From positions 57,290,001 to 57,354,000 of the forward strand of contig CM059432.1 of assembly GCA_030390025.1 (NCBI GenBank): a stretch of DNA of 64,000 nt. The letters run 5' to 3'. Position numbers and translations under genes: made by a program. Origin of the DNA: Squalus acanthias (Eukaryota). A model generated the notes under the pieces. That model was not told the DNA's origin and did no database searches. It worked only from the letters and a program-made list of their open reading frames with translations. Shown one piece after another: positions 1 to 64,000 of the stretch (positions are counted from its first letter, which is position 1; every line of letters starts with the position of its first letter).

Positions 1-174
1 TTAGTTCTCAAAAATCTATTGATCTCACTCTTGACTATACTCAACGACTGAGCATCCACCGACCTCTGAGGTAGAGAATTCCAATGATTCACCAACGTCT
101 CAGTGAAGAAATTTCTCCTCATCTCAGTTCTAAATGACTGACCCCTTATCCTGAGACTATGACCCCTAGTTCTA

Positions 175-490
175 GGGGTAAGGTGGCATAGGTAGTTATG
201 TTACTGGACTAATAATCCAGAGGCCTGGACTAATGATCCAGAGTATAAGAATTCAAATCTGGAATTTAAAAAAAAGCTTCGATCAGTAATGATGACCATG
301 AAGCTACGATTGTCATAAAAACCCATGTGGTTCACTAATGTCCTTTAGGGAAGGAAATCTGCCGTCCTTACCCAGTCTGGCCTATATGTGACTCCAGACC
401 CACAGCAATGAGATTGACTCTTAACTGCCCTCTGAAATGGTCTAGCAACCCATTCAGTTGTATTCAAGAAGGTGGCTCACCACCACCATT
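175..490 (+). mobile_element. tRNA-derived SINE with a LINE-derived 3' tail
   Basis: A-box-like GGTGGCATAGG head. The 3' segment 463-487 matches the 3' end of the LINE at 1109-1133 (reverse complement) with 1 mismatch. Confidence 0.65.
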
Positions 491-1085
491 GTCCGTTAAC
501 CAATCCTCAATCCATGCTAATATACTACCCCAATCCCATGAACCCTAATCTTGTGTAACAACCTATTGTGTGACATCGTATTTAATGCCTTCTGAAAATC
601 CAAATATACTACATCCACTGGTTCCCCCTTATCTACCCTGCTAGTTACACACTCAAAAAACTCTAATAGATTTATCAAACATGATTTCCTTCTCATAAAA
701 TCATGTTGACTCTACCTAATCATATTGTGATTTTCCAAGTGCCCTGTTACCACATCCTTAATAATAAATTTAGCACTTTCCCTACTACTGATGTCAGGCT
801 AACTGGCCTACAGTTCCCTGCTTTCTCTTTTCCTCCTTCCTTGAACAGTGGGGTTACATTTGCTACCTTTCAATCTATGGGAGCTGTTCTGGAATCTAGG
901 GAATTCTTGAAGATCAAAACCAATTACTTTAAGTTCCTTACTCTCATTAGACCCTTGGTTCTCCACACTTTCCAATATGTTATTTGTGTCTTCTACTGTG
1001 AAGACATACACAAAATATTTGTTTAACGTCTCTGCCATTTCCTTATTTCCCATTATAGTTTCTCCTATCTCTGCCTCTAAGGGAT

Positions 1086-2745
1086 CCATTCCTAGTTGCC
1101 CTTGAGAAGGTGGTGGTGAGCCGCCTTCTTGAACCGCTGCAGTCTGTGTGGTGAAGGTACTCCCACAGTGCTGTTAGGGAGAGCGTTCCAGGATTTTGAC
1201 CAGTGACGATGAAGGAATGGCGATATGCTTCCAGGTCAGGATGGTGTGTGACTTGGAAGGGAACTTGGAGGTGGTGGTGTTCCCATGTGCCTGCTGCCCT
1301 TGTCCTTCTAGGTGGTAGAGGTCGCGGGTTTGGAGGTGCTGCTGAAGAAGCTTTGGTGAGTTGCTGCAGTGCATCTTGTAGATGGTACACACTGCAGACA
1401 CGGTACGCCAGTGGTGGAGGAAGTGAATGTTTAAGGTCGTGGATGGGGTGCCAATCAAGCGGGCTGTTTTGTCTTGGATGGTGTTGAGCTTCTTGAGTGT
1501 TGTTGGAGCTGCACTCATCCAGGCAAATGGAGAGTATTCCATCACACTCCTAACTTGTGCCTTGTAGATGGTGGAAAGGCTTTGGGGAGTCAGGAGGTGA
1601 GACACTCACTGCAGAATACCCAGCCTCTGACCTGCTCTTGTTGCCACAGTATTCATGTGGCTGGTCCAGTTAAGTTTCTGGTCAATGGTGACCCCCAGGA
1701 TATTGATGGTGGGGGATTCGGCGATGGTAATGTTGTTGAATGTAAAGGGGCGGTGGTTAGACTCTCACTTGTTGGAGATAGTCATTGCCTGGCACTTGTG
1801 TGGTGCGAATGTTACTTGCTATGTATCAGCCCAAGCCTGAATGTCATCCAGGTCTTTCTGCAAGCGGGCATGGACTGCTTCATTATCTGAGGAGTTGCGA
1901 ATGACACTGAACACTGTGCAGTCATCAGCCAACATCCCCACTTCTGACCTTATGATGGAGGGAAGGTCATTAATGAAGCAGCTGAAGAGGGTTGGGCCTA
2001 GGACACTGCTCTGAGGAACTCCTGCAGTGATGTCCTGGGGCTGTGATGATTGACCTCCAACCACCACAACCATCTTCCTTTGTGCTAGGTATGACTCCGG
2101 CCAGTGGAGAGTTTTCCCCCTGATTCCCATTGACTTCCATTTTACTAGGGTTCCTTGATGCCACACTCGGTCAAATGCTCCCTAGATGTCAAGGGCAGTT
2201 ACTCTCACCTCACCTCTGGAATTCAGCTCTTTTGTCCATGTTTGGGCCAAGGCTGTAATGAGGTCTGGAGCCGAGTGGTCCTGGCGGAACCCAAACTGAG
2301 TATCAGTGAGCAGGTTATTGGTGAATAACTGCTGCTTGATAGCACTGACGATGACACCTTCCATCACTTTGCTGATAATTGAGAGTAGACTGATGGGGCG
2401 GAAATTGGATGGATTGGATTTGTCCTGCTTTTTGTGGACAGGACATACCTGGGCAGTTTTCCACATTGTCGGATAGATGCCAGTGTTGTAGCTGTACTGG
2501 AACAGCTTGGCTAGAGGCACGGCTAGTTCTGGAGCACAAGTCTTCAGCACGACAGCTGGGATGCTGTCGGGGCTCACAGCCTTTGCTGTATCCAGTGCAC
2601 TCAGCCATTTCTTGATAGCACGTGGAGTGAATTGAATTGGCAGAAGACCGGCTTCTGTGATGATGGGGACCTCAGGAGGAGGCCGATATGAATCATCCAC
2701 GCGGCACTTCTGGCATTGCAAACGCTTCAGCTTTGTCTTTTGCAC
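1086..2745 (-). mobile_element. 5'-truncated non-LTR retrotransposon of the CR1/L2 supergroup (second family, here 'LINE B'), RT pseudogene
   Basis: RT motifs PVHKK, NFRPISLLS, QFGFR, GVPQSSVLGP, LADDC, YKAQVRSVMEYS across ORFs 2182-2745, 1819-2166 and 1174-1605, broken by stops and frameshifts. Confidence 0.9.
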
Positions 2746-3540
2746 TCACGTCTTCAGCTTTGTCTTTTACTTTCACCAATTTCTTCCTTTTTACATATGT
2801 GTAAAAGCTCTTACATTCTATTTTTATATTTCTTGCTAGTTTACTCTCATATTCTATTTTCTCCCTCTTCAGCACTTTCTTGGTTATCCTTTACTGATTT
2901 TTAAAACCCTCCCAATCCCCGTGCTTACTACTCTTTTTGGTTACTTTGTAAGTCTCTTCTTTAATCTAATACTATCCTTAACATCATCAGTTAGCCATGG
3001 TTGTACCACTTTTCCAATGGAGTTTTTATTCCCCAAGTGAATGTATATTTCTTGAGAATTATGAAGTATTTCCTTAAATGTTTACCATTGCTTATCTACC
3101 ATCATATCTTTTAATCTATTTTCCCAATCTACCTCAGCCAACTCGCCTCTCATAATACCTCTGTAATTGGCTTTGTTTAAATTTAGGACCCTAGTTTCCA
3201 ACTTAACCACATCACTCTCAACCTTAATATGAAATTCTATCATATTATGATCACTCTTCCCCAGTGAAGCCTTTACTATAAGATTACTAATTACTAATTA
3301 ACCCTGTCTCATTACATAATACTAGATCTAATATAGCCTGTTCCCTAGTTGGTTCCTCAAAATATTGTTCTAGAAAACTGTGGTCAATTTGCCCATCCTC
3401 CCTGCAATCTTTGTTCTCAACCACACCAATAGCAAGTACCTCGTACCTGTTGGACAATGGCAAAGGCTGATGTTCCTCCACCACTGCATCTGAGGTCCCC
3501 TTACCTGCCTGAGTCGCAGTCTTATCCTCCAAATCTAACC

Positions 3541-5429
3541 AAAAAACAACAGTCATCATGGGTGACTTTAATCTACATATAGATTGGGCTAACCAAATTA
3601 GTAACAATACTGTGGAGCAGGAATTCCTGGAGTGTTTACGGGATGGTTTCCTGGACCAATATGTTGAGGAACCAACCAGAGATCAGGCCATCTTAGACTG
3701 GGTATTATGTAATGAGAAAGGATTAATTAGCAATCTTGTTGTACAAGGCACCTTGGGTCGGAGCGATCATAATATGATAGAATTCTTCATTAAGATGGAG
3801 AGTGAAGTAGTTGACTCAGAGACTAGGGTCCTGAATTTAAATAAAGGAAACTACGATGGTATGAGGCACGAGTTGGGTAGGATTGATTGGGGAATGTCAC
3901 TCAAAGGGTTGACAGTGGATAGGCAATGGCAAACATTGAAAGACCGCATGGATGAACTACAGAATTTGTTCATCCCAGTTTGGCATAAGAATAAAACAAA
4001 AATGGTGACTCAACCATGGCTAACAAGGGAAATTAGGGATAGCATATGATCCAAGGAGAGGACATATAAATTGGCCAGAAAAAGCAGTAAACCTGAGGAT
4101 TGGGAGCAGTTTAGGATTCAACAAAGGAGGACAAAGGGATTAATTAAGAAGGGGAAAATAGAATATGAGAGGAAGCTTTCAGGGAACATAAAAACTGACT
4201 GTAAAAGCTTTTATAGATATGTGAAGAGAAAAAGATTGGTGAAGTCAAGTGTAGGTCCCTTGCAGTCAGAATCAGGGGAACTTATAATGGGGAACAAAGA
4301 AATGGCAGACCAATTAAATACATATTTTGGTTCTGTCTTCACAAAGGAGGACACAAATAACCTCCCAGAGATGTCAGGGAACATAGGGTCTGATGAAAGG
4401 GAGGAACTGAAAGAAATCAGTATTTGTAGGGAAATGGTGTTAGGGAAATTGGTGGGATTGAAGGCCGATAAATCCCCAGGGCCTGATAATCTACATCCTA
4501 GGGTACTTAAGGAAGTGGCCCTAGAAATAGTAGATGCATTGCTGGTCATCTTCCAACATTCGATGGAATCTGGAACAATACCCATGGATTGGAGGGTAGC
4601 TAATGTTACCCCACTATTCAAAAAAGGTGGTAGAGAGAAAATGGGGAATTACAGACCGGTAAGCCTGCCATCGGTAGTGGGGAATATGCTAGAGTACATT
4701 ATAAAAGATGTAATAGCAGAGCACTTGGAAAACAGTGACAGGATCGGACAAAGTCAACATGGATTTACAAAAGGTAAATCGTGCTTGACTAATCTACTGG
4801 AATTTTTTGAGGATGTAACTGGTAAAATAGATAAGGGAGAACCAGTGGATGTGGTGTATTTGGACTTTCAAAAGGCTTTCGATAAGGTCCCGCATAAGAG
4901 ATTAGCGTGTAAAGTTAAGGCACATGGGATTGGGGGCAAGGTATTGACTTGGATAGAGAACTGGTTGTCAGACAGAAAGCAAAGAGTTGGAATAAACAGG
5001 TCTTTTTCCGAGTGGCAGGCAGTGACTAGTGGGGTACCGCAGGGATCGGTCCTTGGACCCCAGCTATTCACAATATATATTAATGGTCTAGACAAGGAAC
5101 TAAATGTAATATCTCCAAGTTTGCAGATGACACAAAGCTGGGTGGGTGTGTGTGCTGTGAGGAGGATGCCAAGAAACTCCAGGATGATTTGGACAGGTTG
5201 GGTGATTGGGCAGAAGCATGACAGATGCAATATAACATGGATAAATGCGTGGTTATCCACTTTGGTGTCAAAAACAGGAAGGCAGATTATTATCTGAATG
5301 GCAATAGATTGGGAGAAGGGGAAGTGCAATGAGACCTGGTGTCCTTGTGCACCAGTCGCTGAAGGTAAGCATGCAGGTGCAGCAGGCGGTTAAGAAGGCA
5401 AATGGTATGTTGGCCTTCATAGCGAGAGG
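3541..5429 (+). mobile_element. CR1 LINE ORF2 pseudogene, 5' part; target of the LTR element
   Basis: Endonuclease motifs MGDFN and SDHN; RT motifs YRPVSL, YLDFQKAFD, GVPQGSVLGP. Cut at ..FIAR|G by the LTR element and resumes at 20147. Confidence 0.95.
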
Positions 5430-7063
5430 TGTAAGGGGTGACCTGCGGCTCTGTGCTTAGCCTGGGTGCTAGTGCGGGGTTAGGCCTTGTTGCCTGCTCT
5501 GGTCTCCAGCCAGCCTGGTAATACTAGACACCTGTGAGTGGTTCGACCCACTCGCCCTTACGGTTCTGACACTGGACTTAGGTGCGAGAGCAATAATGCA
5601 GAGAAGACTCAGGTAGACCCGGTTGAATATGCGAAATGGAAAATCTTTATTGCATATTATTCAAGATTACGAGATACATGTCATAAGCACAGATTAACGA
5701 CAGTACAATCTTACACACAGTTATGAAACTAATTTTAGGGAAACGAGGAGCGCACGACACATCGTAAAAGGGGACACACATTATAATTATCCTTAAAACT
5801 TAAACCCTCCCCTATCAATACCTGTCCTAATCTAGATTTGTAGGATCGAGACTCATGCTCACCACTCGGGACAATTCGGAGGATTCTAAATCGATGTTCG
5901 GATGCTTTCGCCACCGCACCTGACCACTCACGTGTTGGTCAAGGGTCTCTGCGCCTCACTTGTTTACTCGTTTCTGCTCCGGCTAGTAGGCTGGACCGCC
6001 TGCGGCCATGAAGATCTGTGTTGGTTTTCAGAGTTCGGACACCCCTCAAAGAAGAGTCTTCCTGTGCCCTCACCGGTTCGATAGAACTCGAAGAAGGGTC
6101 TTCCTAGGCCAGTTGTGGAGTAGCCGATAAAATTCGAAGAAGTGTTTATTCGACTTACAGGTGCGGTCGGGGCTTACTGACCGTGGCGATACGTATTGTC
6201 GTCTTCTTCTCTTCTCATCTCATCTCATCTCATCTCATCTCCTCTCGGGCCTTCGGTTCCAACACCGTTTACCGACTTCTCGGGATGGTGCGCCCGCTTC
6301 CAGGCCTCACAGCCCAGTTCTCCACAGATCTTTGCGGCAAGCCACGAGGTTGATCCTAGCGGATCAGAGTCCAGAGCCGTCAGGCAAGAGAATAAAAGTT
6401 CAGCAGCCTTCCAGCGAGTCAAAGCAGCAAGAGAAAGATGGACGGTTGTACCTTACAGTTATAGTGCTGTAATTCCTCTTTTCCCGCCCAATCTTAATGT
6501 CTATCTTTTGTCAGGGTTTTGGCGCTCAAACTTCTTGTATGGGGTGATCTCAGTCTTTAATGGGTTTCGGTGACACTTGTAACTGTCTGAGTACCCGTTA
6601 ATATTTCTCCCATTGTGGAACCGGCTAGTAGTCTCCCTGGAGGGGTTTTGGGGCTTCCAAATGCTTGCTGTGAGTACCCGCAAACGACTCTCTCATCGTA
6701 GAGTCGTGGGGATTTTGCATATTAATGTCTTTGGATGGGTCCTTGATCGCTCAGTACAATAGCCCTTGTTTGCACCTGGGAGACCGATTTCAGTATTCAT
6801 GTTTAAAGTGTAAACCCATCGTGTCTTGTCATTATCTCATCATGTTGGATCTTTTCGATCTTGCACAAATGTTTATTGGAACGCCATCTTGTCTGCCTAC
6901 TGAAAGTCTAGAACTTTCTGCCACGAGGTGTGGCGGCCATTTTACAGGCTGTTTGTGTCCATTTTGAAACCTGACAGCATTCTGCTGAAATAAAGCTGTT
7001 TATACGAAACTTTATGTCTCCTTCTTATTTTTATAAAATCGCGATAATTTTGCGAATTCTACA
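5430..7063 (-). repeat. 3' LTR (1634 bp)
   Basis: Direct repeat of 18513-20146 at offset 13083. Minus-strand AATAAA at 5646-5651. Internal (CTCAT)n tract near 6213-6242. Confidence 0.97.
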
Positions 7064-7075
7064 GTCCCTCCTGTT
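7064..7075 (-). promoter_or_regulatory. Polypurine tract
   Basis: Minus strand AACAGGAGGGAC directly abuts the TG of the 3' LTR. Confidence 0.6.
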
Positions 7076-7412
7076 GATGCGAATAACTCCGCTTATCATA
7101 TCAAAAACATTGTGGTGAGCAATATTATCTCGATTCTCCATATCCAAAAATTCCCATAACTTAAAACTATCTCGGGTCTCCGTGTCGTCCTTATTTCCCA
7201 GGAAAATTACATTCTTATAACACCATAGACAGCATTTGCCTTTAACTTACACCGCGTGTATTTCCTTCCAGGTGTAACCAGGCCGATGCCTCTCGCACCA
7301 CCTGCATATGCATATTTTTTTTATTCAAGGAAAAAGAAAACAAAAAACAACCAAACAAATCATATTCAACAACACCAAACCAAAATAATCAAAACCAACT
7401 CTTAAACATGTA

Positions 7413-8305
7413 GGGGTAAAAATTAGGTCGCGCCCCATTTGGGGCGCAAATATCGTCTGGACGCAAATATTAGCGCCTGCCGCTAATTATCGGCACTGAC
7501 TGGAAACTTCACTTTTACCGCCCCGGGAGGTGAGTGGAGCGCTAAATCAGGCGCTGCACACCTGTCTTAAGGCGCAAAGGCCAAGGAGTGAGGCGCTAAC
7601 TCAGAGCGCTGGCGAAGCTCATGTAATGTCAGTCAGCAATGGAACACACACACAATGGCACGGGCCAGTTCTTAAAGGGGATGGTTAATCTTGCTTTCCA
7701 TCCACATCCTGTTCATTGCAGCCTTGAATCTCGGCCTGGAGAGACTTGCACATCAAATGTGCTGGAAAGAACAATGGAGAGTACCAGGCAAAGAGCTCAG
7801 AGTGCAGCTCCCACAGTCTCTGCTAAATCGATACAAGGAATGGCAAATCAAAATGAACCTGCAAAGTGCTGCTCAGTACCCAAAACTCCTTCACACAACA
7901 TTGAATCTCTCCAGAAGTCTCTCCCTCTCTCTCTCAGAATGCGTAGTTCAAAAATGCCACCAACAATAAAAGACAGGAAGAGGCCCCCTTTAAATAGCGC
8001 CCCCCCCAGCCCCACAGCGATTGATAGCGTTCCAGTCTTCTGGTCGTTGGATGCGCCAGGCGGTAAGGCAGGGGGCGCCACTCAATTTCCGCTCCGGGGC
8101 GCCACAAGGGCGTTGCACCATGGAATGACGTCATAATCTGCGCACGCAGGTGGTCGCAGCGGTAAGTTTTAGCGCCGCCGCACAATCTCTAGTTAAGTTC
8201 CCGAGCGGCGCAACCATCGCTGCGCCCGGGCGTTAGCGGCTTTGCGCCCCATTAGCGCCCTCTTAAGGCGCTAACGGGAGGCGCAACCAACTGAATTTTT
8301 ACCCC
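7413..8305. mobile_element. PIF/Harbinger-type MITE inside the provirus 3' region
   Basis: Terminal inverted repeats (TIRs) GGGGTAAAAATT and AATTTTTACCCC; 3-bp TSD GTA (7410-7412, 8306-8308). Confidence 0.85.
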
Positions 8306-8407
8306 GTAGAGTTCCAAACTTAATTACAGTTTCTGAGAAAAATCACGATCAATTACAACACTTCCGAGGCGCACGTGGAAAAACTGGAGTGACGCCATTT
8401 TGTCCGT

Positions 8408-10554
8408 TTACGCGGTGCTTTCATCGTGCACGCGCACGTAACGTTCTCGCCACTCTCCCGTGTTTTCGTTCTTGGTGAGGCGTTTGCCTCTCTTACAGTG
8501 TATGACCAATAAGTATATCACAATAAACACTTGGCATACAACTAAAATGTGGGAGGCTATTCTAATCCAGGAAGGCACTTCAATGTTGGTGAACAGATCC
8601 CACCACGGTGGAATTACTATGTCTAGAATTTCCGTCCCTATCTCGACAGTCTTTTGTTCTAGGGTGTAAAAATGTTTTTGCGATACCGCGACGGCTTTCA
8701 AAAGCTTGGTGAGGTGTTCAGGGAGAGGGGGAATGAGGTATCCGAAATGCGCGACGAATCGCTGTAAGTCGGTGAAGTTCTCTTTTACTGTAAGATGAAC
8801 AGTGGATGGTTCAGGGATCGGGACAATTCGCTGTTGTGCCACTTGAACTTCCGCCCTGGGTTTAAAACAGAAACTGCTGTCACTCACCGGACACCGGCTA
8901 CGGTTTCCATGCTGGTAGTGTTGCGCTGCAGTGGTAACACAATATGTTCCACCCCCGATGTATGCTACCTGCGGAGGCACATGATCTTGTGCCATTGCCT
9001 CCATGGTGCAATTCATGGGCTTGGCGCCAGCCGTTCTGAACCCGCACTGTGGTGTTAAAAAGGCATTCAAGTGCTGGGGACACAGTATTATGTGTGCTCC
9101 CCGGCCACGACAACCAGAGAGATCTGTACCTGTCATCGTTTGCTCCCAGCGGATGACGTAAGGTGGAACCACTGCATAGCGAATGTGGGCTCCCCCCTGA
9201 ATGACACCAATGTTCTCTACCCGATACACCGGGGCGGGCTTTGCTGTGTCGCCCAAAACCGGCATACGTAATACTATACCCATGATGGTGTGGTTTGATC
9301 GTCCGCAGTCCACGGGGACTGGGTATGCTTCTGAAGCTAGCCTGAGCTGGCACGGGCTTAATGCGTTCTGAAAAGGGTGGAGCGCCTGCAGGTGTTTGTT
9401 ACTTATCCAGGACGGGACCAAACCTTGTTTTAAATCCTCCAAATTACTGCGGTCCTCGCCCAGTAACCACGCCCCGTAAAGCACGCACACCTCGTTCTGC
9501 GCAGTCTGATCGGACGCATTCCGATCTTCCCTAATCAGGGCATTTACCGTACGCGCATGTTTCTCTAGTTCAGCTATTATTTCTTTTAAATGGAGAGTCA
9601 TGGCCTGGTCCTCGTGTAACCCAGACCCAACCACCTTATTTTCATCTGTGAGAATATTCTTTAATTGTGTTTTTAAGCCATTAATCTGGGTCTGCAGCTC
9701 CACGCTGTCTAGAGCGTTGACCACAGATGTACCTGTATTGAAAGCAGTGAACATGTCGTTCACAACACCCCTTCTTTGCCTCCCTACCTGACCCAAAACT
9801 TCATGTGGTGCGGTGTACAAACTTGTTTTATCAATTTCCGCGAAATCGAACTCATAAAATTGCCTAAACATCTTGGTCAACAGGACCTGATATAACTGTT
9901 CCGTCTCTTTGGGGCACCACTCCGGCAACCGCACCTCGGTGAGGTTTAAAATCACCGAGGCCACCGCGTAATGTACCCCCTGAAATAGTATCTGGTCTGT
10001 AGGGACCAATACCAAACCATTCCCGGGTCCCTTACTGGTTTTTGGGCACCCTTCTTCCTTAGCTAGAACCACCGGAATTGTGGGCGGGGCCTTGCGTGGG
10101 CGCGTAATGAGTTCAGTGGCATTTACCGGGATCGAAGAGTATGGAGCTCCGCACCCCCTGGTGCTCGCATCCCACCTCATCCCCTGCCCGTTATCCTGCC
10201 ATTGATTGATGAAAAATATGGAGATGCCTTTGGGGCAAACTTGCTTTGACCCCCACATACATACATAAATTCCCTCATCCGGTTCCCACCATTTGTCCCA
10301 ACAGACTCTCACTTGTCCGTTTGTCCCCGTAATTGTCCGATGGGTATTATTACCCAGTCGCTCGCACTCAACCGAAGAGTTCCTCATGTTTTTGCTCAGC
10401 TTTCGCAGCCACCACCATCGGCTCAATGGGACATTCCCATTACAAGTCAAACAAATCCGTTTGCCGACGGTGACGCTGACTCTGGGTGCGATGATCCTCA
10501 CTTTGGGGCACATTAAAGAAGTCTCTTTGTAGGCAAAACCCGATGTACTGGAAT
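8408..10554 (-). CDS. env: Envelope glycoprotein, C-terminal 714 aa: Ig-like domain plus F-like class I fusion protein (gene split by CR1)
   Basis: Ig motifs VSVTVG..CLTC, W, DEGIYVC; furin site RQRR (9770-9781); fusion-peptide/heptad region GVVNDMF...LQTQINGLKTQLKNIL; long Cys-rich segment; second heptad; PPWWDLF; TM ILVVCQVFIVIYLLVIHC; basic cytoplasmic tail. Confidence 0.85.
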
Positions 10555-10557
10555 ACT

Positions 10558-10830
10558 CAGCGTCGACAGTGGGGGAGGAGGAGCCTTTCTTTCTTTCTCT
10601 CTCCCACAGAGCGGTCGGCAGCGGGGAAGGAGGGGCGGACCTGGTTGGAGCGGCAGAGGCCTGAGGTGAGTCATTAAAGGGAGGCCCGAGGCTCAGGTAG
10701 GCCTCAGACCAGCGTCGACAGCGGGGGAGGAGGAGCCTTTCTTTCTTTCTCTCTCCCACAGAGCGGTCGGCAGCGGGGAAGGAGGGGCGGACCTGGTTGG
10801 AGCGGCAGAGGCCTGAGGTGAGTCATTAAA
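10558..10830 (+). repeat. 152-bp tandem monomers (about 1.8 copies) at the CR1 5' end
   Basis: CAGCGTCGACAG...GGTGAGTCATTAAA starts at 10558 and again at 10710, near-identical. Confidence 0.9.
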
Positions 10831-11115
10831 CTCACCTACGTGGCCTTTTTCCCCAGCGGGGAAAGAGCTTCGCGGGCTTTTTCAAAGGCAGGGGGCGGGG
10901 CCAATTCATTGGTACCCGTATATAGGTGGAGCGGTTGCTAAACCCGAGACACTAAACTAGTAGTGACTCCCACCCTCCCACCTCCTCTAACCATTAGGGG
11001 TAGAGGGAATTTAAAAGGTAGGTTCGATTTTATATTTTGTTTTCAGGGACTTAACTCCTGGACCTAAGATAAATAAGTTTAAATTTTAGTAATAAAGTAA
11101 CATAAGGGTTAAGTC

Positions 11116-12060
11116 ATGACAGGAAGTCTCGGACCCGTTTCATGCTCCTCCTGTGCCATGTGGGAAACCAGGGACACTTCCAGTGTCCCTGACAACTACG
11201 TGTGCGGGAAGTGTGTCCAGCTGCAGCTCCTGACAGCCCGCATGGCGGTGCTGGAGCTGCGGGTGGACTCACTCTGGAGCATGCACGATGCCGAGAACTC
11301 GGTGAATCGCTCATTTAGTGAGTTGTCCACACCGCAGGTAAAGGCTAGGACAGACAGTGAATGGGTGACCAAGAAGCAGGGCAATATCAGGAAGGTAGTG
11401 CAGGAGTCCCCTGTGGTCATCTCCCTCCAAAACAGGTATGCCGCTTTGGATACTGTTGGGGGAGATGGCCTACCAGGGGAAGGCACTAGCAGCCAGGTTC
11501 ATGGCACCATGGCTGGCTCTGCTGCACAGCAGGGCGGGAAAAAGAGTGGTAGGGCTATAGTGATAGGGGACTCAATTGTAAGGGGAATAGACAGGAGTTT
11601 CTGTGGCCGCAACCGAGATTCCAGGATGGTATGTTGCCTCCCTGGTGCAAGGGTCAAGGATGTCTCTGAGCGGCTGCAGAACATTCTGAAGAGGGAGGGT
11701 GAACAGCCAGCTGTCGTGGTGCATGTAGGTACCAACGATATAGGTAAAAAGCGGGAAGAGGTCCTACAAGCAGAATTTAGGGAGCTAGGAGCTAAATTAA
11801 AAAGTAGGACCTCTAAGGTAGTAATCTCTGGATTGCTACCAGGGCCACGTGCTAATCAGAATAGAGAGAACAGGATAGTGAGATTGAATACGTGGCTTGA
11901 GCAGTGGTGCAGGAGGGAGGGATTCAAATTCCTGAGGCATTGGAATCAGTTCTGGGGGAAGTGGGACCTGTACAAAAGGGACGGTCTGCACTTGGGCAGG
12001 ACTGGAACCGATGTCCTCGGGGTAATATTTGCTAAAGCAGTTCGGGAGGATTTAAACTAA
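11116..12060 (+). CDS. CR1 ORF1p (zinc finger, leucine zipper, SGNH/GDSL esterase-like domain)
   Basis: CSSC...CGKC; heptad leucines; IVIGDSIVR, CLPGA, HVGTND and DGLHL esterase blocks. Confidence 0.92.
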   Translation: MTGSLGPVSCSSCAMWETRDTSSVPDNYVCGKCVQLQLLTARMAVLELRVDSLWSMHDAENSVNRSFSELSTPQVKARTDSEWVTKKQGNIRKVVQESPVVISLQNRYAALDTVGGDGLPGEGTSSQVHGTMAGSAAQQGGKKSGRAIVIGDSIVRGIDRSFCGRNRDSRMVCCLPGARVKDVSERLQNILKREGEQPAVVVHVGTNDIGKKREEVLQAEFRELGAKLKSRTSKVVISGLLPGPRANQNRENRIVRLNTWLEQWCRREGFKFLRHWNQFWGKWDLYKRDGLHLGRTGTDVLGVIFAKAVREDLN

Positions 12061-12107
12061 TATGGCAGGGGAATGGGAACCTATGTAGCGAAACAGGGGG
12101 AAGTAAT

Positions 12108-15044
12108 ATGCAGTCAGAAACAAATGTTAGAAGGGTGAGAAACAATAGGGGAAGGCCGAGTAAACAAAGGCAAGAAACACAAAGGGCCATACTAAATCAT
12201 AAGTCTAAAAGGACAAAGGATGTTAATAAAACAAGCCTAAAGGCTCTGTGTCTTAATGTAAGGAGTATCCGTAATAAGGTGGATGAATTGACTGTGCAAA
12301 TAGATGTTAACGGATACGATGTGATTGGGATTACAGAGACGTGGCTCCAGAACAATCAAGGCTGGGAACTGAACATCCAGGGGTATTCAACATTCAGAAA
12401 GGATAGAATAAAAGGAAAAGGGGGTGGGGTAGCATTGCTGGTTAAAGAGGAGATTAATGCAATAGCTAGGAAGGACATCAGCTTGGAGGATGTGGAATCA
12501 ATATGGGTTGAGCTGCAGAACACCAAAGGGCAGAAAACGTTAGTGGGAGTTGTGTACAGACCTCCAAACAGCAGTAGTGAGGTGGGGGAGGGTATGAAAC
12601 AGGAAATCAGAGGTGCGTGCAAAAAAGGCACGGCAGTTATCATGGGTGACTTTAATATGCATATAGATTGGGCTACTCAAACTGGAAGCAATACGGTGGA
12701 GGAGGATTTCCTGGAGTGTTTAAGGGATGGTTTCCTAAACCAATATGTTGAGGAACCAACTCGAGGGGAGGCCATCCTGGACTGGGTGTTGTGTAATGAA
12801 GAGGGACTAATCAGCAATCTTGTGGTACGAGGCCCCCTGGGGAAGAGTGACCATAGTATGGTGGAGTTCTACATTAGGATGGAGAAGGAAACAGTTAAGT
12901 CAGAGACCATGGTCCAGAACTTAAATAAGGGCAACTTTGAGGGTATGAGGCGTGAATTGGCGAGGTTAAATTGGCAAGCGATATTTAAGGGGCTATCAGT
13001 GGAAGGGCAATGGCAGACATTTAGAGATCGCATGGATGAACTACAACAATTGTACATCCCGGTCTGGCATAAAAATAAAAAAGGGAAGGTGGCTCAACCA
13101 TGGCTAACAAGGGAAATCAGGGATAGTATTAAAACCAAGGAAGTTGCATACAAATTGGCCAGAAGTAGCAGCAAACCCGGGGACTGGGAGAACTTCAAAA
13201 CTCAGCAGAGGAGGACGAAGGGTTTGATTAGGGCAGGGAAAATAAAATATGAAAGGAAGCTTGCAGAGAACATTAAAATGGACTGCAAAAGCTTCTATAA
13301 ATATGTAAAAAGAAAGAGGTTAGTAAAAACAAACGTAGGTCCCCTGCAGTCGGAAACAGGGGAAGTCGTAATGGGGAACAAGGAAATGGCAGATCAATTG
13401 AACAAGTACTTTGGTTCGGTGTTTACTGTGGAGGACACACACAACCTGCCGGAAATAAAAGGGGTCAGAGGATCTGGTAAGAGGGAGGAGCTGAGGGAAA
13501 TCCTTATTAGTCGGGAAAAGGTATTGGGGAAATTGATGGGACTGAAGGCTGAAAAATCCCCGGGGCCTGATGGTCTGCATCCCAGAGTACTTAAGGAGGT
13601 GGCCTTGGAAATAGTGGATGCATTGACGATCATTTTCCAACATTCCTTAGACTCTGGATCAGTTCCGATGGAGTGGAGGGTGGCCAATGTAACCCCTCTT
13701 TTTAAAAAAGGAGGGAGGGAGAAAGCAGGGAATTATAGACCGGTCAGCCTGACATCGGTCGTGGGTAAAATGATGGAAGCAATTATTAAAGATGTCATAA
13801 CAGACCATTTGGAAAGTGGTGACATGATAGGTCCAAGTCAGCATGGATTTGTGAAAGGGAAATCATGCTTGACAAATCTTCTGGAATTTTTTGAGGATGT
13901 TTCCAATAGGGTGGACAGGGGGGAACCAGTAGATGTGGTGTATTTGGACTTTCAGAAGGCCTTCGACAAGGTCCCACACAAGAGATTGGTGAGCAAAGTT
14001 AAAGCACATGGGATTGGGGGTAATGTGTTGACGTGGATTGAGAACTGGTTGGCACACAGGAAACAAAGAGTAGGAGTAAATGGGTACTTTTCAGAATGGC
14101 AGGCAGTGACCAGCGGGGTACCGCAGGGTTCGGTGCTGGGACCCCAGCTGTTTACATTATATATTAATGATTTGGACGAAGGGATTAAATGTAATATCTC
14201 CAAATTTGCGGATGACACTAAATTGGGAGGCAGTGTGAACAATGAGGAGGATGCTAGGAGGCTACAGAGTGACTTGGACAGGTTGGGTGAATGGGCAAAT
14301 GTATGGCAGATGAAGTACAATGTGGATAAATGTGAGGTTATCCACTTTGGTGGTAAAAATAGAGAGGCGGACTATTACCTGAATGGTGGCAGATTAGGGA
14401 AAGGGGACGTGCAACGAGACCTGGGCGTCATGGTACATCAGTCACTGAAGGTGGGAATGCAAGTGCAGCAGGCAGTCAAGAAAGCAAACGGAATGATGGC
14501 CTTCATAGCAAGGGGATTTGAGTACAGGAGTAGGGAGGTGATGATACAGTTGTACAGGGCTTTGGTGAGGCCACACCTGGAGTATTGTGCGCAGTTTTGG
14601 TCTCCTAACTTAAGGAAGGACATTCTTGCTATTGAGGGAGTGCAGCGAAGGTTCACTAGATTGATTCCTGGGATGGCCGGACTGACATATCAAGAAAGAT
14701 TGGGTCAACTGAACTTGTATCCTCTGGAGTTCAGAAGAATGAGGGGGGATCTTATAGAGACATTTAAAATCCTGACTGGTTTAGACAAATTAGATGCGGG
14801 CAGAATGTTCCCAATGGTAGGGAAAACTAGAACCAGGGGTCACAGTCTAAGGATTAAGGGGAAGCCATTTAGGACTGAGCTGAGGAGGAACTTCTTCACC
14901 CAGAGAGTGGTGAATCTATGGAATTCTCTTCCACAGAAGGTTGTTGAGGCCAGTTCGCTAAATATATTCAAAAGGGAGTTAGATATAACACTCACAACTA
15001 AGGGGATCAAGGGGTATGGCGAGAAAGCAGGAATGGGGTACTGA
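12108..15044 (+). CDS. CR1 ORF2p (APE endonuclease plus reverse transcriptase), intact, 978 aa
   Basis: LNVRS, ITETW, YRPP, GDFN, SDH; RT motifs YLDFQKAFD, GVPQGSVLGP, FADD. No stops; frame is open from 12051. Confidence 0.97.
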   Translation: MQSETNVRRVRNNRGRPSKQRQETQRAILNHKSKRTKDVNKTSLKALCLNVRSIRNKVDELTVQIDVNGYDVIGITETWLQNNQGWELNIQGYSTFRKDRIKGKGGGVALLVKEEINAIARKDISLEDVESIWVELQNTKGQKTLVGVVYRPPNSSSEVGEGMKQEIRGACKKGTAVIMGDFNMHIDWATQTGSNTVEEDFLECLRDGFLNQYVEEPTRGEAILDWVLCNEEGLISNLVVRGPLGKSDHSMVEFYIRMEKETVKSETMVQNLNKGNFEGMRRELARLNWQAIFKGLSVEGQWQTFRDRMDELQQLYIPVWHKNKKGKVAQPWLTREIRDSIKTKEVAYKLARSSSKPGDWENFKTQQRRTKGLIRAGKIKYERKLAENIKMDCKSFYKYVKRKRLVKTNVGPLQSETGEVVMGNKEMADQLNKYFGSVFTVEDTHNLPEIKGVRGSGKREELREILISREKVLGKLMGLKAEKSPGPDGLHPRVLKEVALEIVDALTIIFQHSLDSGSVPMEWRVANVTPLFKKGGREKAGNYRPVSLTSVVGKMMEAIIKDVITDHLESGDMIGPSQHGFVKGKSCLTNLLEFFEDVSNRVDRGEPVDVVYLDFQKAFDKVPHKRLVSKVKAHGIGGNVLTWIENWLAHRKQRVGVNGYFSEWQAVTSGVPQGSVLGPQLFTLYINDLDEGIKCNISKFADDTKLGGSVNNEEDARRLQSDLDRLGEWANVWQMKYNVDKCEVIHFGGKNREADYYLNGGRLGKGDVQRDLGVMVHQSLKVGMQVQQAVKKANGMMAFIARGFEYRSREVMIQLYRALVRPHLEYCAQFWSPNLRKDILAIEGVQRRFTRLIPGMAGLTYQERLGQLNLYPLEFRRMRGDLIETFKILTGLDKLDAGRMFPMVGKTRTRGHSLRIKGKPFRTELRRNFFTQRVVNLWNSLPQKVVEASSLNIFKRELDITLTTKGIKGYGEKAGMGY

Positions 15045-15143
15045 GGTAGCATGTTCAGCCATGAACGCATTGAATGGCGGTGCAGGCTCGAAGGACCGAA
15101 TGGTCTACTCCTGTACCTATTTTCTATGTTTCTATGTTTCTAT

Positions 15144-15340
15144 GAATTCGTTCCCAGCCATCCTGGCCACCTTCCCTTGTGGAAATAGGTGGTGGTCTCC
15201 TCAGCCTCTCGCCTTCCGGTCCCATCCACCGCGATGGGGGCCGTGTCCCCGGAGCATCCAAACACCACGACATCCTTGGTGCGGCCTCGATAGGCCAATC
15301 CACATCCAAATGCCGCGAGCACTACCAGAATCCGTTCCAT
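15144..15340 (-). CDS. env: Envelope glycoprotein N-terminus with signal peptide
   Basis: MERILVVLAAFGCGLA after a strong Kozak ATG (aggATGg). Joins the C-terminal part in frame as ..WLGTNS|STSGF.. once the CR1 and one GAAT copy are removed. An upstream in-frame ATG exists at 15451. Confidence 0.8.
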
Positions 15341-15642
15341 CCTTCCTTGGTTCCTGTGATCAGATAGAATGAGGTAGCCAGCCTCCCAAGAGTCTCTGGC
15401 TTTTGTGAAGGGTGAGCGGGTCCCCTGACCTCGCCTCACGTAAGAAGACATGTGCGCTGGATAGACTTTAACTATTCCTATTTCTAACTCCCATCATTTT
15501 ACCATTTTCTGTTAAAAAATTAAACTACAAACTTAACCTGATTTAAAACTATAAACTTAAACTTATAAACTTATAAACTCATCCTAAACTTATCACTTAT
15601 CTTAATAACTGTAGAGTGCCGCCCGTTCCCAGGGCGGCCTAC

Positions 15643-16685
15643 TCAAATTCTGCGGTTGCTGCCGCAGGCTTCTCCCAACGGTGGGAGGGCATTGACCCCT
15701 CCCTTTGATCTGCCGCAGCCTGTTGCTGCTGCGCTGTGACTGGGCTCTCCCTGGGCTGCCTTAGCCCTGGGCCTACGCTTAGGGACATACGGGGGACTTA
15801 CCCACATCTTTCTGGGCTGGGGTTTCCGACTTGACCTACGGGGAACTACCGGGGGCAGGAACTCCAGGACTGACGGACCGGGTTCCGAGACTTCCACCGT
15901 GGCGACCTGTGGTCCCACCACAGTCGCTGGCTCCGCCTCCCCTAACTCCGCCTCCCTGAACTCGGGATCTGCAGCTTGTGGCACCACCCTACTTGGCCCA
16001 GTAGGCGGCCCTTCACTCGCAGTCCCTACCTCCCTCGAGGGCAAGACGTTCAAGGCGGGCGGCTCGGGCTCTGAGGCTTCCATCGCCACGCCCTGTGGTC
16101 CCACCACAGCGCTGGCTCCGCCTCCCCTAGCTCCGCCCCCCTGCGTTCGGGACCTGCAGCTTCGGCCTCCACCCTGTGTGGATCTCTATCTGCAGCCCCT
16201 GTCTCCCCTATACCTGAATCGGGGGCGACCCTTTCGTCCTCCGATTCCAGCTCCTCTTCGCTTGTGTCACTATCTTGGTCGAGCTTCTCGAACTCTTCCT
16301 CATCTGGCTCCCAACCCAAATAAAGGATCCTACATTTTGCTAGGATGTCCTCTCCCCTGATGCAGGCTGCTTTGCCTGCCTGTGTGCCCTGTGGCCCTAC
16401 CCGGGGCTGCGAGTCCCCACTCGCAGGTTTGGCCCCTGTGGTTGGCCCTTGTGCACCCGGCTTATGCAGTTTGCACTGATTAAAATCCTCATACTCCCTG
16501 CTTCTGGCTACCCTGTAGGCTGCCTTTATCTCTCTAAGCTGCCCTTCTAGCACGTCTATTTTTCCCATTAAACGGGCGTTCTCCTCCCGCAAGGCCTGCT
16601 CTTTTAACCTGGCCTCCTTACAGGAGACCCCCTCCTGTGCGTTTCTTTTAAAAGGACACAGGTAGGCAGGCTGCGTGGGCTCTAG
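15643..16685 (-). pseudogene. Non-pol ORF in the gag readthrough frame (Gag-like coiled coil, acidic stretch, Pro/Glu repeats); one 1-nt frameshift; about 347 aa if repaired
   Basis: In frame with gag after TGA-CTAG. ORFs 16050-16592 and 15643-16107 join when the base missing at 16109/16110 (present in the sister repeat) is restored. Confidence 0.7.
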
Positions 16686-18508
16686 TCATTGGGTACTGTT
16701 GGACGGGGCTGCGGCATCTGCGGGGCCGGTAGCGACTGCCACCCTTCCTTGCGAAATCATGAGGGTGCGCATGGCTCCCAACATTGATTCGATCGCATCG
16801 GGATGGATAGTTGCACCAGCTCCCCTATCAGAAACAGGCGCCTAGGCTCGGACTGCGGGATTTTTATCCCTGGACTCCTTCCAAGGATTCCTGCAGTTCT
16901 TGCGCCAGTGCCCTGTCTTTCCGCATCCGAAACAAGCATTACTGGCCTGTGGGACGCGATTTCCCTCCTGATGCCACTCCTTTTGAGCCGGGGCTGTGGG
17001 CCGCGCCTCATGCACCTTTCCCTTAAGGGGACGTGCTCCCGTACTCCTGGTATTACGGTACCCTACCGTGAGTCGATTTAGGACCGACTCCTCTGTAGTG
17101 GCGGGGTTAGTGGGATCAAACCACGCTTTGGCCTGCTCCCTGACGGCTGGCAAACTGTTGGCTACTACACACCTGAGCCAATGAGTTAAACCGACGCCGT
17201 TCAAATAGGCGCGCTCTGGCGCACCTGGGCAGCTACGCTGGTATACTGGCCACAGCCTGTCGGCGAAAACCTTCGGGGGTTCTCCCTCCATCTGCACTGT
17301 TTGTCCCAATCTAACGAACGGACCTTCATCGTCCGCTCCCAACACTTCCAGGACCTCGTCCCTCAATTCCCCATAAGTGTTATTTCCCCTCTTGCTCTCG
17401 TCTGAGAGACACTGAAGGATCGAGCTGTCTAATGAGAACAACAGCATTTTTGCTTTTCCCCCATCGTCGCAGCCGTTAATGGCTGCGGTTTGTTCTACCT
17501 CCCTGAAATGTATGGAAGGGTCGTCTGACTCGGACAGCTTCCGTACGTGACTGATCATAGCCCTCAGCTGGTGTGAGCTGTGAGGCAACACAAGCTGGTT
17601 GAGGAGATTCCCCGCTTCCCCATCGTCTTTGTTCGGGCCCCTTTTGATACCCGTAACCGGACACAACGGTCCCGGCTTCACTTCTACCTCAGGGGGCTGT
17701 ACTACCTCGGGGACCTCTTCCTCTACTTCTACCACTTCCTTCCTTACCCAGGTTGCCGAATAGCTGGGTGGCGCGGAGGGCACAGTGGCAAATACCTCCT
17801 CTGCCTTGTTCGGTGGGGATTTCTGAAATTCCCCACCCACCAGCGGCTGGTGTGCTGACGGGCTGATAAGGCACACCATGCCGTGCGCTTTATTCAGGGC
17901 CTCTTTAAGGTTCCCTATCTCTCTTTGGCAGACGCTGTGATCGGCCCCCTCATGTTTATCCTCGAGGGCCATCTTATATGCCGCCCTAACCCCCGTTAAG
18001 CTCTCTTCCTGGGCTTTTATTTGGGCAGCTAGGCGGGCACATCGTTCCTTTATTCTGCCCTCATTTAACTTTGCCTCAGTGACCTGGCACTCGAGGTAAT
18101 CTATTTTCGCCTCATGGTGGTTGGCGACTAACTGGCGTTCTTGATGCAACGCATTTAAAGACGCGATGAGCTGCTGCCCCCCCGCGACCTTCTCGTCCAT
18201 TTCCACCTCTAAACCCTTGATCTGAGCTGCCTGCGCTAAGATGACCTGGTCCGAAAACTGGACTTGTCTTTTATAGCACATCAGCCAGACCGCTTTCTCT
18301 ACTGTTCTTTTATGTTCCTTGCTACCTGTCCACCTCACGGCTGCCTCTAGTGGACGCTTATCCACCAGCAGGTCACTTATCCATTTCTTAGTGAAATTCA
18401 CTTTTCCAAACACATATCTGCTATTCTCTCTTCCATAACATTTCGCCCATTCATACCAGGGTCTAACACATTATTTTCTCGCTGCCAGTGTCCCTTCGTG
18501 GTCGCCAT
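16686..18508 (-). pseudogene. gag: Gag (coiled coil, capsid-like region, CCHC zinc knuckle); about 607 aa if repaired
   Basis: CFGCGKTGHWRKNC knuckle. The ATG at 18508 opens MATTKGHWQRENNV...MCLEK, one base out of frame with ORF 16842-18413 near 18402-18405. TAG at 16842-16844 is followed by 51 open codons to TGA at 16686-16688. Confidence 0.82.
18490..18507 (-). promoter_or_regulatory. Primer-binding site, tRNA-Arg(TCG)
   Basis: TGGCGACCACGAAGGGAC, 5 nt inside the 5' LTR; complementary to the vertebrate tRNA-Arg(TCG) 3' end ...GTCCCTTCGTGGTCG-CCA (recalled sequence). Confidence 0.85.
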
Positions 18509-18512
18509 TATC

Positions 18513-20146
18513 TGTAAGGGGTGACCTGCGGCTCTGTGCTTAGCCTGGGTGCTAGTGCGGGGTTAGGCCTTGTTGCCTGCTCTGGTCTCCAGCCAGCCTG
18601 GTAATACTAGACACCTGTGAGTGGTTCGACCCACTCGCCCTTACGGTTCTGACACTGGACTTAGGTGCGAGAGCAATAATGCAGAGAAGACTCAGGTAGA
18701 CCCGGTTGAATATGCGAAATGGAAAATCTTTATTGCATATTATTCAAGATTACGAGATACATGTCATAAGCACAGATTAACGACAGTACAATCTTACACA
18801 CAGTTATGAAACTAATTTTAGGGAAACGAGGAGCGCACGACACATCGTAAAAGGGGACACACATTATAATTATCCTTAAAACTTAAACCCTCCCCTATCA
18901 ATACCTGTCCTAATCTAGATTTGTAGGATCGAGACTCATGCTCACCACTCGGGACAATTCGGAGGATTCTAAATCGATGTTCGGATGCTTTCGCCACCGC
19001 ACCTGACCACTCACGTGTTGGTCAAGGGTCTCTGCGCCTCACTTGTTTACTCGTTTCTGCTCCGGCTAGTAGGCTGGACCGCCTGCGGCCATGAAGATCT
19101 GTGTTGGTTTTCAGAGTTCGGACACCCCTCAAAGAAGAGTCTTCCTGTGCCCTCACCGGTTCGATAGAACTCGAAGAAGGGTCTTCCTAGGCCAGTTGTG
19201 GAGTAGCCGATAAAATTCGAAGAAGTGTTTATTCGACTTACAGGTGCGGTCGGGGCTTACTGACCGTGGCGATACGTATTGTCGTCTTCTTCTCTTCTCA
19301 TCTCATCTCATCTCATCTCATCTCCTCTCGGGCCTTCGGTTCCAACACCGTTTACCGACTTCTCGGGATGGTGCGCCCGCTTCCAGGCCTCACAGCCCAG
19401 TTCTCCACAGATCTTCGCGGCAAGCCACGAGGTTGATCCTAGCGGATCAGAGTCCAGAGCCGTCAGGCAAGAGAATAAAAGTTCAGCAGCCTTCCAGCGA
19501 GTCAAAGCAGCAAGAGAAAGATGGACGGTTGTACCTTACAGTTATAGTGCTGTAATTCCTCTTTTCCCGCCCAATCTTAATGTCTATCTTTTGTCAGGGT
19601 TTTGGCGCTCAAACTTCTTGTATGGGGTGATCTCAGTCTTTAATGGGTTTCGGTGACACTTGTAACTGTCTGAGTACCCGTTAATATTTCTCCCATTGTG
19701 GAACCGGCTAGTAGTCTCCCTGGAGGGGTTTTGGGGCTTCCAAATGCTTGCTGTGAGTACCCGCAAACGACTCTCTCATCGTAGAGTCGTGGGGATTTTG
19801 CATATTAATGTCTTTGGATGGGTCCTTGATCGCTCAGTACAATAGCCCTTGTTTGCACCTGGGAGACCGATTTCAGTATTCATGTTTAAAGTGTAAACCC
19901 ATCGTGTCTTGTCATTATCTCATCATGTTGGATCTTTTCGATCTTGCACAAATGTTTATTGGAACGCCATCTTGTCTGCCTACTGAAAGTCTAGAACTTT
20001 CTGCCACGAGGCGTGGCGGCCATTTTACAGGCTGTTTGTGTCCGTTTTGAAACCTGACAGCATTCTGCTGAAATAAAGCTGTTTATACGAAACTTTATGT
20101 CTCCTTCTTATTTTTATAAAATCGCGATAATTTTGCGAATTCTACA
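18513..20146 (-). repeat. 5' LTR (1634 bp)
   Basis: Copy of 5430-7063, adjacent to the PBS. Confidence 0.97.
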
Positions 20147-20777
20147 GAGGGTTTGAGTACAGGAACAAGGATGTCTTGCTGCAGTTGTACAGGGCCTTGG
20201 TGAGACCACATCTTGAGTATTGTGTGCAGTTTTGGTCGCCTTATCTGAGGAAGGAGGTTCTTGCCATGGAAGGAGTTCAGCGAAGATTCACCAGACTGAT
20301 ACCTGGGATGGCAGGAATGACGTATGAGGAGAGATTGGGTCGATTGGGCTTATACTCGCTGGAGTTTAGAAAAATGAGAGGGCATCTCATTGAAACTTAT
20401 AAAATTCAGACAGGACTGGACAGACTAGATGCAGGAAGGATGTTCCCGATGGTCGGGGAGTCCAGAACCAGGGGTCACAGTCTAAGGATAAGGGGTAAGC
20501 CATTTAGGACAGAAATGAGGAGGAATTTCTTCACCCAGAGAATGGTGAACCTGTGGAATTCTCTACCACAGAAGGCAGTAGAGGCCAATTCATTAAATAT
20601 ATTCAAGAAGGAGGTGGATATATTTCTTAAGGCTAAAGGGATCAAGGGATATGGAGAGAAAGCAGGGACAGGGTTCTGAATTTGGATGATCAGCCATGAT
20701 CGCATTGAATGGCAGAGCAGGCTAGAGGGGCCGAATGGCCTACTCCTGCTCTATCTTCTATGTTTCTATGTTTCTAT
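20147..20777 (+). mobile_element. CR1 ORF2 3' part and tail (continuation of 3541-5429)
   Basis: GFEYRNKDVLLQLYRALVRPHLEYCVQFWSP; (TTTCTATG)n tail. Confidence 0.95.
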
Positions 20778-21660
20778 TACCTAAGCTAAGTGGTGTGACT
20801 GCCTCCTGGGTTAAAATGACGAAGAAACTGTCTTCCTCCCAGATGCATCACATTGGCCCAGATATTCTGATCCCTACGGGTGGGTACGTGCTGTGTACCC
20901 ACCTGTAGGGACATCGGAAATGCTGGTTTCAGGTATGCACTGCACATGCGCTGAAAACCGGCATTTCCGATCTGTCAAGAATGGTCTTGACAGATCCTCC
21001 GGCTGCCCTGGAGAAGGGCCTCTGCAGAAAACCCTTACAATTCTTATGCCTGGTAAAAGCAGGCATAAGGCCTGCTTTTACCAGGATAAGAGTTGAAAAA
21101 AGAAAATAAAAATTTTTTTTTTTTAAAAATACTTTAAAAAAAGGTAAGTTTATTTTTAGCCCCGTAAAAAACTTTAATTAATTTTTTCAAAAAATATATT
21201 TTTTTAAAAAATACTTAATTTATTGTAATTTCAAGTCATTTTAAAAATGTGATTTTTTAAAAATTTATTTAAAGTTTTACTATGTTTTTTCATTGATCTC
21301 CATTCATATATTTGACAGATCTTCCTGTCAAATGTATGAAGGGAGATTCCCTTCTGTGATTGGCTCCCCATGGCCCACGTGATCCCAGGGACGCTGCGAA
21401 CTACATGCGCCCCTGGGATACGTGGGCCCCTGCGCACTTGGAGTTTGGTGAGGCCCAGGAGCGGAGCGTGTGCGTCCCAGGAGCCCTCAGGTGAGGGCGT
21501 AGATTTTTCCAGATCACAGGCCTCTGCCCGCGGGAGGCCTGCAATTGGAAACTTTGGGCCAACATCTGCACCTTGGACTCCAGCTGAACAACTCTGAGTC
21601 GAAGTTCCTCGAGTTGCAGTCACAGCAACCAAAAGTGCAACTTTTCATGTTGCGTAAATG
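20778..21660 (-). mobile_element. CR1 ORF1 N-terminal remnants (continuation of the ORF1 piece at 3380-3540), split by a MITE
   Basis: Minus-strand peptides LQLEELRLRVVQLESKVQM and TQEAVTPL resemble the CR1 ORF1 N-terminus. Confidence 0.6.
20855..21560. mobile_element. Harbinger-type MITE, family 2, copy 1
   Basis: TIR GGCCCAGATATTC / GAAACTTTGGGCC; colinear with 23654-24411. Confidence 0.8.
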
Positions 21661-22742
21661 CTGTTTAGTACTCGGTTCTGAGTCATCCTTCTCCTGCTCT
21701 CAGCTGCCCAAACCCTTAAATTGTAGCAGGTTCATCAGTCAAACAGGACATTCAGATCGCAGTGATAAACCTGCGGCCTCAGTAAATCTGCAGTCCTGAT
21801 AAAGAAAGTCCAATCCTTCAGCTCAGTGATGTGTATTCAGATCACAATGGGCTAAACTTTCTTTGGTTCATTCAGATTGAGGGAATGGGGTTGCATCCTT
21901 GTTCTTTTTGTTACTGAGGAAACTTACTCATCTCTTCCCATTCCTTGATTAAAAAACATGAAATTCACTGAACAAGTTCTCTTTTTTAATTGGAGCAGTG
22001 ATCAACCTTACTATGTTTTCTCCTTGACTTTAAAAAGACAATCCTACAGTGCTGAACTTAATTGAATTAATGTTAAGAGAGAAAACTGCGTGAATTGGCA
22101 GTGGAAAAAAAATACACGGACCTGATCAATGGTCTAAGGGTAGGTGTGAAGTCAAAGCTTATTTTGGTGAGCACCTCTTAATAAATTCCACTTTAACCAC
22201 TGGTTTTCAGTCATGTACTTCTTTGTGTAGCTTCACTAGGTTTCCTATACCTAAATGCGTCTCTAGCTGAGGCAACAGATGTTGTGGATTTCTGCTCAGG
22301 CAAGCAGCCATATGCACAGGATTCATATGACTGACTACATCCATGTGACTTCCTGCTATGTCTTTGCATCTCTGCATCAGTACCAAGGCTCTCTTTGGTG
22401 GAATCACTGGGGGTTCAGTGCTTTCAAATGCTGTGCCTGCAGTCACCTGTGCAGGGCTACATGATGGCACAGAACTGCCACTGAAATAAGAGTCAAATGG
22501 TTGCTTTGTGTTTTTGGTACATGTCACTGCTGATCTCCACAAGGCCCCCCCGATCGCTCTGTGTATAGCAATGGACATCCGCGAGTTCCAGGAATATTTC
22601 CCTTGTGGTTCCCTCTGTTTGTCCTCCAAACATGTTTGCTTGAAACAACCTCACCACACTATGTTCCACTGATATCAATTGTATGGAGGCAAGTGATTGC
22701 TCAACACGATGCATATGTTCCAGCATCTTATGTCTAGACCTC

Positions 22743-22965
22743 AAGCTCTGGAATTCCCTCTCTAAACCTATCTGTCTCTACCTCTCCTCCTTTTTGACAC
22801 TCCTTAAAAGCTGCCTCTTTGACCAAGCTTTTGGTCATCTGTCCTAATACCTCCTTATGTGGCTCAGTGTCAATTTTTGTCTGATAAGGCTCCTGTGAAG
22901 CGCCTTGGGACTTTTTATTACATTAAAGGGACTATATAGATGCAAGTTGTTGTTGAAGTTGTTGT
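22743..22965 (+). mobile_element. L2-type LINE 3' tail
   Basis: CTCTGGAATTCCCT...GTGAAGCGCCTTGGGAC...(TTG)n, same family as 59357-59866. Confidence 0.7.
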
Positions 22966-23653
22966 TCTTATGTTTCAAAACTGGCCCTATAAGGTCTGTA
23001 TCCTGAGACAATGGAAAAGGATCAAGCAACCTGCAAGAGCTCTGCCCTGCACCTGCTTGTCTCTTATTATCCTGCACTTCTTCTGCTCTTTTATCACCAG
23101 CACGTTTTTTCTCATGCAGTGTTTCCTCAAACACAATACTATCTATATTTTATGAGGTGCTTTTGCCTGTGTTAGTGCTTGGTGCGAGTGTTGTTATTGC
23201 AGAAAGCGAAGGTCTGTTCCTGTGTTGATGGGGGCTGAAAACTAGTAGGTTCTCCTCACTATGTGAAGCGACCAGAGCAGACAAGTGCATAAACACACGT
23301 ATCCATTTGGATACTATATATGTACTATTTAAATACTTCTGCAGAAACATTCTGTATGGACACATTGACGTAAAATATGGAGCAAATCATAGAACATGGC
23401 ATATACCACTTGATTTATGAACTCCTCTCCAGTCCTCCTCCTTCAAAGGATCTCTGTCCTATTAATGCAAAACATCTCCTATCATAACTTGTTAATGATT
23501 TTTCCTCGGATCCTCCATCAATTGTTGTAGTACTTGATTTCCTAGCATGGGGAACTTTGATCTGTAATAGTAATAATTGTACGGCTTTAAGGCAGGGTGA
23601 ACTGAGTCTCTGAAATCCATGCATTTTCCAGGGTCAATGTAGAAAAAGGGATT

Positions 23654-24411
23654 GGGCCGGATTTTCCGATCCCTACGGGTGGGTACGCGCTGTGTACTCA
23701 CCCGTAGGGACATTGGAAATGCCGTTTTCAGGCGTGCACTGCGCATGCGCTGAAAACCGGCATTTCTGATCTGTCAAGAAAGATCTTGACAGATCCTCCG
23801 GCTGCCTGGGAGTAGGGCCTCTGCGGGCGGATAGTTCCACTTTTTGGAGACCCTCTGCCTGCAGAAAACCGTTACAATTCTTGCGCCTGGTAAAAGCAGG
23901 CATAAGGCCTACTTTTACCAGGATAAGAGTTGAAAAAAGGTTAAAAAAAAAAAATTTCACTGATTTATCATTAAAAAAATTTTTTAAAAAAGGTAAGTTT
24001 ATTTTTAGCCCCGTAAAAAACTTTAATTATATTTTTCAAAAATTTAAATTTTTGTTAAAAATAGTTAATTTATTGTAATTTCAAGTCATTTTAAAAATGT
24101 AATTTATTTTAAAAATGTATTTAAAGTTTTATTCTGTTTTGGAGGTGATCTCCATTCATATATTTGACAGGTCTTTCTGTCAAATGTATGAAGGGAGAGT
24201 CCCTTCAGTGATTGGCTCCCCATGGCCCACGTGATCCCAGGGACGCTGCGAACTACATGTGCCTCTGGGATATGTGGGCCCTGCGCGCCGGCAGTTTGGA
24301 GAGGCCCAGCACTGGAATTGTACACGTCCAGGGAGCCCTCAGGTAAGGGCGCAGATTTTTCCAGATCGCAGCCCTCGCCCGCGGGAGGCCTGCAATCGGA
24401 ATATCTGGGCC
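23654..24411. mobile_element. Harbinger-type MITE, family 2, copy 2
   Basis: TIR GGGCCGGATTTTCCGAT / ATCGGAATATCTGGGCC; homologous to 20855-21560. Confidence 0.8.
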
Positions 24412-24609
24412 AATATATTGAAGATGGATTCCATGGATAACTAGGGACTAGAAAAGTATTTAGTGTTTTCAGGGCAGATAATAAACATGAAAGCCATGAC
24501 AAATATAAAGAATATTGGAAAGCCTATAAAGGGAGATTTGGAAGGCAAAGAGAAGTATGAGAGAAAATTAGCAAAAACACATAAAGGACACTTAAAAAAA
24601 AGTTCTCAT

Positions 24610-24778
24610 TCCAGGGCTTGAGCACATAATCTAAGGTGAGACCTCTGTGCAGTATAGACAAAGCCTGCCTGTTCAAGTTGAAGTAAAATTTCTCGTGGCA
24701 TGATTTGAAGAAGAACAGGGAGTTTACCCAGTGCCCTGGCCAAAATTCACCCCTCAACCCACATCACCAAAACAGATT
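24610..24778 (+). mobile_element. Deu-domain SINE (SacSINE1/AmnSINE-like), 5' half
   Basis: GAAGAAGAACAGGGAGTT...CCTGGCCAA...CCCTCAACC...AAAACAGATT; continues at 32875. Confidence 0.65.
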
Positions 24779-25247
24779 GGTTCAGATTTTGCAGTAAAAA
24801 TAATAGTGAGGCTATCAGTGCTCACTGTTGTTATGGGGTAAATTGGACAGAAACTTCGGGCATCCGCACATGTACAGTTGAACAAGGAAATCCAGAAGTC
24901 GCTGTCAGACATACCCTGCTTTGCCACAGGGTTCGCTGTTACAGTCCTCGCCAATAGACTTGGCCTGAACTTAGGATACCTGCCTAATAGGTCCACACTA
25001 AAGATGGGTGAAAAATTTAGGGCTGGTGCATTCAGAAGTAAGTGAGTTTTTAACAGCGTGATAAGTGATAATTACAGCCAAACAACCTCTCTGGCCCTGA
25101 AAATTTAATTTTACAATTGTGGAATCTCATTCCCTCAGAAGAAAATGAGTGTTAGAGATATAAAAAAAATAAAAATTAAAATAACTTTTTCTTTAGTCTG
25201 TCTCTTTTATTTCTCTCTCTTAATCCCATCTGTATATCCCAATCTTT

Positions 25248-26753
25248 GGGGGCGATTTTCCCAGCCCTGAGGAGGCGGCTTTGGAGGTGGGACTGCCAGG
25301 AAAATGGCAGAATCTGGGAGCGGGTACCCATCCTGCCCCCAACCCGCCTCCTTGCCATCTGCCCAGGAGACGGGTACCTGACCCACGCCAGGGTCCCGTC
25401 TCCTTGAGGTGGGAAGGGGATTAGTGCCAATTAACTGCCTGCTAACAGGTAGTTAACAGGCAATTTTTTGGCTAATCCCTATTTTACCACCTAAGTTGTG
25501 GGCTTCCCGACGGCTCTGAACCTCGCCAGAGTCAGCGAGGTGAGCCGTGGGTCTGCGGGGGTCTGCGGGGCCGAAAAGTGCGCTGTGCAGGTGAGTGATG
25601 AGTGCAAGTGTGGAGAGGTAAGTGTGTGAGGTGACTTTAAAGTGTATTAATAAGATTACTTACTTTTGCTTCTTCCTTCAGGCTTCATCCCTTTAGGCTG
25701 CGGAGCTGCCTCATCTCACCTGCAGAGAAAGCAGAATAGCCGCTGCATTCTTAAATGCAGCAGCCTTCTGCTTTCCGCTCAGAAAGGCTTTCTAATTGAG
25801 TCTTGAGTAAAGGACTCAACTTAGAAGACAGATTGTCAGGGCTGGATTTTCATTGACTCGTGGAGGTGGGTTTGGAGGCGTGTGGGGGGTTAAAATTGCA
25901 AAAATTGGCGGGTGGGCACAAGCCCGCCTCCATCCCGCCTCCACGCAATTTTCATTAAATCGTGTCTGCTGGTCCCGACTCTGTCCCGCCTCTAAGAGGC
26001 GGGATAGGCTGTTAAGGCCCTTAACAAGCACTAAATTGCCTCTATAATGCCATTTTGAAAGGCCTTTGTGATTTTAACCCTTTTTCTACATGAAGCACGC
26101 CTGTTCTGAACCACGAATGTGAAACCTGGTGGGAGCACTGGCCGGCCAGCTGGCTGGCTGGCTGTGGGGATGTATATATGGATGGATGGGGAAGAGACAT
26201 ATCTGGGAGTGGTGGTGTAAAAATATCTGGGAGCAGACTTAGGGCTGCTGCTGCTCATTTTGCATCCAGGTCCTCTCACAGCAAAGGCCAGGCAGTCTCT
26301 GAAGACCTTCAATGCAGCAGCAATGATGACATCATCAGAGGTGACTTTCAGACTGAAAACACTAATTGGTTCATGGGTTCCCACATGCTGGAACTCAATT
26401 GCCCAATTAGGTGAAAATTGTATGAATCTCCCACATCCAATTGCAGTCGGGTGGATAACACAACCCCAACCCGCCCCAGTATCAAAATCTAGCCCTCAGT
26501 GTTTGACAGCTTCACAGAGCTGTCAAACGATGACAATTCATCTGTCAAAAATTTTTGACAGATGAAACGTCACTCGCTGACATTCTCTGTCACCGGCTTT
26601 CCCTTAATTGGCCTGCTAAGCCTGCTGGGCGGGCTTATCAAGGTCAATCAAGGTAAAATAGTGTGGGTTGACCGGACGTTGATGGAGGCGGGACTAAAAT
26701 CCGACAAGCAGCAGTCCCGCCTCCCTCACGTCCCCATTGGCAAAATCATCCCC
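25248..26753. mobile_element. Harbinger MITE family 1 with a nested MITE at 25839-26495
   Basis: Outer TIRs GGGGCGATTTT / AAAATCATCCCC. Inner TIRs GGGCTGGATTTT / AAAATCTAGCCC with TCA TSD. Confidence 0.8.
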
Positions 26754-26850
26754 TTAATTTCACTTTCTGTACATCATTCAAATCTAATTTAAAATTTCCT
26801 GCTTTGCACTTCCTGGTTTGGACTCTGTGGGCACAAAATTGGGATTCTTA

Positions 26851-29800
26851 GGGCTCGATTTTGCCTTTGAGGGCGGGCTGGGGCGTGTCAGGTGGTTTTC
26901 GTGTCAGGACCCCGACTCTGATGTGAAGTGGGAAAAAAGTGCGATTTTTCCTTAATTGGGCACTTGATTTCCAGCGTGTGGAAACCCCTGGCCCAATGAG
27001 TCTTTTCAAACAGAAAGTCGCCTCCGATGACGTCATCAATGCTGCTGGATTTAAGGCCTGCAAAGCCTTGCTTCTTCTGGAGACTTTAAACTTTATGCCC
27101 ATTGTTGTGATCGCTTCATTCAGCAACTATGTCCAGCAGTAGGCCAAAGTGTGCTCCAAGATTCGATGAGGCCTCCCTCCAAGCTCTGATGCAGGGAGCA
27201 AGATCAAATAAGGAGGTGCTCTTCCCTTCCTCAGGGAGGAAAAAGCCTCCCCAGCAGACTAAAGCTGTGTGGATGCAAGTCGCCCAGGAGGTCAACTCAA
27301 TCTCTATGTGCCGCAGAACCTGGCTGCAGTGCAGGAAGAGGTTTCATGACCTTCTCCGCACAGGAAAAGTGAGTATGACTTTCCCATCACCCTCAATCTG
27401 ATCCCCATCGCCTCTCCTCACCAGCACTCTGCTTTGCCAACATCTTCCTCCACATCCCACTTGACACTGACATCCCTGCACCCTTACCCATTCCCTCTCT
27501 CTCTATGGTCACATTCACTTAACTATTCGACCATGCAGCCCTCACGTTCCCTATCACTGTGATGCAATGACAACAACTTACAACACACAGGGAGGGCCCT
27601 TTGTCTCCTTCTAAGCATCTATGCTATGGATTCTCTACACTCACGCCTTCATTCTCACTCAAACTCCACTTGTGTCCATCATTGCAGGAAAAGAGAGCCC
27701 ACAATAAGAGGGAAAGAGCGAGGACAGGAGGAGGGCCACCCTCAGTAGCCCAGCTCACCACCTCGGAGGAGGCAGGCCCTGGAAATCGCCGGTGTCGAGG
27801 AAGATTCGCAAGTGGGGGACGGACAGACGGGCGCATCACAGCAAGCTGGTGACAGAATAGTTTGGCATCTCTCTCATTGACATTGCATGAATGACCGATA
27901 ATGATTCTGATGCTCTAACAGATTGACTAATGATCATCTGCACAATTCAACGTGCATGCAACCTTTACCTCACATCTCTAACTCTTTCCTTTACTCCCTC
28001 ACAGGACCATCGACAGCCCCCGTCCCCACTGTCCAGGAGGAACAACCTGAGCTTCAAGACTCCTCAGAGGAAGCTGCAACCTCTGAGGGCGTAGCGTCAG
28101 CAGAATTCAGTGCACCCAGCACCAGCGCAGACACTCACACCTCAGGTGGGACCTTCGCGAGATAGAGTAGTGTTGTCACCTGGTGTATCACAGCTCACAA
28201 GTGAGCATCAGCAGATGGTGGAGACAGGGACAGCAGTGGAGAGTCCTCGTCGGAGGGCGCAAGACTCTCCCAGCTCGGCTCAGCTGCACGTCGACCCTGT
28301 GCCTCCGGGTCCATCCAGAAGGAGAGCGGTGCTGGAACTCCAGGAACAGGTGCAGGAGTCTCTGGCAGGTTTTGTCTCCAGGGTCGCTGCGAGTGTGGAG
28401 CGAATGGAGGAGTCCATCGTGAATGTGAGCAGAGCCTTTGTTGAGGCATTGGCGCATGAACGCATCACCACGGAAAGGATGGCAAACTCCGTGGAAAGGA
28501 TGGCTATGGTAGAGGAGCGGATGGCTACGGCCATGGAGGAGCTAAGTCGCCAGAGTGTTGAAAACATGGTCATTGTTCAGAATAGACTTCCATCTCTTGA
28601 GGAGCGATGGTCAGCTATCGAGCATAGAAACCAGACCTTCATGGAAGTCCTCTGGAGTAGGACTTCCAGTGCAGAAACGGGTCTTCATGGCCCCCCTGAT
28701 GTGCAGCAAGGTGCTGTCAAGCCACTTGCTAGTTCTGAAGTGGGGCTGACCCATGAGAGGGATGTTGGTAGCAGACAGCAAGGAAGTGGGGGCTCCTCTC
28801 CAAGCGCTCACACAACCATGCCACAGCAAAGCCCTCGGTCAGAGCCCCACCAGAGTCCTCATCCAACTGAGATGGGCGTCTCATCCCCTGCACAGCCGCA
28901 GGAGCAGCAGACTGTTACCGAGCCCTCACAGGTTCGCAACCCCAGAGGACGGCCGCCAAAAGTGTCGAGACAGGAGCAGCAAGAAAGTGAGCAAGGGGCC
29001 TCCACATCTGCTGAAGCCACAGGGGAAGCACCACGTAGGAGCATGCGTAAGAGGAAGATAATGCACAAGTAGTCACAAGGGTAGTCACTTGGGTGTTATG
29101 TTGTGTTTATTTTTGAAATGCCATCAGTTGCTTGTTGTGACAAAAAAATTCTGATGGCAAACTGTTGAAGTTGTGGCCTGTGTCATTTCGCAAATGGGAC
29201 TTCCACATTGAGGGCTTAGAGCGACTTGCAATTGTCAGTATGGTGGTCAGAGTGACAGGAATCCGCAGGTTCTTGTCCATTGTCGATGCTCTGGTAAGAA
29301 GGTGCGAGGCAAAAGTGTTTGATTGTGCAGGCTAAGCAAATCTGGCCAACAGGAGTGCGTCCCTTGCATCCCGGGCAGGAATGTGGTCGCGCGCTGGCGC
29401 CTTCTGACCTGTGCAGCTTCAGGTGGGTGAGCAGCAGCTTGGCACTCCTGTTGTTGCTGTTGCTGCTGCTGTTGGTGCTGCTGTTGTTCATGGTTCTGCT
29501 GCTGCCACGGCTGGTCTTCGTCTGAATATGATGTCCAGGAGGAAAGGAAATAAATGGTTCCCATGCTTCTGCTATATACCTCAGTTGAGGAAGCTCAGTC
29601 AAGGTGGGGAGAGGGGTTTCCCAGGAGGTCACGCTGGAGATGGGTGTCAGGCTTCAAATTTCCACAACAATGAGTATGCCTGCTAAAAGTTCCCCCAGAC
29701 CTGAGACAACAAAGTTCTGCCACCTGCAAATGATCATTGGTGAAAACTCCTTTTTAATGGTGGAGCTGCAGCTGTTAGTAAGCAATCCACTTGTGAGGCC

Positions 29801-30091
29801 GCCAGGATTAACTGGCGTGTTCCAGAGGAGATGTGCAGGATGTGGGAAAAGTGTTAAAATCAGAAAGGCCTCTCAAAATGGGATTATAGAGGCAATTAAC
29901 TGGTTGTTAAGGGCCTTAAGGCCTATCCCGCCTCTTGGAGGCGGGATGGAAATGGGGTCTGAAACCCCGATTCTGGGAAAATTGCTCGGAGGCGGGATGA
30001 AGGCGGGATCTGAGCCGCCCGTCATTTTTTGCGATTTTAACACCTCACACGCCTCCAATCCCTCCTCCTTGGGCCTGGCAAAATCGAGCCT
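26851..30091. mobile_element. Non-autonomous Harbinger (Myb-like gene retained, transposase mostly deleted)
   Basis: TIR GGCTCGATTTTGCC at both ends; only a polyQ transposase N-terminal stub remains on the minus strand near 29300-29520. Confidence 0.85.
27129..29072 (+). pseudogene. Harbinger Myb/SANT-like DNA-binding protein, 3 exons (27129-27368, 27688-27848, 28005-29072), frameshifted
   Basis: APRF...W..VA.EVN...RTWLQCRKRFHDL and RTGGG motifs; GT-AG introns; basic tail PRRSMRKRK. Confidence 0.82.
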
Positions 30092-30583
30092 TCAGTGTTC
30101 ATTTTTTGGGTGCTATGGGTACCCTTAGAGCTCCAAAATGGCGTCTGCAGAGCACGCACACTTGTGAGGTGAATCGCGGTGGACACCATATTGGTGAGGG
30201 CGTTAGCGTGCGTGCAGTGAACGTCTGCCGGAACTACGCAGAGCAGGCAGATCATGATGTCAATCAGCGTGCAACACTGATTTGACACCAGCGATGCCAT
30301 TTTGGAGCACAACACTCCAGCTAACGCTCTCTCTTAACCTCGCACAGCTGAACATGTTTTCTGCAGCAGGCTGGACCCCCCACCAGTGCTATTTAAAGGG
30401 ATCATCAACTATTTACAGGTTAGTTGTTGGTTGATTTCTTCTGGATGTTGGTACGCTTCTTCAACTGTTTGGCGCTTTCTATAGTTGTTTTAAATTGCAA
30501 AATTCTACAGGGAGTGGTGTGATACGTGCTGAAGGACTTTTTGCTGACTTCAAGGCTTCTGCAGAAACCAGTTGCTCCCAGAC

Positions 30584-31471
30584 ATGGGTGAACGAGGAGG
30601 AATTCTCCTTGGAATACAGCATGACTTGGAGAATGAACAGAGACCACGCAGAGCAGGACAAGCTGCTAGAAGAGGGAAGAGCAGGAGGGGGAGAAGGGCT
30701 CTCAGCAGGAAATCATATTCACCCAGGGTGTTCAGGGAGCAATCCTCCTAGCTGAACCTCAGCGACAAACAATGTGTGAGGCGTCTGCGCTTCAGTAAGT
30801 ATGTTCTCACTGAAATCTGCCACCTGCTGCAGCCACAACTGCAACCCCAGAGCAGGGCAAGGACCGCATTGCCAGTGGCTTTGAAGGTGACCATTGCAAT
30901 GAACTTCTTTGCGTCGAGCTCCTTCCAGGCTGGAGCTGGAGATATTTGCCACATCTCGCAGTTTGCCATCCAGTGTTGCATAAGGGATGTCACTGAGGCT
31001 CTTTATTCAAAGAGAGCTACCAACATTTCATTCTCTCTTGCCAAAAACAAGCAGGTGGAGCGAGCACGCGGCTTCGCTAGGATTGCAGGCTTCCACATGG
31101 TGCCTGGTGCCATTGACTGCATGCACGTCGTTTTGTGGGCGCCGCATGTCTGCTCTGCCATATATCGGAACTGAAAGGGATTCCGCTCCCTTAACATCCA
31201 GCTGGTGTGCGACCATAGGCAGCAAATCATGCAGGTCAATGTCCGGTATCCTGGCAGCAGTCACAATGCCTTCATTCTGCGACAGTCCGCTGTGCCAGCT
31301 GCATTTCAGCCACCACGGCAAACCAAAGGGTGGCTACTGGGCAACAAGGGCAGATGACATGGTTCATGACTCTGGCGTGCAACCCATGCACATGTGCACA
31401 GCATGCATACAATGAAAGCTATGCTGCCACATGAAATGTGATAGAGCAGATCATGGGCATGCTGAAACAAT
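30584..31471 (+). pseudogene. Harbinger DDE transposase remnant
   Basis: LRFSK, ALPVALKVTIAMNFFASSSFQ, GAIDCMHV, YPGSSHNA; stops; cut by another MITE near 31472. Confidence 0.85.
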
Positions 31472-32874
31472 GTGGGGAATTTTAACCTAAAAAATGGGTG
31501 GGTTGGTGGCGTGGGGATAGTTAAAGTGTTAAAAATCAGAATCCAGATCTGAACCCACCTCCAACCTGTGCACTTCCAGTTTTAACGGAGGCGGGACAGT
31601 GGCGGGCAACCAACCCACTGCCAGGAGGCGGGCCATCTATTTAAATATTATAATTTGGCTGGAATCCTCTTCTTTAACATCCATTTTGTGTTTAACTGTA
31701 GCTGATCGGGTTTTTCACACCTCGTAAAACTCGCCAGCTACAACAAGACGAGGACTGCTGCATGCAGTAGTAAGTGCCTTTACACCTACCTCCTGGTCCC
31801 CTGCCTAACCCAGCCCCCGCGATGGGAGACCGCCCCAGGCCTCCGATCACCCCCCCAGGCCTCCGATCACCCCCCCAAGCCTCTGACCCCCCCCCCCCCC
31901 CAGGCCATGATTACACCCACAGGCCACCAATTCTTCCCAACTTCTGATCCCTCCATGAAGCCTCCCCCCCCCCCGCCAGTCCTCTGACACCTCCAAGAGG
32001 CCTCCCCCTAGGCCTCTGATGCTGGAAGCTGGCAGTGTGTGCAAGCCGTGAGATATGGGTGTGAGGCTTGCATCAGTGTGAAGGTGAGGTGAAGCTATAT
32101 ATGTTAGGTATGAGTCCTGATTGATAGAGATTGTTGGTAGGTGAGTGCTGGGGGTGTGGTGCATTGAGGGGTGTCTGAGGCTTGTGGTGCAGATGGTAGG
32201 ATATGCCATTTGAAGATGCATTCACTGACCTTGACCACTTGTGTGAGGTAATTGAACTTCTTACAGAATTCCATCCAGGTCCTCGGGGCTTGTGTCCTGG
32301 CATTGACCTCCACGGCTATCTGCTCCCATTACCTTTTAAGCATTTGTCTGGAGAGCCACCTGGCCCCCTGCGGATACAACACATCTCTCCTCCTTGCCAC
32401 CTCCTCCAGTGCAGTGTCCAAAAGCCTTGGAGCCTGCTCTCTCCCAGGCTGTGCCATTCTTCACTGTTCCCAGGTCAGATTCACTTCCTGAATGACTGCC
32501 AACACCTGCACAATGCACCTCACTTTTAAGAGGTGCAGGCTAGCTTACTACACAAAGTTGGATTGCTGCCTGCATTGCAATCAACAGGCACGGGTTAATT
32601 GACCATCCTGATCCCGCACCTGTTTTTGGGGGCTATCCAATTTAGCCCCCTGTGTGTCTCATGAGGATTCTTCAACCTTATTGGTTGAAAAGCCTTGCTG
32701 TTTCTTTTTCCTGCTCACAGACACCACAGATCTCCTGTAAGGGTCACCGTACTGGATCAAACACTGGAGTTGAGCAAGTCTGCATTCAAAAGCTCCATGA
32801 AAATTTTGTAGGCAGCTGTCAGAGAGGTGAACGGCGAGCACTGTTCCTTCACCACTGTCTGCAAAATCCGGGCC

Positions 32875-33060
32875 ATCATCTGGGCATTGATTTCATTTGC
32901 TGTATGTGGGATCTTGCTGTGCACAAACTGACTGCCATATTTGCCTACAAAACAACAGTGACTACACATCAAAAGTTAATTTATTGGTACTGAAACAACT
33001 TGGGATCACCCAAGAATGTGAAAGGCATTACATCAATGCAGGTTTATTCTTTCTTACTTT
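32875..33060 (+). mobile_element. Deu-domain SINE, 3' half
   Basis: GTGGGATCTTGCTGTGCACAAA...ACAGTGACTACAC...GTGAAAGGC...(TTTC) tail. Confidence 0.65.
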
Positions 33061-33819
33061 TATTCAGCAAATTAGCAGCCAGAGGATTGTCCAGCAATGG
33101 GTAGAGATGAGAGAGGCAAGCTTATGATGGAGAGTGAGAGAATGACAGAGATACTAAATAATTACTTTGCCTCAGTTTTTCACAGAGAAGGTGAATATCA
33201 GGATTGTAGAATTACTAGAGGTTAAGGTACAAGACAAAATGTATCAGCATGGATAGAGGGTTGGTTGATGGAAAGAAAATGAAGAGCTAGGATAAGTGGG
33301 TATTGCTAGAATTGGAGAAGGATTGGAAGTGATGTGCCTCAGGAGTCAGTACTGGGTCCAAATTTGTTCTCTTTCTCTCGATATACATCATATATATATA
33401 TATATATAGAGATCAAGAAAAAAAATTCTTTAAACAGACCAACCAGATGGTGCTGAAGGAGAGATTGTGAAATGCCATCAGTGATGGTGATGGTAATGCA
33501 AGCAATCTTCTGGTGTATAGCTCGACTGAAATATTTTTTTATGATGGTTTGATTATTCTGATGGGAGTTTGAAGATTAAGTTGATGTCCAGGCTGAAAGC
33601 AGTGGCTTTGTACTTAGTGAAAGACAAGATTATTTCTGTCTTCAAATCTCTGTTAGGGTGAGAGGAAAAGAGAGATTGATAAACATACAGAGACAAAGGG
33701 AGAGAATGTTGTACAGTGTGGGAATCATGCAGAAAGAAAGGGAGAAAAGTATTTAAGGAGACAGTGAAAAATGAGTGAGAGACACAGAGAGAGCGAGGGG
33801 GAAAGAAGGAGGATACAAA

Positions 33820-33969
33820 GGGGATCATTTAAATTTTTATTGCTGGGTAAAAAATGGGTGATAGCGAATTGGCTGCCCATTTTACATCCTGCCTGATTCT
33901 TATTTCAAACAGGCAGCTGTTTCGCTATCAATCATTTTTTGTCTGGCGATAAAAGTTAAAATTACCCCC
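33820..33969. mobile_element. Short fold-back MITE
   Basis: About 50-bp imperfect inverted arms ending in AAAATTACCCC. Confidence 0.6.
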
Positions 33970-34644
33970 AAAGAGTGGAAGACAAACAGAAAGGCAAGAA
34001 TTAGAATCTGTAACATCAGGGGAGATCAACAAGTCTACTTTCACAAAAAAAATCAGAAACAGAACTCATCTTGAAATGTGAAATCAGCATGATGCAGAGC
34101 CAATCTTCAGCTTGTGTTGCTACTCCCCAGATTGCAGCAGGAACTGCCATGACTAATGGCTCAGTGACAGCTAGTGATTAGATCACTGCTGAATCAATAG
34201 AAATGCTTTGATTGGTTACCACATTGCAAAACTCTTGACATATTCACTTAAATATTCATTTCGATTTTCAGATGTTTCTGCATGCCTAGTATTTGTTCAA
34301 GCTTTGGTGTGATTCCCAGTTTTGGATGTATTTCTTCATTTCCTTAAAAAAGCACAATTATTCTAAGAAGCTTTCTAAAATAATGACAATAACAAACTTC
34401 AAGGCAAACAGATATGAGGGTTCCTGTCACGTAAGAGATCATTTTACATTATTTCAGCTAAGAGTTGAAAACAGATTAAGTTATCAAGATAGACAAAAAT
34501 ATTTCAACATGCTTTTTGCAGACATCAAATCCTATTATTATTATTTAAATTTTCCTTGAGTCTCCTAATTATTAATTAAGGAAGTAATTTAATAATCCTG
34601 GCCAATTAAATGATGTGGACAATTTTGTGTCGTACTGACACCCT

Positions 34645-35505
34645 GGGGGGAATTTTAACCTGGAGGAGCGCATGGGGTTGGGTACAGATGGGGGTTAAAA
34701 TGGGCAAAAATGCGACTGCGTTGGGAAGCCAGCGCCAACCTGTCAACTTCCCCGTTAACTTGAATGCGTTAGGCTGCATACGCGCAACACCCTCGGGTGA
34801 GGCAGGTTTCTTATTAACATATGCTAATCGCTCAGTTGGAGTGATACTTCAACTCAGTTTTACATTTAACGTCGCATCCACTGGTTTTCTGGACTTCCTG
34901 AACCTCGCCAGTGAAAGCAAGGCGAGAACACAATGGCAATTGAGGGGGCTAAATCAAATTAATCGAAATACTGTAATAAATACTCAGTACTTACAACTGC
35001 TTTCTTACTAGCTAGTCGGAAAGGGTTTGTTCACAGTACTTTTGCTGAGAGTTTATTTTCTTCACTTTGGAGGTTTTCTGAATCACAGCAGGATGGGTGG
35101 AGCCTTGACTTCCTTAGATTGGACCACAGACAGGAGCAATATGACCAGCAGCAGCACCAGCACCAGCAGCAGCAGCAGCAGCAGCACCAGCCTGCTCTAG
35201 ACAGCAGAGAGGGGAGCAGCATAGAAGGGAGCAGCAGAGAGAGCAGCAGTAGAGAGGGCAGCAGCAAGAGGGGAGCAACAGAGGGGTGCAGCTCGCAGGA
35301 GGCACTACCCGTGACACAGGGTGTACAGGCAGAGGCTGAGTTTCCTTGACATGTCGGAACAGTAGTGCTTCAGGAGGCCAACGTTGTTGCGTTAAGTGGT
35401 GGCAGTAACCTACAGCCTCCTAGAAGAAGACTTACTCCCTGCTGGACCTGGTGGCCATGTGTACCAGCAGCTGTCAAAGTCACCATCGCTTTCAACTTTT
35501 TAACT
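34645..35505 (+). mobile_element. Harbinger left end plus degraded transposase N-terminus with (CAG)n
   Basis: GGGGGAATTTTAAC TIR; CAG runs at 35141-35190; downstream RVYRQRLSFLDMS-like sequence. Confidence 0.7.
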
Positions 35506-35589
35506 ATGCCCTAACTATAATCCTTCACAGTGCTCTCTATTCAGGAACCATTCCTTTAGATTGAAAAATTGCGCATGTCACTCGCTATT

Positions 35590-37320
35590 TAAGAACATAA
35601 GAACATAAGAAGTAAGAGCAGGAGTAGGCCATACGTCCCTCGAGCCTGCTCCGCCATTCAATAAGATCATGGCTGATCCTCGACCTCAACTCCACTTTCC
35701 CGCCCGATCTCCATATCCCTTGATTCCCCTAGAGTCCAAAAATCTATCTATCTCAGCCTTGAATATACTCAAAGACTCAGCATTCACAGCCCTCTGGGGC
35801 AGAGAATTCCAAAGATTCACAACCCTCTGAGTGAAGAAATTCCTCCTCATCTCAGTCTTAAATGGCCTATCCCTTATTCTGAGACTATGCCCCCTAGTTC
35901 GAGACACTCCAGCTAGGGGAAACAACCTCTCAGCATCTACCCTGTCAATCCCCTTCAGAATCTTGTATGTTTCAATGAGATCACCTCTCATTCTTCTAAA
36001 CTCCAGAGAGTATAGGCCCATTCTACACAATCTCTCATCATAGGACAGCCCTCTCATCCCAGGAATCAATCTAGTGAACCTTCGTTGCACCGCCTCCAAG
36101 GCAAGTATATCCTTCCTTAGATAAGGAGACCAAAACTGTGCACAGTGCTCCAGGTGTGGTCTTACCAAGGCCCTGTAGAATTGTAGCAAGACTTCCTTAC
36201 ACTCCAACCCCCTTGCAATAAAGGCCAACATGTCATTTGCCTTCCTTATTGCTTGCTGTACCTGCATGCTAACTTTCTGTGTTTCTTGCATGAGGACACA
36301 CAAATCTCTCTGAACATCAACATTTGAAAGTTTCCACCATTTAAAAAATATTCTGTTTTTCTATTCTTCCTACCAAAATGAATAACTTCACATTTCCCTA
36401 CATTATACTCCATCTGCCACCTTACTGCCCACTCACTTAGTCTATTTATATCCCTTTGCAGACTCTTTGGGCTGGATTTTTTCAGCCCCGAGGAGGCGGG
36501 ACTGCCGGGAAAGTTGCAGAATTTGGGGACGGGTGGCAAACCAGGAGGCGGGAAGCCGTCCTACTCCGGGTCCCATCTCCTTGGAGGCGGGAAGGGATTA
36601 AAGCCTATTAACTGCCTGTTAACAGGTAGTAAATAGGATTATCCCCATTTTTCGTCCTGAAGTGCGGGCTTCCCGACCTGGGGGAAGCCCGCCTGGGGTG
36701 TAGGAGGTGAATAGGAGGTCGGAGGGGTCTGAAAGTGCGATGTAGAGGTGAGTGATGGGTGCAAGTGTGGAGTGGTAAGTACGTGAGGTGAGTGTAAAGT
36801 GTTAGAAAATGTTAACTTACCTTTGTTTCGACCTACAGCTTTCAGCCACTGTGGAGCCGGAGTCCCCGACATCTCCATTGTAGAGATCACAGACTGGCTG
36901 TTGCATCCTCCGATACAACAGCCAGCAGATTTCTGCAAAGTAGAAAGGTTTGAAGAGTCCTGAACACAAGGACTCATCAAACTACACAGAATGTCAGTGT
37001 TTGACAGTTTCACAGAGCTGTCAAACGATGACATTTCTTCTTTCAAAAGTTCTTGACAGATGACACGTCATACGTTGACGTGCTCTGTCACTGACTTCCC
37101 TCTAATAGGCCTGCTGAGCCCGCCGGGCGGGCTTAACAAGGTCAATCAGGGGAAATTCCCGCTGGTTGGCCAGAAGCTGATGGAGGCGGCAAGGAGCAGT
37201 CCCGCCTCCAAAAGCTTCCCATTCAGAAAATCCAGCCCTCACAGCTTACTGTCCCACCTAGCTTTGTATCATCAGCAAACCTGGATACATTACACTCGGT
37301 CCCTTCATCTAGGTCATTAA
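35590..37320 (-). mobile_element. CR1 3' fragment with tail, interrupted by a family-1 MITE at 36469-37238
   Basis: ORF 35686-36303 is the ORF2 C-terminus; (TAAGAACA)n tail on +; MITE TIRs GGGCTGGATTTT / AAAATCCAGCCC. Confidence 0.88.
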
Positions 37321-37324
37321 TATA

Positions 37325-37930
37325 AGAATGGTGAGAAAAGGAAAACAAGGAATTAAAGATCAGTTAGCCTAACATCTGTTGTTCGGAAATTACTCGAGTC
37401 TATAATTAAGGATCGAGTGACTGAATACCTTGAAAATTTTCAGCTCATGAGACCGAGCCAGCATATATTTGTAAAGGGTAGGTCATGCCTGACGAACCTG
37501 ATTGAATGTTTTGAAGAGGTTACTAAAGTAGTGGACAGGGGAATGTCTATGGATGTTATTTATATGGCCTTCCAGAAGGCATTTGATAAAGTCCCTCAGA
37601 AGAGACTGTTAACTAAAGTTGAAGCCCATGGAATTGAAGGCAAATTATTGACCTGGTTAGGAAATTGGCTGAGCGGCAGGAGTCAGAGAGCACGGATAAT
37701 GGGCAGGTACTCTAATTGATAGGATGTGACTTGTGGTATCCCGCAAGGATCTGTGTTGGGGCCTCAACTAGTCACCGTATTTATTAATGACTTAGATGAT
37801 GGGATAGAAAGCCACATATCCAAATTTGCCGATGACACAAAGATAGGCAGCATTGTAGGCAGTGTAGATGGAAGCATAGAATTTCAAAGAGATATTGATA
37901 GATTAAACGAATGGGTAAAACTGTGGCAAT
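37325..37930 (+). mobile_element. CR1 RT fragment
   Basis: FQKAFDKVP, GIPQGSVLGP, FADDTK. Confidence 0.85.
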
Positions 37931-37935
37931 GATGG

Positions 37936-39385
37936 TAGAGCCCAGCACGTGAGTACAAAAAACAAAGCTGAAGCGTTTGCAACCATATTCAGCCAGAGGT
38001 GCCGAGTGGATGATCCATATCGGCCTCCTCCTGAGGTCTCCACCACCACAGAAGCCAGTCTTCAGCCAATTCGATTCACTCCACGTGATATCACGAAACA
38101 GCTGAGCGCACTGGATACAGCAAAGGCTGTGGGCCCCAACAACATCCCGGCTGTCGTGCTGAAGACTTGTGCTCCAGAACTAGCCGCGCCTCTAGCCAAG
38201 CTGTTCCAGTACAGCTATAGCACTGGCATCTATCCGACAATGTGGAAAACTGCCCAGGTATGTCCTGTCCACAAAAAGCAGGACAAATCCAATCCATCCA
38301 ATTACCGCCCCATCAGTCTACTCTCAATTATCAGCAAAGTGATAGAAGGTGTCGTCTTCAGTACTATCAAGCAGCACTTACTCACCAATAACCTGCTTAC
38401 TGATACTCAGTTTGCGTTCCGCCAGGACCACTCGGCTCCAGACCTCATTACAGCCTTGGCCCAAACATGGACAAAAGAGCTGAATTCCAGAGGTGAGGTG
38501 AGAGTAACTGCCCTTGACATCAAGGGAGCATTTGACTGAGTGTGGCATCAAGGAGCCCTAGTAAAACGGAACTAAATGGGAATTGGGGGAAAACTCTCCA
38601 CTGGCTGGAGTCATACCTAGCACAAAGGAAGATGGTTGTGGTGGTTGGAGGTCAATCATCACAGTCCCAGGACATCGCTGCAGGAGTTCTTCTGATCAAT
38701 GTCCTAGGCCCAACCCCCTTCAGCTGCTTCATCAATGACCTCCCCTCCATCATAAGGTCAGAAGTGGGGATGTTCGCTGATGACTGCACAGTGTTCAGTG
38801 CCATTCGCAACTCCTCAGATAATGAAGCAGTCCATGCCCGCATGCAGCAAGACCTGGACGACATTCAGGCTTGGGCTGATACGTGGCAGGTAACATTCGC
38901 ACCACACAAGTGCCAGGCAATGACTATCTCCAACAAGCGAGCATCTAACCACCACCCCTTGACATTCAACAGCATTACCATCGCAGAATCCCCCACCATC
39001 AATATCCTGGGGGTCACTATTGACCAGAAACTTAACTGGACTAGCCACATAAATACTGTAGCAACAAGAGCAGGTCAGAGGCTGGGTATTCTGTGGCGAG
39101 TGTCTCACCTTCTGACACCCCAAAGCCTTTACACCATCTACAAGGCACAAGTCAGGAGTGTGATGGAATACTCTCCACTTGCCTGAATGAGTGCAGCTCC
39201 AACAACACTCAAGAAGCTCAACACCATCCAAGACAAAACAACCTGCTTGATTGGCACCCCATCCACCACCTTAAACATTCACTCCCTCCACCACCGGCAT
39301 GCCGTGGCTGCAGTGTGCACCATCTACAAGATGCACTGCAGCAACTTGCCAAGGCTTCTTCGACAGGACCTCCCAAACCCGTGAC
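37936..39385 (+). mobile_element. LINE B RT pseudogene
   Basis: Highly similar to 1086-2745; FADDC motif. Confidence 0.9.
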
Positions 39386-40405
39386 CAGTGGCTGGTCCAG
39401 TTAAGTTTCTGATCAATGGTGACCCCAGGATGTTGATGGTGGGGGATTCGGCGATGGTAACGCCGTTGAATGTCAAGGGGCGGTGGTTAGAGATGGCCAT
39501 TGCCTGGCACTTGTGTGGCGCAAATGTTATTTGCCACTTATCAGCCCAAGCCTGAATGTCGTCCAGGTCTTGTTGCATGCGGGCATGGACTGCTTCATTA
39601 TCTGAGGAGTTGCATATGGAACTGAGCACTGTGTCATCATCATCGAACATCCCCACTTCTGACCTTCTGCTGGATGGAAGGTCATTGATGAAGCAGCTGA
39701 AGATGGTTGGGCCTAGGACACTGCCCTGAGGAACTCCTGCAGCGATGTCCTGGGGCTGAGATGATAGACCTCCGACCACCACAACCATCTTCCTTTGTGC
39801 TAGGTATGACTTCCAGCCAGTTGAGAGTTTCCCCCCCCCCTCGATTCCCATTGACTTCAGTTTTACTAGGGCTCCTTGATGCCACACTCAGTCAAATGCT
39901 GCCTTGATGTCAAGGGCAGTCACTCTCACCTCACCTCTGGAATTCAGCTCTTTTGTCCATGTTTGGACCAAGGCTGTAAGGTCTGGAGCTGAGTGGTCCT
40001 GGCGGAACCCAAACTGGGCATCAGTGAGTAGGTTATTGGTGAGTAAGTGCCGCTTGATAGCACTGTCAACAACACCTTCCATCACTTTGCTGATGATTGA
40101 GAGTAGACTGATGGGGCAGTAATTGGCTGGATTGGATTTGTCCTGTTTTTTGTGGACAGGACATACCTGGGCAGTTTTCCACACTGTTGGATAGATGCCA
40201 GTGTTGTAGCTGTACTGGAACATCTTGGCTAGAGGCGCAGCTAGTTCTGGAGCACAAGTCTTCAGCACGACAGCTGGGATGTTGTCGGGGCCCACAGCCT
40301 TTGCTGTATCCAGTGCACTCAGCCTTTTCTTGATATCACGTGGAGTGAATTGAATTAGCTGAAGACTGGCTTCTGTGATGGTGGGGACCTCAGGAGAAGG
40401 CCGAT
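39385..40405 (-). mobile_element. LINE B RT pseudogene, inverted relative to its neighbour
   Basis: ORFs 39888-40295 and 39324-39887 repeat the same RT peptide on the minus strand. Confidence 0.9.
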
Positions 40406-40406
40406 A

Positions 40407-40756
40407 TTAGTTTTGATAGAGTAAATAAGGGGAAACTGTTTCCAGTGGCAGAAGGGTCGGTAACCAAAGGACACAGATTCAAGGTGATTGGCAAAAGAAC
40501 CAGAGGTGACAAGAGGAAACATTTTTTTACACAGCAAGTTGTTGTGATTTGGAATGTATTGCCTGAAAGGGTGGTGGAAGCAGATTCAATAGTAACATTC
40601 AAAAGAGAATTGGATAAATACTTGAAGGAAAAAAATTACAGGGCCATGAGGAAAGAGCGGGGCGAGTGTGACTAATTGGATAGTTCTACCAAGAGCCGGC
40701 ACAGGCACAATGGGCCGAATGGCCTGCTTTTGTGCTGTATCATTCTATGATTCTAT
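40407..40756 (+). mobile_element. CR1 3' end with tail
   Basis: TKGHRFKV...FFTQQVV.IWN; (ATTCTATG)n tail. Confidence 0.8.
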
Positions 40757-40868
40757 TAAACCCGGAAATAAAATGCAAATGAGCTGGCGGAGTTAAAATG
40801 TCACTGACAGACCTGCTGGACTTACTTCTGGGCTTCCCACGCGATATTCGATCCCCCCCGCTCCCAAC

Positions 40869-41016
40869 CAATGTCCCTCTAACTTTTTTTTCCGAGCGCG
40901 TCCCGTTAAATTTGCTGCGCGGTATCCTTTCATGGGGCAGCAGCTGGTGAGTGGCCTGCGCAGGACCATTCAATCGATGCGGGGCTGCACACCCACGCAC
41001 CTTAGGGGGAACGTTG
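40869..41016. mobile_element. hAT-type MITE
   Basis: TIR CAATGTCCCTCTAA / TTAGGGGGAACGTTG; 8-bp TSD CTCCCAAC / CTCCTAAC. Confidence 0.7.
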
Positions 41017-42665
41017 CTCCTAACACGTCTACGAGTTAATATCGGGGCCCTGGTTTATTTTTTTAATCAAGAACGGGGCAGAAGTGAGAATAAAATAGAA
41101 AGAAGGCCTCACTGTTGATTTGCCATCCGATGCAATTTTCAATCAGGACTTGATTTAGGCGGCCACTGCTCTTGCCAGAAACAGGTGGGAGCCTCATTAA
41201 TCTATGCAAATCCGGAACCTTGTCATACATAGGATCCCAATGCAATTTTGGTGTTTCAATGCACAAGCCCCACCCAGTGGAATTCAATGTAGAGGGGTCT
41301 AACTAATGGTTCTTAAAGGAACCACTGCAGGCCACTTGGCAAAAACTCCAGGTAAGTTCTTTTAACAATTTTTTTGAGGTCAGGAGGATGCTCCTCTCGC
41401 ACCACAAAAATCGTTCCACCCACTGCCGGATCCTCTGAGCCCCTTCCCACATTTGCCTGCTCTCGTTTAATTGAATACTGATGGCTCGTCTCCATGGAGA
41501 TGCTGCAGGATTTCCTGCCACACGATGGGTGAGCTGCCTGTCAGTGCTTGGAATGTGCTGGCAGCTCTTCTCTTATATTTAAATGAGGCCCAATCACCAA
41601 AATTTAATTGCAACTCACCGGTTCCAGGCCAGTGCAATATCGGGCGGCTGAAAGGCTGAGCCAGCTGGCACCAATGTAGGTCAGGGGAAGGGCCACTCAC
41701 TAGACATGGGGGGGGGAACCAGATGCCCACATTAGTTTTGTGGAGCCCAGAGGCGCCTCACAAAAAATAATTAAAAACATACCTTTTTGGCTCCCCTTCA
41801 GCTGGACCGCCAGTTGAAACTGCACGGCGCACGCTCTGCCCAGTTGTGTTCCAAAACGGAAATGGGGTCCTATGTACATCATAGGACCCCAATTTGCATA
41901 GTAAAATGACCTACCGGCAGTTTGAGGCTGGTGCAGTAGGCAATTCTGAAGATGGTGTCAGCCAGAATGGTGAGATACGCTTTTCCCCACCATTTTAGGG
42001 GCGCTGCCACCCTGTTTCCGCCCAGTGGCGCCAGTGAAAAATCAAGGGCACCTTTAAAACGAATACTTGTACATCCATTTTATCTCAGAAAAGTATACCC
42101 TCTGCCCACACAAACTTCTTTCCTGCTATTTTATATACCTAAGGGCTTCATTTCTTCTTTACGCTATTTTTAGCAGACTGATTAACATGTTTGTGTTACA
42201 TTCCCATGTGTAATATTTTAGCACTGGGGTAGGGATGCAAGTGTACAGTTGGAATTTAATTGGAACATTTATACCACACTTTCTCACAGTGGAATTTTAC
42301 ATATTGGGTTAGATAGCAGTCTGTGTTTATATTATTAATGTTCCCTTTTGTAGTTTGTGGTTCAATCTGAAAAATAAAACAATTATATTCATGAATAATC
42401 CTGCAATATCAAAAGAATCCTACAAAATAAGAAAGAAATCTGGAGATATTAAAAAGTTACAAACTCACAGAATAATGAAGATTGTTCAATTGTATTACTA
42501 TCTATATTTGAAATCCTGTTCTTTAACATGGATTTCATAGGTTAGAAGTTCCAATCATCGAAGTTCACATGAATGTTAAATGCACTCATGCTACACTTCT
42601 GCTATTTTTATACAGACGTTAACTCGTATACTTTAATTAAGTTAATGCCTGTGTAATATTTTTTT

Positions 42666-43629
42666 TTGATATATATAAATGACCTGGATATTAGAATACA
42701 GAGTAGAATTTCTAAATTTGCCGATTATACCAAACTTGGGGGTATGGCAAACAGTGAGGATGATACCAATCGACTGCAACAGGACATAGAAAGGCTAGCA
42801 GAATGGGCAGAGAAGTGGCAGATGGAATTTAATACAGAGAAGTGTGACATGATGCATTTTGGCAGAAGGAACAGAGAGAGGCAATATACACTTAATGGCA
42901 CAGTTTTAAAGAGTGTGCAGGGATAGAGGGACCTGGAATTTAATGTGCATAGGTCCCTGAAGGTGGCAGGACATATTGAGAGAGTGGTTAGCAAAGCATA
43001 TGGGATCTTGGGCTTCATAAATAGAGGTATTGAGTACAAAAGTAGAGAAGTTATGCTGAACCTTTATAAAGCGCTGGTTAGGCCACAACTGGAGTATTGT
43101 GTCCAGTTCTGGTCACCACACTTTAGGAAGGATGTGAAGGCCCTTGAGGGGTTGTAGAGGAGATTTACCAGAATGATTCCGGGGATGGGGGATCTTAGCT
43201 ACAAGGACAGGTTGGAGAAGCTGGATTTGTTTTCATTAGAGCAAAGGAGGTTGAGGGGTGATTTGATAGAGGTGTACAAGATTATGACGGGTTTGGATAG
43301 GTTAGCGGGGGACAGGCTGTTCCCACTAGTTGATGGTACAAGGACTAGGGGACACAGATTTAAGGTTTTGGGCAAGAGATACAGGGGGGACGTGAGGAAA
43401 AACTTCTTTACGCAGTGAATGGTGAGGACCTGGAACTCGCTGCCGACGGAAGTGGTGGAAGTGGAGACACTCAATGTTTTCAAGGGGAGACTGGATAGGC
43501 ACTTGAGGGAAATACACTTGCAGGGCTACAGGGATAGAGCGGGGGAATGGGACTGACTGGATCGCTCCACAGAGAGCCGGCACGGACTCGATGGGCCGAA
43601 TGGCCTCCTTCTGTGCCGTATGACTCTAT
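42666..43629 (+). mobile_element. CR1 3' fragment
   Basis: IYINDLD, FADYTK, LYKALVRPQLEYC; (TATGACTC) tail. Confidence 0.88.
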
Positions 43630-44456
43630 GGGGGTGATTTTGCCAATGGGGAGCTTTTGGAGGCGGGACTCCAACTTGTCGGGTTTCAGTCCCGCCTCCA
43701 TCAACTTCTGGCCAACCCATGCTATTTTCCCTTGATTGACCTTGTTAAGCCCACCCAGCGGGCTTAGCAGGCCAATTAAGGGAAAGCCGGTTGCAGAGAA
43801 CGTCAACGTATGATGTTTCATCTGTCAAACATTTTTGACAGATGAATTGTCATCGTTTGACAGCTCTGTGAAGCTGTCAAACACTGACATTTTCTGTAGT
43901 TTGATGAAGTCTTGAATTCAAGGCTTCATCAAACATCTTTCTTTTGCAGAAATGAGATGGTTGTTGCATTGGAGAATGCAACGACCATCTGTCATCTCTG
44001 CCATGGAGGTGCGAGACTCTCCGCATACCCACCGAATGAAGCTTGCAGGAAGAAACAAAGGTAAGTACACTTTCACTAACACTTTGCACTTACCTCAGAT
44101 ACTCCACTCTTGCACCCATCACTCACCTCCACGGCACACTTTTACACCCCCCTGACCCCCGCAGACCCACTACTCGCCTCGCTGACCTGGCGGGTTTCGG
44201 AGCATTCGGGAAGCCCGCACTTGTGAGGGCAAAAAGGGGATAATCCTATTTTCTGCCTGTTAACTAGCTGTTAACAGGCAGTTAATTGGCTTTAATCCCT
44301 TCCCGCCTCCAAGGAGACGAGACCCGGCGCGGGACGGCTACCCGCCTCCTGGCAAGATGGCATGGAGGCGGGTTGGGCACCCGCCCCCAGATTCTGCCAT
44401 TTTCCCGGTAGTCCTGCCTCCATACCTGCCTCCCCAGGGCTGGCAAGATCGCGCCC
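43630..44456. mobile_element. Harbinger MITE family 1
   Basis: TIRs GGGGTGATTTTGCCA / TGGCAAGATCGCGCCC; colinear with 46153-46987. Confidence 0.85.
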
Positions 44457-45859
44457 ACTGACTCTATTAATGCACACAGAAATGCATTAAGTGCTTGTAT
44501 GTGAACTTCAACAATATATGTTGAACTGAAGACTGAAAAAGGTTCCCCAAAACTTGAGTAAATATAAAAATCTATGGGAATTTCTTTAAAAAAAGTGAAT
44601 ATGAAGAGGCAAATAAGCATTTTATTTTAGTTAAATTTTCTGTGAACGTTTTAGCTTTGCTCAAACAATGCAAGGCAAAATTCCTGGATCTTTGTGCAGC
44701 GGCATTTCATTACTGAGTAGCATGGGTCTCATCGACTATCATTTCAAATATAGACAGGGTTTCTAACCATGGCTCCCAACAACCGAGACAAAATAAGATG
44801 GATGCAAAAGTGTATTGTGGGTACAAATATGTTCAAAATGATCAGATTCCCCCTTGTGTACTGAAGCTGATTTATAGGCAATCTGCGGTGCCAGATTTAT
44901 GTTTTAAATGTTAGTAAAGAGCAGCGAGGACAGGCAGACCTTTTCTAGGATTAAACATTGCACTGGTATTTGGACACCAACAGAGTACCGTGCATGTGCT
45001 TAAGTATGTATAATGACATCTCTTATTTGCAGCATACTCAATTGGACACTTTGCTGCCTGATGCCTTCTTTATTTCTGACTGATACTTACAGATTCACAC
45101 AAGCTCAACACTATGTCTGTAGCAGGTCGGGAGCTGGTGGAAAGAATGAGCAGGCCCTTCAGGTAAGTGAAGACATTTCCTTTATGGGGCCAGGAGGAAC
45201 AGGAGTGCTCCTCCAGGCTCCACAAGGAAAGTTTAGTCCTCCTCTGCTCCAGACTACTCTCCCCTCCCACAAGACCCTCTGAAGCCCCATCTCTGCCACT
45301 TACCTACAACCCGGTGGTCAGCTGCCAACAGCCGCTCTGAACCCTCTTCCCACCCAGATTGGGTGGAAGGTGAACCAACGGCATTTAAATGAGGCCCAGG
45401 AGTTAAAATGCTCCGGGTCCGATACTTAACGCATTTCACCCTTGCCTTACACCCCCACCAACGTCCACCAACCCCCACCACACCAACCCCCCCCACCCCC
45501 CGCCCCCACCTGCCTGAAACCCACTCGAGGCTAAAATTGACTCAGTGGAATTCTTCAGTGAATAGCTTACAAGCCTCTAAGTGGTCAGCAAATCAAGAGC
45601 TGCGCTGCAACGCAACAAGGGAAATTCAGAGTGTGGTCACTTTGAATTAATTTACATGATTTTGAAGGGGCTAATGGGCCTAACACACACACATAGTGCT
45701 GCCTCAAAAATGTGAAACTCCTTTCAATCCATGGAATCAGGAGTTCAGCATCGGGTGAGCTGAGGTCTACCCCCTACCCTACCCTCGACTCTGCTGCTAG
45801 TGAGAGGCTGCTCCATGGGTACACCATCGAGGAATTGGCCCTTCTGGCTTAAATGCTCA

Positions 45860-47070
45860 GGGTTGAGTGAACTGGGTGGTACAGTGGGGTTCGACACTAG
45901 CCATCCTCCTCTGGAACTTGGGTTCAAATCTAGCTCAGATAGTTAGGGTGAAAGTCTCTTCTGTCATTTTGACTGTAAGGGTCCCATGTAGAATGGATTT
46001 GGGCAGTCTTAATTCAGTTTCAAGTGAAAAAACTGCCCCCAGTTTGGCACTAATTGGAAATGTCACTCAGACAGGCCAAAGTGTGGCGGGTGTGGGAAAT
46101 GGAAGAAAATATCAAAATGGTACAGTAAGTGAGGTTAGGACTGAGACACAATGGGCTGAATTTTGCCAATGGGGAGCTTTTAGAGGCAGGACTCCCACTT
46201 GTCGGGTTTCAGTCCCGCCTCCATCAACTTCTGGCCAACCCACGCTATTTTCCCTTGATTGACCTTGTTAAGCCCGCCCAGCGGGCTTAGCAGGCCAATT
46301 AAGGGAATGCCGGTTACAGAGAATGTCAACGTATGATGTTTCATCTGTCAAAAATTTTTGACAGATGAATTGTCATCGTTTGACAGCTCTGTGAAGCTGT
46401 CAAACACTGACATTCTCTGTAGTTTGATGAGTCCTTGTATTCAAGACTCATCAAACCTCTTTCTTTTGCAGAAATTAGATGGTTGTTGCATTGGAGAATG
46501 CAACGGCCATCTGTCATCTCCAACGCAGTGGTGCGAGACTCTCCGCATACCCAACTCTTGAAGCCTGCAGGAAGAAACAAAGGTAAGTAAACTTTTACTA
46601 ACACTTTCCACTTACCTCACATACTCACCTCTCCACACTTGCACCCATCACTTACCTTCACAGCACACTTTTGCACCCCTCCGACCCCCGCAGACCCACT
46701 GCTCGCCTTGGTGACCCTGGCGGGGTTCGGAGCCTTCGGGTAGTCCGCACTTGTGTGGGTAAAATGGGAATAATCCTCTTATCTGCCTGTTAACTATCTA
46801 TTAACAGGCAGATAAGTGGAACTAATCCCCTTCCTGCCTCCAAGGAGATGGGACCCGGCGCAGGTCGGCTACCCGCCTCCTGGCAAGATGGCACAGAGGC
46901 GGGTTGGGCCCCCGCCCCCAGATTCTGCCATTTTCCCGGAAGTCCCGCCTCCATACCCGCCTACCCAGGGCTGGCAAGATCTCGCCCAATGTTAGGGTAG
47001 AATGGAAGGAGCCTAACTCAGCATCTATGTGTGCTGCACTTGATCTGGAAGCGCTTGATGCTGAGTATCA
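45860..47070 (+). mobile_element. LF-SINE-like element split by a family-1 MITE (46153-46987, AAT TSD)
   Basis: B-box GGTTCAAATC followed by GAAAGTC, GGCACTAATTGG and AGGCCAA blocks resembling the LF-SINE consensus as recalled. Confidence 0.55.
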
Positions 47071-47549
47071 ACAACCCTCAAGGTTAAAAATAAGGGGAAT
47101 TAAAGCTTTTTAAGGTTTTGTTTGATTTGCAGACTTTCTTTTATATAGTCCCTTTAGAGACCTCTGGCAATTATTAATTTACTCTAAACTCTACTTCACA
47201 AGGGAACAGGCCATTAACTTCAATGAAGGTTTAATCAATCTGCTTCTTGATGATATCTTCTATTCGACATCATACATGCCAACCTAGGAACCTAGCAAAG
47301 GCGGACCAACAGTTCGAAAAAAGCTGATAATTAAAGAATAGCTCGAACATTTAGTTACACAGCTTTGTAAAGTAAACTGTAGGTATACTCAATATTCCTT
47401 CACTGGTACTGGAGGAAAAAAGAACATAAGTACATGAAAGCCTGCACGGGGAATCCAATTGCTAAAAACACAAAATTGGTTAAGCATTTCTAGGGAGGTC
47501 CAGGGGGCTTGCTCCCATGGAAAATTTTGCATTTTTTTTTAAACTAAGA

Positions 47550-48775
47550 GGGCTGATTTTAACTCAGCTTGCCGGCGGAAACCAGGTGGGCGGGCAGTTA
47601 AAATTGTCCAGCTCCGATCCTACTGCTTTTCCGTTGGTTGTGATCTTAATCTGTTCTTCTGAGCAGAGGAGAGGGACACCCACCAGAAGCCAGTGGGCTC
47701 CTTCTTTAAATATGCAGATCAGGCTCCGATAATGTCAGCAGGGCCCGACTGCCATTTTAACTGGAGGTCTGCACGAGGAATCCATTGTGGCTTCCCTGCC
47801 AGGACAATCTTGCGGCAAGAGGAGCCAAGGGCAAACAAATCAACCCTCCTACAAAGGCAGCCGATTGCCAGGTTTTCAACCGGTTGCAGCAGCTTGGCTC
47901 CCCACCGCCGAGCGGCTTGGTAGAACTGGCGTAGAACTGGCGTTTCAGCTTAAGACCCCACTTAAAGGAGCCGGTGAAAATTGCCCTCTTGTTTGCCCAG
48001 TCTTTCTTCAAAATTCAGACCTCTGACACTAGGGGGGGAATTTTAACCCCAAAGGATGGGCGGGAGAGGGACGGGTTAAACATTAAAAAGTGGCAAACCC
48101 TACCCCAACCCATCTCTGATGTGCCCACTTCCGGTTTTAATGGAGGTGGGATGGGGGCGGGAGACTAACCAGCTCTCCGGAGGTGGATCTGTACTTAAAA
48201 TATTTTAATGAGACTGCTTGCCTCAAATTTAACCTCTGTTTCACATTTAACTCCTTGGGGCCAGGTTTTCCGGGCCTCAGGAAACCCGGAAGCCGAAGGG
48301 AGGCAAGAACAGCTGGATTGAACAAGGTAAGTGCCTTTCCAGCACTGCTTGTGGGCCAGAAGGAACAGGAGTACTTCCATCTGGCCCACCAAGCTACCTT
48401 GTAAACCACCCCACGATCTGACCACCTCGCTCAGACCGCACCTTCCCGTGATTGGACCCTCCCTGATGTTTAGCCCCCAATGTCCAACCTCTGATGTACA
48501 ACTCCTCCTCCTGACCTCCGACGTCCAACCACCCCACTCCCATCCCCATGTCCGACTCAACGCCCATCTGCTTCCTGGCTGCCTCCTCACCCGACAGCCA
48601 GCCAAACTTTCAATTTGGCTGGCTGCAGCTGGGAAACCGATTTGAAAAATTTAAATCAGGTCCTGTCGTTAAATTCAGCACGACCCTCCCGTTTTCATCT
48701 GTGTTACTGAAAGGTGGGAGATTGGGAGCCTGAATTGCCTGGTGCCTTCCTACCTCGCAGTTATTATCGGGCCTA
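47550..48775. mobile_element. Two adjacent Harbinger-type MITEs (about 47550-47985 and 48032-48775)
   Basis: GGG(N)2-3ATTTTAAC-type left ends with complementary right ends. Confidence 0.5.
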
Positions 48776-51700
48776 GGTGTTCTCTACACAGTCTCCAAGA
48801 CTTCATTATCTCTCATTTCTTGTCGATCAAGGTATAGAAGGCATGATTTAATCAGAGTGCTATTAAGTTTAGTAACTACCACATCTGACTTATATTACAC
48901 TGCTTGTCTGAATTAAGATTTATCTGCCATTGTTCTGCCATAGAATCTTACATAGAAGTAACAGCATAGAAATAGGCCATTCAGCCCAACTGGTCTGTGC
49001 CGGTGTTTATGCTCCACCCGAGCCTCCTACCACACTTACATAGTTTGCCCAACTCACTTTGTAATTTCTGAGCTGCCTATTTCAATTCTGCTGCCCCTCC
49101 TAATTTGGTATCATCTGCAAATTTGAGCACTTTGCATTGAGTTCCTGAATCCAGGTCATTTATGTAAATTTGAAACAATGGTGGTCCCAACACAGAGACC
49201 TGAGAGACCACAGTCAAAACTTGCCCCCAATCAGATATAAGTGTTTGAACAAGTACTTGTTGTTTCCTACCCTTGAACCAGTTTCTTATCCGCTCCAAGG
49301 GTTTGCCTTGTATTCCCACAGCTAAACACAGTAGAATTGTCAACGAATACCCCCATTTCTGATCTTATGACAGAGGAAAGATCTTGACGTTGAGTTGTCA
49401 GCTTTTCTGCAGTTGATATATATATGCTGGTGCTTGTCACTGTAGGAGTTGGTGATGTAGGTGCTGTGAGGTGCTCAATCGAGGCTGTATATTGAGCATA
49501 GCTACTCCTCCTTTTGGGCATCTAGAGGAGCAGAAGGAGAACATATTTTACCAGGTATGCAACATTGCTTCACATGGCAAGACTTTGTAATGTGTTACAC
49601 TGAAATGCTGCATTACCTGTTTGTGCAAAAAGGAATGAATGAGTGAGTGATTAAGAACATAGGGTATGAAAAGCAAAGTATACTAGTCATGATCTTGGAG
49701 AAGACCTCTGACTCACCCTCCCTCATCAAAGCCCAACATCTCAAAGGCCCTCTCCTTATTATGAGTCAAAGGTCAAAGCTTTGGTGAACCCCATCCCATC
49801 TCCATGTATTGCCTCCCAAAAGCAGATATAAAAGGGACATGTGTTGGAAAGAGGAATGTGAGAGAAGATGAATGCCACCCAAGTGTCTAGAATAATAGCC
49901 ACTCGTGTGAGTGTATGAAAATACAACATTAAGGAACCTTGTGCTGGCATAGCACTGGGTTATTGGGTGACATGGTTAGCATTCTGATATGACTGGCAAA
50001 CTTGCCATGAATTTTTTCCTGCCACAGGAGAGACTGCAATGATGTGCTCCTTCACCTCCAACGTGTTGCGCTGGTGGCAATCTTTATTTCCTAAAGCAAG
50101 CAATAATTTCATATGCACACTCACCATGTGAAATTTGTTCCACATAATTGTTTCACTCCTGACCAATAAGGGGTAGTATTTAACAGCATTGAATAAAATG
50201 TTAAAATGTTGACAAGTGCTCAGAATGTAAGCTCTCAACAGGAGCTGAGTTGACCCCATTGCAGTAATAAAACATGTTGCTATTGTATTCAGCTGAGGCA
50301 AAACTTTCTTTAGATGCATCGCTATAAATCGTAATGTTAATAAAAAAACTTTTTCTATGTATTTCCTTTCTTGCTTCTTTTATTACTTGGAAATGATCCA
50401 CACAGAAAAGCATATAATGGCACTCAGAGGTAAAGCGTGTTGCCTTTCAACTCTCTCCTGCACTATAAAACTGCTTGAATGATGTCTCATCAGAGGTTCA
50501 GTGTGTGGGAGGAAGTCTCAAGATAACACTCTCAACATAAAGATAAGCGCCTATGAGTACCTTTTATTAGCCTCTAATAGAAAACATGGAAAAAAATACT
50601 AAACACAAAGAAATGGAAACTTTTCTTCAAATCTATTATTAACGGCAAATATCTTACATCTGAAATAACTATTCCGAGGCTTTAGTTAAATCACTAATAC
50701 CTACAAGGATTATATATACATGTATTTTATATAAGTACATTTATAAAATATAAATCTGGGTTGTTGTTAGGATGAACTCCATTTTATTCTTGAGCTTGAG
50801 ATTTATTGTAATTCAAGTTTTACTAGGCACTGCCTGTTGTTTTTTAACACATCGGCTCGAGTGTGCTTCAAGGTGGTAATACATTGAGTGATTAAAGTGA
50901 CATCATAAACTATAGTTAATGACGCCATTTCAACCCCACATATGTTGCTGTCTTGTAACATGTGCTCTATACAGTTAAAGGTCTTGGCATAGGTTTTCCT
51001 TTCTGCCACAATAGCTTTGGATCTTTGGCAGAGCAGGACTTCCACCCTGACTCTGGCCCATTTCCCAAGGTCAGGATAATTTACCTATGCAGGGTAGAAG
51101 CTGGGGCCATTTCCAATGCCACTGCTTCAGGTAGGGAGGGAGGGAATTGGTGCAACGCCTTGCTGCAAAGTTAGTGGTGCCAGCTGAACATGAAAAAAAA
51201 AGTTCAGAGTTTTAAAATTTACCACTATGACTAAGGCAATCAATTCAGGTATGATTGATGGCCTTAGTCAAAGTGGTCCTTTAAAATTTGTTTAGGCCCA
51301 TTTTCGGGCTAAAATGGTCTGCACAGTCGCCACACGTGTCACCGGTGAACCCCAGTGCTTGTTGGGCCTCCTGAGACAGCTTACCATTTTCCTCTGGACC
51401 AATTTGAGCCAGCGAAACCACTGGCAGCAGCCTCTAGGTAGGTCCAGGGTGGGGGGGAGGGGATGTGAACGGGGTGGGGTGGGGGGGGGGAGGTGGTGAG
51501 TGTGGGGCTGCAGCTGCCCACAGTAGTGCAGTGGAGCCAAGAGGAGTACTCCTGCATTAAGGTAAGTTAAAAACAAAAAAGGTACCTTTCTGTTGGTAGA
51601 GTCCAACGATCCTTTCAAGGACTGCTGGTTAGGCCGCAGAAGGAACCGGAGCGTGCTCCGTGCAATTTCTGAGCAATTTCAGAGAGGATTCATCAAACAG

Positions 51701-52448
51701 GCATTAGGCCTATTATTAGCATATGCAAGAGGCCTAACGCATGTTTAAAGCGGCCACCAGGGATGCCAGACTATTGCCCGAGCCAATATGGCAATATCAG
51801 GTAGAGGCAAACACTGATGTAGATGAGGGGTAACAATGAGTGGAGAGGGAGTGGATGAATGGAAAGGAGAAGAAAAAGGAAGGAAAGAGGAAGAGGGAAG
51901 GTGAATGACAAGTGTGAAGGGAGAGGGGGAAAAAGGGAAAGGGCGGGGGAGGTGAGAAGCAGGAGGGAGAAGTTCTGAAAGAGAAAGACAGAGGCTGGAA
52001 TTTTCCGGGGTCTGTGCGGGTGCGATTGGAGGCGGGTCGGGTGGGAAATTTGAAATATCTTGCAGCGGGTCGGGAACCCGCCGTCATCCCGCCCCCATGC
52101 GTCTTTCCCTCAGGTGCGTTTGCCGTCGCGCCTTATTAACTCTACCTTTCAAATTTCCCTGGATGAGCACAGGAATCACGCAGCTCGGGAACTACATCTG
52201 TGAGCCTGAGACGGAAGTTAAGTGGCCATTGATCCACCTCATTAGTGCACAGCATGAAAAGTACAATAAAAACTCCAATCTCATAGCTGATCACTTTCAT
52301 AAGGCAGATGTTGTTGCTGAGTGCATTGTCAGCACAGATTTAGCTTTCTAGAGGTTGCAAGTGTTTCCAGCAACATCGGCATCCAGTGTCACACCATTGA
52401 CAGATTGCTTCTGTCATCTCTACTTGACCTGCCATCTATTCCATCAGC

Positions 52449-53488
52449 ATGTGTGCCGTTTATACTGTCTCACCTTGGTCCTCAGAAGCGGACCATGATG
52501 AACCCCAACACCAGCAGCATCAGGCGGCACACCAGCAGCACCAACAACACCATCAACCTTCTCCTCAACCACCTGGTGCTGCACAGGACAGAGGTCGTCA
52601 GCGCAGGGCTGAACCGCGTCAGTGGCGATACCCCCAACACAGGATATACAGGCAGAGGATGAGCTTCCTCAACATGACTGAGCAGCAGTGCCAAAGGAGG
52701 CTCAGGCTATGGCGCCAGGTCGTCGCAGACATTTGCAGATTGCTGGAGCAAGACCTGCAGCCCAGAGGTGCGGGTGGACATGCCTTACCAGTGGCTGTTA
52801 AAGTCACCAACGCCCTCAACTTCTTTGCCTCAGGCTCCTTCCAGGGATCTGCAGCAGACATTTGTGGCATCTTGCAGTTGGCTGCCCACAGATGCATCAC
52901 ACAGGTCACCGATGCCCTCTTTGACAAGTGAGCCAATTATATCAACTTTGCCACTGATGAAGCCAGTGTTACTGAGCGGGTGCTCAGCTTTGCCGCTCTG
53001 GCTGGCTTCCCACGGGTGCAGAGAGTCATCGACTGCACACATGTGGCCATCAGGGCACCTCATCATAACCCAGGAGTCTTTGTCAATCGCAAGGGCTTCC
53101 ACTCCCTTAATGTACAGCTCATCTGCAACCATAGGAAGATCATCATGCATATGTGCACAAAATTCCCTGGCAGCTGTCATGACTCTTTCATCCTGCGCCA
53201 GTCCACCCTTCCTCAGCTCTTCGCTCCTCCAAACAGACTTTCCGGCTGGCTGCTTGGAGACAAGGGCTATCCACTGAAGACGTGGCTCATGACACCCTTG
53301 AGGAGGCCAAGTACTGAGGCCGAGGAGAGATATAATAAAAGCCACATTTTCACCAGATGTGTCATAGAGCAGACAATAGACATGCTGAAAATGCGCTTCA
53401 GATGCCTTGACAGATCTGGAGGAGCCCTTCAGTACGCACCAGCCAGGGTCTCCAGAATCATCGTGGTCTACCGCACCCTGCACAGCAT
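52449..53488 (+). pseudogene. Harbinger DDE transposase (HARBI1-family fold), in-frame TGA at 52929-52931, 3' end disrupted
   Basis: [37 protein letters not shown]. Confidence 0.92.
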
Positions 53489-54409
53489 GGGAGTAATTTT
53501 CGGGGAGTCAGCGGGTGTGTTTGGTGGCGGGTCGGGTGGGAAAACATTTTTTTTGACAGTGGGTCGGGATCCCGCTGTCAACCCGCCGCCACGCGACTTT
53601 CCCAGATGTCAGGTCTGTCAGCGCTGAACAGACCCGACTCCAAGCGGCGGGGGAAGCAATTCAGGTCATTATGACCTTGTTAACAGCCCATTAAGAAGTA
53701 TTTTGAGCTCACCTTTACATTTATGAGGTCGCCCATGGGGTCCACGCTGCTCGGGGATCACGTCAGGTAAGCAGGTCGGGAGTTGTATGACCATGGAATC
53801 ATCTCAATACTTGACAGCTGCAAATGTGCTATAAAAGCTCCCATCTCACAGCTGTTCACTTTCCAAGCTCAGAAGCTGTTGCTTACTGCATTTGGAAGAC
53901 AGATTGAGCTTTATGCAGGTTGCAAGTGTTTGGAGTAAACTTTCTATCCAGTGTCACCTCATTGGAACAACCTCTCTCACCATTGACAGATCGCTTCTGT
54001 CATCTCAAGTTCACCTGCCATCTATTACATCATTGAAACTATCTCACCTTGGTCCTCAGAATCCCACCACGATCAGCCCCAATACCAGCAGCATCAGGCA
54101 CGCCAGCTGCACCAACAACAACACCAACCTTCTCTGCAATCAACTGATGCTGCACAGGACACAAAGCATCAGCACCCGACCACATTGCTGTCCGGGACGC
54201 CAGGGATGGCTTCACCATGGTCAGATTTATATCACTTGATGCTGTATACCCTGGCTGCCACATGATGCGCCAGGTTGGCACCACCCCACACCAACACCAT
54301 AAAGCATCCCTACAATGTCCAAGCCATTCCTTTCACACTCATCACAGTAATGGAAACTTTACAGAAACATTTAATAAAACACCCAAGTGGCTACCCTTGT
54401 GAATCTACT

Positions 54410-56332
54410 TGTGTTTCATCTTTCTCTTTTACGTGCTTCTATGAAGTGCTACCCCTGTGGCTTCAGCAGAGGTAGAGGCAGCCTGCTCACTTCCCTGCTG
54501 TGACTGCTTAGAAACTTTTGGCAGAGGTCCTCTAGGTTTTGTAGCCTGTGAGGACCCCGCCAAAGTCTGCTCCTCCTGCGACTGTGCAGGGTCAGACTTG
54601 GCCATCGCGATCCGAGGAGGCATCTGGGGCTCTGACTGTGGTGGGGGGGGGGGGGGGGGAGGGGCGGGTGGGGAGCGCAACGGGGGGAGAAGTGGGAGCA
54701 TTTTGAGAGGAGCCCTGCTTGCATATCCCCTCTCACCATCATCCCTCTCATGGGCCACCCGCACTTCCCTGCTAGCAAGGAGAGTACCTTGCTGCCCAGC
54801 AGTGGGGCCATGAGGACTCACTTCTACGATGACATCCCTCCTAGAGAGGATGTCTATTAGCCTCTGCCATCTATTCTCCATAGATAGCCATCTATTCTCC
54901 ATAGTGACTATGTGCTCCTGTGAGTGGCAGTGGCGCATTAGCTGCTCCATGCAGGTGGCCATCCTATCCATGGAAGAGCCTACAGTTGCCATCGCCTACG
55001 ACACAGTGGTGCGCATGTTGGAGATGGACTCCTCCATTCTCTGCACATTTGCAGACATTGTGGTCGCAAAACCTGTCAAAACCTCCTGCACTTCATGCTG
55101 CACCTCCAGGATTGCCCTCTTTCTGGATGGCCCCTGAGGCTCAGCGTCTGCATGCAGCTGAGCAGAGCTGGGAGTGTCCTGCGCCCTCCGGCTAGGAGTC
55201 ACCACTGCTGTCCCTGTCTCCGCCATCTGCTCTTGCTCACTTGTGAGTTGTGAGACGCCAGGTGACAACACTCATCTATCTCGCGTTGCACCCACCGAGG
55301 TGTGCATATCTGCGTTGGTGCTGGGTGTGCTTATGTCTGGTGACAGTGCGCCCTCAGAGGCTGGAGGCTCCTCTGAGGAATTGTCTTGCTCTTCCTCATA
55401 GACAGTTGGGGGGGGGGGGGGGGTGGCTCTTGATGGACCTCTGTGAAAGTAAAGAGATGAGTTAGATATGTCACATCAAGAATGGGTACAGATACCCCAT
55501 TATGCACATGATGAACATTCAGTGGCTGCTGACATCAGTCCCTATGAGTGACTGATGTATGCCCTGTAGCTGTATGATATGTAATTCTGTCACCAGGTTG
55601 CAGAGATGGTCCCCTCTCTCCGTCTCCCACCTCCAGCTGCTCTGCGACTCCCGACACTTCCAAGGCAGCCTCCTCTGCTGCTGTTAAGGTGGCCAATGAT
55701 GGAGTGCCACCTCCGGTTCTCTCCCTCTCCCTCTTATTGTGGGCTCTCGTTTCCTGCAAGGAGGGAAAGAAGAGAAGGTTGAGTGAGAGTGATGGAATGA
55801 GTGTAAGGAATGAATGGGTTACATCTGTAGAGGGTGACTATGATGGAGTGGTGTGGCAATGCCAAGTGGCCACCTTGTGTGTTGTTAGATGGTATGATTG
55901 CATTAGGATGCGGGTGAGTGTGAGAGTGGCTAGTCAGATGGGGATGTGATAATGTCGATAGAGAGGGATGGGTGGGTGTGCATGGTATGTCGGTGTGAGT
56001 AAGGATGAGCAGGAGTAGGTTTGGGAAGGCAGAGTGATGGGGATGTGATGAGAGGAGCAGCAGGATGAAGTTGAGTGTGGCTTTGCACTCACCTTTCCTG
56101 ATCTAATGAGATCATTGAAATGTTTGCGGCACTGCACCCAGGTCCTCCTGACCACACCCCTGCTGTTGACCTCCTCTGCTATTAGGAGCCAGATTCTTTT
56201 CATCTCCTGGAGAGGTCACTTCCACCCTTTAGAAGGGAAGAGGACCTCCCTGCGTGCTCTGACTCCCTCCACAAGCATACGGAGGGAGTCACCGGAGAAC
56301 CTGGGTGCAGCCCTCTGTCTCAGTGCAGTCAT
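54410..56332 (-). pseudogene. Harbinger Myb/SANT-like gene, 3 exons (56332-56093, 55753-55594, about 55438-54410)
   Basis: AAPRFS...RTWVQCRKHFNDL and RTGGG; same intron positions as 27129-29072; stops present. Confidence 0.82.
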
Positions 56333-57139
56333 GTTTGGCACTCTTTGTAGCAGTCCAATTGTGCAGTATGCTGCCTGCACACCCCTAGATGAACCTTCAA
56401 ATGCAATGTGGCTCTGGCTCCTTTAAATATCCCGTCTGAAAACGCATCATGGCTGACGTCATCAGACCCGCGCCATTTAATAGGGCCGGGTAACGCGCAG
56501 GGCTGCCTTAATAGGCACCATTAACGGAAAGTCGATCTCAGGAACAGCATGGTATGAAGAACGGGGCCTCGACCCACCACGGCGACCGCCCGCACGCGAC
56601 CCGCCCAGGTACAGAAAATTCCGGCCAGAGAGTGAGAAAGACTGAAGTTGAGACATAAAAGAGAGATGGGGAAGATCCTGTCTGACTAATGTCCTTGATT
56701 TCTTTGAAGGATTGACAACTCAAGTCGACCGCTGTGTTGAACCCTATGACATTGTGTATTTAGACTTCCAAAAGGCATTTGATAAAATTCCACAAAAAAG
56801 GCTACTAGTTAAGCTCAAAGCTGTAGGGAAAATGGAAAAATGTCATACTTTCCATCTGACTATTCTTTTTTTGACCTAGAACGACTTGATGTTGAAACTA
56901 GATGCCTGAAATGGAAAGGATTCCATTTCCCAGCACTAACATCCCTCACCTTGATTAGCAAAACAAGCTGTCTCATACCAATGTTCCATCTTAACGCTTT
57001 CTCTTCTTCAGTCATGGTGATAAGTTCCAGAATTTTGGAATGCGGAGCTCACATGTCTGGAACATTTTATTTCCACATTCTGTTTTAAGAGGTAGATGGC
57101 AGAATAGTCGTCTACTTCTGAAAACAGCTTCTGCAGGAG

Positions 57140-58430
57140 ATTCAGCCCCTCATGGCTGATCTGTACCTCAGCTCCTTTTTACCCACCTTTGTTCCATATC
57201 TTGTTAGCCTTTTGGAGGAGTCAGTTCCAGATTTCCATTACCCTCTGTGTGAAAAAGTGTGTCCTGATTTCAATCTTAAATGGCCTAGCTCTAATTTTAA
57301 GATTAGGTTTTCTTGTTCTGGATTCCCCCACTAGGGGAAATAGTTTAACTGTATCTAATCTATTGAATCCCTTTATAATTTTAAACACCTTGGCCTGGAG
57401 TTTCTGCTCGATTGCGCTGGTTTTATTGGTGCAATTCCCCCGAGATCGGTGCAACCGGCGCAAATGATCACGGAATTTTATGCGCAAATTGCGTTCAGTG
57501 CAAATCGAGTTTCGCAATCTTTTGCACTAATTTTAAAAACATCGCGCTGGAAGCAGGCCTCGCCCACAAAACTGGCCACGCCCCCAGGGTGAATTAATCA
57601 CCATTAGGAGTTTCCGCTAATTGCGCTCGTTTGCAGGCCTTCGAGGAGGCTCCAAAAATTAAGCTGGAACTCTTGGGCGCCAGGACACTAATAGGTACAT
57701 TTTGAAAGGTTTTGAATGATTTTTAAAAATTTACTAAGGAACTGACCCAGTCTGACTAGAAAATAGTTTTGTATAATTTTTAAAGTCATTTTCAGTAAGT
57801 TAAAATCAGGTTACTCACAGGTTGATTGAAAATGCTTATTTTTTGTGATATACCTATTTTCAGTTGTATTAATCAAACTTTACCGTGTTACCACTCTTAA
57901 ATATATCAAAGAATATTTTTAAAGCAACATTTTTTTAAAATTACATTTTAAAACGTTGCCCGATTGCGCTAACTCATGGCAGATTGTGCATTCGGCAACA
58001 TGCAAATGAGTTTGAGCCAAACACAGGGGGAAAAAAACTTTCAAAACGGGTGCAATTTTGGGTGCAATCGGCACCGGAATCGCCAATTGCGACCAACGCG
58101 GAAACTCTACCCCCTTGATTAGATCACCCCGAACCTTCTAAACTCAAGGGAATATATGCCAAGTTTATGAAAGTTGTCCTCATAATTTAACACTTTAAGC
58201 CCTGGTATAATTCTGGCAGATCTGCGCTGCACCCCTTCCAAGGCCAATATATCTTTCCTGATGTTTGGTGCCCAAAACAGAAAACAGTACTTCAGATGAG
58301 GTCTGGCCCATTCTCTGTACAACTGAAGCATCACTTCTCCCCTTTGAATTCCAATCCCCTTCAGATAAAGGCCAACATTCTCTTAGTCTTTTTGATTACT
58401 TTTCCTACCAGTGCACTAGCTTTTAGTGAC
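57140..58430 (-). mobile_element. CR1 3' fragment split by a MITE (57392-58113, CTT TSD)
   Basis: ARPHLKYC..FWAP and FFTQRVMEIWN; MITE TIRs GGCCTGGAGTTTC / GAAACTCTACCCC. Confidence 0.75.
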
Positions 58431-58873
58431 AGTAAGGCAGGAACACCGCTTGGCTCTTTCATTGCTCTCTTCATTTCCTGTCTTACCAATATTTTTAATA
58501 CACTTGGACAGAATTATGAATATTCAAGTGCCATCTGTTCCCAGAGGGTAGCAAGGCTTGGCACCAAGAGGTGAAGAATGCACAACTTCACGCTAGGGGG
58601 CATTGAAGGGGTGACAAACAGAGTACTGGGCGTGGGTGCCAACAAACAACCCAGAATTATCATTCATGTCACCTGGAAGAAGATGGCACTGGCACTGACT
58701 GCCAACTCCATCACCCCAGGACTGCAGAACAGTGACACAAGAGGTACTATATACTCAAAGAGCAGGCAAGGCAACACACTGCACACCTCTGCCTTTTCTT
58801 CTTTGCCCACCCTGGGCACCAGAACACTCTTCACTCTCTTAAAGTAACACTTCCATAACTAAACCTTCACAAT

Positions 58874-60275
58874 GGCCCTGATATTAACTTCGAGGTGTGT
58901 TGGGAAAGCAGGTTCAATATTGCTTGGGAAACCCGGAAGTAAGTTTAGGGCGGCTGTCTGTGGCATTTTAACGCAGGCATCTCATTATCATTTTACTTCT
59001 GGGTTGGGCATTGATTACGTGGCAGCGGGCGTGGTGCGGACCCGCGTGACGCAATCTCAACTCCAGTATTTAAAGGGCCAATCCAAAGATGGAATTTGGA
59101 GGAGTTTGGTGTTGGAAGCAAGAGAGGAAGAACTTTGACGATGGATTCAGGATGGTCAAAATCTGCGCCCCACTTTAGTGACGCCTCCCTTGATGTACTG
59201 CTGGGAGTGGTATGGGGAGATACTCTTCCCCAGCAACGGGAGGAACAAACCTGCTTCTGCCACAAAGAAGGCATCGCTGGAGGTGGCCCAGGAGGTTAGC
59301 AGTAGAAGCATTGTGCCATGCACCTGAATTCAGTGCAAGAAGCACCTCAATGACTTAACTCTGCTGCCCGTGTTCTAACTCGCACCAAGTCCCTGTTCAC
59401 CCATCATCCCTGTACTTGCTGATCTACATTGGCTCCCGGTTAAGCAATGCCTCAATTTTAAAATTCTCATCCTTGTTTTCAAATCCCTCCATGGCCTCAC
59501 CACTCGTATCTCCGTAATCTCCTCCAGCCCTACAACCCTCCAAGATATCCGCATTCCTCCAATTCTGACCTCTTGAGCATCCCTGATTTTAATTGCTCCA
59601 CCATTGGCAGCCGTGCCTTCAGCTGTCAGGGCCCTAAGCTCTGGAATTCCCTCCTTAAACCACTGCACCTCTCTACCTCCTTACCTCCTTTCCTCCTTTA
59701 AGATGCTCCTTAAAACCTACCTCTTTGACCAAACTTTTGGTCATCTGCCCTAATATTTCCTGATGTGGCTTGGTGTCAAATTTTGTTTGATAACGTTCCT
59801 GTGAAGCGCCTTGGGACATGTTACTATGTTAAAGGCGCTACATAAATACAAGTTGTTGTTGTTGTTAACCAGGTCAGTAAAGGTGAGTACAGTTACACCT
59901 TCACATACATCCTACTGTGCATAACAACTGAGTACTTATTGGAGTATTTGTATGACTTTTAATCAGCCCCCGTCAAATGAGGTTGTGTTCGCGCCTTGGT
60001 TTCACTGGCGACTTTCAGGAAGCCCGGGAAACCCATGGATGCGCAGTTAAATTTAAAACTGTGTTGAAATATTGCTCCAATTGAATGATTAGAATATGTT
60101 AAAAGGCAACCCACCTCTCCCGAGGGGGTTATGCGCAACTAGCCTAACGCGCCCGAGTTAAATGCGGAAGTCGGCTGGTTGGAGCCGGCTTCCAGATACG
60201 CTCGTATTTTTGCCAGTTTTAACGCTCCCCACCCGCACCTAAATCCACGCGCTCCTCCATGTTAAAAATCCCCCC
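58874..60275 (+). mobile_element. Harbinger derivative with Myb exon-1 remnant, interrupted by an L2 3' fragment (59357-59866)
   Basis: SAPHFSDASLDVLL..QCKKHLNDL; L2 peptide HIIPVLADLHWLPV..FKILILVFK and (TTG)n tail. Confidence 0.7.
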
Positions 60276-60471
60276 ATTCCTGGTTAAGGACGCCTCCAAC
60301 TCACTATCCTGTACTGTCGCTACACAGCTCCCCTAACACAAAACGTCCTTGCACAAGCCTAAAACCCCTTCCTTCACTTTAGCACGTTTACACCTCACCG
60401 CTATTCCTTCACCACTCCCATGCCGCTTGCTACATGCTCCTTAACTGCTAGCCTTACCCATATTTACTTAT

Positions 60472-60669
60472 GTGAGAAGTCGCACAACACCAGGTTATAG
60501 TCCAACAGTTTTATTTGAAATCACAAGCTTTCGGAGCGCTGCTCCTTCATCAGGTGAAGGAGCAGCGCTCCAAAAGCTTGTGATTTCAAATAAAACTGTT
60601 GGACTATAACCTGATGTTGTGCGACTTCTCACATTTGTCCACCCCAGTCCAACACCGGCATCTCCGCAT
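60472..60669. mobile_element. Penelope-like element fragment forming an ~80-bp-arm inverted repeat
   Basis: Arms 60470-60549 and 60555-60634; 13-bp TSD CATATTTACTTAT (60459-60471, 60670-60682). Confidence 0.8.
60521..60557 (-). ncRNA. Minimal type I hammerhead ribozyme motif
   Basis: TCAC-CTGATGA-A-GGAGC-AGC-GCTCC-GAAA-GCTT-GTGA: stem I, core, stem II, palindromic AGCT stem III. Confidence 0.7.
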
Positions 60670-63600
60670 CATATTTACTTATCACTTTGCTAGCGAAATT
60701 GGCACACAATACCCGTCAAAGGCAGGCCATCAGAGGGGGCTGCTGCATCTTCAAACATTTCGCCTCCTTCGAGAACCAGGTCAGGCAGCTTGTGGGGAGG
60801 CACTCAGCTCTTGCCATGGGAGATGCTGAGGTTGGCGGCACCTTGCTGCGCCAGGTTACTGACTGAGCAGCTGCACAGTCACTCTACCATCACACGGCCA
60901 CAACTTTTCATCCCTTTCTCCGTCTTCTTAATCCCAAGAGGGTTATGCTAACCTATTCTTATTTTCTGCCCTCCCTTCCTGCACCATACCAGCAGAATAT
61001 GGGTGATGAGATCAGTCGCCCAGGCGCATCCTTCAGAATTGCAGCCAGTAGTGGCTCCCTGCCAGGAGCCAGCTGCCGTGAGACAAAGGCCACATCAGTC
61101 CCATGACTCTTCTATGGAGCACGAGGAGCCTGCCACTTCCTACAATCTTGTCCTCAGGCGGCACCTAGAATAAGCATGAAAATAGGTGCTGATAGGGAAT
61201 GCCATACCTCCTCCAGAGTAGCCCTGGTGTTGGGTGAGGTGGGCGGGAGTGAGGGGGGGAGGGGCGGTTGTGGGGTGTGCAAAAATTTTCTAAGAGGCAA
61301 TCAGAAGCAAGTGCAGGTGTCTGTAGGCAGAATGCAAAAAGATTATATCTTAGAAAGTGTTTTCTACCTTCCATAATCTCCAATAAAAGATCTGCAGGCT
61401 CTTCTCTGTCAGGAACTCTTTATTTCTGCCTTGAACAGCTAATTCCGACAGCTGCTGCGCTTAATGGAAACAGGTGTAACCTACCTGAGTGCACTAGGGG
61501 GTGATTCCAGGAAACTCCCATTAGAGTGCCACTGGTTGACAGGCAGCTGTGTGTAAATGATGCCAATGATGACTAGTGGGTGGATCGCTGAATGGCTCCA
61601 GCATCGTGAAGAAACTCAGCCTTTTACAGATGCACCACTGCCAAAATGGCTTCCTCGCTGGAAAAATTGCCAATGTCATTCCAGCACCAGAAAAAGTGAA
61701 AAAAATGATAGCCAATGGTTTTTCACATGTAAGATAACATAATGGAAGCCAAGCGGGGAACTATAGCAGACTGTAATAATGGATGGAAATAACTGAGGCT
61801 TTGATGAATTAGATATTTGGTTTTAATTTTATTGAAAAATGTGTAAGGAGCCAGTGGCGGAAATTCCTAGAAATTTTCACAGGACCAAACTAATAGCTGA
61901 GAATTTAATTCATGTTATGCATTATGCATTGCAATTCTCTATGATAAATGAACTGATTGAAATGTTAATATAACACAGTGTGTAATTACATTTTTAAGTT
62001 CAAATAACTTAGAACACAATGCATTTGACATTCATAAAATTCTTTCCTCTATTAATGTCTCCCTGGGCCATGCACCATTCTTGAATGGAAAGAGGTGGGA
62101 GTAGGTGGTTTGTTCTCAAGCTTTGGCTAAATCACATAGAAAAATGCACGAGAGAAGCTTGAACTAAGACACTCATTGCTCATTTCTTGTCATGTTTCCC
62201 TGCGGACAAGTACCCCCCTCCACTTTTGCATTTCACTTGATAGTATCTGAAGTCAGGAGGAATTGCAGGCAAAAATTCATGTTCTATCAATATTGGAACA
62301 GAATCACATTGCACCTCTGTCTTGCCTTAATATTCGATTCAGCATGCAACAAGAAGTGTTTAAATCAGGGTTTTGATTATTTGGCCTAGGAAAGATTTCA
62401 GATTAATTTATATTATGATACTCCTATTAAGGTAAATTGAACTTGCAGAAGATTAAATCTATACAACACACCCTTTTTCTGGGACGGCGAATTAGATCTA
62501 GGTGAAGTGGCTGGGGAAAGAGTAGGGCCAATTGTAATTACTGGTGGAGAAAGGGCAGATGGTTTACTCTTGGGGGCAGGAAGCTCATAGCATTTCGAGG
62601 CCTAGGCCTCATTTCCATTCCACTGGTGATCAGCGGGTGCTAAATGGGTGCCCTGCTGCAACTTGCCTGTTCTGGGAGGGCATGAAATTAGCCGACTCCC
62701 ACACTGAGATAGCCAAGTCGGAGCCTGGGGGAGGCGAGGCGCTCCTAAGGGGGTCCCCTCATATGTGCCGGCAGCTGCCCAGAGTTATTTTGTAGGTGAT
62801 AAAGATAGATAAATCCTGGGCCGTTTATTAAGTGGCCTCCAGTAGTCCTTTTAATTAGGCTGCTTATCGTCCGGTACAAATGATGAGCGTGGTGCACGCC
62901 TTTATATCTCAAAATTGCAATCAGGGTCCTATGCACCTCATAGGACCCAGATTTGCACACTTTAATGAGGCACCTGGGCCAACCTGAAAATGGCAGCGGG
63001 CGTGATCAGAGCTGGAACTGGCAGTAGGTTTTGGGGCTACTACCGCCCCTTTCTGCTGGGTGGTCCGAGGTTAAAATGGCCTGAGTATTTCCTGCATACC
63101 ACAACAGTTCAGAACAAGCAGGTTTGTTAACACATACAAGAGAAGAAATTAGGAGTAATGTTAGAATGCTTTCTCCAGACAGAGCACATCATGGGGTCTG
63201 AGCTGAACAACCATGTAGGTGCCATGTGGGTGGTTTCTGATTTGAGGTAGCAGGCATGAAAAGCACCTCAACCATTTCAATCCCTGGAATCAGAGAGCTG
63301 GGAAAAGGTCAATGGTCAAGTCTTTGACTTCCTGTCTAGGGAACAGTCAGGTGTGGAAGATAGACACAGTGGTAGAGAACCTTCCCCATAAGTTTAGCAA
63401 TGATTTGTTTCAGAGATCTGCTAGCCAGTAATGTGCTCTTAGTTCACGAACAGGAATATTGTTGCATGCTTTCTATGTTATAAGGAACGTTACAAAATAG
63501 ATTGAAATTCAGTGTAAACTATATCCTTTCATTCATATATTATGTGTAAAAAAACACAGCAATTGGCCTCATGTCACCAGAGTGTTCATCAGTCCGCCTT

Positions 63601-63865
63601 CTGCAAGACAAGAGAAATGGACACAGGGGTATCTGCAAGATTCCAGCGTCCAGTTCACAAAAGAGGTTTCATTGTTACAACGCCAAGTCATGCTTTTGTG
63701 TGACTAGATATTGAGCAGTGAAGGTAAACTCCTGATCATGGGGATGTGGGATCCAGTTAGCGGAGAGAGAAGTGATAATGAACCTGAAATTTGTAAAAAA
63801 AAAGGCTAATTATTTAGGTGAACTAAATCTGACTACATCCTTCCTATAATATTTAAGAACATCAT

Positions 63866-64000
63866 CATAAGAACATAAGAACACAAGAAATAGGAGCCGG
63901 AGTAGGCCATATGGCCCCTCGAGCCTGCTCCGCCATTCAATAAGATCATGGCTGATCATCGACCTCAACTCCACTTTCCCGCCCGATCTCCACATCCGTT
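63866..64000 (-). mobile_element. CR1 3' tail (runs off the window)
   Basis: (CATAAGAA)n plus 3'UTR, very similar to 35590-35715. Confidence 0.85.

Follow-up and report, generated by a model that had tools for sequence, protein, structure and literature searches.

Endogenous retrovirus forms that lack pol are usually regarded as passive debris. In chicken EAV-HP and koala recKoRV, the gag and env flanks are kept, pol is deleted or replaced, and spread is aided by helpers; we know of no in-frame, selected filler in either element. According to the accessible part of PMC6466679, mouse IAP 1Δ1 is an abundant non-autonomous deletion form that encodes an in-frame fusion of Gag and a Pol remnant, is moved in trans by full-length siblings, and makes a fusion protein reported to act in cis. 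Non-autonomous, pol-less members also occur in zebrafish BHIKHARI (Bik-2 is gag only), and, in the accessible part of PMC12067270, Bik elements are without env, in contrast to the shark family described here.

The provirus lies in a 64,000-nucleotide stretch of Squalus acanthias DNA (the window), and the terminal features of the original prediction were all found again: 1634-bp LTRs with TG..CA ends, a GAGG duplication, a tRNA-Arg primer site, and a polypurine tract (Table 1). At all 18 of 18 positions the primer site is complementary to the 3′ end, with CCA added, of a tRNA-Arg(TCG) gene from the same genome, and the LTRs differ at three sites, each a CpG transition in the 3′ LTR. A motif scan of the element detected neither protease nor YxDD nor RNase H motifs, and regex matches of the LPQG, GPY/F, and HHCC-like type fell only on the opposite strand, in the CR1, or in gag/env. 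Pfam returned zero pol families for the element's own ORFs, with the nested CR1 as the sole RT match, bearing out the claim that gag and env are present without PR, RT, RH, or IN once nested elements are removed. The Gag CCHC knuckle scored E 0.0024 (Pfam, under the curated cut-off), and the nearest Gag clusters in the ESM Atlas are retroelement Gag (0.92).

The window copy is dead: a premature stop at 16842-16844 interrupts gag, ORF2 is frameshifted near 16110 within the Pol tail, and env is split by a nested CR1. The family gag stop is the TGA at 16686-16688, in a TGA-CTR context. The nested CR1 (ORF1 SGNH esterase, ORF2 EN-RT, 121-bp 5′ duplication) is absent from every other copy spanning this env site. 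The second nested element, an 893-bp MITE, is presumably Harbinger-like.

Table 1. Features of the provirus and its surroundings (window positions)
Feature	Position	Strand	Remarks
Older CR1 hosting the insertion	3513-5429, resumes 20147-20679		
Target-site duplication GAGG, left copy	5426..5429	+	
3′ LTR	5430..7063	-	1634 bp, TG..CA ends; carries all 3 LTR differences
Polypurine tract, short	7064..7075	-	purine-rich
MITE, nested, 893 bp	7413..8305	.	terminal inverted repeats, 3-bp target duplication
env main part	8408..10560	-	F-like fusion core
Env transmembrane helix	~8490-8570	-	
Env cleavage site RQRR	~9770-9781	-	
Probable V-type Ig domain in env	~10260-10510	-	
CR1-type LINE, nested, full-length, ~4.6 kb	10561..15147	+	splits env
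env N-terminal piece	15148..15343	-	hydrophobic signal-like start; joined to remaining env in other copies
Post-integrase Pol tail	15643..16481	-	acidic stretch, repeats, basic end
Filler, 172 nt (~56-57 codons)	16482..16653	-	replaces protease-to-integrase part of pol
pol start, ~10 codons	16654..16685	-	common to pol-bearing copies
gag	16686..18470	-	N-terminal coiled coil, capsid-like region, one CCHC knuckle
Primer-binding site, tRNA-Arg(TCG)	18490..18507	-	5 nt from LTR
5′ LTR	18513..20146	-	1634 bp, TG..CA ends
Target-site duplication GAGG, right copy	20147..20150	+	

The pol-less form recurs at 59 sampled loci, many with separate, differing 4-bp target duplications, and a one-off rearrangement among copies with an otherwise normal pol is not what is seen. 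The pol core is missing inside the element in all 38 filler loci examined. Among the gag matches listed (n = 80), 49 copies carry a full pol and 28 the pol-less cassette seen here, with 3 left unclassified; these numbers are not a genome-wide ratio, because both gag queries were taken from pol-less copies and only the best 40 matches per search were kept. Siblings with the same primer site carry a Pol of PR-RT-tether-RH-IN order with a dual RNase H, a layout common to all retroviruses and missing from the window copy. The closest of these helpers are 99% identical in gag, in line with the prediction of a non-autonomous element copied in trans by a pol-bearing helper, and the nearest gag relatives of the window copy are two pol-bearing copies (99%). 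With its enzymes absent, cis signals present, many independent insertions, and close pol-bearing relatives, the pol-less form is a non-autonomous ERV subfamily. Its filler cassette sits on both family backbones, A and B. In the openly readable papers searched, neither the family nor its layout was found described.

The pol slot had been read as a different ORF, which holds for the 172-nt filler and not for the remaining five-sixths or so of ORF2, a pol remnant. The Pol tail is 91-99% identical in DNA to pol-bearing group A copies. In the pol-bearing siblings, Pfam places the end of integrase at Pol residue ~1223. The filler is the only section of ORF2 foreign to pol and has no DNA match in pol-bearing copies. 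It encodes a coiled coil that shares 35-47% identity with the one in the Gag of this family, with a score that none of 2000 heptad-preserving shuffles reached. A homologue search for its donor with the first 140 residues of ORF2 gave 0 matches among 143 candidates. The same genome also holds a second F-like-Env family (66 loci); the two of these loci examined have no match to the filler or the Gag coiled coil. An origin of the deletion by splicing was rejected, as the cassette edges in a pol-bearing copy are not GT..AG.

ORF2 lies in frame behind the conserved gag stop. In 104 of 105 copies the gag/pol junction has TGA-CTR and pol continues in the same frame, making the proposed readthrough layout plausible. 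One public run covers the stretch; its type was guessed to be RNA and may be DNA.

Several observations indicate that the cassette keeps its frame. Fifty-three of 58 cassettes are in phase, and 52 of these 53 are free of stops across the ~83 codons tested. All five derived length classes present in at least two copies (-9, +36, +60, +69, and +174) are divisible by three, for which the chance is 1/243 if they are independent. Filler N/S was 0.39 in frame and 0.66-1.08 in the non-coding control. With CpG columns removed, parsimony steps in the filler numbered 39 at codon position 2 and 71 at position 3 (p = 0.0016), compared with 92 and 88 in the control; a stricter count of letters common to at least two copies gave 11 and 16 (p = 0.44), these filler tests resting on 56 codons and related copies. 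No residue-level constraint was found in the Pol tail after CpG column removal. In most tests the filler, unlike the Pol tail, appears to be under protein-level constraint.

A passive defective form is a possible reading of these data, if a rather doubtful one: the cassette would spread for no other reason than that a shorter genome with intact cis signals is efficiently packaged and copied, the ORF2 protein would be idle, and the frame would reflect tolerance or an RNA-level constraint. In the tolerance variant, readthrough products that are toxic or out of frame would be eliminated. The unconstrained Pol tail and the non-significant shared-letter test agree with passivity, as does the RNA 3′ of the gag stop, which gave no clear stem-loop and whose folding is only marginally stronger than that of shuffled sequences (z -1.8, with 11/200 for this value, and -0.8). 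However, the bias between positions 2 and 3 of the filler tracks the reading frame and survives CpG removal, and inherited length changes keep the frame in 5/5 cases.

The gag tree shows at least 11 changes of pol state, and the Pol-tail and env-Ig trees at least 8 each, while backbones A and B form one clean split in the gag and tail trees. That the cassette changes its gag background at least 11 times points to co-packaging and recombination with pol-bearing helpers. Low gag and env N/S in pol-less copies may be inherited from pol-bearing backbones through recombination.

We consider it probable that the pol-less copies represent a form, stable yet non-autonomous, of a large family with gag, pol, and env; this form has an in-frame, Gag-like filler in place of most of pol, is copied by helpers, and switches backbones, the window copy being dead. 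Pol-less RNA would be co-packaged with the RNA of siblings that carry pol and would provide protease, RT, and integrase, and template switching would carry the cassette from backbone to backbone. By analogy with IAP 1Δ1, we lean towards a scheme in which readthrough of the gag TGA may give a Gag-filler-tail protein acting in cis to bring its own RNA into helper-built particles; we propose that the frame and the filler residues are kept because such a protein would act in cis. On balance, the pol-less form may well work like mouse IAP 1Δ1, with a putative cis-acting fusion step. It differs in its full-length gag and retained env, in a fusion that would come from stop readthrough, in the Gag-like coiled-coil filler that replaces the lost pol, and in a cassette that recombines across two backbones.

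The Env model matches hPIV3, Langya, and RSV F (Foldseek E 1e-10), as well as predicted Env structures of two epsilonretroviruses, confirming the F-like fold of the predicted Ig-F env. In the full model, pLDDT is under 50 over residues 1-165 and the Ig domain is not resolved; modelled alone (pLDDT 40), it gave 50 listed Foldseek hits that are all Ig V domains, none at E ≤ 0.001. An Ig head on Env is probable. For Env, the ESM Atlas gave a single unnamed chordate cluster at 0.83, a lead only. Foamy virus Env is also F-like, with the paramyxo/pneumovirus F fold, in the accessible part of PMC11468914. Contrary to the original claim, F-like Envs are thus not confined to lokiretroviruses and errantiviruses, and they are not diagnostic of lokiretroviruses, because foamy and epsilonretrovirus Envs match too.

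The original prediction also cast the element as an envelope supplier, taken here as a division of labour with an env-less, pol-bearing helper. Pol-less copies show strong conservation of env (N/S 0.10-0.17 in its F part), and a long env frame is retained in 14 of the 34 that are covered over their full length, as such a role would have it. However, env is present in all 12 classified pol-bearing loci of L001-L020, env-Ig N/S is the same in pol-bearing and pol-less copies, the two states do not cluster on the env-Ig tree (279/500 shuffles as low), and the env of the window copy is split. The supplier role is unsupported, because the helpers have env of their own, and we regard it as very unlikely.

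Also very unlikely is a lokiretrovirus identity, under which that group would have reached cartilaginous fish and ORF2 would be its coiled-coil, "smc"-like gene. F-like Env, coiled-coil Gag, and PR-RT-tether-RH-IN order with a dual RNase H are shared with lokiretroviruses as described in the accessible part of PMC7947760, and the shark Env has their signal-like start, RQRR site, TM, and Mononegavirales F similarity. The tether (40% identical to the loki protein) scores higher with loki than with snakehead retrovirus (SnRV), the integrase reaches 243 bits against loki and 131 against SnRV, a shark+loki integrase clade is not rejected (p 0.46), and the helper RNase H is sister to foamy+loki (99/96), not within loki and with a long-branch warning. 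However, RT is the domain that defines lokiretroviruses, as a clade sister to all other retroviruses, and that of the helper falls among retroviruses proper (99/99), with 45% identity to SnRV versus 31-34% to loki; the tether tree puts the helper on the retrovirus side (94/92), and ORF2 is mostly a pol remnant. Further differences from lokiretroviruses are the CCHC knuckle of the shark Gag and the probable Ig head of its Env. For these comparisons, three of the four loki RT references (P0006-P0009) bear a motif found 28 times in the PMC7947760 supplement and the fourth groups with those; rows P0029, L095, and L097 were left out, and SnRV is L073, by motif match to the "SnRV" row of the same supplement. 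As the original prediction stated, chondrichthyans are not among the listed hosts in the accessible part of the source (Wang & Han; PMC7947760), the six chondrichthyan genomes found in Table S2 being unstarred. An extension of the lokiretrovirus host range is nevertheless unsupported, given where the helper RT falls.

By its RT, the family is placed as a deep branch of retroviruses proper without a nearer placement, lokiretrovirus membership being rejected (p-AU 0.0057). Among retroviruses the RT forms a polytomy (p-AU 0.38 with SnRV, 0.13 with foamy, 0.47 with gamma/epsilon). Errantivirus membership was rejected, as Gypsy RT falls as outgroup (100/98) and the family has a dual RNase H. SnRV, also from a fish host, has the highest RT identity found and a single gag-pol frame across one stop (TAG in SnRV, TGA in the shark family), but its primer site matches at only 11/18 positions, Env similarity is absent (BLASTP E 0.13), Gag is alike only at the knuckle, and the RNase H of the shark family groups elsewhere. 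Foamy viruses share the 4-bp target duplication and belong to the same broad RNase H group, but their Gag lacks a zinc knuckle, their pol is expressed apart from gag, and their primer is tRNA-Lys; the shark family has a knuckle, in-frame pol, and a tRNA-Arg primer, and Spumaretrovirinae membership was rejected on these grounds. In the accessible part of PMC4422223, lineage I of the elephant-shark CmiERVs reportedly groups with SnRV; primer motif and stop motif were both absent from the CmiERV supplement in a weak text search across line breaks.

Although six filler loci with one common 5′ truncation, two of them checked and identical in flank, look like segmental duplicates of one insertion, a one-off rearrangement, host segmental duplication, or assembly artefact is refuted by distinct flanks and 4-bp duplications at dozens of loci on many chromosomes and by contigs from independent public runs that bridge the cassette junctions.

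More tentatively, the cassette could be a long-lived, defective-interfering-like selfish module that hops between helper backbones by recombination, in which a captured second coiled coil of Gag type, expressed via readthrough instead of Gag-Pol, would aid entry of its RNA into helper particles; its host virus would be an undescribed early branch of retroviruses proper, with a retroviral RT, an RNase H close to foamy/loki, and an F-type Env with an Ig receptor-binding head. The helper family shows that an F-type fusogen is no marker of lokiretroviruses, and it provides a deep chondrichthyan branch with which to ask if the ancestral retroviral Env was of F type. On the same backbones, the central cassette persists in two states, pol or filler, and coding constraint is seen in the one sequence that only the defective state has. 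If true, this would be evidence from genome sequence that a defective retrovirus can evolve its own protein for cis advantage, otherwise known, to our knowledge, only from IAP 1Δ1.

The provirus is inserted in an older CR1 element, and its LTRs and GAGG duplication are as the original prediction described them. The tRNA-Arg primer-binding site likewise stands, matching a tRNA-Arg(TCG) gene of the same genome at 18 of 18 positions, as does the absence of pol enzymes: a motif scan and Pfam detected no pol domain except in a nested CR1. The LTRs differ at 3 sites, every one a CpG transition in the 3′ LTR, giving an insertion age of ~4 Myr (Poisson range 0.9–12; lower if CpG sites run fast) under the PMC4422223 assumption of a rate of 2.2e-10 per site per year. 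The copy is broken in gag, ORF2 (pol start, filler and tail, the post-integrase remnant of Pol) and env.

Features of the pol-less provirus in the window
Feature	Position	Strand	Detail
5′ LTR	18513-20146	minus	1634 bp, TG..CA ends
LTR-to-primer-site spacer	18508-18512		5 nt
gag premature stop	16842-16844		
Filler	16482-16653		172 nt
ORF2 frameshift	near 16110		
Nested CR1, full length, interrupting env	about 10561-15147		
MITE in 3′ UTR	7413-8305		893 bp
3′ LTR	5430-7063	minus	1634 bp, TG..CA ends

The spacer length is kept in 17/20 copies where the pattern is testable; the snakehead retrovirus (SnRV) record has 1 nt. The nested CR1 is apparently a young LINE: its own ORF1 (SGNH esterase) and ORF2 (EN-RT) are open, and the 5′ end carries a near-perfect 121-bp duplication. 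MITEs of one family occupy the same 3′ UTR site in 6/111 loci (the window, L044, L038, L151, L152 and L023), in both orientations and as variants 86–98% identical; others lie in the LTR of two further loci and in flanking DNA of one. The recurrent site suggests a target hotspot, or carriage with the ERV.

Alignment to family copies with full pol (pol+) extends over the first ~10 pol codons and resumes near the integrase end. The non-pol ORF predicted for this slot is therefore real for the filler, which has no DNA match in pol+ copies, and not for the rest, which is pol start and Pol tail. The 57-aa filler translation is 35–47% identical to the family’s own Gag coiled coil, with a score reached by 0/2000 heptad-preserving shuffles and no match under E 3 to the 112 other proteins compared. 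None of the 38 fetched filler loci (of 40 among the matches listed) has a pol core inside the element. A splice origin of the deletion was rejected, as the cassette edges are not splice sites, and no filler donor was found among 143 homologue-search candidates or in 2 loci of a second ERV family with an F-like Env. This second family is abundant in the same genome (66 matches; L154, L155), its Env being 33–48% identical to a Mustelus protein and about 30% to the present Env, and its RT 48–56% identical to the present family (one locus). In runs that carry two other putative organism labels, assembled contigs span one cassette junction or both, in one case with the +69 variant, which gives at most a hint of a wider range.

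A gag search with the window copy gave 3073 first-look candidates, of which the best 40, all at least 94% identical (39 newly fetched), comprised 27 pol+ copies, 11 pol-less copies with the same cassette (window included) and 2 unclassified. The best 40 gag matches of a second backbone, B (LTRs about 71–75% and gag 81–89% identical to the window; 33 fetched for this search and 7 identified by position with filler loci), comprised 22 pol+, 17 pol-less and 1 partial. Pol-bearing relatives thus make up 49/80 of these best matches, and the 28/80 that are pol-less with the same cassette (3/80 other) argue against a one-off rearrangement; because both gag queries were pol-less copies, 28/80 is no genome-wide ratio. 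Filler and RT searches gave 1432 and 2323 first-look candidates, which are not copy numbers. Sibling Pol, which shares the gag frame, is 1496 codons long and includes PR, RT, tether, RNase H and integrase. L008 (sense 8206-9999) carries gag and a broken pol, then a second CCHC-bearing ORF in place of tail and env, and in L011 similarity ends directly after the pol start; both layouts are probably nested or tandem insertions.

Quick trees (SH-aLRT only; three unclassified loci labelled with pol+) were built for gag (110 segments), the tail (104) and env-Ig (101). Their well-supported branches require pol state to have changed a minimum of 11 times in gag, 8 in the tail and 8 in env-Ig, vs. 1, 1 and 2 changes between backbones A and B. 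RT is 96–98% identical across A and B, and the synonymous distance of the filler across them is 0.14 vs. 0.21–0.57 in its flanks. Therefore, both central cassettes have crossed between backbones. Distinct 4-bp duplications mark independent, integrase-made insertions. Six pol-less loci (L024, L025, L027, L028, L030 and L033) have the same 5′ truncation and, within the Pol tail, an expanded repeat region; they probably reflect host segmental amplification of one insertion. The original prediction also cast the pol-less form as an envelope supplier, which is unlikely because the helpers have env themselves and copies do not cluster by pol state on the env-Ig tree.

The reading frame is conserved. 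UGA-CUA(G) is a readthrough signal; the gag/pol junction, a candidate site for such readthrough, is TGA-CTR in 104/105 copies. Pol-less cassettes are in phase in 53/58 cases, the five exceptions being single copies, and each of the 5 derived length classes present in multiple copies differs by a multiple of three. For the filler, N/S is lowest in the reading frame itself (0.39), against 0.48 in the antisense mirror frame and 0.82–1.66 in the four others, a frame pattern shared with env (non-coding control 0.66–1.08). After exclusion of five segmental duplicates, the filler shows 42 parsimony steps at codon position 2 vs. 82 at position 3 (p 0.0004); with CpG columns also removed, the steps number 39 vs. 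71 (p 0.0016; control flat). Letters common to at least 2 copies (11 vs. 16, p 0.44) count against filler constraint, and in the Pol tail no constraint on residues is seen once CpG columns are removed. Because the filler is confined to pol-less genomes, it is in these that any constraint on it acted; gag and env constraint in pol-less copies could be inherited from helpers. Of the 34 pol-less copies with end-to-end coverage, 19 retain a long frame in gag, 20 in ORF2, 14 in env and 3 in all three.

The predicted F-like Env is supported by a structural model (pLDDT 63; F core mostly >70) matching paramyxo- and pneumovirus F at E 1e-10. In BFVD, the model also matches the Envs of WEHV-1 (E 2e-9), WDSV (1e-8) and feline foamy virus, foamy Env being a published F homologue (PMC11468914); F-like Envs are not restricted to lokiretroviruses and errantiviruses. 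An N-terminal Ig domain is probable from Pfam Ig_3 (E 0.036), weak Ig matches in 3/10 homologues, and a segment model (pLDDT 40) for which 50/50 listed Foldseek matches are Ig V domains. The nearest Atlas clusters of Gag are retroelement Gags. Named Env homologues at 51–75% come from one skate and one sawshark, in line with a cartilaginous-fish host, with weaker ones in other sharks and frogs. Sawshark gene models P0003 (‘Niban 1-like’) and P0004 (‘zinc finger ZFP2-like’) contain pieces of this Env, reflecting either mis-annotation or exonised env. A 677-aa distant homologue (P0093 cluster, 19%) with 16 near-identical annotated members in the frog Mantella suggests a related, recently active family.

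For classification, lokiretrovirus and SnRV references were anchored by motifs in the Wang and Han supplement (PMC7947760), while gamma, epsilon, foamy and gypsy labels follow genome length, Pfam content and tree position rather than record names. Helper RT falls within retroviruses proper (99/99), and a shark plus lokiretrovirus RT clade was rejected (p-AU 0.0057). With RT outside lokiretroviruses, the family is therefore not one by the defining test. Among retroviruses proper, RT favours no single sister group, and integrase no single placement overall; the tether is the first branch on the retrovirus side (94/92), and RNase H is sister to foamy plus lokiretroviruses (99/96, with a long-branch warning). 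The original statement that the published lokiretrovirus host range lacks cartilaginous fish agrees with pages 1–300 of the 318-page supplement, where six chondrichthyan genomes were screened and none starred.

Trans-mobilised deletion forms and pol-less Bik elements with gag alone (PMC12067270) are already known; the literature searched contained no account of this ERV family or its layout. The proposal of a non-autonomous element copied in trans by a helper fits the pol+ siblings and independent insertions, and very probably pol-less RNA is co-packaged with that of pol+ siblings, with template switching. We lean slightly towards a Gag-filler-tail readthrough protein that would act in cis, by analogy with the mouse non-autonomous deletion form IAP 1Δ1, for which cis action of its protein has been reported (PMC6466679).

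Follow-up and report, generated by a model that had tools for sequence, protein, structure and literature searches.

Does an endogenous retrovirus (ERV) of a shark carry an immunoglobulin (Ig) domain in front of its fusion protein, and what would such a domain do? The question is raised by 64,000 nucleotides (hereafter the window) of contig CM059432.1 from the 3.7-Gb Squalus acanthias genome (GCA_030390025.1). The minus strand carries VSVTVGKRICLTC, WWW and DEGIYVC where a first-pass annotation had placed them and had read them as a host Ig module in an envelope protein (Env). An Ig domain fused in front of a class I, paramyxovirus F-like fusogen is supported by our analysis, with moderate confidence in the Ig fold itself.

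Table 1. Features of the LTR element in the window (residue numbers follow an uninterrupted sibling).
Feature	Position	Strand	Remarks
3' LTR	5430..7064	-	1635 bp
Transmembrane anchor (about 8560-8498), followed by short cytoplasmic tail	8408..8560	-	Hydropathy
F-type (class Ib) fusogen ectodomain	8561..10048	-	F2-like part, furin site, fusion peptide region, heptad helices, F domains
Post-Ig segment (one conserved Cys), then Pro/basic linker, residues 185-237	10049..10207	-	
Putative Ig V/I-type domain of Env, residues 87-184	10208..10501	-	Motifs, Pfam Ig_3, Atlas, model and fold searches
LINE, antisense insertion in env	10561..15142	+	4.58 kb; esterase-type ORF1 11113-12060, endonuclease-RT ORF2 12036-15044
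5' part of env, with signal peptide and most of the conserved ~65-residue pre-Ig segment	15143..15340	-	In frame with Ig in 11/14 siblings
pol remnant	15646..16685	-	First codons and C-terminal tail only; Gag-like coiled-coil piece at junction
gag frame	16845..18470	-	Coiled coil and CCHC knuckle; Pfam zf-CCHC E 0.0024
Primer-binding site	18490..18507	-	Complementary to host tRNA-Arg(TCG)
5' LTR	18513..20147	-	1635 bp, TG...CA ends; 3 mismatches vs 3' LTR

The element and its interrupted env

The Ig-bearing env is part of a minus-strand element bounded by two 1635-bp LTRs. The LTRs differ at three positions and have TG...CA ends, and a 4-bp target duplication (CCTC) flanks the element; the insertion is therefore very young. 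The gag frame ends earlier than in several siblings, and PR-RT-RH-IN is absent from pol. The piece at the junction (16480-16685, minus strand) matches the Gag coiled coil with 37% identity across 43 aa (E 5e-6). The coiled-coil ORF at 16053-16685 is the pol remnant plus a Gag-like piece, which rules it out as a lokiretroviral smc gene. A TGA and then CTAG stand immediately ahead of the pol frame (16683-16689, minus strand), a context that favors stop-codon read-through for Gag-Pol. The family is abundant; a genome search with a 710-residue query gave at least 63 scored matches at 97-100% identity, the window included. RT-RNase H was present in 10 of 20 siblings fetched upstream, and nine of the 20 have the same pol-less junction as the window copy. 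These copies form a shared gag and env subfamily that lacks pol and apparently spreads with help in trans.

The LINE parts the signal-peptide piece of env from the Ig domain, so the window copy cannot make the domain as a secreted protein. Signal peptide and Ig share one frame in 11 of the 14 siblings, and uninterrupted natural copies encode 783 aa, not the 779 aa of the earlier repaired Env. The first-pass annotation had set the Ig between signal peptide and linker; about 65 further conserved residues stand ahead of it, after the signal peptide. This pre-Ig segment (Env residues about 19-86; window 15143-15290 and 10502-10560, minus strand) contains a strongly conserved Trp/Gly/Ser-rich motif. 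It had no Pfam, Atlas or fold match, and its model pLDDT was below 35. Downstream of the Ig, the TRPRKAPP linker and then the F-like region follow as described. A pyrimidine-rich tract ending in AG (15500-15540, minus strand) upstream of the env start resembles a splice acceptor; no leader-to-env joint was among those listed for contigs covering the element from four runs, which we guess to be RNA, and this speaks neither for nor against splicing. The LINE itself is young and has kept both frames open; its ORF1 is of GDSL/esterase type, its 5' end contains a direct repeat of 121 bp, and its 3' tail is short and tandem. Elsewhere in the window are a DDE_Tnp_4 transposase fragment (52932-53627, plus strand), presumably Harbinger-type, and an unassigned 325-aa low-complexity ORF (28095-29072, plus strand).

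In a sibling, Pol has the Pfam order PR-RT-RT_RNaseH-RNase_H-IN (tether and RNase H), and the combination of dual RNase H with F-like Env is found in lokiretroviruses but is not unique to them. RT-tether scored highest against retroviral RT chains, with 204-210 bits for the four best (MLV-type) and 183-192 for the five that follow (foamy-type), compared with 138-143 for Ty3. By eye, RT has the motifs LDISNGFWS, LPQGFH and QYVDD in common with SnRV, as RNase H has CT-x-YLA-x-W-x-RRG, while the Loki rows examined show PFGY-x-NSP and [IV]YVDD instead; the integrase, also by eye, resembles a Loki integrase. The primer is tRNA-Arg, as in SnRV. We consider it likely that the element is an SnRV-like ERV rather than a lokiretrovirus, which suggests that SnRV-like shark ERVs use F-type Envs. 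Errantiviruses of the Ty3/gypsy type are ruled out by the dual RNase H and an RT closer to retroviruses, and Troyka by its CG termini and 3-bp duplication, as given in the text available (PMC12440569), against TG..CA and 4 bp here.

SnRV-like ERVs, which belong to class III and include clade Huo (PMC6001957), are known in cartilaginous fish, with CmiERV lineage I in elephant shark (PMC4422223); the accessible parts of both papers contain no description of Env fold or Ig domain. Lokiretrovirus Env, like ours, is F-like, with signal peptide, RxxR site, membrane anchor, a similar GP-x-G core start and dual RNase H in Pol, according to the portion of PMC7947760 that could be consulted. However, 22 of the 23 Envs published there lack an N-terminal module and begin the core straight after the signal peptide, unlike the Env with its Ig described here. 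The protease region in our family is also much shorter than in the lokiretrovirus Pol sequences examined from that source, and Wang and Han report no lokiretroviruses in three chondrichthyan genomes (PMC7947760, accessible part).

An Ig-type domain on an F-type fusogen

Ig domains of the V/I set are marked by a B-strand Cys, a C-strand Trp and D-x-G-x-Y-x-C, with a Cys spacing of 55-75 residues. All of these are present on the minus strand: Cys106 (10444-10442), Trp115-117 (10417-10409), F-strand Cys167 (10261-10259) and D-x-G-x-Y-x-C at Asp161-Cys167, with Cys106 and Cys167 61 residues apart. The motifs, positions and spacing reported earlier are thus confirmed. The pattern C-x(8-16)-W-x(35-60)-D-x-G-x-Y-x-C, chosen after the motif had been seen, turned up in 3 of 20,000 shuffled versions of the ORF.

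Profile searches, which the first-pass annotation had proposed as a check, bore it out in part. Pfam Ig_3 matched (E 0.0072), but at 17.2 bits, below the cut-off of 30, and neither V-set nor I-set was among the matches listed for the domain. The best PDB profile match was the V domain of CRTAM (E 0.094), whose alignment spans 92 profile positions and keeps the B-strand Cys, the C-strand Trp, DxGxYxC and the G strand in register. A single-sequence phmmer search of PDB with the whole Env gave one irrelevant match (E 1.3), and identity of the domain to Ig chains is 10-25%. Structure prediction and fold searches, the second check, recovered a predicted Ig beta-sandwich, with V and I chains tied within 1 Z unit and the last strand modeled in the post-Ig segment (range to residue 195). 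With moderate confidence, residues 87-184 adopt an Ig V/I-type fold.

Sequence and model both support the Env core as a predicted F-type class Ib fusogen. Env has a signal peptide, a furin site (RQRR, 9781-9770, residue 327), a fusion peptide region from 9769, a heptad helix and a membrane anchor (residues about 734-754 by hydropathy), and the core model contains a long helix. The F core fold extends over the whole ectodomain. The core alone covers F 26-484, which rules out the Ig as F's own domain II. CX6CC, which marks the gamma-type fusion subunit, is absent among the Cys positions of Env.

Three sister-family copies, about 52% identical in the region and mutually dependent, served for comparison; against them pN of the Ig is 0.23-0.25, and pS is saturated (0.83-0.85). 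The flanking segments are less conserved (pN 0.37-0.39), and the F2 part (pN 0.18-0.25) is conserved about equally. Variants shared by at least two of the 15 top-scoring copies comprise three synonymous and no non-synonymous changes in the Ig, in a small sample biased to intact copies. Purifying selection keeps the domain, and the virus needed it.

Relatives, heads and the search for a donor

Comparison with related Envs shows one core under different heads. Fifty-one proteins matched at E <=0.001 in a search of cluster representatives, and the same genome contains several further Env clades with this core. The nearest named homologues of the protein are from the cartilaginous fishes Rhinoraja, Pristiophorus, Scyliorhinus and Rhincodon. 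Between signal peptide and core these clades carry Ig-like, Cys-rich or unassigned modules, or none; the Cys-rich or unassigned ones include L080-L088, P0011 and P0022. A second Ig-like module occurs in another shark Env clade (P0012; UniRef label 'Ig-like domain-containing protein'; merged profile, BCD, against host Ig E 0.00026), and there are Ig-like modules in two frog Envs (P0019 alone E 0.0015, both together 0.01). In UniRef, a related Env from Chiloscyllium is auto-labeled 'Ig-like domain-containing protein', which counts against the earlier remark that no retroelement Env with this layout was known. The V domain of P0034 is clearly more host-like and is without canonical cysteines (probability 87%; Pfam V-set E 0.045); phmmer of P0034 against PDB gave no matches. 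We take it to resemble CD2/CEACAM. Residues about 17-127 of P0034 and P0052 (Logan proteins) offer the best prospect of tracing a recent capture.

A tree built on the core alone used 19 rows; P0039, L067, L069, L081 and L083 were deliberately omitted, and a length filter removed P0002 and L048. In this tree our Env clusters with non-Ig-headed Envs (SH-aLRT 100). A single clade of the nine Ig-headed rows was rejected (AU p 4.6e-76; at least three changes), in a test set up after the first tree had been seen and with some Ig labels weak. Several gains of Ig fit this result, as does one old gain with repeated replacement. The Env Ig modules are no more alike than each is to host Ig (pairwise hhalign E 0.03-0.3). 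The merged BCD profile matched our Ig at E 0.0015 and host Ig at E 0.00026, and two BCD profiles taken alone showed no clear gain over shuffles. Common origin with the other Env modules is unsupported, since the BCD match is no better than that to host Ig.

The domain had been called a captured host Ig module. Host-gene capture is likely, to judge from its sequence, because the V-type domain has canonical Cys and Trp, but no donor gene was found: when longer proteins were queried with the Ig alignment, only two ERV-derived matches came up among 6292 candidates. The best PDB profile lead for a donor is again CRTAM V, and the host comparison comprised 30 host Ig exons only.

A possible wider reading, which we put forward tentatively, is that the N-terminus of F-type Envs in retroviruses of aquatic vertebrates serves as an exchangeable slot. 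Host Ig domains would have been captured there several times independently (in this shark clade, the second shark clade, the frog elements and the more host-like V domain), and the partner of the present domain would be an adhesion receptor of the Ig family, for example a nectin-like protein.

Proposed role and comparison with known fusogens

On balance, we favor an Ig V/I-type domain that forms part of the Env surface subunit in a young family of SnRV-like ERVs of cartilaginous fishes; it is kept by selection and would start entry by binding a protein on the cell surface. Once furin has cleaved Env, the Ig would remain on the N-terminal (F2-like) subunit, and a trimer would carry three such domains on flexible Pro-rich linkers. 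Each may bind a cell-surface protein, probably another adhesion or immune receptor of the Ig superfamily, and would equip the F scaffold for attachment, which in paramyxoviruses falls to a separate protein. Most likely, the domain stems from a vertebrate V-type domain that was captured long ago into an exchangeable N-terminal slot. Receptor binding and immune decoy had both been suggested previously; attachment stands as the best inference, and nothing specific spoke for a decoy.

It is unlikely that the Ig instead modulates immunity or acts as a decoy, whether by docking on a host receptor of inhibitory or MHC-like type or by masking the fusogen, with entry binding left to the F core or pre-Ig segment. 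Large DNA viruses employ captured Ig domains as immune modulators, the top sequence-profile lead is the V domain of an immune receptor (CRTAM), and relatives without any N-terminal module exist, in which the F core therefore presumably attaches alone. However, the Ig is covalently part of Env, at the site of receptor-binding modules in gamma-type Envs and coronavirus spikes, and it is strongly conserved rather than fast-evolving. A purely structural part is also improbable, with the Ig fold packing against its flanks (Cys29, Cys84, Cys175, Cys203) as an N-terminal cap that stabilizes the prefusion trimer or aids folding. The extra conserved cysteines, the highly conserved pre-Ig motif, the last strand modeled in the post-Ig segment and an unusually Trp-rich domain are consistent with a cap, but a Pro/basic linker separates Ig from core, and sister lineages hold unrelated modules in the slot, as expected of a loosely tethered module. 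A virus-derived beta-sandwich that converged on the Cys/Trp pattern would agree with sub-threshold scores throughout, the low identity to Ig chains and the missing donor, but it is very doubtful given five methods, partly different in kind, that indicate the Ig clan, the motifs and G strand that align in register with the profile, and a motif pattern that shuffling rarely reproduces.

IgV heads on retroviral Envs are already known, and for an F-type scaffold no earlier report was found in the literature searched. MLV and FeLV have a modified IgV as their receptor-binding domain, domains of this kind have been exchanged between lineages, and a SIRP-derived IgV heads the alpha-like Env-Dbi, where host capture was shown once (Hotzel, 10.1101/2024.03.17.585361, as far as its accessible text goes). 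The idea that no retroelement Env has such a layout is therefore not supported. As in our Env, an independently folding N-terminal IgV-type domain precedes a class I fusogen in these gamma- and alpha-type Envs and modules are swapped between lineages (same source and extent), but theirs is class Ia, whereas the present Env is F-type, lacks CX6CC, has about 65 residues before the Ig and shows no recognizable donor. The Ig and Pro-rich linker parallel the gammaretroviral IgV-like receptor-binding domain and proline-rich region.

Class Ib fusogens (paramyxovirus and pneumovirus F, foamy virus Env, coronavirus spike) share the core fold predicted for our Env, and their scaffold accepts receptor-binding modules, N-terminal in spike and inserted in foamy Env (PMC11468914, sections available). 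F has no N-terminal module and a separate attachment protein, and the foamy domain is inserted and of another fold, in contrast to the built-in N-terminal Ig described here; the same sections name no N-terminal Ig-superfamily domain on class Ib fusogens (PMC11468914). A literature search of open-access papers and the main text of preprints turned up no earlier account of an Ig head on a retroviral Env of the F type. The word 'immunoglobulin' is absent from the main text, as available, of PMC7947760, PMC9040795, 10.1101/2023.10.26.564294, 10.1101/2024.03.25.586437, PMC11089739, PMC13709493, PMC10435555 and PMC12583693, and the comparison also took in accessible parts of PMC6001957 and PMC4977317.

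At one end of the range of class Ib fusogens stands a bare F that relies on a separate partner for attachment; at the other stand foamy Env and coronavirus spike, which have binding domains of their own. The gain of such domains has so far been largely inferred. We know of no receptor for the SnRV-like retrovirus lineage, for which the Ig is a candidate receptor-binding domain. Many close Envs have one core and different heads (Ig-like, Cys-rich or none), and module gain and exchange are therefore open to comparative study. If the exchangeable slot is real, capture on a class Ib scaffold would parallel receptor-binding-domain capture in gamma-type Env and would show a path from a bare F machine to a self-sufficient protein that attaches and fuses.

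Follow-up and report, generated by a model that had tools for sequence, protein, structure and literature searches.

Defective retroelements sometimes spread almost as successfully as the helpers they depend on. The reason is an open question, and mouse IAP 1-delta-1 is the main example that we found. The locus examined here, in a 64,000-nucleotide stretch of Squalus acanthias DNA (contig CM059432.1; below, the window), raises this question in a particular form. An earlier note, made from the letters alone, had described a gag frame that ends in CAA TGA CTA G and stays open beyond it, leading not into protease but into an apparent diverged copy of the Gag coiled coil. What is this extension, where did it come from, and what keeps it open?

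RESULTS

A broken copy of an abundant retrovirus-like element

The minus strand of the window carries a broken copy of a retrovirus-like element that exists in some thousand copies. We refer to the family of this element as family A and to other families or forms in the same genome as B, C, and D. The features in the window are as follows.

18513..20147, minus strand: 5' LTR, 1635 nt, TG...CA, 99.8% identical to the 3' LTR (3 mismatches)
18490..18508, minus strand: primer-binding-site-like stretch, overlapping the gag ATG (18508)
16689..18508, minus strand: gag, with coiled coil, capsid, and CCHC knuckle (16934-16893); broken in the window copy
17868..18077, minus strand: last part of the coiled coil of Gag; the cassette is homologous to it by sequence comparison
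16682..16688, minus strand: predicted TGA-CTAG gag-pol readthrough junction, common to pol-bearing copies
16653..16685, minus strand: first 11 codons of Pol, the end of which (YLCP, in 27/30 copies) is a predicted protease cleavage site
16482..16652, minus strand: Gag-derived coil cassette, 57 codons, a single unit here (usually two), standing in for about 3.6 kb of PR-RT-RNase H-IN
15643..16481, minus strand: C-terminal (post-integrase) tail of Pol; the identical region ends Pol in pol-bearing copies
15144..15530 (upper bound approximate), minus strand: 5' part of env, severed by the LINE
10561..15143, plus strand: LINE (endonuclease and RT), an insertion in env
8408..10560, minus strand: 3' part of env, with an RQRR site, by predicted features similar to F-type fusion proteins
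7413..8305, no strand assigned: insert whose inverted termini read GGGGTAAAAA, separating env from the 3' LTR
5430..7064, minus strand: 3' LTR, 3/1635 bases different within the LTR pair

The element is flanked by a 4-bp target duplication, CCTC. The stretch at 18490-18508, which we take to be the primer-binding site, also codes for the Gag N terminus because the gag ATG overlaps it, and a skate Gag homolog (P0001) has the identical start, MATTKGHWQ. Named Gag homologs were found in skate, catshark, horn shark, and whale shark, together with one from Xenopus, a range that by itself points to a cartilaginous fish as the likely host. In uninterrupted copies position 15144 is joined to 10560 inside a single env ORF of 826 to 848 codons. 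The Env sequence gave ESM features of 0.92 for Baculo_F and 0.91 for Fusion_gly, no Pfam match, and a single-sequence fold with a pLDDT of 34.5. As judged from these sequences, the pol-less element of family A is an env-bearing, retrovirus-like element of vertebrates.

Several further features of these copies were observed. The LINE, presumably a CR1 element, is apparently full length; it has an ORF2 that is open over 1002 codons and, at its 5' end, tandem repeats (10558-10830). The element that hosts it has 99.8% identical LTRs and itself sits within another LINE copy. Upstream of the F-like part of env (about 10150-10560), a C...W...DEGIYVC pattern resembles an immunoglobulin V-set domain. 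The 893-nt insert with GGGGTAAAAA termini occupies the identical post-env site in several copies (L039, L041, L043, and L049) in both orientations, sometimes with larger internal inserts, and is absent from most other copies reaching the site; it may be a site-specific DNA transposon of a Harbinger-like kind. Nested related elements occur in opposite orientation in L047 and L050 and in the same orientation in L038.

The window copy itself is dead and cannot make the readthrough product. A frameshift near 18415 cuts gag off from its ATG at 18508, and env is split by the LINE. The CAA TGA CTA G junction described earlier is present (16691-16682, minus strand), but the gag frame fails to reach the TGA in the window because of an in-frame stop at 16844-16842, 51 codons ahead of it, where 29/29 other nearest copies are open. 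Beyond the TGA the frame continues for 211 codons only, ending at 16050. The acidic tract, repeats, and PRRSSRKPQP tail that had been noticed downstream do exist, but the repeats and basic tail are out of frame in the window because of a frameshift near 16111, a point at which the window differs from 27/29 other copies.

The extension consists mostly of Pol remnants

Twenty copies were fetched from near the top of the 150 Gag matches listed. After the same TGA junction, 12/20 of these Gag-picked copies continue into protease and 8/20 into the cassette. The pol-bearing copies encode PR, RT, tether, RNase H, and integrase (Pfam RT_RNaseH, then RNase_H), and relative to their Pol only 16652-16482 (about 57 codons) is new. 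This segment replaces about 3.6 kb of PR-RT-RH-IN, and the earlier proposal that the pol enzymes had been replaced in frame thus holds. Pol is the source of the readthrough site and the 11-residue leader, and also of the 279-codon acidic/basic tail, in which an acidic tract (16310-16233) and an imperfect repeat are accompanied by a basic RRS motif (15840-15802). The leader, LEPTQPAYLCPFKRN, lies after the TGA as had been reported, but it is nothing new, being the first 11 codons of Pol, and the readthrough context and tail lose their claim to novelty for the same reason, since both are parts of Pol present in pol-bearing copies. The insert is Gag derived, but the proposal of a "Gag-derived accessory extension" is not supported for the extension as a whole, as about 290 of its about 347 codons are Pol leftovers.

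Exact junction patterns in the genome numbered at least 1040 of the cassette type and 1453 of the pol type, the latter representing a helper family in the same genome; reversed controls gave 0. The cassette is duplicated in frame in 26/30 copies. A gag tree was made from 56/60 pattern-picked copies, the other 4 being too short. Here 13 label changes are required to account for the two forms, of which starred branches force at least 8, and shuffled labels require 19 on average; gag is thus mixed between pol-less and pol-bearing copies. This mixing points to repeated recombination between co-packaged RNAs, and so to co-packaging of the pol-less RNA with helper RNA.

Two variants of the coil repeat were also seen. 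Most two-unit copies (L051-L080) add a 2-codon insertion, giving a total of 25 rather than 23 residues, and one may speculate that it restores the coiled-coil phase. In L035, a cassette-type copy, about 62 nt of integrase sequence (oriented 2068-2129) lie within the coil repeat, likely through a template switch to helper RNA.

A search for homologs of the downstream ORF returned 1 protein only, which covers the integrase end and the tail without the coil, so that no annotated ortholog of the cassette was found. None of the listed runs carrying the sequence is on record as RNA; contigs of 4/9 of these runs cover the cassette and 1 bridges the TGA, but as these are not RNA records they are uninformative on expression. 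The 69-nt duplication is visible in the contigs of three listed runs.

The coil cassette has its closest relatives outside family A

The ungapped match between 16616-16488 and Gag from 18077, with 16/43 identical residues, was confirmed. Its local score was 72, that of the next best ungapped register 9. The similarity also withstood shuffling that allowed for coiled-coil bias, as 72 was reached by 0/20000 plain shuffles, 0/20000 heptad-phase shuffles (either side), and 3/20000 heptad-block permutations. Against a profile of Gag coils from other species the cassette scored 37.3 bits, and 0/5000 heptad shuffles were as high (maximum, 24.5). DNA identity between the cassette and its own Gag is 65/129, and a DNA source for the cassette, sought in three pol-bearing family A copies, gave scores at shuffle level only.

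The insert had been taken for a diverged copy of the coil of the element's own Gag. Such a duplication is rejected, since a clade of the cassette with family A Gag was excluded by the AU test (p=0.00037).

A search of the genome with diverged Gag proteins led to family B, whose Gag is 39-53% identical to the window Gag, depending on the segment. Family B carries the same cassette (87% DNA identity; 215 exact matches) in a longer form that consists of the coil, an HGPC motif, GMVCL, and the first capsid helix, and that to all appearances is a collapsed mini-Gag. The long cassette is identical at 44/74 positions to the Gag of the pol-bearing family C and at 29/73 to the window Gag, and the cassette of family A at 21/43 to family C Gag versus 16/43 to its own Gag, with tree support for the cassette-family C grouping of only 50/81. 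We conclude from these comparisons that the coil is Gag derived and comes from outside family A. The family A cassette has lost the HGPC and capsid-helix part.

A separate observation concerns the junction itself. In 9/30 family A cassette copies (L053, L054, L058, L061, L065, L070, L071, L073, and L080) a KQDRN junction occurs as in family B, which suggests further in-frame exchange between families.

The junction and the downstream frame are conserved

Among the 30 copies nearest to the window, TGA is found in 30/30 and CTAG in 28/30; besides the window copy, 15/29 have an uninterrupted frame between the TGA and the stop at 15645-15643, and in another 3 the open frame extends for 361-362 codons. 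The 30 pattern-picked cassette copies have TGA in 29, CTAG in 27, and CTRG in 30, and pol-type copies picked in the same way are likewise TGA in 29/30 and CTAG in 27/30. The ORF is open for 349-397 codons in 27/30 cassette copies, so that both the frame and the CTAG context (27/30) are conserved as the earlier note had anticipated, and for at least 514 codons in 23/30 pol copies. Stop alleles are depleted (5/490 seen, 15.9 expected, P=0.0013), and each of the 5 indel events that were called within the cassette has a length divisible by 3. The indel census of the tail was uninformative, as the aligner split compensating pairs.

In codon models that ignore recombination, with a null based on a coarse kappa grid, coil omega was 0.56 (n=30, p=0.006) or 0.60-0.62 (n=68, p<0.001), close to that of Gag (0.46-0.53); the shifted frames of the coil gave 1.1-1.2 (+1) and 2.0-2.1 (+2). 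The coil dN/dS of below 1 looked for is thus observed in family A, at about 0.6; it is weaker with CpG codons masked (0.70, p=0.16, n=30; 0.66, p=0.01, n=68) and neutral in family B. Tail omega was 0.48-0.53 in the first 70 codons and 1.06-1.17 in the remainder (about 1 in the middle and last thirds). Within the RRSxRxPQP motif, the residues shared across families are kept at 95-100% in 65 pol-less family A copies, and neighboring residues at 37-77%. This conservation of tail and motif could have been imported from helpers by recombination.

These data bear on whether the family simply descends from a few highly expressed masters with chance in-frame junctions, being too young to have decayed. 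Its copies are young (window LTRs 99.8% identical) and many parts have an omega of about 1, as such a neutral founder effect would predict. However, the frame is preserved at all of the many independent junctions and length variants of three pol-less forms, stop alleles are rarer than expected, and the cassettes of A and B, at 13% DNA divergence, have dN < dS. We regard a neutral origin as highly improbable.

The leader also bears on how the downstream frame is reached. Its 11 codons vary mostly synonymously, the shared changes being 4 synonymous and 0 nonsynonymous in pol copies and 5 and 2 in all cassette copies. UGA-CUAG is a leaky context that has been tested in vertebrate cells (PMC4132726). 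Readthrough of a few percent would be expected, given this stop context and given that in helpers the conserved leader is accessible in frame by no other route. A hairpin predicted after the stop is not shared with the pol copies (z -2.2 versus -0.5). Foamy-virus Pol is expressed from spliced RNA, and by analogy the downstream ORF might be translated from a spliced RNA or an internal ATG; an in-frame ATG is indeed present at codon 24, ahead of the DTG motif, in 30/30 pol copies. The mostly synonymous variation of the 11 codons upstream of any ATG and the retention of CTAG argue against this, as does the position of the first ATG of cassette copies, deep in the coil (codon 40 or 63), and this route is the least probable of those considered.

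The pol-less forms all share the layout but not all have the coil

The copies of B and D that were compared are the nearest neighbors of one query. TGA is kept in 29/30 copies of B and 29/30 of D, and both are fused in frame to the Pol tail. Form D (235 exact matches) is coil-less and has stubs of protease, RNase H, and integrase that run in frame into a Pol tail, with CTAG in 29/30, 10/30 open for >300 codons, and no widely shared frameshift after the stop. Since form D keeps the same layout, the coil is not the common factor of the pol-less forms; that factor appears to be readthrough into an open frame ending in the Pol tail. The tails of A, B, C, and D have an RRSxRxPxP..W..P.Y motif in common, but the pattern stands in the stop-codon frame in only 17/30 B and 11/30 D copies. 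Omega was 1.5 (p=0.055) for the family B cassette, 0.98 for the Pol remnants of form D, and about 0.71 for the gag of B and D. Cross-family dN/dS of the A and B cassettes was 0.53 (NG86, 30/30 pairs) or 0.66 (YN00, 19/30).

This raises the possibility that the open frame alone matters, that is, that selection favors the passage of ribosomes, e.g., to avoid decay of early-stop RNA, and that coil and tail serve as filler. In the B cassette, the D remnants, and most of the tail, omega is at or above about 1, yet the junctions are in frame, and readthrough in MoMLV is reported to prevent NMD (PMC4917968). Filler would not be expected to give the omega of <1 and the frame-specific pattern of the family A coil, the cross-family dN/dS of 0.53-0.66, or the conserved motif residues, and we consider this explanation unlikely, if still a serious one.

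The opposite possibility, along the lines of the earlier note, is that the coil is the working part, pairing with the coil of helper or own Gag and thereby recruiting helper Gag-Pol or hindering helper particles. In its favor, the cassette corresponds to the final part of a Gag coil and has passed between two or more Gag families; it has also undergone in-frame duplication in those 26/30 copies, and it is constrained in the youngest and largest family. Form D has nevertheless spread without a coil, the family A cassette has lost HGPC and the capsid helix, that of B is unconstrained, and the product already has a full Gag coil. A leading role for the coil is therefore quite unlikely in our judgment.

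DISCUSSION

Our results are best explained, with reasonable though far from complete confidence, as follows. The window holds a broken copy of a pol-less, env-bearing element in which a Gag piece from another family replaces the enzymes; intact copies likely read through TGA-CTAG, and the open frame likely aids their copying by helpers. Intact pol-less RNAs would yield Gag plus a few percent of a Gag-leader-coil-tail protein via readthrough, and this extension would probably favor its own RNA during the recruitment of helper Gag-Pol. Less certainly, the advantage would act in cis, as is reported for the IAP 1-delta-1 fusion. The main target of selection would be the translated frame together with the RRSxRxPQP motif of the tail, and the coil, an added oligomerization helix under modest constraint, would be secondary. 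Helper protease in mixed particles might free coil and tail at YLC/P, cleavage at YLCP being predicted from a similar motif ahead of capsid (17669-17655).

A bolder and more doubtful proposal, which we offer tentatively, is that pol-less parasites of this lineage have repeatedly converted the readthrough slot into a "helper-capture" module that can be swapped. Such a module, consisting of a foreign Gag coil and the basic tail of Pol and made at Gag-Pol stoichiometry, would travel from one virus family to another by recombination, and selection would favor its ability to draw helper machinery to its own RNA. Three pol-less forms, all with a readthrough frame to the Pol tail, occur in one genome, and comparing them offers a natural way to test whether such success is due to translation that acts in cis or to one particular part of the protein. 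The family also adds a retroviral UGA-CUAG junction in >2000 copies.

Comparison with known systems

Two identities considered for this element were rejected. We take Fv1 as the type of a host-coopted Gag restriction factor, and the at least 1040 dispersed copies here represent no single fixed host locus. ERV4 is described as lacking a zinc knuckle (PMC4299795), and family A Gag has one. Sharks are not mentioned in the available parts of PMC9040795, PMC12440569, PMC9447858, and bioRxiv 2023.10.26.564294; the family is undescribed in the literature searched, and Repbase and Dfam, which lay outside this search, may catalogue it.

As in retroviruses of the gamma and epsilon types and those of fish, gag and pol are in one frame, with a stop codon that follows the Gag knuckle and precedes the DTG motif of protease (PMC13517186). 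The retroviral gag-pol stop contexts given in the accessible parts of PMC13517186 and PMC4132726 are UAG or UGAAGA, UGACGA, and UGAAGU, and UGA-CUAG is not among them. Unlike in those retroviruses, the stop site here is retained after loss of the enzymes. The coiled-coil Gag, the tether and second RNase H, and the furin-type site are shared with lokiretroviruses (PMC7947760), with tether and second RNase H identified by Pfam in the helper and found in other retroviruses as well. Lokiretroviruses also have an F-like Env, which the present Env may resemble, to judge from its language-model features. Lokiretroviruses were reported in 0/6 cartilaginous fish genomes (PMC7947760). The nearest named RTs, in a comparison made without Loki references, are frog and coelacanth "NYNRIN-like" proteins (50-52%). 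Zebrafish BHIKHARI elements are pol-less, Gag-only relatives, and unlike the present element they are described as having neither env nor any extension (bioRxiv 10.1101/2024.03.25.586437).

The closest parallel is mouse IAP 1-delta-1, a very successful, helper-mobilized element with an in-frame gag-pol fusion that is reported to be cis-acting (PMC6466679, PMC7411935). Both are non-autonomous, have enzyme domains deleted, carry an in-frame ORF from gag to a pol remnant, and have a helper family in the genome. In contrast to IAP 1-delta-1, Gag is whole here, and readthrough is predicted to gate the fusion; env has been retained, no enzyme remains, and the gap is filled by a foreign Gag piece that has moved between families. 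The family A element thus belongs to a known kind, that of helper-dependent ERVs in which a Pol remnant is fused in frame; what appears to be new is its env-bearing form, with a predicted readthrough gate and a cassette moved between families.
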